Assembly: GCA_963931495.1 (NCBI GenBank)
Contig: OZ007020.1
Span: forward strand, 60,001-92,000
Origin: an uncultured Alphaproteobacteria bacterium
GTDB lineage: Bacteria > Pseudomonadota > Alphaproteobacteria > Rs-D84
Reading direction: 5' to 3'
Length of the DNA: 32,000 bases
In this document: piece by piece, positions 1-32,000 of the stretch
Position numbering within the stretch: the stretch's first letter is position 1
How the letters are laid out: each line of letters starts with the position of its first letter
The notes under the pieces: model-generated
What the model was told of the DNA's origin: nothing
Seen by the model: the letters and a program-made list of their open reading frames with translations, nothing else
The model's database searches: none
Made by a program: the position numbers and the translations under genes

Positions 1-507
1 TGGTAATATTATACCAAACGGCAAACTTAACGACAGTTCTGGTATATACAGCGGAAATGTGCGGTTAATTAAATATGCCAAGATGATGACACACACACCT
101 TCCAGTGCCAAACGTGCCGCCGGCGACAGTCCATTTGATGCCTTGTGCGATTGGGATGATATTTTTTTATAATCATCGGCAAATCCGATTGCCCCAAACA
201 TCAACAATGACAACAGCGCAATCCATCCTGTGGGATTTGAAATCGGCATAAATAAAATACTGGGGATAATAATCGCAATGATTATCAGCAATCCGCCCAT
301 GCTGGGGGTGCCGGCCTTTTTTTTATGTTCAGCCGGAACATTTTCACTGATTGGTTGGCCCCTTTTTTGCCACCGATGCATTAAATTAATAAAAGGCCGA
401 CCGAACGCCAGCATTATTAAAAACGCAACGCCAAATGCCGCCGCAAATTGTGTCCAACCACTGGCAAAAAAAGTCGCACCACTGTCAAGAAATAACGAAG
501 TCAGCAT
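1..507 (-). CDS. mraY: Phospho-N-acetylmuramoyl-pentapeptide transferase MraY, N-terminal 169 codons (gene runs off the window start)
   Basis: Absent from the ORF track because it is edge-truncated. Manual reverse translation from the ATG at 507-505 gives MLTSLFLDSGATFF...GRPFINLMHRWQKRGQPISENVPAEHKKKAGTPSMGGLLIIIAI...GAIGFADDYKKISSQSHKASNGLS. The KAGTPxMGG and FxDDYxK motifs are typical of MraY. Confidence 0.85.
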   Translation of the reverse strand, partial: MLTSLFLDSGATFFASGWTQFAAAFGVAFLIMLAFGRPFINLMHRWQKRGQPISENVPAEHKKKAGTPSMGGLLIIIAIIIPSILFMPISNPTGWIALLSLLMFGAIGFADDYKKISSQSHKASNGLSPAARLALEGVCVIILAYLINRTFPLYIPELSLSLPFGIILP

Positions 508-568
508 TCTCAATTCCTTTGATTTAATTATACTGACATTCTATCACAGAAATCACGCAAAACAAAAA

Positions 569-862
569 CTATTTAACAGTACAATATATCGGCATGCCAT
601 CATCAAAAAACAGCATCCAATCCGAACCCTTGTTCCACAACGTCACATCTGTGCCATTTAATGTACCAACGTAACGCACCCCGGATGCGGATATCGCCAA
701 ATCCAGTGTCATCTTGGTCCCATCCAGATTAACATCCAAATGTTCACCATCCCCAGACAAATTTATACCAACGTCATGACTGTCACACTGCAAATTAAAT
801 TCATACATATCACATGCAGATACAACGAACATCGCACACAGACAAACCAGAATATTACGCAT
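569..862 (-). CDS. mliC: MliC-family lipoprotein (membrane-bound inhibitor of C-type lysozyme)
   Basis: 97 aa. Lipoprotein signal MRNILVCLCAMFVVSAC. The segment LAISASGVRYVGT...VTLWNKGSDWMLF matches the E. coli MliC core as I recall it (GISASGARYTDG...FWSKGDEATV). Confidence 0.7.
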   Translation of the reverse strand: MRNILVCLCAMFVVSACDMYEFNLQCDSHDVGINLSGDGEHLDVNLDGTKMTLDLAISASGVRYVGTLNGTDVTLWNKGSDWMLFFDDGMPIYCTVK

Positions 863-889
863 ATTTCCCCCCCATATTTGATTCCAGAA

Positions 890-2938
890 CTAAAACACAC
901 CGCCAACCGCCGGTCCAGACTGGCGTGCCGCCCGCTGTGGTGCCGGATTTGGATGTTGACCAGGCTTGAACGCTTCGGTAATAATCATGCCATTCGGGTC
1001 GTCTGATGCCGCCGCACCGGTGCGCCGATTGACACGAACAAACGTTAATCCATCTGGGATGGCAAACGGTTGATTTGTTTCATTTGCCAACGCAACACGC
1101 ATAAAATCAGCAAAAACACGGGCGGCCATATGACTGCCACTGCCGGGGCCAAGTGGCTTTGGGGTATCAAACCCTAAATAAACCCCCGCGATTAAATTCT
1201 TGGAAAATCCGACGAACCATACGTCTTTGACATCATTCGTGGTGCCTGTTTTTCCCGCAATTGTGTGGCCATATACACGTGCCTGTTTGCCGGTACCGCG
1301 TTCAACCGCCCCCTGTAAGATTGATACCATTTGATATAAACTTTGTGCATCTGACAATGGTTGGGATTCAGCAACACGTTCAGGTGGCAACAAATCTTCG
1401 TGCCATTCAATCAATTCTGTGACATTACCGCCAATGGCATGGCCATATCTGTCTTCTATATAATCCACCATTTTCGGCTGTATCGCGCGACCACCATTTA
1501 CAAATGCCGAATACCCAGTAACCAGCCGTTGCAACGTTGTTTCACCCGACCCCAATGCCAAAGACAAGTTAACATCGGCCAAATCATCTGGATATACCCC
1601 AAAACGCTGGGCCACTTCTATGGCGTTTTCAACCCCCAGTTGTTGAACCATGCGAACCGCCGGAATATTTCGTGATGTTTCAACCGCCAAACGCAGCGGT
1701 ATATCCCCCATAAATTTACGGTCATAATTTTCTGGTTTCCATAAACTGTTGTCCGCACGCAGTCCGACAATTGGGGCATCTAATATTAACGCTTCGGGTG
1801 ATATGTCACGTTCCAACGCCGCCAAGTAAACGAACGGCTTAATCGTACTGCCGATTTGGCGCATTGCCTGGGTTGCGCGGTTAAATGCACTGTCGGCAAA
1901 CGAACGCCCGCCCGACATCGCGACAATTCGCCCTGTATGCGGGTTCATGGCAATTATTGCGCCCTGTAACTTTGGTTCATCAGGCCCCAGTTTCGCATTA
2001 TATGCATCCAGTTCTTTGTTTAACGCCGCACTGGCCGCGTGTTGCAGTTCTGGGACAATTGTTGTTTTAATATACAACCCTTCGTTATACAGGGTTTCAC
2101 GCCCCAATGTATTCAGTAATTGCCGGCGCACTTCTTCGGCAAAATACTGGAAATCTTCTTCCATTTGTGCGGTAAAGCCACTGTTGATATTTAATGGTTC
2201 CGCCGCCGCGGCATCCGCCGCAGATTGGGTAATATATCCTTCTTCAACCATGCGACGCAGAACATAATTGCGGCGTTCAATCGCCATGTCGCGATTATTT
2301 GGCGCCTTGGGCAGTGATGCCAAAAACGCACATTCTGCCAATGTTAATTCAGATACAGGCTTGTTAAAATACATCAATGCCGCCGAACCAACACCATACG
2401 CACGCGCGCCCAAGAATATCTGGTTCAAATACAAGGTCATTATATGCTGTTTTGAAAACGTACGTTCCAGTCGCATGGCCAAAATAGCCTCTTTGATTTT
2501 GCGCGAAATCGTACGTTCAGGTGTTAAAAAGAAATTCTTTGCAACCTGTTGCGTGATGGTTGACGCCCCAGAAAAACGCGTATTAAATCCCAACATATTT
2601 AACGTATTGTTTACAACCGCACGCGCAATTCCCTGGACATCAATTCCGGGATGCGTCCAGAAATTTTGATCTTCGGCGGCAACAAATGCATTTACCAACT
2701 GGGGCGGTAAATCATTAAAATCAATAAAAACACGGCGTTCTTCGGCGTATTCAATCAGCAAACTGCCATCCGATGCATACAAACGTGTCGCAACCGGCGG
2801 CGCATAGGTCGCCAATTTTTTATAATCTGGCAAATCATTGCCATATATGAACACCAATACCGCCAACGCAGCAATTCCAATCGTAAAGCCCCAAAACAAG
2901 ATATTTAAGCAAATGCGCAGTACTTTTTTCAGTGTCAT
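890..2938 (-). CDS. mrcA: Class A penicillin-binding protein (PBP1A; transglycosylase + transpeptidase)
   Basis: 682 aa with an N-terminal TM anchor. GT51 motifs AAEDQNFWTHPGID and STITQQ. Transpeptidase motifs STIKPF (SxxK), SRN and KTGTT. Confidence 0.93.
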   Translation of the reverse strand: MTLKKVLRICLNILFWGFTIGIAALAVLVFIYGNDLPDYKKLATYAPPVATRLYASDGSLLIEYAEERRVFIDFNDLPPQLVNAFVAAEDQNFWTHPGIDVQGIARAVVNNTLNMLGFNTRFSGASTITQQVAKNFFLTPERTISRKIKEAILAMRLERTFSKQHIMTLYLNQIFLGARAYGVGSAALMYFNKPVSELTLAECAFLASLPKAPNNRDMAIERRNYVLRRMVEEGYITQSAADAAAAEPLNINSGFTAQMEEDFQYFAEEVRRQLLNTLGRETLYNEGLYIKTTIVPELQHAASAALNKELDAYNAKLGPDEPKLQGAIIAMNPHTGRIVAMSGGRSFADSAFNRATQAMRQIGSTIKPFVYLAALERDISPEALILDAPIVGLRADNSLWKPENYDRKFMGDIPLRLAVETSRNIPAVRMVQQLGVENAIEVAQRFGVYPDDLADVNLSLALGSGETTLQRLVTGYSAFVNGGRAIQPKMVDYIEDRYGHAIGGNVTELIEWHEDLLPPERVAESQPLSDAQSLYQMVSILQGAVERGTGKQARVYGHTIAGKTGTTNDVKDVWFVGFSKNLIAGVYLGFDTPKPLGPGSGSHMAARVFADFMRVALANETNQPFAIPDGLTFVRVNRRTGAAASDDPNGMIITEAFKPGQHPNPAPQRAARQSGPAVGGVF

Positions 2939-3164
2939 AACGTGCGAATTCTAGGATATTTATTATGCCTTTGCAAGTATTGTGTTTGCAATTTTTTGTG
3001 CCAGAAAATTTTATACTGGAAATATTTTTTTTTGCTGATAGAATTCAGCCTGCGTTGCGCAAGGTGTATCCTGCGGAAATATTTCTGTATACATCATTTT
3101 ACAAACAAGAATCATTTTGACCCGGAAAAAACAATCTGTGATGTTTCTCTCTCCTGAAAAGCAT

Positions 3165-3188
3165 CAAAAAAACTGCCGTCATGGCAGT
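3165..3188 (-). terminator. Second of two tandem rho-independent terminators after the rpmE/suhB-like unit
   Basis: On the minus strand: ACTGCC-atgac-GGCAGT followed by TTTTTTT. Confidence 0.55.
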
Positions 3189-3202
3189 ACCGGGTCACCC
3201 AC

Positions 3203-3227
3203 AAAAAAACGCCAAATTGGCGTTTTT
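3203..3227 (-). terminator. Rho-independent terminator immediately after the suhB-like stop codon
   Basis: ACGCCAA/TTGGCGT palindrome flanked by an A-run and a T-run. On the minus strand the stem is followed by TTTTTTTG. Confidence 0.6.
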
Positions 3228-3930
3228 ATAATTCTATTTTTCCGTTTGATGCAATTAATTCGCCATCCATTGTGACGCGACCGCCCGCTTCACGTACCAA
3301 CAGGTCCCCAGCGGCAATTTCGGCATAATCCAATATATCAGATACAAAACCATCAAATTTACCCGATGCAACCCATGCCATATCCAACGCCGGACATCCA
3401 GTACGGCGAACATCGCCAACAGTCGGGCGCGTCCCAGATGTGTTATATGCCACCGTTAAATCAGATGGTTCAGATAAATTAGAAACACGAACACGCGCCG
3501 AATGATATGCCGAAAACACATACGCACCACGATTCTGTTCGGCATAGTACAGGCGTTCGTCAATTGGTGAATACACCAATGCAATTTTCGTTTCGTCCCC
3601 AGAACGCAATGCCAACGATATTGCAAAGTGTGGATTGGCACGCACAAAATTCGCCGCACCCGATAACGACAAAACAAATTCGTCACGCGACGCCCCCGCA
3701 TGCGTTACATTCGGGGTCAACAACCCCGCCGATGGGCGCACCAACAACAAATCATCCAATATTGATTCTTCAATTCGGGCGGCAGCCTTGTTAACAAAAT
3801 CACGCGCACCGCGTAATGATTGTTGCAAATTTTCAACTTCGCCGAAATCATGACGTAACCCAGACGCCGTCCGTTGTAACGCCATAAACATCTTATTCAG
3901 TTCGGTTGAACCTTTGATTAACAAATCCAT
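3226..3930 (-). CDS. Inositol monophosphatase/SuhB-family protein with degenerate metal-binding motifs
   Basis: 234 aa. Aligns by eye to E. coli SuhB: NPHFAISLAL vs LPHFAVSIAV, RRTGCPALDMAWVASGKFDGF vs RRTGSAALDLAYVAAGRVDGF, and AAGDLLVREAGG vs AAGELLVREAGG. However, the EE and DPxDGT motifs read LLTPNV and LSLSGAANF. SD GGTGGGGG lies upstream of the ATG, 27 nt after rpmE. Confidence 0.8.
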   Translation of the reverse strand: MDLLIKGSTELNKMFMALQRTASGLRHDFGEVENLQQSLRGARDFVNKAAARIEESILDDLLLVRPSAGLLTPNVTHAGASRDEFVLSLSGAANFVRANPHFAISLALRSGDETKIALVYSPIDERLYYAEQNRGAYVFSAYHSARVRVSNLSEPSDLTVAYNTSGTRPTVGDVRRTGCPALDMAWVASGKFDGFVSDILDYAEIAAGDLLVREAGGRVTMDGELIASNGKIEL

Positions 3931-3957
3931 TTTATGCCCCCACCAGAAGCAATATTA

Positions 3958-4170
3958 TTAAAATTTGAATCCTGCGAATTTTGTTTTGAATTCAGATGCA
4001 CGACGCCCCTTGTCGGCGGCATCATTACGCTGGCCCGTCCATGCAGAATGATTCAGGTTATCCGTAGATAATACCAAATCTTTATTAACCGAAGAGAACA
4101 TTTCTATGGTTTTACCATCTGTTCTGGTTACTTTGATTGCATAGTATTCTGGATGAATCCCTTTTTTCAT
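3958..4170 (-). CDS. rpmE: 50S ribosomal protein L31 (no CxxC zinc motif)
   Basis: 70 aa: MKKGIHPEYYAIKV...HSAWTGQ...GRRASEFKTKFAGF, a typical L31. Confidence 0.92.
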   Translation of the reverse strand: MKKGIHPEYYAIKVTRTDGKTIEMFSSVNKDLVLSTDNLNHSAWTGQRNDAADKGRRASEFKTKFAGFKF

Positions 4171-4206
4171 CGTATTACCCTTTTATTAATTCTTTTAAGC
4201 CACGAA

Positions 4207-4234
4207 ATTATACAAGTATTTTTTCAGAAATCAA
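4207..4234 (-). promoter_or_regulatory. Candidate sigma70 promoter of rpmE
   Basis: Minus strand reads TTGATT-N16-TATAAT, about 35 nt upstream of the rpmE ATG. Confidence 0.45.
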
Positions 4235-4248
4235 GCAATATTCGCATA

Positions 4249-4767
4249 TTAATACCGGCCAATACATCCCAAATACGCATTGCCGGTTGATTCCAGAATA
4301 TTTATAAACTGGCCCTGGTTCTTTCCAGAAAACAACGCCAGTATCGTTCCGGCATCTGTGGCCAACATATCTGCAACTGTTGCGATTCCAGAATTCATTT
4401 TCTTGAAAAAACCACTGGCCGGGTATATTTCCGCCGCCAGCAATTGATTTTTACCGCCACGCGAATGCGCCATTGTATTGCCATCAGACACAATTACCAT
4501 CAATTGGCATTCCGGCGATATTATCAGTTTATCTGTTACAAGGGCATTGCCACCCAACAATTCCCCCCACCAGCCGGTGGATTCACAAAATACAGGATAA
4601 TATACCGTCGCCCCTGGATTGGCCGCCAATACCGATAGCAAATCAAAATCACCTGTTATAACATCAGGCATCACGCCGGTTTCGGTATTTATAACCTTGC
4701 GCGATAACTGGTAATCAGAATCACCGGTTGTATTGCGTGGCCAATAAAGAATCGGAAACTGTTTCAT
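4249..4767 (-). CDS. Hypothetical protein, 172 aa (no family recognised)
   Basis: Clean ORF with an ATG start, co-directional with neighbouring genes. No signal peptide or TM segment seen. Confidence 0.7.
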   Translation of the reverse strand: MKQFPILYWPRNTTGDSDYQLSRKVINTETGVMPDVITGDFDLLSVLAANPGATVYYPVFCESTGWWGELLGGNALVTDKLIISPECQLMVIVSDGNTMAHSRGGKNQLLAAEIYPASGFFKKMNSGIATVADMLATDAGTILALFSGKNQGQFINILESTGNAYLGCIGRY

Positions 4768-4784
4768 TGATATGAATTATATCA
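4768..4784 (-). promoter_or_regulatory. Extended -10 promoter placed 8 nt from the ATG (leaderless-type)
   Basis: Minus strand reads TGATATAAT-tcatatca-ATG(4767). Confidence 0.45.
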
Positions 4785-4835
4785 GATTCGGATGATACAA
4801 AAAAGGGGGTGGCGTTAAATAAAGGACTTGATTTT

Positions 4836-6125
4836 TTATTTTTTTAATGATTCGTACCATTTCTTGGCATTTGCCCACACTTTATTTATGTCTTTTTTGG
4901 CTGTTTCATAGAAAGTTTGCGGTATTTCAACCTGGCTGAACAAAGTTTTTACTAATGCCGGTATCATTGTCATAAACATCGCGACAAATATTCCCATCAG
5001 CAGAATCGTTATTATACTGTCATTACGCATCATCAATCCGTCCATCAGCAATGTTGCATCGTTTTGTGCCAATGCCGCCGCCAATCTGTCAGCACCATGC
5101 CAGCGACCAAACACTGCATTCAAAAACATTACGGCAAATGTTATAAACACCCCAACCAGCGCAATTCCCAATGTAGATTTTATAACATCATCTATGATAC
5201 TGCGTATATTACGCCCACCGTTTGGGAAAATCGGCCAGCCTTTGAACAGCCACGACAGCAGCATTAATGGCAACATTATTAAATCCATAGACAATTTTAT
5301 AAAAACTTCCAGAAAATATAACGGAACGGGCAACAGCGCCATGAAAAACAGTACCAGTATTAATAACCCAGCAAAGAAAATCGGTACATTCGGAAATATT
5401 GGTATTACCCACATAATCTTGTGCATATATTCTTCATTAAACGCCATATTCAGCATAGTCCATCCGACCGTCATCCCCAGCCCAGTCATTTGATGTACAT
5501 TGGCAATTTCACATGCCAAACTGTGGCGCAAGTTCGGCGAAAACGCCCCAGATGACGCCGCATCAACGCTGGCCGATGTTGGGTCCGCCAACGCCGTCGC
5601 AACCATGCATTCGGCAAATTCATCATTTCCTGCGACGACACGATTTAACGACAGTCCGACATTAAATATTGGTTCAATAACAACACTGGTCAACAGCCGT
5701 GGTAATGGCGCCATCAGCAACGCACCAACAAAGCACAATTTTATCAGTTGCGTGCCAAAATTACCCGTCAGCGCCCATGGATCTTCTAATTTTGCGTTAA
5801 TAAATCCAGAAAACAATTTCCACGCAAACCAAACCGCCAATAATATCGCCGCAAATGGTAAAATAACCGTGCCAATTGCACTGTACACACGTGGTAACAG
5901 TCCACCCATTGTTGCCATAACATCAGAAAACATTTGGCACGACCAACATGTTGAAAAGAAATCCAGCGCATCAGACATATTAACCGGTGCCACGGTACGA
6001 TATATTGAAAAACCGGCAATTACACCAACGCCGGCAATTGCCCCAACAACAAATGGCGCAACAGCCCCCGCCGAAAATGGCAGAAAAGATAAAAAAATTA
6101 TCCAGAATTTTTTTAGTCTGTTCAT
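4836..6125 (-). CDS. Polytopic membrane protein, paralog 1 of 5 (tentatively TrbL/VirB6-like)
   Basis: ORF track gives 4836..6203. I trimmed it to the ATG at 6125 (MNRLKKFWIIFLSFLPFSAGA...), which has a signal-like N-terminus and a -10 box 8 nt upstream. 429 aa with at least 8 hydrophobic segments. Contains a CWSC motif and a loop Cys pair (ECMV...ACEI). The block LLILVLFFMALLPVPLYF...LPLMLLSWLFKGW is present. Lys-rich tail AKKDINKVWANAKKWYESLKK. Confidence 0.85.
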   Translation of the reverse strand: MNRLKKFWIIFLSFLPFSAGAVAPFVVGAIAGVGVIAGFSIYRTVAPVNMSDALDFFSTCWSCQMFSDVMATMGGLLPRVYSAIGTVILPFAAILLAVWFAWKLFSGFINAKLEDPWALTGNFGTQLIKLCFVGALLMAPLPRLLTSVVIEPIFNVGLSLNRVVAGNDEFAECMVATALADPTSASVDAASSGAFSPNLRHSLACEIANVHQMTGLGMTVGWTMLNMAFNEEYMHKIMWVIPIFPNVPIFFAGLLILVLFFMALLPVPLYFLEVFIKLSMDLIMLPLMLLSWLFKGWPIFPNGGRNIRSIIDDVIKSTLGIALVGVFITFAVMFLNAVFGRWHGADRLAAALAQNDATLLMDGLMMRNDSIITILLMGIFVAMFMTMIPALVKTLFSQVEIPQTFYETAKKDINKVWANAKKWYESLKK

Positions 6126-6194
6126 TGTTTTTAAGTATATCATATTTTGCATTAAATGTGATATAATTGAAAAGATAAAATTAATGTTGGGGGG
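6126..6194. promoter_or_regulatory. 69-bp divergent promoter region between paralog 1 (-) and paralog 2 (+)
   Basis: Minus strand: TGATATACT (-10 at 6134-6139), then 8 nt to the ATG at 6125. Plus strand: TGATATAAT (-10 at 6162-6167), then a ~27-nt leader ending in GGGGGG directly before the ATG at 6195. Confidence 0.5.
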
Positions 6195-7490
6195 ATGAAT
6201 CAATTAAAGTCAAAAATCTTGGCGATTATAACGCGCATAATTCCAGTGATTGTATGCGTCGCTGTGTTTTGCACATCATCCAGTGCGTATGCCGCCGATT
6301 ATTCATTGGTTGATTCACTGAATCTGGCCCCGTTTATCCCAATAATCCTGGATGCATTGATGGCCATTGCAACCGGTGGTTATGAATTTTTTGTCGGCAA
6401 CGGCGATGGTATTATTTATATCTTGGTTTGGGGATTCTTGGCCATATCATTGGCGGGATATTTATTAAAACTGTATTTTCCGAAAACATTTTCATCCATG
6501 CTGGATATTTCTGGTGGGGAATCTATGTCAGATGGCGTCGGTGGCATGACAATCGCAACAAATATGTTAAAGCCCACCATACGCGCAATTATCGCAGCGG
6601 TTGTATTATTGCAATTAAAGCCGATATATCTGACCGAATGGCTGGTTAACCCGTTTTTGCAGTTCGGCGCAATCTATACCGAAAGTATACTGGACACATT
6701 AAACGACACTGGAATTTCCGCCCCAGACGTTGAATGCCCGCCATCAGTTATTCAACAAGGATGGATTTCACAATCCAGTTGTGAATTTTTGGTGCAACCT
6801 GTGGCAGATATATCACACGCAAATAACCAGGTGATTAAACGCGGATTTGATTTCTTGACCAATGGGTTGCGCGGGATGTTAACCCTGATTCCGCACGGCG
6901 GTGAAAATCTGTTGAACGTGGTTACAGGACTGGTTTTAATCTTCACATTTGTGGCCAGCAATTTGTTTATGGCGATGCTGATTATCCAGGCGATATTTAA
7001 CTTTGGCATGGCGCTGGTGCTGTATCCATTCCAGGTCCTGGCATACGTGGCAAAACGCAGTGATAAATGGTTTGATATCTGGCCGGCGTTTGGCGGTATT
7101 ATCAAGGCACTGCAAAAACTGGTCATAACAATGATTGCATGTGCGTTTATATTGTGTGTAAATGTTGCGATTATAAAATCGTTGTTTCAATGGAGTTCAT
7201 CGGTATTCGTCGTTGCCGCCGGCGGGGTTGCGACATCTAATGTCCCCCAGGTTGCAAACACTGCGTTGGGATTCGGCCAACATTCGTTATTGTGGATGTC
7301 GTCAATACTAACGTTCTATTTGATGATGAAGATATTTAATTTAACACGTGAAAAATTGAATGAATATGTTGGTGCCGGGATGGACAACATGTACAACACG
7401 GTAAAGAAAGACACAACAAAATTGGTTAATAAAACAAAAGATTTTGGTAAAACAATTGGTAAAGCAATCGGGTGGATTAAAAAGAAATGA
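6195..7490 (+). CDS. Polytopic membrane protein, paralog 2 of 5 (tentatively TrbL/VirB6-like)
   Basis: 431 aa. Signal peptide ...VCVAVFCTSSSAYA/AD. Loop Cys pair (ECPP...SCEF). TM block LIFTFVASNLFMAMLIIQAIFNFGMALVLYPFQVLAYVAKRSDKW. Tail VKKDTTKLVNKTKDFGKTIGKAIGWIKKK. The stop overlaps the next start (ATGA at 7487-7490). Confidence 0.88.
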   Translation: MNQLKSKILAIITRIIPVIVCVAVFCTSSSAYAADYSLVDSLNLAPFIPIILDALMAIATGGYEFFVGNGDGIIYILVWGFLAISLAGYLLKLYFPKTFSSMLDISGGESMSDGVGGMTIATNMLKPTIRAIIAAVVLLQLKPIYLTEWLVNPFLQFGAIYTESILDTLNDTGISAPDVECPPSVIQQGWISQSSCEFLVQPVADISHANNQVIKRGFDFLTNGLRGMLTLIPHGGENLLNVVTGLVLIFTFVASNLFMAMLIIQAIFNFGMALVLYPFQVLAYVAKRSDKWFDIWPAFGGIIKALQKLVITMIACAFILCVNVAIIKSLFQWSSSVFVVAAGGVATSNVPQVANTALGFGQHSLLWMSSILTFYLMMKIFNLTREKLNEYVGAGMDNMYNTVKKDTTKLVNKTKDFGKTIGKAIGWIKKK

Positions 7491-8695
7491 ACGAATTTAT
7501 GAATTCTTTGGTTGATTCATCCGTACAGTGCTGGGGCTGTCCGGTGTTTGACCGGCTGTTCCAGATTGTGTCTGATGCGGCCGGGGCCGTGTATAATCAA
7601 TTTGTAATATTCTGTGCGATTATATTCTGTGTATTGTTCGCATTTTTCGTGATAAATGCCGTGTGGAAAAATATCAAGGGCGGCGTCGGTGACCCGTGGT
7701 ATCAGAAATCTGTTAAGCCTGTGATCATAAATTCACTGGTATCGTTGACTTTTTTAAGCATGGGGGTTTATCTGCCGCGGTTTGTGACAACAATTACTTT
7801 TGAACCCGTCGCAGATTTAGCATTAATATATACACAGAGTATGTTGCAAACAGATTCTGAAACACTAAATGAAAAAGTAACATATCAACCAATGAAAATG
7901 TCTGATGATGGTTTCTATCGCCCGCAACTGCGCGATAAAATCATTATGCTGATGAAGACAACAATAACCCAATTCCAATCGTATATGAAACTGGGGATTG
8001 CGGTTATGGATGGGGCATTTTCAATACGCGCATTATTGGGCATCGGCAATTTAATTAAGCATATTATACTGTTCTTTGTCGGGTTGTATTTATTTTATGG
8101 GTTCTTTAAGTTATTTGTACGGTTCTGTTTTTACTTTGCCGATATAATTGTCGCGATGACATTTTTTGCATTCTTTTTCCCATTGTCCCTGATTCTGATG
8201 GCGTTCAAGGGCGCAGATAATGTCCCACAATGGATTTCTGGACTGGGGCGCGGTATCGGCGTTGGGGAATTCAAACGATTAATTAACGCAATTATTACAC
8301 TGGCGGCCGCGGTGTTAACATACAGTGTTATAATGACAATTATTGCAAAATTCTTTGCCGCCCCGGGACAATCAGCCGCGGAAATAATGGAACTGATAAC
8401 CAGCGGAAATATATTTGCGACAGATTTATCGTTTGATAATCTGGAAAATATAACACTGGTATCATGCATAATACTGGTGTACGTGTTAAATTTCATATAT
8501 GCACAAATCCCCAGCATTACAAATATGGTACTGGGGACATTCGGCGTCAAAGAAGAAAACAAATTAAGTGAACAATTGGCTGATGATGCAATGGCATTAA
8601 CTAAAAATATCGCAAACGTTGCGAAAACAGTTGGAAAAAATATCATCAGTGGTGGCGAAACAAAAACAGACGGCGCAAAAAAGGACGGTAAATGA
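7487..8695 (+). CDS. Polytopic membrane protein, paralog 3 of 5 (tentatively TrbL/VirB6-like)
   Basis: 402 aa. N-terminal CWGC motif followed by FDRLFQIV, then a TM segment. About 7 hydrophobic segments. Block FFAFFFPLSLILMAFKGADNVPQW. Tail ...AKTVGKNIISGGETKTDGAKKDGK. ATGA overlap with the next gene at 8692-8695. Confidence 0.88.
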   Translation: MNEFMNSLVDSSVQCWGCPVFDRLFQIVSDAAGAVYNQFVIFCAIIFCVLFAFFVINAVWKNIKGGVGDPWYQKSVKPVIINSLVSLTFLSMGVYLPRFVTTITFEPVADLALIYTQSMLQTDSETLNEKVTYQPMKMSDDGFYRPQLRDKIIMLMKTTITQFQSYMKLGIAVMDGAFSIRALLGIGNLIKHIILFFVGLYLFYGFFKLFVRFCFYFADIIVAMTFFAFFFPLSLILMAFKGADNVPQWISGLGRGIGVGEFKRLINAIITLAAAVLTYSVIMTIIAKFFAAPGQSAAEIMELITSGNIFATDLSFDNLENITLVSCIILVYVLNFIYAQIPSITNMVLGTFGVKEENKLSEQLADDAMALTKNIANVAKTVGKNIISGGETKTDGAKKDGK

Positions 8696-10128
8696 AATCA
8701 GGTATGATTGCAATTATCATACGATTTTTAATGGGCGCAATTGCGTTGGGGATTGGCATATGGTACCTGTCTTCATCAATCAGTGGGGCAGCAATTACGT
8801 ATACCAGCATGGATGGTTTTCTGGGTGCAATTGGTGTGACAAACGGTGATATTGCAACCGCAAATGGGTGCTTTTTATGTAAATATATCGCCGAATTATT
8901 TGGTGTCATCGGGCGGGCGGCTGAATTATTCTGGACCGCAATGGTTGATAATATATGGATATTATTGGCCATCGGATTTGGAATATTTTTGTTTGTTTAT
9001 ACGGCCCAATATATATCGGATGCCGCAAAAAAAACACAAACACTGGATACAAATGAAAAAAAACTGGAACTGGCGGGATGGTTTGACAAAGTATGGCGCC
9101 AGGGCGCACGTGTGCTGATTGTCGGCGTGCTGATGGGCGCATTGGGCATGGGCGGAACCGCCGCATTAAAAACAGTGGCAAATATAACCATAACACCGGT
9201 GCTGTTTGTCGGCGCAGAATTATCAATGGCCGCCACCGGCGTGTCAGACGCAGCAACATGTGGCGCATTGACCACCACAGGTAAAAATGACGACATCTTG
9301 AACCCAATATTGCAGCCTTTTATGTGCGTAATGGGAAATATAAACAGTGTGATGCTGGCCGGGGCCGCAGGTGGATTTTCACTGATGAACTATGCATGGA
9401 TGGATATGGGTGGCGGTGCATTGACATGGGTTGCTGGATTGGCACTGGTGCTGATGTTTCTGGTAATTGGTTTTGACTTGGTTTTTCAAGTGCTGTCGGT
9501 TGTATTCAAATTGGTGTTTCTGATTATATTCTTGCCGTTGCTGTTGGCGGCGGCGGCGTTTGAACAAACGTGGTCGTTGGCCAGTGGCGTGGTAAAAAAT
9601 GCAATTAATATGCTGGTCAAAACAGCAATCCAAGTTGTGGGTATTACATTGAAGACATTAATAATATACGCAACTGTATCATTCGCCGCAGACACATATT
9701 TCCCCGGACCGCGTGATGGATACAGTGCGATATTACCCCCCATGATGGGCGCAGAAATTCAAAATCCAGACGCCCAAACAATGGCGGTCGTAAACGTATT
9801 TTCAACATGCGAACAGGTTGCCACCGCCAATGGCGAAATGGATAAAGATGTATTCAAAAATTGCTTTACCGCGCAACGCGCGGCGGTGGAACGCGAATAT
9901 CCCGGCGCATTTGATTTTATGGGTAACGCATGGGAATTCTTGTTAATTATGATTGGGTTGTTCTGTTTATATTTATATATCATAAAACCAAAAATTGATG
10001 GAATACTAAACGTTGGGGGCAAAGAAAGTTTTGACTTTGGAAACTGGGCAAAAGATTTAGGTAAAAAAATCTGGCATGCACCACAACAAATATTTGAAAC
10101 AATATCCAAGGCGGTCGGGAAAAAGTAA
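8692..10128 (+). CDS. Polytopic membrane protein, paralog 4 of 5 (tentatively TrbL/VirB6-like)
   Basis: 478 aa. CFLC motif. Loop Cys pair (TCGA...MCVM). The block LIIFLPLLLAAAAFEQTWSLASGVVKNAINMLVKTAI resembles the TrbL segment I recall (IPFGLFGKTAFMAERVLGNVISSGIKVLVL). Tail AKDLGKKIWHAPQQIFETISKAVGKK. Confidence 0.88.
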   Translation: MKSGMIAIIIRFLMGAIALGIGIWYLSSSISGAAITYTSMDGFLGAIGVTNGDIATANGCFLCKYIAELFGVIGRAAELFWTAMVDNIWILLAIGFGIFLFVYTAQYISDAAKKTQTLDTNEKKLELAGWFDKVWRQGARVLIVGVLMGALGMGGTAALKTVANITITPVLFVGAELSMAATGVSDAATCGALTTTGKNDDILNPILQPFMCVMGNINSVMLAGAAGGFSLMNYAWMDMGGGALTWVAGLALVLMFLVIGFDLVFQVLSVVFKLVFLIIFLPLLLAAAAFEQTWSLASGVVKNAINMLVKTAIQVVGITLKTLIIYATVSFAADTYFPGPRDGYSAILPPMMGAEIQNPDAQTMAVVNVFSTCEQVATANGEMDKDVFKNCFTAQRAAVEREYPGAFDFMGNAWEFLLIMIGLFCLYLYIIKPKIDGILNVGGKESFDFGNWAKDLGKKIWHAPQQIFETISKAVGKK

Positions 10129-10134
10129 TCTGTG

Positions 10135-11418
10135 ATGAAAAAACTGAAACGCATCTTTATAAAACTTCTGGTACTTATCGTCATGGTGGTGATGATGGGC
10201 CCGGCGGGTGCGGCCACCGCAAATGTCCCGATGTCGGAAATTGGCGATTATGGAACATGGGCCACAGACAGTAACATGGGGCTGTTCACAACAAATCTGA
10301 AAGACGATATAACGGCGTTTGAACAATCATCCACAGAAAAAACACTGGTGCCCGATTATGTACCCATAGAGGCGAAAATTGGACTGGCATTAATGAACGG
10401 ATTATCGCTGGTGGGGGAAGTTTTAGACAATTCGCTGGTACGATTTGTAATAATATTTTTAATTGTTGCGTACATATTCTGGGTGATGTTTGAAGCATAC
10501 AACATGATGACCAAGGGTTCCAGTGCAATGGAATTGGGCGTTAACCTGGTCAAAAAAGGTGCTGTTCTGGCAATATGGATTATCATCTTGGCATTTGGCC
10601 CAGCCCAGGTTTTTATGTGGGTAATGGGGCCGATTATCGGTGTTGCAACATATTTATCTGACCTGATATTAAACGCGGTTACAAATGTTATCGGCGTTCA
10701 ATTACCCGATACGTGTGCGGCGATACATCAATATGCTGCGACACATACGTCGCCCAACATGATTATTAATTCCGACGCCGCCGCAGATATGATGTGCCTG
10801 CCGACACGGCTGTCTGGATTTTTCGTAACAGCGGTTGCCACCGGATGGCAATGGGTTGTTAATGGCATTGGGACCAGTGCTTTTACTGTATTGGTTGGAA
10901 TTGCATTTATTGTAATATTTATCTATAACGCATTTAAGTTTGCGTTTATGGGACTGGGGGTTATTGTTGATTTATTCTTGGCTGTGCTGCTGTTACCATT
11001 CACGGCAATCAGTGAAACGATTGGCAAAACATCATACAAGGGTATCGCCGGTGATATATTTAACGGATTCCTGGGATTATTCAAAACAGAAACACTGAAC
11101 CGACAGATTGAACGTTTTATTAATGCGGCTGTTTATTTTGTATCATTGTCTGTTGTAATTGCCATATGTGCGGCCCTGTTATCTGGGACAGTCAGTTTGA
11201 ATAACGCAACAGACATACCAACATTAGAAAACAATGGATTTATTGTAACATTATTAACGGGATGCCTGGTTGCATACTTGGCATCGCGCGCCGACAGTAT
11301 TGCCAAAGATAACTTTGGCGGCAAAATTGACGCCAGTTTTGGTACAAATTTATCCAAAGACGCAAAAAAACTGTGGGACGACACAAAAAAATTCTTTAAC
11401 AAACTGGGTAAAAAATAA
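10135..11418 (+). CDS. Polytopic membrane protein, paralog 5 of 5 (tentatively TrbL/VirB6-like)
   Basis: ORF track starts at GTG 10132; I prefer the ATG at 10135. 427 aa. Signal peptide MKKLKRIFIKLLVLIVMVVMMGPAGA/AT. Loop Cys pair (TCAA...MCLP). Block DLFLAVLLLPFTAISETIGKTSYKG. Tail SKDAKKLWDDTKKFFNKLGKK. Confidence 0.87.
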   Translation: MKKLKRIFIKLLVLIVMVVMMGPAGAATANVPMSEIGDYGTWATDSNMGLFTTNLKDDITAFEQSSTEKTLVPDYVPIEAKIGLALMNGLSLVGEVLDNSLVRFVIIFLIVAYIFWVMFEAYNMMTKGSSAMELGVNLVKKGAVLAIWIIILAFGPAQVFMWVMGPIIGVATYLSDLILNAVTNVIGVQLPDTCAAIHQYAATHTSPNMIINSDAAADMMCLPTRLSGFFVTAVATGWQWVVNGIGTSAFTVLVGIAFIVIFIYNAFKFAFMGLGVIVDLFLAVLLLPFTAISETIGKTSYKGIAGDIFNGFLGLFKTETLNRQIERFINAAVYFVSLSVVIAICAALLSGTVSLNNATDIPTLENNGFIVTLLTGCLVAYLASRADSIAKDNFGGKIDASFGTNLSKDAKKLWDDTKKFFNKLGKK

Positions 11419-11428
11419 TCCGTCACAA

Positions 11429-13531
11429 TTAATCAATAAATTTGACAAATTGACGCGCAACCTTTTTAATACCGCGGGCCCGAAATGCCACGGTTAAAAT
11501 GTCGTCATTTTCTTCTATGACCACGCCGCGTCCCATTTCGTCATGTTCAACCAACCGCCCAACCGAACCACTGTGCGCCGGGCGTGGGTTTGGTGCCTTG
11601 CGATGTGGGGTATACGATTTTGCGACATACCCAGAATTATAACTGTGCCGGGGCGCGCCACCCTGGAAATCCAAAAATCGGTTATCCATTTCTGTAATAA
11701 AGCGACTGGGCGAATTATACTGACGATTGCCGAACACCATACGCGACATTGCATTTATTATTATGGCGCGACGGCGTGCACGTGTAATCGCGACATATGC
11801 CAAACGACGTTCTTCTTCCAGTCCACCTGATTGAACAGCCATGTCGTTGGGAAAAATGCCTTCTTCCCATGCGGGTAAAAATACAGTATCAAATTCCAGC
11901 CCCTTGGCGGCATGAATTGTCATTATACTGACCGCATCAGCCGTCGCACCAGAATCATCAGAATCATTATCATCGGTCATCATTAATGCCGCGTGTTCCA
12001 AAAAATCTGGCAACGTATCATACTTTGCAATCACATTTGTTATTAATTCACGAATATTATCCAACCGGTCCGATGCATCAGGTTCCTTGGATTCACGCCA
12101 CATTTTCATATACCCCGAATCATCCAGTAACTTTTGCGCCGCGTCCATTGGCGACATTGATTCCCAATCAAAACCGAACACCGATAAGAATTCATCAGCA
12201 CTGGCGCGCTGTTTCCCAGACAGTTGTGCCACCCGCAATCCATCCATTAAATTTTTGCCGGCCGCGCGCAACTTTGCGATTGCCGACGGACCAAATCCAC
12301 GACGTGGACGCCCAATAATACGCATAAATGATATATCATCAAACGGATATACCAGTAAACGCAGATATGCAATTGCGTCACGAATTTCCGCCCTGTCATA
12401 GAACTTGGTTGCCCCAATTAACTTATACGGTACACCACGGGACGTAAATTCTTCTTCAAACAATCGCGACAGTGACCCAGCGCGAATTAAAATCGCATAA
12501 TTCGCAAATGATTCTGTTTCACATTTGCGTCCAACAACATCTGCGACCAGGCGCGCTTCATCAAAATCCGATGGCACAGTCAAAACATATACCGGTTCGC
12601 CCGCATCCACCCCAGGGGCCGTACGTAAATCTTTGCCCAAGCGATCCTGGTTATGACGAATTAACGAATTTGCCGCCCCCAGTATATTTGGCGTACTGCG
12701 ATAATTTGTTTCAAGCCGAATGATTTTTGCCGATGGAAACGTTTTTTCAAAATTCAAAATATTTTTAATTTCTGCGCCACGCCATGAATATATAGACTGG
12801 TCATCATCACCAACACAACAAATATTCGGATTTTCAATCCCACGGGTCAGCATTTCCAAAAATTGCATCTGGGCGGCATTTGTGTCTTGGAATTCATCAA
12901 CCAATATATACTTGAACTGATTTTGATAGCGCGCCAAAATATCTGGCATTGAATCAAACAAGCGCAACACGTGCAATATTATATCACCAAAATCAACCGC
13001 CCCCAAGCGATTCAATTCTGCATTATATGCATCCAAGATTTTTAACGCCGTGGGCGATGTATGCGTTGTTGGATGTAATCCTTTGTCCTTGATTGCCGAT
13101 ATTCGTTCAATCCAATCAGATGGATTAAAATCCTTGATATCCAAACCCATATCGGCCAAAACATTTTTTAATACTGTTTTTTGTTCGTCTTCACCATATA
13201 TCAAAAAATCACGACGCAGGCCCGCCACAGACGCATTTGCGCGCAATATACGCAGGCATACTGAATGAAATGTTCCACACCATACATCGCCCGCATACCA
13301 CGTGGTATCATCGGCAAATCCAAATAAACGATTTTTCATTTCATTGGCGGCCTTGTTTGTAAACGTCAGGGCCAAAACCTGCCACGGGGCGGCCAGATGG
13401 TTATTTAATATATACGCAATGCGCGTCGTCAGAACGCGCGTTTTGCCCGTACCCGCCCCAGACAGCACCAATAACGGTCCATCCGTGCTTTCAACCGCCA
13501 ATCGTTGTTCTGGGTTAAGATTTTCTAGCAT
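11429..13531 (-). CDS. uvrD: ATP-dependent DNA helicase UvrD/PcrA family (SF1)
   Basis: LNPEQRLAVES, GAGTGKTRVL (Walker A), VDEFQDTN, YRS..NIL and AITRAR-type motifs. The ORF track starts at GTG 13558. I prefer the ATG at 13531 (MLENLNPEQ); the ATG at 13543 is also possible. Confidence 0.92.
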   Translation of the reverse strand: MLENLNPEQRLAVESTDGPLLVLSGAGTGKTRVLTTRIAYILNNHLAAPWQVLALTFTNKAANEMKNRLFGFADDTTWYAGDVWCGTFHSVCLRILRANASVAGLRRDFLIYGEDEQKTVLKNVLADMGLDIKDFNPSDWIERISAIKDKGLHPTTHTSPTALKILDAYNAELNRLGAVDFGDIILHVLRLFDSMPDILARYQNQFKYILVDEFQDTNAAQMQFLEMLTRGIENPNICCVGDDDQSIYSWRGAEIKNILNFEKTFPSAKIIRLETNYRSTPNILGAANSLIRHNQDRLGKDLRTAPGVDAGEPVYVLTVPSDFDEARLVADVVGRKCETESFANYAILIRAGSLSRLFEEEFTSRGVPYKLIGATKFYDRAEIRDAIAYLRLLVYPFDDISFMRIIGRPRRGFGPSAIAKLRAAGKNLMDGLRVAQLSGKQRASADEFLSVFGFDWESMSPMDAAQKLLDDSGYMKMWRESKEPDASDRLDNIRELITNVIAKYDTLPDFLEHAALMMTDDNDSDDSGATADAVSIMTIHAAKGLEFDTVFLPAWEEGIFPNDMAVQSGGLEEERRLAYVAITRARRRAIIINAMSRMVFGNRQYNSPSRFITEMDNRFLDFQGGAPRHSYNSGYVAKSYTPHRKAPNPRPAHSGSVGRLVEHDEMGRGVVIEENDDILTVAFRARGIKKVARQFVKFID

Positions 13532-13606
13532 TAAATTCACCATCACATTATAATACACAACGTTCAGTTATCAAAAAGTTATTTTTTATTATTATGGAAG
13601 GGAAAA

Positions 13607-14284
13607 ATGGGACGCGTTATTTGTTTTGACATTGAAACCACAGGCTTGGAATACACGCGCGGGGACCGCTGTATTGAAATTGGCGCAGTTGAAATGATTG
13701 ATGGTCAAATCACAGATAATACGTTTCATGAATACATAAACCCAGATGGGAAAATTATTCCGCCCGATTCGTACATGGTGCACAAAATATCAAATGCATT
13801 CTTGGAAGATAAACCCAAAATGGCAACAGTTGCACCAAAGTTCTTGGATTTCATCGGCACCAGTCCGATTGTTGCGCATAATGGCGCTGATTTTGACTTT
13901 CCGTTTATCAATCACGAATTACAGATGATTGGACTGCCCCAAATTCCGCGCAGTCAACAAATGGATTCAATCATTATCGCACGCAATCGTGTATTTGGCC
14001 CCAAGAGTTATTCATTAGACGCATTGGCCAAGTGGTATGGAATATCCCTGACCGCGCGTGCCGATGCACACGGCGCGTTAATTGACGCAGAAATTCTGGC
14101 CAAGGTGTATAAAGAACTGGAAAACACCGCACCGGCCCCAGATGTGCACGAAATAATTGAAAAACAGCATGCCGATTTTTTGAAACATCCAAAAATCGGC
14201 ACAAACTTTCCACATCGGCAATTTCCGGCCCACCCCGATGAAATCGCACACCACAATGAATTCATAGAAAAAATTACGGCGTAA
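13607..14284 (+). CDS. dnaQ: DNA polymerase III epsilon subunit (3'-5' proofreading exonuclease)
   Basis: 225 aa. Exo motifs RVICFDIETTGL, VAHNGADFDFPFINHEL and HGALIDAEILAKVY. SD GGAAGGG upstream of the ATG. Confidence 0.92.
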   Translation: MGRVICFDIETTGLEYTRGDRCIEIGAVEMIDGQITDNTFHEYINPDGKIIPPDSYMVHKISNAFLEDKPKMATVAPKFLDFIGTSPIVAHNGADFDFPFINHELQMIGLPQIPRSQQMDSIIIARNRVFGPKSYSLDALAKWYGISLTARADAHGALIDAEILAKVYKELENTAPAPDVHEIIEKQHADFLKHPKIGTNFPHRQFPAHPDEIAHHNEFIEKITA

Positions 14285-14293
14285 AATACGCCG
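14275..14293. terminator. Bidirectional hairpin between convergent dnaQ and the 716-aa gene
   Basis: ACGGCGTA-aaa-TACGCCGT, an 8-bp perfect stem, with the dnaQ TAA stop inside the stem/loop. The next gene's stop follows 2 nt later. Confidence 0.5.
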
Positions 14294-14294
14294 T

Positions 14295-16445
14295 TTATTT
14301 ACATGTCTTGGATCCAACATCAAATGTTTTATCGTCCGGACACAACAATGACTGGTAAAACATTTGTGATATATTGGTTATACATGCATCAGCAGTGCTG
14401 CATGAGTTCGTTTTGTCATTTGCAAATACAGCGTATGCGCACGTCAATGCCACGTTATAGCATGCGCCACGCATAACGTTATATATACTGCCAATATCTG
14501 CATTTGAAGACCATGCATTAACCTGGGTCACCTGTTGGTTATAGCAATTTGCAACATCAACCATGCATTCAGATGCGTAATCTGATATTATCTGTTGCTG
14601 GGCCGCGCGTATATTTACCAAGGCACGCTGGATATAGTTCACAACAACATCATTGTATTGGTTGTATTTATTACCATCATCACTGTCGGTATATGTGTAC
14701 ATCTGGCATTTATCCAGTACCGGCCGACACAGACCGCCATCTGTGACCTCTTCCCCCATACCGATTTTCTGCATTAAATATTTTACGACGCTGGACCCGT
14801 TTGTGTCAGCTGCGTCATCAGCGGATCCTGTGACCGCGTTTTTTATAAAGTCGGCATTTATGGCGGAATTATCATATGTACTCATATTCGTCAATATTGT
14901 ACTGATATCTTGCCCCAATACCACTTCGCCGTTTTCATCAATGTATTTTTTGCTGGGGTCCAGGCATTTTTCATAATCAGAACCACACACCATGTCATCC
15001 GTCATACATGTTTCCAGCGCACCAATGCATCCGCGTATATCATACTGATTTTTGTTCTGGACAACCGCCAATCGCGCCTTTTGTAACATCAGATTTGCAC
15101 TGCGCACATTGGATTTTAATGTTTCGTTCATCTTTTCCAATCCCTGTTCATACGCAATACAATCCTTGTCAATTGCCAAATCGTAATTACCACTGATTTG
15201 ATCAATGTTTGCGCCGGCTTCCTTGCACTGGTTCAACACTGTCTTGCAACGACTTTTGGCCGCATTATACAGCGCCGTACCCCGCAGGTTAGATAAACTG
15301 GTCGTGCCCATATTCAAAAAGTCCAGACTGAACAAATCACTCATATCCGATGAAAAATCTATGTTCATGTCCAGTCCCGTATAACCACTGCTGGCGGTAT
15401 ATGATGTGCCACCGGTGGGGTCCATAATTAATTCTTCTATTTCTTCCAGCATATTGCGGTTTGCCGTGTTATCACGCGCGCCGGCCAGTGCCTCTTCTGC
15501 TTCTGTTGCATTCATGATTGCGCGTATTTCATCCGCCGACAGGCCAACATAGCGAATTTGTTGTGCAACCTCATTCAACTGGGTATTGGCATCGGTTACG
15601 GCTTCTTCTACTTCGGCATAATTAGATAAGTTTGCAGAACAAGAACAACGTCCCTGGTTAGAATCAATAACCGCACAGAATTGATCCATACAATCATTAT
15701 ACTGTTGTTGGCATGATGCGTTTAATTCCGCCGTCTGTTCCAATGTTGCCTTGGCCGCCGCGATTGATTCCGCCGTCGTTTCTGTTCCCGCGTTTGTCGT
15801 CGCGCGCGATTGGACGGCGCGTGCCTCGGTCGCGATATTAGAACCAGTCTGGATATCTGTGCCCGCGATTGTGGCACGACCGCCAACCTCGGCCGTGGTT
15901 GGTCGTAATGTTACACCCGCACGACGCACCACAGGATTACTGTTTATACTGGCCGATTCAACACGTGCGTTGCGCCCAACTGTGTTAACCGTCGCTTCTA
16001 AATTTTCACGCGCAGAATTTGTTTTTGTCGCACTGACCGAACGCGACACCGGTGCCGTCCGCGTATTGCCAGACCCACGTGATGTCGTTCCCGGCGCATC
16101 ATCGCCCATATTCAAAACGCGCGAACCAACACGCACAACCGATGTATCAGAAACCGATGTACCAGATGACGCGTCGCGATTTACAACACTGCGCACCGTA
16201 CCAGATTCAGTTTTTGTATCCCCAGATTCACGTGGTGATGCATCAGATACCACGTTCGCCGTTCGCACAACCGACGGCATAACCGCGGCACGTGATACAT
16301 TTGTCGCCCCCGCCGTGCGGCCAGATTGCGCCCCCGTATTACCGGCACCAGATGTCGGCAACACGCGTGATATTGTTGTATCCGCCAACGCAAATGGCGC
16401 AGTCATAACAACCGTCATAAAAAAACAAAAGGACGTTTTTTTCAT
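14295..16445 (-). CDS. Secreted protein, 716 aa: disordered Arg/Ser/Thr/Gly-rich N-terminal half plus Cys-rich (Cx6C) C-terminal half; no family recognised
   Basis: Signal peptide MKKTSFCFFMTVVMTAPFALA/DT. About 230 aa of low complexity with almost no Lys. This is followed by ~460 aa with many Cys, including CQQQYNDC, CKTVLNQC, CIGALETC, CRPVLDKC, CMVDVANC and CYNVALTC. Confidence 0.88.
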   Translation of the reverse strand: MKKTSFCFFMTVVMTAPFALADTTISRVLPTSGAGNTGAQSGRTAGATNVSRAAVMPSVVRTANVVSDASPRESGDTKTESGTVRSVVNRDASSGTSVSDTSVVRVGSRVLNMGDDAPGTTSRGSGNTRTAPVSRSVSATKTNSARENLEATVNTVGRNARVESASINSNPVVRRAGVTLRPTTAEVGGRATIAGTDIQTGSNIATEARAVQSRATTNAGTETTAESIAAAKATLEQTAELNASCQQQYNDCMDQFCAVIDSNQGRCSCSANLSNYAEVEEAVTDANTQLNEVAQQIRYVGLSADEIRAIMNATEAEEALAGARDNTANRNMLEEIEELIMDPTGGTSYTASSGYTGLDMNIDFSSDMSDLFSLDFLNMGTTSLSNLRGTALYNAAKSRCKTVLNQCKEAGANIDQISGNYDLAIDKDCIAYEQGLEKMNETLKSNVRSANLMLQKARLAVVQNKNQYDIRGCIGALETCMTDDMVCGSDYEKCLDPSKKYIDENGEVVLGQDISTILTNMSTYDNSAINADFIKNAVTGSADDAADTNGSSVVKYLMQKIGMGEEVTDGGLCRPVLDKCQMYTYTDSDDGNKYNQYNDVVVNYIQRALVNIRAAQQQIISDYASECMVDVANCYNQQVTQVNAWSSNADIGSIYNVMRGACYNVALTCAYAVFANDKTNSCSTADACITNISQMFYQSLLCPDDKTFDVGSKTCK

Positions 16446-16497
16446 ATTTTTATTAGTATATTATATCACAACAATACAAAACAGAAAAGATGAAATA

Positions 16498-16524
16498 TGT
16501 AAAAAAACGGGGCAATGCCCCGTT
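16498..16524 (-). terminator. Rho-independent terminator of rplU-rpmA
   Basis: Minus strand: ACGGGGCA/TGCCCCGT stem followed by TTTTTTT, 3 nt after the rpmA stop. Confidence 0.7.
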
Positions 16525-16526
16525 TA

Positions 16527-16793
16527 TTATTTTGCGTCACTTTCTGGGATAACAGAAACTGTTTTCCGATCACCCAAACCACGCTTGAACGTTACAATGC
16601 CTGCGATTTTTGCAAACAGTGTATGATCCTTGCCCATACCAACATTCAGACCCGGATGAACCGATGTTCCACGCTGACGAATAATGATGTTACCCGGGAT
16701 AACACGACTGCCCCCAGATTTTTTAACACCCAAACGACGCCCCTCGGAATCGCGTCCGTTGGCGGTTGATGTACCTGCTTTCTTATGTGCCAT
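16527..16793 (-). CDS. rpmA: 50S ribosomal protein L27
   Basis: 88 aa: [24 protein letters not shown]... Confidence 0.95.
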
Positions 16794-16820
16794 AATTAAA
16801 CTCCTTTATCCAGGGATAAA

Positions 16821-17120
16821 TTAACCCTTGATTTCCGTAATTTTCAAAACCGTAATATGTTGGCGATGACCACGTGTGCGGCGATAATTTTGACGACGTT
16901 TTTTCTTAAAGACCAAAACCTTGTCCCCACGTTTTTGTTCAACGACATCCGCAATAACGCGCGCACCATCAACGAATGGTGTGCCAATTTTATCGCCCAG
17001 CATTAAAACCTGGTCAAATTCAACAGTACCGTCGGCGTTCAGTTTTTCAACCTTGATAACATCGCCCGCTTTTACACGATATTGTTTTCCGCCAGTTTGA
17101 AAGATTGCATAATCACTCAT
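16821..17120 (-). CDS. rplU: 50S ribosomal protein L21
   Basis: ORF track gives 16821..17195. I trimmed it to the ATG at 17120 ([20 protein letters not shown]...), the canonical L21 N-terminus. 99 aa. Confidence 0.93.
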
Positions 17121-17174
17121 TTGTCTTTCTCTTTTGTATTGTTCTTGTTCCGTTTTGTATAAAAGTTTATGCAA

Positions 17175-17202
17175 AAGATAACATTTTTGTATCAAAAGTC
17201 AA
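17175..17202 (-). promoter_or_regulatory. Candidate rplU-rpmA promoter
   Basis: Minus strand reads TTGACT-N16-TATCTT. The -35 lies inside a 13-nt motif (CTTGACTTTTGAT) that recurs upstream of the rrn operon. Confidence 0.45.
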
Positions 17203-17221
17203 GTGTTTTGCATAAAAAATT

Positions 17222-17254
17222 CAACAAAAACCCGCCGTGGGAGAACATGGCGGG
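17222..17254 (-). terminator. Rho-independent terminator after the 294-aa gene
   Basis: Minus strand: CCCGCC-12 nt loop-GGCGGG followed by TTTTTGTTGAATTTTTT. Confidence 0.55.
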
Positions 17255-17278
17255 AACTGGTTACGCAAAATTACAGTA

Positions 17279-18163
17279 TCACTGATAATATGCGTTTGAT
17301 GTGCAAGCCCAACTGCCGGTGGTGTCACTGCCGGTGCTGTACGAAGACGGAACATAGCATTTTGATACGGAAACTTCACCTGTGGGACCACTGGTGCCAC
17401 CGACACCGATATTGCCACCATACACCGCATCACCGGGATTGGCCGTCGTTTGGGTCCCAGACGAATGCGACGGGCACGGTGTACAATATTGTGATGGTTT
17501 TGCAGATGCACCTATTCCGCTTGTTTTGGGGGTTCCATAATAGCCCTTGGGGCAACGAATTTGTTTGGTCAGATTTGTCACACACTTATTACCACTGCAA
17601 CTGCGAAACGTACGCATTTGAATTGCATTACTGCCGCTGTATAAAGTTTCCCATTCGTCCGGCACGCATGTTGATTCATCACATGAACCAGACGGCGATG
17701 TCGTTTTGTTATACAGGCATTTATAGAATATCAATGTTGACGGACATCCGCGGATTTCAAATGTCTTGCGGGTGTAGTTCGTTTTGCAACCTGTTGCGGA
17801 TTTTGCGTAATATTTTATACCATCAATATCAAAACATACATTTGTGGTACCCGTGGCCCCAGAATCACCCAACACAGATGCAGACGAACCCGTATCTTGC
17901 CATTCGGTGCGACTGGAAATATCGGTACATCCCGCAGATATACACAACGCAAATCCGCCGCCACCACCACCGGCACCACCAGTACTATCTTCACACTGAA
18001 CACAGCAACTGGCGCCTTCCCAACTGCCGCATTCTATGCAGTTATGGATACATCTGTCGTCAGAAAAACTGATATCGCCACCCGAAGAACTGGCCGCGTT
18101 TGCATATTGGGCACACATGGTTAACATAATCGCCGAAAGCAAACCACCGTTTGGATTCGGCAA
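17279..18163 (-). CDS. Cys-rich putative secreted protein, 294 aa (about 22 Cys, Gly run, growth-factor-receptor/furin-like Cys spacing)
   Basis: Long ORF with a TTG start at 18163 giving a weak signal peptide, ...GLLSAIMLTMCAQYANA/ASS; the start is uncertain (next ATG at 18127). Contains GGAGGGGGG and RCPKGYYGTPK...QYCTPCPSHSSG. Confidence 0.75.
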   Translation of the reverse strand: MPNPNGGLLSAIMLTMCAQYANAASSSGGDISFSDDRCIHNCIECGSWEGASCCVQCEDSTGGAGGGGGGFALCISAGCTDISSRTEWQDTGSSASVLGDSGATGTTNVCFDIDGIKYYAKSATGCKTNYTRKTFEIRGCPSTLIFYKCLYNKTTSPSGSCDESTCVPDEWETLYSGSNAIQMRTFRSCSGNKCVTNLTKQIRCPKGYYGTPKTSGIGASAKPSQYCTPCPSHSSGTQTTANPGDAVYGGNIGVGGTSGPTGEVSVSKCYVPSSYSTGSDTTGSWACTSNAYYQ

Positions 18164-18200
18164 AAAGTGGAAGACAAAAAATGCAGAATTCTGGGATTTT

Positions 18201-18236
18201 TACAAAAATAAAAACCGCCATTATAAACGGTGGTTT
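18201..18236 (-). terminator. Hairpin + U-tract in the leader of the 294-aa gene (attenuator, sRNA terminator or back-up ppdK terminator)
   Basis: Minus strand: AAACCACC-gtttataat-GGCGGTTT (one G-U pair) followed by TTATTTTTG. Confidence 0.45.
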
Positions 18237-18261
18237 AGGTTAGGCATCTATTTACATTTTT

Positions 18262-18290
18262 ATTCTATATTTATCTGAATTTTATGTCAA
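18262..18290 (-). promoter_or_regulatory. Candidate sigma70 promoter between the two hairpins
   Basis: Minus strand reads TTGACA-N17-TAGAAT. Confidence 0.45.
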
Positions 18291-18296
18291 TGACAA

Positions 18297-18325
18297 TATA
18301 ATAAAAGCGCCCCGAATGGGGCGCT
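18297..18325 (-). terminator. Rho-independent terminator of ppdK
   Basis: AGCGCCCC-4 nt loop-GGGGCGCT (8-bp perfect stem) followed on the minus strand by TTTTATTATATT, 5 nt after the ppdK stop. Confidence 0.7.
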
Positions 18326-18330
18326 GGGGT

Positions 18331-20988
18331 TTATTTGCGCGGGAACTTAACCGCCGCCTGGGCCGCCGCCAAACGCGCAATTGGCACGCGGAACGGACTG
18401 CACGACACAGAATCAAATCCGACACGGTGAAAGAATTCCACCGATACTGGATCGCCCCCATGTTCACCACATACCCCCAGGTGAATCTGTTCACCCTTGG
18501 TACGACGTGCCTTGTCCACTGCATCTTGGATTAACAAGCCAACACCCGCCTGGTCCACAGACGCGAATGGGTCCGCAACATATATTCCGCGGGCACGGTA
18601 TTCATCCAGAATCTTGCCCGTGTCATCGCGCGACATCCCCAGTGTTGTCTGGGTCAAATCATTTGTGCCAAATTCAAAGAATTCGCAACTTTCCGCGATT
18701 TCATTTGCCAACAACGCGGCACGCGGTAATTCAATCATTGAACCCACCGTATATTCAACACTGTCGCCTGTTTCTGCAAACAATGCGTCCGCCGTGGCAT
18801 CAATCACAGCCTTGACAATGTCTACTTCTTTCTTGGAACCAACCAGTGGAACTTCTATTTCCGGAAACACGCGAATTCCGGCGTTTTTGCATTCAATTGC
18901 CGCAGACAAAATTGCACGCGTTTGCATTTCGCAAATTTCCGGATATGTAATCGCCAAACGGCAACCACGATGTCCCAACATTGGGTTCTGTTCATGTAAC
19001 GCTTCGGCACGCGCCTTGACGAATTCAACAGATTTACCAATATGCGCCGCCAGTTCGGCAATTTCCGCATCGGTATGTGGCAAGAATTCATGTAACGGCG
19101 GGTCAATCAAGCGAATTGTAACCGGCAAGCCATCCATAATCTTGAACAGTTCTGCAAAATCGGCCTTTTGATACGGCAACAATTTGTTCAATGCCGCACG
19201 GCGTCCCGCTTCGTCATCAGCCAAAATCATTTCGCGCATATCTTGGATACGGGCCGGATCAAAGAACATATGTTCTGTACGCGCCAGACCAATACCTTCG
19301 GCACCAAAATCACGCGCCTGTTTGGCATCTTTTGGTGTTTCGGCGTTTGCCTTGACCTTTAATGTCTTGATTTCATCAACCCATTGCATCAACGTACCGA
19401 AATTACCCGTTAATTCCACAGATACGGTTGGAACCTGGCCGGCGATAATTTGTCCCTTGGCCCCATCAATAGAAACCCAGTCACCTTCGTTAATAACAAC
19501 ACCAGATGTCGTTTTCATTGTCTTGGATTCATAGTCAATCTTGATATCTGGGGAACCAGATACGCATGGCGTACCCATACCACGTGCAACCACCGCCGCA
19601 TGCGATGTCATACCACCACGCGCCGTGATAACACCCTGGGCGGCATTCATTCCAGCGATATCTTCGGGTGATGTTTCAACACGAATTAACATTACCTTTT
19701 TGCCATCTGCGGCCCATTTTTCCGCATCTTCGGCACTGAATACGGCCTGGCCAACGGCGGCACCTGGGGATGCCGGCAATCCAGTTGCGATGACGTTCTT
19801 TTCCGCCTTGGGGTCCAGCATTGGGTGCAACAAGTGATCCAACTGGTCGGCACCAACGCGCAAGATTGCTTCTTCTTTGGTCAACAGCCCTTCGTTCACC
19901 ATTTCAACCGCCATACGAACCGCCGCGGCCGCAGTGCGTTTGCCATTACGGCACTGTAACATCCACAGTTTGCCATGTTCAATGGTGAATTCCATATCCT
20001 GCATATCTTTGTAATGTTTTTCCAATTTTTCACGAACATCGCACAGTTCTTTATATACATCTGGCATTGTTTCTTCCAATGACGGACGTCCAGAATCATC
20101 GCGGCTCATCGGTTGTGGGGTACGGATACCGGCAACAACGTCTTCGCCCTGGGCATTAATCAAATATTCACCATAGTATTTGTTTTCACCGGTCGCGGGG
20201 TCACGGCTGAAACACACACCCGTGGCGGAATCATCCCCAGAATTTCCAAACACCATTGCCTGGACATTAACCGCAGTACCCCAGTCACCCGGGATGTTGT
20301 TCAATTTGCGGTATGTGATGGCTTTCTTGCTCATCCAACTGCCAAATACGGCGCCAATACCCAATTTCAATTGTTCCCATGGATCTTGCGGGAATACCTT
20401 GCCAATTTTAACACCGATTTCTTTGAATTTTTCCACCAGTTCTTTCAGGTCATCTGCGGTCAATTCTGTGTCAACCTTGTAACCCTTATCTTCCTTCATC
20501 CGTTCCAGTGTATGTTCAAACAAATCAATATCTGCCCCCAGAACAACATCAGAAAACATCATGATAAAGCGACGATACGAATCATATGCAAACCGTTCGT
20601 TGCCAGAATGACGTGCCAGCGCCTTGACCGTTTCGTCATTCAAGCCCAGATTCAACACAGTATCCATCATGCCAGGCATTGAAACACGCGCCCCAGAACG
20701 AACAGAAACCAATAATGGATTATCCATGTCTGCAAACTTTTTGCCCATTATATTTTCAATATGCGCAACACCATCACGAACCTGGTCCATTAAATCAGAC
20801 GGATATGTCTGGTTATTGTCGTAATAGTATTTGCACACTTCGGTCGTGACAGTAAATCCCGCCGGAACCGGCAATCCAACCAAATTCATTTCCGCCAAGT
20901 TTGCACCCTTGCCCCCCAGCAGGTTGCGCATATCGGCTTTGCCCTCTGCGGCACCATTGCCAAAGGTATATACCCATTTATTGCTCAT
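18331..20988 (-). CDS. ppdK: Pyruvate, phosphate dikinase
   Basis: ORF track gives 18331..21069. I trimmed it to the ATG at 20988 (MSNKWVYTFGNGAAEGKADMRNLLGGKGANLAEM), which has SD GGAGAA upstream. Phospho-His loop GGMTSHAAVVARGMG. C-terminal PEP-utilising TIM-barrel motifs. 885 aa. Confidence 0.95.
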   Translation of the reverse strand: MSNKWVYTFGNGAAEGKADMRNLLGGKGANLAEMNLVGLPVPAGFTVTTEVCKYYYDNNQTYPSDLMDQVRDGVAHIENIMGKKFADMDNPLLVSVRSGARVSMPGMMDTVLNLGLNDETVKALARHSGNERFAYDSYRRFIMMFSDVVLGADIDLFEHTLERMKEDKGYKVDTELTADDLKELVEKFKEIGVKIGKVFPQDPWEQLKLGIGAVFGSWMSKKAITYRKLNNIPGDWGTAVNVQAMVFGNSGDDSATGVCFSRDPATGENKYYGEYLINAQGEDVVAGIRTPQPMSRDDSGRPSLEETMPDVYKELCDVREKLEKHYKDMQDMEFTIEHGKLWMLQCRNGKRTAAAAVRMAVEMVNEGLLTKEEAILRVGADQLDHLLHPMLDPKAEKNVIATGLPASPGAAVGQAVFSAEDAEKWAADGKKVMLIRVETSPEDIAGMNAAQGVITARGGMTSHAAVVARGMGTPCVSGSPDIKIDYESKTMKTTSGVVINEGDWVSIDGAKGQIIAGQVPTVSVELTGNFGTLMQWVDEIKTLKVKANAETPKDAKQARDFGAEGIGLARTEHMFFDPARIQDMREMILADDEAGRRAALNKLLPYQKADFAELFKIMDGLPVTIRLIDPPLHEFLPHTDAEIAELAAHIGKSVEFVKARAEALHEQNPMLGHRGCRLAITYPEICEMQTRAILSAAIECKNAGIRVFPEIEVPLVGSKKEVDIVKAVIDATADALFAETGDSVEYTVGSMIELPRAALLANEIAESCEFFEFGTNDLTQTTLGMSRDDTGKILDEYRARGIYVADPFASVDQAGVGLLIQDAVDKARRTKGEQIHLGVCGEHGGDPVSVEFFHRVGFDSVSCSPFRVPIARLAAAQAAVKFPRK

Positions 20989-21122
20989 TATGGTTTCTCC
21001 TTGCTTAAAATTAAAACGCCCAGCGATTTTGCGGAAAATAACGCATAAATGCAAGAAAAAAAGCACCATATTTTGGATTTTTTAACTTTACAAATGCGAA
21101 TTTCGCGGGTATTTTGGTGAGT

Positions 21123-21692
21123 ATGACAAATTTGAAAGACTTGGCATTTGTTGCCGAATTAAATAACCATCTGAAAACCGGCGGTGTAATTGCATTCCCA
21201 ACCGATACTGTATGGGGACTGGGGGCATTACCAACGCGTGCGGGCGCGGATGCGCTGTTTGAAATTAAACGGCGGCCGGCGAACAAGCATTTAATCATTA
21301 TGTCGGACTGTTTTGAACACATTAAACCATACATGGCGAATTATCCCGCGCGTGCGTTTGAATTGGCACAAAAATATTGGCCGGGCGCACTGACCATTGG
21401 TGTGCCGGTGGCGGGGACTGATTCCATGGTGTTTGGTGGGGTGCGCGTGCCGAATTACATGCCATTTATGGAATTATGCGGCGTGATTGACGGGCATTGT
21501 TTGGCAACAACATCGGCAAATATATCGGGTCAGCCGACATTACAATCCGCCGACGAGATACGAAAAACATTTCCAAACATAATCGTAATTGATAACGCGT
21601 TTGAACCGATGGGTGGCGCCCCCAGCACAGTGGCTGTTCTGGACGGCGACGATATAAACATCGTCCGCAATGGCGCGGTGGTGATTGAATAA
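21123..21692 (+). CDS. tsaC: L-threonylcarbamoyladenylate synthase, YrdC/TsaC type (t6A biosynthesis)
   Basis: 189 aa from the ATG at 21123 (ORF track starts at TTG 21114). Motifs GGVIAFPTDTVWGLG, FEIKRRPANKHLIIM, YWPGALT and TSANISGQP. Confidence 0.85.
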   Translation: MTNLKDLAFVAELNNHLKTGGVIAFPTDTVWGLGALPTRAGADALFEIKRRPANKHLIIMSDCFEHIKPYMANYPARAFELAQKYWPGALTIGVPVAGTDSMVFGGVRVPNYMPFMELCGVIDGHCLATTSANISGQPTLQSADEIRKTFPNIIVIDNAFEPMGGAPSTVAVLDGDDINIVRNGAVVIE

Positions 21693-21725
21693 AAAATCCA
21701 TCGGGCTTACGCCCGGGGTATTACG

Positions 21726-21949
21726 TCAGAACAATAAAATTATAACATTTTCACGTATGGTATAATAAATACGATAACCTGCCCCAAAGAAGAATCGCAT
21801 TTCCATTATGCTGTACCAACAGATTTTACATCACCCAAATTCCCCCGTTCTGCCCTGTCAATGCGTGTCATTATTCTGTTCTGATTTTTAGAATCTTTCA
21901 ACGTTTCAAACCAATCAGTAAATAATATTTGTTTTTTGTGTTTTATACA
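21726..21949 (-). pseudogene. Decayed RelE/ParE-superfamily 'addiction module killer' toxin gene (Gp49/HigB-like)
   Basis: Manual translation. Frame 1 gives (ATA)KHKKQILFTDWFETLKDSKNQNRIMTRIDRAERGNLGDVKSVGTA, ending in a stop at 21808-21806. A shifted frame continues EMRFFFGAGYRIYYTIRENVIILLF and then stops. Joined, this matches the family pattern F..W...L.D...R.RI..R...L..GN.GD.K.VG.GV.ELRI..GPGYR.YF......IILL. There is no start codon, a frameshift, a truncated C-terminus and no antitoxin gene. Confidence 0.75.
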
Positions 21950-22050
21950 TTATCAAACACCCTATGCGTATTCTTATGCATTCTCTTCTTTGGTTACACG
22001 CGCATTGCGAACTATATTTTACACATTATCAAATACAAAAGACAAAAACA

Positions 22051-22587
22051 TCAAATCGGTTTGCTGATATATGGGCTGTTTGCAATTGCAAAACGATATG
22101 GCAGTTGTGCATCTGCACCAGCATAGTCAACACCTATACGCGAACCTGTTTTTATTTTTGGTATTCTGTCGCGCGGTTCCAGCCAAATCTTGGTACCACA
22201 CGTTAAATCCAACTTATTATCATCACGCGTGATTTGTAAACGCTTTGTTAACTTTGCAGGACCATTACAATTATCATATTCCAGCGCACGTATCAACACC
22301 GCCGCAGGCGTACCCACCGCCCCCAACACCACATTAAACATATTATGTAATCCATAGCATAAATATACGTATGCATACCCCCCAGCCATAAACATTGCGT
22401 CATTACGCGCCGTGCACCGACCACCAAACGCGTGGCACGCCCTGTCATTTTCCAGATATAATTCCAGTTCACAAATCTGTGCACGAATAAATTCGCCATC
22501 TGGCATTTCGCGGCACAACCATGCACCGACCAATTCGTGTGCCACATTCATTGGGTTTTGCAAATAAAAATCACGCTGAAATATCAT
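22051..22587 (-). CDS. mpg: DNA-3-methyladenine glycosylase (AAG/MPG family)
   Basis: 178 aa: FYLQNPMNVAHELVGAWL..., ICELELYLENDRACHAF..., TARNDAMFMAGGYAYVYLCYGLHNMFNVV... Confidence 0.85.
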   Translation of the reverse strand: MIFQRDFYLQNPMNVAHELVGAWLCREMPDGEFIRAQICELELYLENDRACHAFGGRCTARNDAMFMAGGYAYVYLCYGLHNMFNVVLGAVGTPAAVLIRALEYDNCNGPAKLTKRLQITRDDNKLDLTCGTKIWLEPRDRIPKIKTGSRIGVDYAGADAQLPYRFAIANSPYISKPI

Positions 22588-22639
22588 TATGATTTCATAC
22601 CTGAATAAATATTATCACCATAATGATAAGATACCATTT

Positions 22640-23131
22640 ATGACACGCAAGAATAATTTTCGTTCTGCCGGTGCAATTGTATTGGGCATGCATGATGCGT
22701 TGGTATCACTGACTGGGCTGATTGTTGGATTGGCCGTCGCAATGGCCGACAGATATGTAATTATCCTGACCGCGATTATTGCGTCCATCACGGCCAGTCT
22801 GTCCATGGGCGCATCAAATTACCTGGCAACGCGGGCGGGCGACAACGATGGTGGACACGCATTCAAATACGCACTTTACACCGGTGGCGCATATATGGCA
22901 ACCTGTGCAATGTTAATCGTACCGTTTTTTATGTTTGAAAATCGCGTTGCGGAAATAGCGGCAATGTTTGTGATTGCCGTGGCCGAGATTTTTGGATTTA
23001 ATTATTACCTGGGGCGCACGCGACGACAACCATATATGCGAAACTTTCTGGAAATGCTGGGGGTATGCACAGGTGTGTCAATTGTTGCTTTTTTAATCGG
23101 TCTGTGTGCAAACGAATGTTTCGGATTATAG
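22640..23131 (+). CDS. VIT1/CCC1-family membrane protein (putative Fe/Mn transporter), short form
   Basis: GAIVLGMHDALVSLTGLIVGLAVA and SLSMGASNYLATRAG are VIT-family-like. 4-5 TM segments. I prefer the start at ATG 22640. The ORF-track start at 22589 would lie 1 nt from the divergent mpg start. Confidence 0.7.
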   Translation: MTRKNNFRSAGAIVLGMHDALVSLTGLIVGLAVAMADRYVIILTAIIASITASLSMGASNYLATRAGDNDGGHAFKYALYTGGAYMATCAMLIVPFFMFENRVAEIAAMFVIAVAEIFGFNYYLGRTRRQPYMRNFLEMLGVCTGVSIVAFLIGLCANECFGL

Positions 23132-23171
23132 GTATATTAATCGTGCCCAATCGTGATAGTAGATACAAAAT

Positions 23172-23199
23172 AAAAATCCGCATTTACGTGCGGATTTTT
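23172..23199. terminator. Bidirectional rho-independent terminator between the convergent VIT gene and the orphan operon
   Basis: AAAAATCCGCA-tttacg-TGCGGATTTTT. Confidence 0.7.
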
Positions 23200-23218
23200 C
23201 GTACAAATCAACCATCAT

Positions 23219-23677
23219 TTAGATTCGCGTGTTTTCCATAACATTACGGATGCAAGACACGACCTTTTTATCCATATACAACTGGTACAGTGTATCAACC
23301 GCCAAATTAGTGCACGCATCGGCCACAGACAAATATAATCTGTTACAAATCCATCCTGTTTCACCACAGTCAAATTTTACATTGTACCATGCCACACGAT
23401 TAACTTTTATGCCAGGGGCCTCGGTCGGGGTGGCGCGTTTTTGATATGACATATTATACGGAACAGAACTGTTCGCCGCGGTTTGTAATTGAACTTCGCG
23501 CAGTACCAATGGCCGCCCATTTAATGTTTGATGCGCCCAGAAATTTTTTGCCTGGGCAAAATAAAAACGCGCCATATTCAAATTAGTTTGCGGATATCCA
23601 CGATAGTACTTGTTGCCACGTGCATCATTAGAATATACCCCAGAATCATTAACTGTAATCACTTTATTTTCATTCAT
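23219..23677 (-). CDS. Hypothetical protein, 152 aa (orphan operon gene 5)
   Basis: ATG start 17 nt after the upstream stop. No recognisable domain. Confidence 0.7.
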   Translation of the reverse strand: MNENKVITVNDSGVYSNDARGNKYYRGYPQTNLNMARFYFAQAKNFWAHQTLNGRPLVLREVQLQTAANSSVPYNMSYQKRATPTEAPGIKVNRVAWYNVKFDCGETGWICNRLYLSVADACTNLAVDTLYQLYMDKKVVSCIRNVMENTRI

Positions 23678-23694
23678 ATTTTCATACCCTTTTA

Positions 23695-24372
23695 TTACTT
23701 TGTCCGTTGTTTATTACATTGCAAACGACTTATATGCGGCAATATATGTTGCGAATATATGCCAAAAAATAAATCTTCGGCACGTGCGTATAATCTTGGC
23801 ACTGATTTATCATTAATACAAATAACTTTTTCACCAATTTCCAGAATGTAACGCCGTTCTTTTTCATCTGCGGGTATGTGACATAACGCAACATTACCAC
23901 AGTATATCTTGAACATATACCCAACGCGCGTAATCACAATACCATCAGATTGACAACGACGCTTGTCCGCCGCGCGGTTATCTTTTATTATAACAATGTT
24001 AAACGGGTTATGCAGCCCACGACGAATACGTTCCAACGCAAACCAAGAACAAATGTCATCATCAGAGAAACAGTCCAGATACTTGTTATGTGTGATTTTA
24101 TCTGAAAACTGCTGGATAGCCGCCCGAATGCGATTACGCCGATTGGCAATTTTATATACACGATGCATCAAGCGATATGTCCCCACAGACAGTAATGGAT
24201 CATCTGATAAATTAATACGTGCACCCGATACCGTCAACGAAACATTCGTATAGAACGGATTATCGGGCATAATCACTATATCATTTATAAAAATTTTTCC
24301 GTCCTTGATAACCGCGTTACGCGCATCACGCATGCCACGACGCAAAGATTTCTGGACATCAGCACCATTCAT
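23695..24372 (-). CDS. Hypothetical protein, 225 aa (orphan operon gene 4)
   Basis: ORF track gives 23695..24546. I trimmed it to the ATG at 24372 (MNGADVQKSLRRG...), preceded by GGGG 7 nt upstream and a candidate TTGACA-N16-TAAAAT promoter. Confidence 0.65.
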   Translation of the reverse strand: MNGADVQKSLRRGMRDARNAVIKDGKIFINDIVIMPDNPFYTNVSLTVSGARINLSDDPLLSVGTYRLMHRVYKIANRRNRIRAAIQQFSDKITHNKYLDCFSDDDICSWFALERIRRGLHNPFNIVIIKDNRAADKRRCQSDGIVITRVGYMFKIYCGNVALCHIPADEKERRYILEIGEKVICINDKSVPRLYARAEDLFFGIYSQHILPHISRLQCNKQRTK

Positions 24373-24428
24373 AATAACCCCATTTATCAACAGGAATATT
24401 TTATACAAATAATATTGTTTGTCAATAT

Positions 24429-24794
24429 TTATCTTGACCGTTTCATACAAGATTCGCGAAACATCTGCCAAAACGCCGGCCCACCAAATTCCTGTGGGCA
24501 ATTTTTCGGGCTGCATGCCCAGCGACGCACTGGATTTGCCGCGCACATACGCGCAGGCACGCGGTTATGCAATTTATCAATGCATGCACGATATTCATCT
24601 ATGGCTTGTTCTAAATCATAATAAATGTATGCCCGTGATTCATACTGACACGAACCAGGGGTATAAAATTGCTTCATCACAACAGAAAAAACATCGCCCT
24701 GTTCAAAGATTTTTGCATTATAATTATAAATCCCATTATCTTTGAACATACAAACTTCGCCATTTTTATCAGAATATTTTGCATATATTTTCAT
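24429..24794 (-). CDS. Hypothetical protein, 121 aa (orphan operon gene 3)
   Basis: ORF track gives 24429..24863. I trimmed it to the ATG at 24794 (MKIYAKYSDKNGEV...), with GGGGG about 7 nt upstream. Confidence 0.65.
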   Translation of the reverse strand: MKIYAKYSDKNGEVCMFKDNGIYNYNAKIFEQGDVFSVVMKQFYTPGSCQYESRAYIYYDLEQAIDEYRACIDKLHNRVPARMCAANPVRRWACSPKNCPQEFGGPAFWQMFRESCMKRSR

Positions 24795-24808
24795 ATTACA
24801 GCCCCCAT

Positions 24809-25150
24809 TCATTTCATACAGAATATCAAATAAATAAAAGATCGCAATAAAAGTCTGCCACAATGGCCAAAACTATTTTTTAATTTATGTGCGGTTATAA
24901 CGGTATTGCTGTGGGCGTTTGTGGTCAGGACAAAATCAGACCCATATATATAATAATTTTTGCCGCGCCGAATAACAGAATCTGGCAATGTGGCCGCCAC
25001 CACCGCACGAGGCCCCGCAACAACATCATCTGTTTCCAGATTCAAATTACGCTTTATGCGTAACGCCCCCAATCCCGCCGCGTGTAAAGATTGTACCGAA
25101 TTTTTCATCCATCCCAAAATACAAAGAAATCTGATACCGCGCAAAGTCAC
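24809..25150 (-). CDS. Hypothetical protein, 113 aa (orphan operon gene 2); weak DUF4258-like pattern
   Basis: The GTG start overlaps the upstream stop (GTGA at 25147-25150). SLHAAGLGALRIKRNLNLETDDVV...GKNYYIYGSDFVLTTNAHSNTVITAHKL loosely follows HA..R..eRgi....v......r..y......vv......vITvy. An alternative ATG start lies at 25108. Confidence 0.55.
   Translation of the reverse strand: MTLRGIRFLCILGWMKNSVQSLHAAGLGALRIKRNLNLETDDVVAGPRAVVAATLPDSVIRRGKNYYIYGSDFVLTTNAHSNTVITAHKLKNSFGHCGRLLLRSFIYLIFCMK

Positions 25151-32000: not shown

Follow-up and report, generated by a model that had tools for sequence, protein, structure and literature searches.

A conserved array of five diverged VirB6-like membrane protein genes in Candidatus Enterousia, with no type IV secretion genes nearby

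The window analysed here is a 32,000-nt stretch from Candidatus Enterousia (order Rs-D84), a gut alphaproteobacterium with a genome of ~0.9 Mb. Positions 4836-11418 are filled by five intact open reading frames (429, 431, 402, 478 and 427 aa), here named M1 to M5. M1 is divergent and M2 to M5 are co-directional:

M1, 4836-6125, minus strand: ORF of 429 aa, VirB6-like paralog 1, divergent from the other four
M1/M2 spacer, 6126-6194, unstranded: AT-rich divergent intergenic region of 69 bp, read from the sequence
M2, 6195-7490, plus strand: ORF of 431 aa, VirB6-like paralog 2, heads the four-gene operon
M3, 7487-8695, plus strand: ORF of 402 aa with an ATGA overlap with the M2 stop, VirB6-like paralog 3
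M4, 8692-10128, plus strand: ORF of 478 aa with an ATGA overlap with the M3 stop, VirB6-like paralog 4
M5, 10135-11418, plus strand: ORF of 427 aa, VirB6-like paralog 5, closes the operon and is convergent with uvrD

A sequence-only reading of this DNA had described the same five genes, one of them divergent, and all of the ORFs are present with these coordinates and lengths. Direct reading also bears out its two ATGA start/stop junctions (7487-7490 for M2/M3 and 8692-8695 for M3/M4), the 6-nt gap between M4 and M5 and the 69-bp divergent spacer. Its account of the flanks is likewise correct: uvrD lies on one side, and rpmE, a hypothetical gene and a suhB-like gene lie on the other. A GTG at 10132 is an alternative start for M5. 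The M1 start that gives 429 aa is common to the M1 orthologs in the subfamily alignment; longer starts (435 or 438 aa) are called on some contigs, and the spacer is then ~42 bp. A GGGGGG Shine-Dalgarno-like run lies immediately 5' of the M2 ATG. Judging by its geometry alone, the spacer presumably contains two back-to-back promoters; a promoter scan of the 69 bp gave consensus-level matches only, not above those in shuffled sequences.

Divergence among the five proteins is greatest in the periplasmic loops and at the N-termini. M1 starts with a signal-like or transmembrane segment, carries a CWSC motif (C60/C63) and has four invariant Cys in its subfamily alignment. M2 and M5 both have signal peptides, that of M2 (…SSSAYA) apparently cleavable, while M3 has a CWGC motif at the N-terminus without a signal peptide. 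M4 has a CFLC motif, so that CxxC is found in M1, M3 and M4, and an extra insert of ~50 aa preceding the last hydrophobic helix. The loop Cys pair previously noted in four of the five proteins could be located in M1 (C173/C205), M2 (C181/C196), M4 (C190/C212) and M5 (C194/C221). The Lys-rich tail, present in M1 among others, is a C-terminal amphipathic helix visible in the alignment and in both AlphaFold2 (AF2) models (M1 and M2). As for the Pro-containing helices, LYPFQVL, FFPLSLIL, FLPLLLA and LLPFTAI were correctly assigned, but the segment proposed for M1 (LLPVPLYF) was not; the aligned M1 helix is IMLPLMLL, whose P286 is invariant in the alignment of the five.

Direct blastp similarity between the proteins is weak to moderate (M1-M3, 56.6 bits, collinear; M2-M5, 42 bits over 324 aa). 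Using hhalign with profiles of the five orthologous groups, all ten pairs matched collinearly over 243-366 columns with probabilities of 96.6-99.7% (E 1e-10 to 1e-26), compared with 0.2-20.7% for reversed templates. The M2 profile reached the other four at 96.6-99.1%, M3 at 98.1-99.7% and M5 at 98.1-99.1%. On these sequence comparisons, M1 to M5 are anciently diverged paralogs, as had been claimed.

We surveyed 80 species loci, of which 74 reach through M5 and were counted as complete. In all 74, each of the five genes occurs intact and exactly once, with order and orientation unchanged, conserved ORF lengths and median identities of 60-71%. M1 is single copy in 80/80 loci and M5 in all 74 that reach that far. 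Junctions of -4/-1 nt predominate across species, and the M1/M2 spacer measures 38-73 bp in the related species. In most of the 80 species the array keeps its chromosomal place between rpmE and uvrD (adjacent 172-aa gene in 79 loci, uvrD in 61).

Standard annotation models recognise none of M1 to M5. The direct check proposed in the sequence-only reading, hmmscan against PF04610, failed: this model matched none of the five even at E<=10, nor did any of them hit another Pfam model. There was likewise no NCBIfam match, a PDB sequence-profile search found no VirB6, and single subfamily profiles reached only a non-significant 2-26% against canonical VirB6. Because of this, the link to VirB6 rests on pooled profiles, intermediate sequences and predicted folds. 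The family profile (76 sequences) aligned with 11 canonical plasmid VirB6 proteins at 93.6% (E 2e-7, 247 columns, VirB6 positions 25-276), with a score of 60.9 against at most 31.7 (probability at most 11.6%) for 2 reversed and 20 block-shuffled controls. The invariant Pro of the family aligned with the invariant Pro of plasmid VirB6; no conserved Trp of the family aligned with the essential VirB6 Trp in the hhalign alignment. Related arrays from distant genomes (37 sequences) matched VirB6 at 97.2% (E 4e-11, 274 columns; reversed control 2.6%), and each window subfamily matched these arrays at 98.9-99.9%. Relatives reached by the five-protein profile at E ~1e-17 exceed the Pfam TrbL gathering score of 25.9 (P0365, 32.6 bits; P0371, 27.6; P0377, 26.6). 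P0365 is named "type IV secretion system protein" by NCBI, and P0371 matches M4 directly (phmmer, 76 bits).

Foldseek searches of 350,542 PDB chains gave TrwI/VirB6 of plasmid R388 as the sole matches with probability 1.00 for both AF2 models. For M1 (pLDDT 86.2, pTM 0.78), the top matches were 8rtd_L, 8rt9_F and 7o3v_J/G/F (E 6.5e-4), and for M2 (pLDDT 82.9, pTM 0.74) the top seven were all TrwI/VirB6 chains (best E 2.4e-3). The similarity to TrwI is moderate (target-normalised TM-score 0.45-0.59, rmsd 7-11 A), and no transporter fold reached a match probability above 0.35 for either model. The predicted folds, the pooled profiles and the bridging members, as three independent lines of evidence, support M1 to M5 as VirB6/TrbL homologs, the identity first suggested from the sequence.

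The distant arrays are found in other uncultured Alphaproteobacteria (MAG loci L087-L094 and L106-L111) and belong to the same superfamily. Like the window array, they are tandem sets of 4 or 5 genes with overlapping junctions, CxxC and loop-Cys motifs, and no Pfam-recognisable type IV secretion system (T4SS) gene nearby. Most of their proteins span 420-860 aa or more and are extended at the N-terminus; some are fusions (Peptidase_M23, SseC-like), and several pass or come near the Pfam TrbL threshold, unlike M1 to M5. The five-group orthology does not reach these arrays: the M1 profile gives the highest score for most members, and none is a one-to-one ortholog of a window protein except an M4-like member. 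Their conserved neighbours (a ~220-aa family, a double-HTH regulator and a small gene of 86-95 aa) are absent from the window. One example, NCB49288.1 in GCA_009929265.1, is annotated as hypothetical protein.

Compared with TrwI and plasmid VirB6 (PF04610 TrbL; PDB 7O3V, 8RT9 and 8RTD), the array proteins have the same predicted fold (top PDB matches of two paralogs), a collinear core of hydrophobic helices over ~250 columns, and a Pro (M1 P286) that aligns with that of the GPLFI-type helix. Identity is 11-14%. The array proteins exceed the plasmid proteins by 60-135 aa and add an N-terminal signal or transmembrane segment, the CxxC motif and the Lys-rich helix; their periplasmic loop is larger and holds the conserved Cys pair. 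Five paralogs stand here in place of one gene, outside any virB operon, whereas every plasmid VirB6 compared is flanked by VirB5/EexN/VirB8.

The rvh system of Rickettsia, another alphaproteobacterium with a reduced genome, has five tandem virB6 genes, RvhB6a-e, that are ~80% diverged, with VirB6/TrbL domains averaging 413 aa (PMC2653234). Both lineages have 4-5 tandem, extremely diverged paralogs throughout, the rickettsial domain is about the full length of an array protein, and the rvh genes too are not confined to one operon. The sequence-only reading had set the rvh copies apart as far larger and adjacent to virB3/virB4, rightly: they measure 670-1150 aa, including large flanking domains, against 402-478 aa here, are recognised by standard VirB6/TrbL models, and lie directly 3' of virB3-virB4a in islet A (PMC2653234), whereas the array lies between rpmE and uvrD with one gene divergent and with virB3/virB4 absent within 10 kb in 80/80 species. 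The essential T4SS of Patescibacteria also combines a reduced genome and partner dependence with tandem copies of one structural subunit that diverge in sequence but conserve their structure; however, these are six VirB2-like pilin genes inside a recognisable T4SS locus of a monoderm host (PMC12857230).

The array had been called an orphan, and this description now extends well beyond the window. A tblastn search of the 32,000 nt with the R388 VirB/VirD4 proteins found nothing, VirB1-5, VirB8-11 and VirD4 were absent within 10 kb on each side in the 80 Enterousia-group loci, and no T4SS genes were found around the ~14 distant, non-syntenic arrays. In the solved R388 T4SS, VirB6 is the hydrophobic subunit that forms a pentameric inner-membrane platform at the base of the periplasmic stalk. 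This R388 platform is a homopentamer (PMC12857230; PDB 7o3v, 8rt9). We propose, with a probability of about 0.5, that the five VirB6-type subunits co-assemble, perhaps as a heteropentamer, into the platform of a T4SS-like machine encoded elsewhere in the genome.

VirB6-like genes orphaned from other transfer genes could also be left by a decaying integrated conjugative element after transfer-gene loss. Decay should, however, produce pseudogenes and patchy presence, and the ORFs are intact and length-conserved in 74/74 complete loci, at the same chromosomal site in most of the 80 species, with a G+C of 0.40-0.46 like that of the neighbouring genes and neither integrase nor flanking tRNA. The conservation data already contradict such an origin, to which we give practically no credence. 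It is also very improbable that the proteins are a lineage-specific polytopic membrane family (for example transporters) resembling VirB6 through hydrophobic composition and helical packing. The missing direct matches, the non-significant single profiles and the moderate TM-scores would fit this, but composition-preserving controls stayed far below the real comparisons, two independent models selected the same protein among all PDB chains, and intermediates clear Pfam's curated TrbL threshold, so that this explanation is largely refuted.

Alternatively, each paralog might form its own homo-oligomer with a different substrate or partner specificity, giving five variants and not one heteromer. 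The homopentameric R388 VirB6 (PMC12857230), the divergence concentrated in loops and N-termini, and the unfixed number of members in the distant arrays are in line with this, but one copy of each gene is kept in 74/74 species despite strong genome reduction, and the genes are translationally coupled in a single operon. Since copies are never lost or duplicated, obligate partners fit better than interchangeable variants, and we consider separate homo-oligomers unlikely. A possible, though doubtful, explanation is that the array forms a stand-alone membrane or periplasmic complex derived from VirB6, such as an uptake or contact channel, without VirB4, VirB11, VirD4 or an outer-membrane core; it would then be a new system and a mere descendant of VirB6. 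To our knowledge no VirB6 homolog functions outside a T4SS, which counts against it. Pointing towards it are the lack of T4SS genes in all of the loci above, the recurrent neighbours of the distant arrays, none of which is a Pfam-recognised T4SS part, and divergence past Pfam recognition, together with features missing from plasmid VirB6 (additional N-terminal segments and a disulfide-bearing loop). Known virB6 genes lie in virB operons or, in rvh, beside virB3-virB4, but rvh also shows that the genes of a T4SS may lie far apart (PMC2653234). The published Rs-D84 genome analysis covers the status of flagella and type IV pili, notes many unexplained membrane proteins and mentions no secretion system (PMC12306168), a silence that is weak evidence.

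Under the co-assembly model, M1 to M5 would be expressed as a single unit from the divergent spacer, M1 in one direction and M2 to M5 in the other, with the start/stop overlaps favouring equimolar translation of M2 to M5. The five products would join in one envelope complex, in the simplest form a 1:1:1:1:1 heteropentamer replacing the VirB6 homopentamer, and this complex would form the central platform or conduit of a T4SS-like machine. Its remaining parts may lie elsewhere in the genome, scattered like the rvh "archipelago" of Rickettsiales. Biosynthesis, respiration and standard transporters are missing from this bacterium, for which a dependence on other cells has been proposed (PMC12306168). 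Such a machine would allow this metabolically dependent bacterium with its ~0.9-Mb genome to exchange macromolecules with a partner cell.

We found five open reading frames of 429, 431, 402, 478 and 427 amino acids (M1 to M5) between positions 4836 and 11418, with the lengths that the sequence-only reading had given. M1 is on the minus strand and M2 to M5 are on the plus strand, and the start of M2 is 69 bp from that of M1. The co-directional arrangement of M2 to M5 that had been described is readily seen in the sequence, with ATGA start/stop overlaps at the M2/M3 and M3/M4 junctions and a last gap, between M4 and M5, of 6 nt (3 nt with a GTG start of M5). The G+C content of the five genes (0.40-0.46) is similar to that of the adjacent genes. 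The array is flanked by a gene for a 172-aa hypothetical protein, rpmE and a suhB-like gene on one side and by uvrD on the other, and the remaining housekeeping genes of the window include PBP1, an RNase T-like gene, rpmA/rplU, PPDK and an rRNA operon. The features discussed here are as follows.

4249-4767, minus strand: 172-aa soluble protein without Pfam match, directly downstream of M1 and on the same strand
4836-11418, M1 minus strand, M2 to M5 plus strand: the five-gene array
14295-16445, minus strand: 716-aa secreted-looking protein with a signal peptide, without Pfam match
17279-18163, minus strand: 294-aa secreted-looking, Cys- and Gly-rich protein without Pfam match
25806-31043, minus strand: complete rRNA operon (16S, tRNA-Ile(GAT), 23S, 5S)

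The tRNA-Ile is the sole tRNA detected in the 16S-23S spacer, where ARAGORN and Rfam found no tRNA-Ala.

A MAFFT alignment of M1 to M5 is collinear from end to end and displays a single common plan, including two features noticed in the sequence-only reading, the Lys-rich tail and, in all but one protein, the Cys pair. A variable N-terminus is followed by a first hydrophobic helix and a loop with the motif P..vT.....P, then by a helical periplasmic region that carries the Cys pair, a double hydrophobic block whose last helix contains an invariant Pro (P286 in M1), a short turn, two further hydrophobic helices and the Lys-rich amphipathic tail. Identity among the five is 19-22% in this alignment and 21-25% in local BLAST matches. 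Direct comparison by BLAST gives moderate values at most (M1-M3, 56.6 bits; M2-M5, 42; M1-M5, 39; M1-M4, 35; other pairs weak). Searched against 1.84 billion representative proteins, the five-protein profile matched 898 clusters (defined at 50% identity) at E<=1e-3, 78 of them at E<=1e-30; a word-indexed search with the five-paralog profile returned close M1 orthologs only. Using length, score and margin filters, 77 (about half) of the 150 representatives listed separate clearly into five groups, one for each window protein. The profiles of these groups match each other with hhalign in all ten pairs (96.6-99.7%, E 1e-10 to 1e-26, 243-366 collinear columns), compared with 0.2-20.7% for reversed templates. 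Because of this difference, the paralogy that had been proposed for M1 to M5 is confirmed, and the duplications are old.

The proposed likeness to TrbL/VirB6 failed the direct Pfam test but is supported by remote profile homology and predicted fold. In hmmscan at E<=10, none of the five proteins matched any Pfam or NCBIfam model, the TrbL/VirB6 model PF04610 (gathering score 25.9 bits) included. PDB sequence searches with 5-sequence and 76-sequence profiles did not find VirB6, their sole match being a designed helical protein, and hhalign of the family against the single sequence of TrwI, the VirB6 of plasmid R388, gave 0.2%. We then compared the 76-sequence family with 11 aligned canonical VirB6 proteins of plasmid origin (R388, IncN, IncU, Xanthomonas, Agrobacterium and Bradyrhizobium) and obtained 93.6% with E 2e-7 over 247 columns (family 93-403, VirB6 25-276). 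The score of 60.9 compares with at most 31.7 (probability at most 11.6%) in 2 reversed and 20 block-shuffled controls, which rule out a chance likeness of hydrophobic proteins. In this alignment the invariant Pro of M1 (P286) pairs with P181 of TrwI, which is likewise invariant and belongs to the conserved GPLFI-type helix of VirB6. The essential Trp that follows this helix in VirB6, invariant W199, pairs with a non-Trp column of the family; in four of the five paralogs a Trp precedes that column by a few residues, within a loop that differs in length from that of VirB6. Single profiles of the five orthologous groups reach only 2-26% against canonical VirB6.

Relatives from other uncultured Alphaproteobacteria form a bridge between the two families. 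Each of the five groups matches these larger proteins at 98.9-99.9% (hhalign), and 37 members of their distant arrays match canonical VirB6 at 97.2% (E 4e-11, 274 columns, VirB6 residues 8-281; reversed control 2.6%). PF04610 is matched by 9 of 45 distant family members, and three of these score above its gathering threshold (P0365, 32.6 bits; P0371, 27.6 bits; P0377, 26.6 bits). P0371 is matched directly by M4 at 76 bits, and P0365 is named 'type IV secretion system protein' by NCBI. An AlphaFold2 model of M1, built from the 76-sequence family alignment (mean pLDDT 86.2, pTM 0.78), has as its best matches among 350,542 PDB chains the TrwI/VirB6 chains 8rtd_L, 8rt9_F and 7o3v_J/G/F (probability 1.00, E 6.5e-4 to 1e-2, target-normalised TM-score 0.54-0.59). 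The single non-TrwI match with E <0.1 is 9f63 (probability 0.66, TM 0.13). For M2, the paralog least like M1, a separately built model (pLDDT 82.9) has TrwI chains as its first seven PDB matches; both M1 and M2 are thus predicted to have the R388 TrwI/VirB6 fold. As fold, pooled profiles and relatives above the curated threshold agree, we consider M1 to M5 to be very divergent members of the VirB6/TrbL superfamily, with a probability of about 0.9.

Members of a cluster that holds one window protein are named Candidatus Enterousia by both NCBI and UniRef. This genus, placed by NCBI in Alphaproteobacteria incertae sedis and by GTDB in the order Rs-D84, is known from gut metagenomes only (PMC12306168) and is common in the guts of humans, livestock, poultry and termites; submitters label some of the MAGs 'uncultured Rickettsiales'. 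Enterousia genomes are smaller than 1 Mb and lack respiration, most biosynthesis and standard transporters, and dependence on other cells has been proposed (PMC12306168).

Scanning one genome per GTDB species, we detected 295 loci with an M1 relative, the best 80 of which have 64-92% identity. Among these best 80, 74 have a single intact gene of conserved length for each of the five groups, with order and orientation unchanged; the remaining six are without one to three of M3, M4 and M5, and several of these are on short contigs. Junction overlaps of 4 or 1 nt predominate across the species loci, and the median identity of the orthologs to the window proteins is 60-71%. Judged from the sequences, the whole five-gene set is under strong purifying selection in a gene-shedding lineage. 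A mobile-element remnant was ruled out by composition, fixed chromosomal position and intact ORFs. A few M1 orthologs of other species have C-terminal extensions, to 640-714 aa (P0235, P0237 and P0249), with Gly/Ser-rich linkers and an extra C-terminal domain, and are reminiscent of 'extended VirB6' proteins.

The gene for the 172-aa protein was found at 79 of these best 80 loci, where it keeps the same median position immediately downstream of M1, with which it could be co-transcribed; at 78.5% median identity, its product is better conserved than M1 to M5. The 716-aa gene was identified at 47 of the 80 loci within 10 kb either side of M1. The N-terminal half of its product is low-complexity and rich in Ser, Thr, Gly and Arg, and the C-terminal half contains 23 Cys, many as C-x6-C. 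Together with the 294-aa protein, it may be a surface or adhesion protein of a host-dependent bacterium. The 294-aa ORF, 17279-18163 (minus), overlaps almost completely with an ORF on the opposite strand, 17203-18072 (plus); since the plus-strand ORF resembles a Cys/His/Arg-rich antisense artefact, the genuine gene is probably the one on the minus strand.

The orphan status of the array was borne out over a much wider sample. A tblastn search with R388 VirB1-6, VirB8-11 and VirD4 in the window and 94 loci (1.86 Mb) yielded nothing credible, its single match being a marginal one to VirD4 (E 0.003), and the R388 parts were likewise not found in six further loci. Within 10 kb either side of the array genes, Pfam annotated housekeeping genes only, and in none of about 20 independent genomic contexts does the array adjoin a type IV secretion system (T4SS) gene. 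Those window ORFs that lack a Pfam match, among them the genes for the 172-aa neighbour and the Cys-rich 716-aa protein, were considered as hidden T4SS parts and set aside at the sequence level, as their products resemble neither the R388 components nor the families that recur beside the distant arrays. We found no paper linking Enterousia or Rs-D84 to a secretion system, and the Rs-D84 genome survey is silent on T4SS (PMC12306168).

The distant relatives are also encoded in tandem, with products of 770, 781, 857, 474 and 650 aa at locus L088, of 603, 474, 754, 506 and 676 aa at L092, and four or five members each at L089, L094, L107, L108 and L110. Housekeeping genes flank these arrays, and within 10 kb there is no T4SS gene that Pfam recognises or that resembles one of R388. 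A word-indexed search with the distant-array profile returned two proteins, and the TrbL-positive P0365 had no tblastn match in 72,556 plasmids. Directly upstream of the first array gene is a small gene of 86-95 aa (L087:1015-1275, L088:4967-5227, L092:4189-4476), whose product looks like a membrane protein and has no Pfam match; in size and position it may be comparable to a pilin or to virB3, which has 95 aa in Rickettsia. A family of about 215-228 aa, not recognised by Pfam, is encoded divergently upstream at five loci, and other recurrent families without Pfam match have 274-561 aa (four loci), 618-636 aa (three) and 282-420 aa (three). A double HTH_3 regulator is present just downstream in four loci. 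Such recurrent neighbours, seen at the flanks of L089, L094 and L107-L111, could be partners of the VirB6-like proteins encoded beside them. The window has no counterpart of any of these families or of the 86-95 aa gene. Two large relatives, P0381 and P0395 (1433 and 1331 aa), have an N-terminal Peptidase_M23 domain, a predicted peptidoglycan hydrolase with VirB1-like activity, and P0377 (494 aa) contains an SseC-like translocator segment.

The rvh T4SS of Rickettsiales has four to five tandem, highly diverged VirB6 genes, together with duplicated RvhB4, RvhB8 and RvhB9 and a missing VirB5 (PMC2653234, PMC11077975). In Rickettsia, five tandem virB6 genes, about 80% diverged and with VirB6/TrbL domains of about 413 aa, follow virB3-virB4a and encode proteins much longer than M1 to M5 (PMC2653234), in agreement with the precedent cited in the sequence-only reading. 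M1 to M5 are likewise a multicopy, tandem and highly diverged VirB6 set, kept in 74 of 74 complete loci. However, the rvh array is directly downstream of virB3-virB4a (islet A), whereas no VirB3 or VirB4 match was found at any of the loci searched, and the rvh VirB6 proteins have about 670-1150 aa with large flanking domains, compared with 402-478 aa here. The array is unannotated, and its arrangement is reminiscent of rvh yet distinct from it.

In the solved R388 machine, a VirB6 pentamer sits beneath the VirB5 pentamer, where the periplasmic stalk has its base, and only two N-proximal helices of VirB6 are in the membrane (PMC12857230). We infer, as the most economical account of five single-copy, co-transcribed, translationally coupled paralogs that are never lost, that the products of M1 to M5 would form a joint assembly, perhaps with one copy of each, as a heteropentameric counterpart of the VirB6 platform. 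The one pointer to a pentamer is an analogy, that of five single-copy paralogs with the fivefold symmetry of R388 VirB6, and we found no report of a VirB6 heteropentamer in the literature. Five alternative homomers are less likely than a heteromer, whether the complex serves a T4SS or acts alone.

Such a complex could serve as the central platform or conduit of a contact machine of the T4SS type. This role is favoured because of two precedents: the Rickettsia virB6 genes and, in the genome-reduced, partner-dependent Patescibacteria, whose T4SS is needed for growth on the host, a set of six divergent VirB2 pilins encoded in an array (PMC12857230). There is about an even chance that the rest of a T4SS is scattered elsewhere in the genome. 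The lack of an adjoining T4SS gene in some 20 independent contexts keeps alive a VirB6-derived complex that works by itself, without a classical T4SS, although we regard this as rather unlikely. A little more doubtful still is the broader proposal that Enterousia and related genome-reduced Alphaproteobacteria have no T4SS driven by VirB4, VirB11 or VirD4 at all, and that M1 to M5 form a free-standing heteropentameric envelope channel.

With these results, a large group of unannotated 'hypothetical' membrane proteins (898 clusters, with M1 relatives in 295 species genomes) can be assigned both a fold and an ancestry. Five coupled single-copy paralogs of a pentamer-forming subunit suggest a testable hetero-pentameric VirB6 platform, and the same idea could explain a long-standing puzzle, namely why four or five very different virB6 genes are kept by the genome-reduced Rickettsiales. 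The separation from T4SS genes poses the question of whether VirB6-type proteins function outside a classical T4SS. If the array does encode a free-standing channel, it would be an unrecognised kind of apparatus for transport or cell contact that arose from a component of a secretion system, and a route by which a bacterium without ordinary transporters draws its needs from partner cells.

Follow-up and report, generated by a model that had tools for sequence, protein, structure and literature searches.

An uncultured alphaproteobacterium of the order Rs-D84 encodes, beside its ribosomal-protein genes rplU and rpmA, a conserved 716-residue protein that we read as a Sec-exported envelope or surface scaffold or adhesion protein, giving this a probability of roughly 0.45. 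The gene lies in a 32,000-nucleotide stretch of DNA (the window), and its product joins a signal peptide and a basic, Arg-rich tract to an acidic, all-alpha module with 18 invariant cysteines.

The Rs-D84/Enterousia lineage has genomes below 1 Mb without a respiratory chain or flagella, and its members are probably partner-dependent and encode numerous hypothetical proteins of the membrane or surface (PMC12306168). These bacteria, with genomes of about 0.8–1 Mb, occur widely in the guts of humans, livestock, rodents and termites. The gene is a prime handle on how they interact with other cells: its products span 716–2,300 residues in a genome of about 900 genes, its cysteines are invariant, its promoter is strong and its own, and a second paralog is usually present. 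The product has no detectable relatives in curated families or solved structures.

Results

A core gene with its own promoter

The gene and its flanking elements are laid out as follows.
14295..16445, minus strand: complete coding sequence of 716 aa, with an ATG start and its stop codon at 14295–14297
16460..16468, minus strand: extended −10 promoter element TGATATAAT, whose end lies 14 nt upstream of the ATG
16505..16525, minus strand: terminator-like hairpin and T-run after rpmA, dividing the ribosomal-protein genes from the gene
14276..14294, no strand assigned: bidirectional terminator-like hairpin common to the gene and a convergent DnaQ-like exonuclease gene
15751..16626, plus strand: 291-aa antisense shadow open reading frame (ORF), a compositional artefact that is stop-free only across the S/T/A/R/G-rich N-half

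The gene is real and conserved. It starts with ATG and agrees with the 716-residue secreted protein of the preliminary description, and on six ENA contigs the same product was called independently. Also present, as that description had it, is the long frame on the opposite strand, a by-product of N-half composition (GC 0.566 in the N-half versus 0.435 in the C-half). As GC at third codon positions is nearly level (0.469 versus 0.443), the rise in the N-half is driven by amino-acid choice. The shadow frame meets no stop over 235 N-half codons and 13 over the C-half, and runs on past the start codon of the sense gene, its promoter and the terminator of rpmA.

The order L21–L27–gene–DnaQ is kept in most of 80 related genomes, making this a core gene with a conserved position next to rplU–rpmA. 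In 74 of 83 loci, TGnTATAAT precedes the start by 18–26 nt. A Shine–Dalgarno-like motif is found in only two of the 83 and is missing from the window gene, which, with a −10 element so close to the ATG, implies that the leader is very short, with a predicted length of about 8 nt. Co-transcription in an operon with L21/L27 is unlikely, given the hairpin after rpmA and the gene's own conserved promoter. The same promoter, and synteny conserved in a genome-reduced lineage, speak against an accessory effector or island gene. The neighbours are housekeeping genes, with no consistently adjacent functional partner, and linkage to a five-gene membrane-protein array is a weak hint only. We rejected for now the reading of that array as VirB6/TrbL paralogs, with no TrbL or other match at E ≤ 10. 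In 54 of the 80 genomes a diverged paralog lies on the opposite side of rplU–rpmA; it is missing here, and the window holds no remnant of this B-type paralog.

A lineage-restricted family

The family counts over 1,000 close homologs and 648 clusters at 50% identity. Its relatives span at least 95 species genomes, and every one of these is a gut alphaproteobacterium or a metagenome-assembled genome labelled Rickettsiales. Named members are without exception 'hypothetical protein' (Candidatus Enterousia, order Rs-D84, genomes <1 Mb), and as far as seen the family is restricted to genome-reduced gut Alphaproteobacteria (Candidatus Enterousia/order Rs-D84). Its architecture persists at 27–38% identity. 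The A-type 'Cx6C-helical' secreted family is an operational definition made in the present analysis; the window protein has the signal peptide, Arg-rich tract and Cys signature of this Rs-D84 set and scores 767 bits against its Hidden Markov Model.

Beyond the family, Pfam and NCBIfam at E ≤ 10 returned noise only (Rac1-binding domain, E = 0.21; XseB, E = 0.31), PHROGs gave zero matches and PDB sequence-profile searches with 53- and 95-sequence alignments reached at best E of about 1. These results and the Foldseek searches below accord with the earlier statement that the protein could be placed in no family. IMG/VR likewise contained zero relatives, on which basis a phage origin was dismissed.

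Signal peptide and Arg-rich N-half

Three segments make up the N-terminal part.
16383..16445, minus strand: Sec-type signal peptide, residues 1–21 (MKK, hydrophobic core, ALA/D), read from sequence
16026..16382, minus strand: variable Arg-rich, Lys-poor S/T/A/G/V low-complexity tract, residues 22–140, marked by composition, low conservation and low pLDDT
15801..16025, minus strand: conserved Arg-containing segment, residues 141–215 (ARENLEATVNTVGRNARVESASINSNPVVRRAGVTLRPTTAEVGGRATIAGTDIQTGSNI), conservation 0.81–0.91

Residues 1–21, MKKTSFCFFMTVVMTAPFALA followed by D, read as a Sec/SPase I signal with n, h and c regions, in line with the signal peptide first described, and a hydrophobic N-terminal h-region recurs in 284 of 303 full-length family members. 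A lipobox ([LVI][ASTVI][GAS]C) is absent: the sole N-terminal Cys (C7, in TSFC) comes ahead of the hydrophobic core, and the region of cleavage reads ALA/D; a twin-arginine motif (S/T-R-R-x-F-L-K) is absent too, the n-region being MKK here and the family consensus MKR/MRR-L-P-L.

Residues 25–235 are dominated by T (14.7%), A (14.2%), S (13.3%), V (11.8%), R (10.0%) and G (9.5%), with 21 Arg and exactly three Lys (K78, K141 and K232). The Lys poverty first remarked upon is thus correct for the N-half, but the second half, said to be Lys-rich, has 20 Lys in 481 residues (4.2%) and is merely richer than the first. Family-wide, the tract before the module is about 85–260 residues long, with medians of 10% Arg and 1% Lys; Arg exceeds three times Lys in 96% of 303 members, and net charge is +6 for the tract and −18 for the module. 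Such an excess of Arg over Lys throughout the family, in a 44.6% GC genome, points to selection rather than mutational bias.

Residues 22–140 combine conservation of 0.22–0.63, with indels, and pLDDT of 32–41, and this tract is predicted to be disordered. Segment 141–215 is conserved without a confident fold (pLDDT 37–45) and, with invariant Arg at R146, R161, R174, R175, R181 and R190, is a candidate binding motif. A low-complexity, disordered N-half had been proposed: pLDDT below 50 over residues 1–223 indicates that the N-half is probably disordered, but with conservation of 81–91% over residues 141–215 it is not a low-complexity spacer throughout.

A helical module with invariant cysteines

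The C-terminal part consists of a module, a loop within it and a tail.
14421..15725, minus strand: putatively Cys-stapled all-alpha module, residues 241–675, with 18 invariant Cys and a strongly acidic net charge
15279..15422, minus strand: acidic Gly/Ser/Asp-rich loop within the module, residues 342–389, of low model confidence
14298..14420, minus strand: short variable C-terminal tail, residues 676–716 (41 residues), with non-universal Cys 682, 688, 702 and 715

The module opens with the signature C245-x6-C-M-D-x-F-C-x9-C-x-C (residues 245–269, CQQQYNDCMDQFCAVIDSNQGRCSC), followed by seven further Cx6C pairs; in its general form, C-x6-C-[M]-D-x-[FI]-C-x9-C-x-C, the signature precedes a further 13 invariant Cys in preserved order. 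All module Cys are invariant across 53 homologs, and across 124 divergent representatives the 18 are kept at about 98–100%. In total, 22 Cys fall in the C-half, and the number in the mature protein is even (22). A census of spacings gives eight x6, one x9 and no x3. Eight Cx6C pairs compare with 0.95 expected, an enrichment of at least 8-fold, and none of 100,000 shuffles reached eight; the eight are the six listed previously, all recovered, with CMTDDMVC and CGSDYEKC added, and together they give a run C473-x6-C480-x6-C487-x6-C494. CSTADAC, listed previously too, is likewise present. Distances between pairs are irregular (130, 21, 43, 78, 46 and 27). Most pairs fall within predicted helices and have hydrophobic residues at +3/+4, a pattern that fits staples between neighbouring helices made by Cys at core heptad positions; we infer that the module Cys form disulfides. 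The protein contains no CxxC or CxxCH motif and no His.

Conservation is lower at residues 341–360, and pLDDT falls below 50 at residues 344–382, both in the loop region. Tail Cys occupancy among representatives is 23% for C682, 7% for C688, 57% for C702 and 78% for C715, with C682 and C688 gained or lost together. Strain-level substitutions are confined to the variable parts.

A first model of the C-half, built from close homologs only, had a pLDDT of 59.7 and no fold matches. The second, from a diverse alignment, is helical with pLDDT of 80–95 over residues 390–716; at the level of a model, the suggestion of a helix-prone, Cys-rich C-half is well supported. Foldseek found no match to it in the PDB (best E = 0.78, TM ≤ 0.26) or in BFVD (best E = 0.019, TM about 0.1 or lower), and on these predictions the module is likely to be a new protein fold, one without a known match. 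The top, non-significant Foldseek entries include the helical shells of colicin Ia and Tc toxin.

Mean-field direct coupling analysis (DCA; Meff 217) gave helix–helix contacts, with long-range couplings, for instance of residues 269–300 to 439–463 and of 482–514 to 599–620. Cys pairing was supported for C702–C715 only, with weak signal in the C473/480–C487/494 and C662/669–C682/688 neighbourhoods. The couplings point to one integrated multi-helix domain instead of the string of independent hairpins first envisaged. Co-loss as a guide to Cys partners singled out C682/C688, the only ones to co-vary, the 18 core Cys being invariant; in B-type paralogs the Cys pattern is rearranged instead of showing clean pair losses.

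At the position of the tail, relatives have longer extensions, Cys-rich or made of repeats, of up to 1,700 extra residues. Among 28 long members, seven have Listeria–Bacteroides repeats (best E = 6.9e-41) and two have Ephrin_rec_like domains, in every case C-terminal to the Cys module. The 'stalk plus head' originally drawn is probably reversed: what stays invariant is the Cys domain with part of the N-half, and in relatives variable adhesin-type modules are appended C-terminally. The Cys domain is thus probably a conserved scaffold, not a variable head.

Discussion

On the reading that we favour, a Sec-exported scaffold or adhesion protein, the signal peptide would be cleaved off and the acidic all-alpha module (residues ~241–675) would fold outside the cytoplasm as one compact multi-helix domain, its 18 invariant, mostly heptad-spaced (Cx6C) Cys cross-linking adjacent helices into a rigid, protease-resistant scaffold. 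The basic Arg-rich, Lys-poor tract would act as a flexible tether, its conserved 75-residue segment docking on an anionic envelope or partner component, and the C-terminus would serve as a display site for lineage-specific surface modules (EGF/ephrin-receptor-like, Listeria–Bacteroides repeats). The likely role would be to organize the surface of these probably partner-dependent cells or to attach them to a host or partner. PagL-like and TolC-like genes at related loci imply that an outer membrane exists, and the protein would be located beyond the inner membrane. Counting against surface exposure, the protein has no outer-membrane translocation or anchor feature (beta-barrel, lipobox or sorting motif). 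A Sec signal by default delivers only as far as the periplasm, and the window protein has no long adhesin-like extension; both observations also weigh against a surface or adhesion role. The want of a consistently adjacent functional partner and the reported lack of respiratory chains, taken up below, count against the favoured reading as well. A bolder version, in which the disulfide-stapled new all-alpha fold is a highly expressed surface scaffold with two paralogs flanking rplU–rpmA, mediates host or partner attachment, binds an anionic ligand through its Arg tract and lets diversifying adhesin repeats be plugged in at its C-terminus, strikes us as doubtful.

A housekeeping periplasmic or envelope structural protein that is not surface exposed is a reading that we hold to be unlikely though deserving of attention. 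One example would be a rigid disulfide-locked strut or tether, its basic tract on peptidoglycan or on the inner leaflet of the outer membrane, on which envelope integrity would depend in such small genomes. Core-gene behaviour at a fixed position by rplU–rpmA, the strong conserved promoter, a Sec signal unaccompanied by outer-membrane export or anchor features, the retention of two paralogs in genomes of about 900 genes and a core that is invariant, unlike usual exposed antigens, all suit such a protein. Extracellular modules added by relatives, at up to 1,700 extra residues, would however be hard to fit in a periplasm, and tract and tail vary even among strains, as expected of exposed parts.

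We consider it improbable that the product is a released effector or toxin acting on a partner or host cell, with the helical domain inserting into or binding membranes and the Arg tract aiding uptake or anionic-glycan binding. Arg-rich, Lys-poor tracts are good binders of sulfated or phosphorylated polymers, and a secreted-type, all-helical, lineage-specific protein in probably partner-dependent bacteria is in keeping with this, as is the presence of colicin Ia and Tc toxin shells among the top Foldseek entries. Those fold matches are, however, non-significant (E ≥ 0.78, TM ≤ 0.26), no immunity, chaperone or secretion gene is adjacent, about nine putative disulfide cross-links are ill-suited to membrane insertion, and the gene is core, syntenic and single-locus with an invariant core, not patchy or fast-evolving.

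The lack of respiratory chains reported for the lineage raises the question of how DsbB-type oxidation is driven, and oxidizing some 9–11 putative disulfides per molecule in such a bacterium is a biochemical puzzle. That lack, and the unusually large number of 18 invariant Cys, would suit metal binding or redox chemistry (an array of Zn/Fe sites, or a thiol-based electron or disulfide relay) in place of structural disulfides. We rate this as very improbable: cofactor-loaded proteins usually carry Tat signals and this one is of Sec type, neither CxxC, CxxCH nor a single His is available as a partner, helical Cys spaced i/i+7 and flanked by hydrophobic residues at +3/+4 occupy typical buried structural positions, and the Cys count is even, with the optional C682/C688 gained or lost together. 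The chance that the sense ORF is non-coding, or that the 291-aa antisense ORF is the true gene, is vanishingly small, as the recurrence of comparable antisense ORFs at related loci merely mirrors conservation of a sense ORF kept full-length over hundreds of genomes, along with its promoter, signal peptide and unvarying Cys, and the antisense frame, open only in the biased N-half, crosses that promoter and the rpmA terminator.

Taken as a Sec-exported scaffold or adhesion protein, the product is a candidate attachment factor or envelope organizer, and may be of use as a lineage marker or as an antigen for FISH or immuno-capture of uncultured cells.

Comparison with known systems

Several known systems share parts of this architecture. 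The confidently helical C-terminal 330 residues contain no beta-barrel translocator of a type V autotransporter, and no Pfam autotransporter family matched. Plasmodium Duffy-binding-like domains (PF05424) are also large, disulfide-rich (putatively so here) and mostly helical extracellular binding domains, and PfEBA-175 F1 (4k2u_B) appears in the Foldseek list at a non-significant E = 9.3 (TM 0.11/0.21); they differ in being eukaryotic, with an unrelated Cys pattern and no Pfam match. Surface proteins with Listeria–Bacteroides repeats (PF09479) or ephrin-receptor-like/GCC2_GCC3 modules (PF07699) resemble the long relatives, which carry these modules C-terminally, whereas the window protein has neither and its conserved N-terminal scaffold has no counterpart there.

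Chlamydial OmcB (Chlam_OMP6/DUF11) is a Cys-rich envelope protein with a glycosaminoglycan-binding basic N-terminal region and beta-rich repeats. Common to both are a genome-reduced, host-dependent bacterium and a basic N-terminal region followed by a Cys-rich body, but our protein has no Pfam or NCBIfam match to it and a predicted all-alpha fold. In the Helicobacter cysteine-rich and Sel1-like repeat proteins (HcpA–C, Legionella EnhC; PF08238), which are Sec-exported and all-alpha, Cys pairs of fixed spacing staple helices. The window protein shares the Sec export (by its signal), the all-alpha build, the fixed-spacing Cys pairs and the setting in host-associated bacteria, but has no Sel1 match at E ≤ 10 and no 36-residue periodic repeat; x6 is not the Hcp spacing, the couplings indicate an integrated domain rather than a solenoid, and an Arg-rich N-terminal tract is present.

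CHCH domains (PF06747) are helix-turn-helix units of about 40 residues in the mitochondrial intermembrane space, with twin Cx9C or twin Cx3C motifs. The spacing here is six rather than nine or three (one x9, no x3), there is no Pfam match, and the module is bacterial, Sec-exported and about 435 residues long with 18 Cys. What the two have in common is Cys of fixed spacing on one helix face, pairing (putatively so here) with a matching pair on the antiparallel helix; by analogy, the run C473-x6-C480-x6-C487-x6-C494 could form a CHCH-like twin staple.

Gene and architecture

The preliminary description had placed a 716-amino acid (aa) open reading frame (ORF) at 14295–16445 (−), and this gene is real: an identical product was predicted on six independent ENA contigs, all with the same called gene order around it. 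Its reading as an artefact is excluded. The 291-aa antisense ORF reported with it does exist at 15751–16626 (+) but is a by-product of the N-half and no gene, the antisense frame being free of stops over the N-half only. The GC content of that half (0.566) is due to codon positions 1 and 2, as third-position GC is 0.469 there versus 0.443 in the C-half. Alignments of 53 close and 95 diverse sequences, together with a per-residue conservation profile, divide the protein into five parts.

Parts of the 716-aa protein
Residues 1–21: signal peptide, MKKTSFCFFMTVVMTAPFALA followed by D; resembles a Sec/SPase I signal
Residues ~22–140: variable tract; truly variable and indel-rich
Residues 141–215: conserved segment; 81–91% column conservation, many invariant Arg
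Residues ~241–675: Cys-rich, all-alpha module; 18 Cys, invariant in close homologues and 96–100% conserved in 124 divergent representatives
Last 41 residues, beyond the module: short, variable tail in which four Cys are optional

Neither a lipobox nor a twin-arginine motif was seen on reading residues 1–21, which look like a Sec/SPase I signal. A composition count agrees with the preliminary description that residues 25–235, made up mainly of T, A, S, V, R and G, contain only three Lys; the Lys-rich second half it described is incorrect (4.2% Lys). Its low-complexity reading of the N-half holds for the variable tract but not for the strongly conserved segment 141–215, so there is no uniform spacer. 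Despite this conservation the segment has a pLDDT of only 37–45 in the AlphaFold model, a combination that would be typical of a conserved binding motif within a disordered region. In 303 full-length family members, the N-terminal tract contains 10% Arg and 1% Lys at the median, R exceeding 3K in 96% of them; net charges are +6 for the tract and −18 for the module. Given the AT-rich codons of Lys and a genomic GC content of 44.6%, the avoidance of Lys reflects selection rather than mutation.

There are 22 Cys in the remaining 481 residues. The six Cx6C pairs named previously (two Cys with six residues between) were all recovered, as were two more, and jointly they form the run C473-x6-C480-x6-C487-x6-C494. 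Chance does not account for this spacing, since 0.95 pairs are expected and eight were reached in 0 of 100,000 shuffles. In the tail, C682 and C688 are either both there or both gone in the 124 divergent representatives, and C702–C715 is coupled in mean-field DCA.

Predicted fold of the Cys module

A first model from close homologues only was poor (pLDDT 59.7); a diverse alignment gave pLDDT values of 80–95 for residues 390–716, 60–90 for 230–340 and <50 for 1–223. The module is nearly all helix in this model, with two very long helices (414–463 and 599–642), and most Cx6C pairs lie inside a helix or where one kinks, with hydrophobics at +3/+4 (CKTVLNQC, CIGALETC and CRPVLDKC). Residues seven apart on a helix are ~10 Å from each other, so a Cx6C pair is unable to bond to itself; each Cys would have to reach a Cys of a neighbouring element, in the manner of twin-CxnC staples. 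Mean-field DCA (441 sequences, Meff 217) coupled helix 269–300 with 439–463 and segment 482–514 with helix 599–620, as well as positions 306–579, 465–581 and 243–413, and these couplings indicate one integrated domain, not a chain of independent hairpins. Foldseek returned no significant match in the PDB (best E = 0.78, TM ≤0.26) or BFVD (best E = 0.019, TM about 0.1) and sequence-profile searches of the PDB none either; the modelled fold is thus possibly new.

Family distribution and genomic context

The protein has more than 1,000 close homologues, all unnamed and without Pfam domains, and a scan of one genome per species found relatives in at least 95 genomes. All are gut MAGs (human, chicken, ruminant, horse, mouse and apparently termite) that carry the labels 'Candidatus Enterousia', 'uncultured Alphaproteobacteria' or 'Rickettsiales bacterium'. 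With the Cys-rich half as query, an exhaustive HMMER search yielded 648 clusters at 50% identity (E ≤ 1e-3), 179 of them at E ≤ 1e-30; among the full-length matches listed, the module starts ~100–320 residues into proteins of up to 2,338 aa. Members at 27–38% identity are likewise 'hypothetical protein' entries of Alphaproteobacteria or Rickettsiales MAGs, one of which encodes two, and no relative was found in the viral contigs searched. Enterousia belongs to the order Rs-D84, with genomes of <1 Mb that have no TCA cycle, respiratory chains, flagella or standard transporters; partner dependence has been suggested for these bacteria (PMC12306168).

Most of 80 related genomes share the same-strand order PPDK ... 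L21–L27–homologue, followed by a convergent DnaQ-like exonuclease, UvrD and four of five membrane-protein genes; more distant genomes have other neighbours, housekeeping genes. Two contigs labelled 'uncultured Muribaculaceae' (L050 and L072) have the Enterousia-type order L21–L27–homologue–DnaQ–UvrD–array and are probably mis-binned. A terminator-like hairpin follows rpmA, so the 716-aa gene is more than the last member of the ribosomal operon. In 74 of 83 loci the start codon is preceded at 18–26 nt by an extended −10 element, TGnTATAAT (TGATATAAT at 16468–16460 in the window), and a Shine–Dalgarno-like motif is present in just 2 of 83; the two findings predict a dedicated, strong promoter with a very short leader. 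Across the loci examined, 9–17 nt separate the end of the element from the ATG, the window having 14 nt, which together with the scarcity of Shine–Dalgarno-like motifs suggests near-leaderless translation of the family genes. A conserved box, ATCTTTT(C/A)TG, lies ~20 nt upstream of the element.

Along with housekeeping genes, the window holds the following.

Other features of the window
4836–11418: array of five paralogous 400–480-aa membrane proteins, o455 (−) and o431, o402, o478 and o428 (+)
23219–24546 (−) and 25147–25716 (−): three ORFs without a Pfam match (152, 283 and 189 aa), located between a VIT-family membrane gene and the rRNA operon
25806–31043 (−): complete 16S–23S–5S rRNA operon; spacer with tRNA-Ile(GAT) only, no tRNA-Ala detected by Rfam or ARAGORN

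Each array protein has ~6 predicted transmembrane segments and a Lys-rich C-terminus, and three carry an N-proximal CxxC (QCWGCPVF, TCWSCQMF and GCFLCKYI). None matches Pfam or NCBIfam even at E ≤ 10, which leaves a VirB6/TrbL-like identity, considered for them, unsupported. The comparison across genomes covered four of the five, which are kept in most related ones. Clustering with the 716-aa gene, raised in the preliminary description, persists through rearrangement in two loci (L031 and L041), where the array lies directly upstream of the homologue on the same strand, but about a dozen other loci have no array within 10 kb, so a functional link is only weakly hinted at.

In the locus L038, three 400–470-aa proteins at 14137–18065 (−), 2 kb downstream of the homologue, have type IV pilin-like N-termini (for example ...GGMLVELLLSVALAAIV and ...ASITEVVLAMAIIAM), a hint that the lineage may have a type IV filament or type II secretion-like system. 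In L082, a TolC-like OEP gene (125–1471, −) is divergent from a distant homologue (P0251), and a 318-aa T2SSE/VirB11-type ATPase gene (7752–8708, +) lies 3.5 kb away, just upstream of L21–L27.

A diverged paralogue

In 54 of 80 genomes, the same strand encodes a diverged, B-type paralogue between PPDK and L21, so that it and the A-type gene of the window family flank rplU-rpmA; the two are directly tandem in L022 and L024.

Slot upstream of rplU-rpmA
L005, 5830–8091 (+): B-type paralogue; equivalent position in 53 other loci
Window, 17279–18163 (−): unrelated 294-aa Cys/Gly-rich ORF

B-type proteins (~750 aa) share the signal, the Arg tract and the C-x6-C-MD-x-x-C-x9-C-x-C opening of the A-type and have 23 conserved Cys (CxESYYxCMDEICTAR...RCxC); they score E ~1e-22 against the A-type HMM and, in BLASTP, E = 2e-9 against the window protein. 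No B-type remnant was found in the window. The 294-aa ORF in its slot has 22 Cys, Gly runs and CPxGYYG and CTPCP motifs, ephrin-receptor/GCC2_GCC3-like by eye, with no match in Pfam, NCBIfam or PHROG and no relative among 82 loci. In L005, the B-type paralogue shares the slot with a PagL-like gene and a 140-aa Cys-rich ORF.

A candidate surface scaffold

The window protein stops 41 residues past the module; across the family the extension, with medians of 112 residues and 10 Cys, reaches up to 1,712 residues. Close relatives add CxCxxGY-type EGF-like units and one homologue (P0169) ~1,650 residues of CxC repeats, while Listeria–Bacteroides repeats (best E = 6.9e-41) occur in seven and ephrin-receptor-like Cys repeats in two of 28 long members. 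These additions, always C-terminal to the conserved module, are of extracellular or surface type. In a strain variant with 99% identity (P0001), the four differing positions all fall within the variable tract or tail. Extensions and strain differences thus point to the conserved Arg segment and Cys module as the constant scaffold and to the C-terminus as the variable end, which reverses the earlier picture of a stalk followed by a head, since the relatives' surface-type modules follow the Cys module.

We tentatively infer for the Cx6C family, with a probability of roughly 0.45, a Sec-exported envelope or surface scaffold serving surface organization or attachment in a partner-dependent bacterium. 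The acidic helical domain would be locked by up to 9–11 putative disulfides, the basic Arg-only tract would tether or dock it, and in relatives it would present adhesin-type modules. A strictly periplasmic structural protein, rather unlikely, would fit the core-gene behaviour and the absence of any outer-membrane export feature, but not the extracellular-type extensions of relatives. Neither context nor fold supports a released effector or toxin, which we consider improbable. A metal or redox role of the Cys, with which the reported lack of a respiratory chain would accord, is more improbable still given the Sec-type signal, a sequence free of His and CxxC motifs and the placement in the helix core.

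That no known family can be assigned, as first noted, stands after the Pfam, NCBIfam and fold searches, and the protein fell outside the known group in every membership test run (differing Cys spacing, no repeat periodicity). The family is thus previously undescribed, possibly with a new fold, within a general class already known, the Cys-rich proteins that bacteria secrete to their surface or envelope. It is a large family that defines its lineage, without a known structural relative, in a clade both ecologically widespread and unstudied. As a candidate scaffold, the protein would work most like disulfide-stapled helical secreted proteins such as the Helicobacter Hcp/Sel1-like proteins, with staples comparable to the twin-CxnC of CHCH proteins, and its layout recalls the basic N-terminus and Cys-rich body of chlamydial OmcB.
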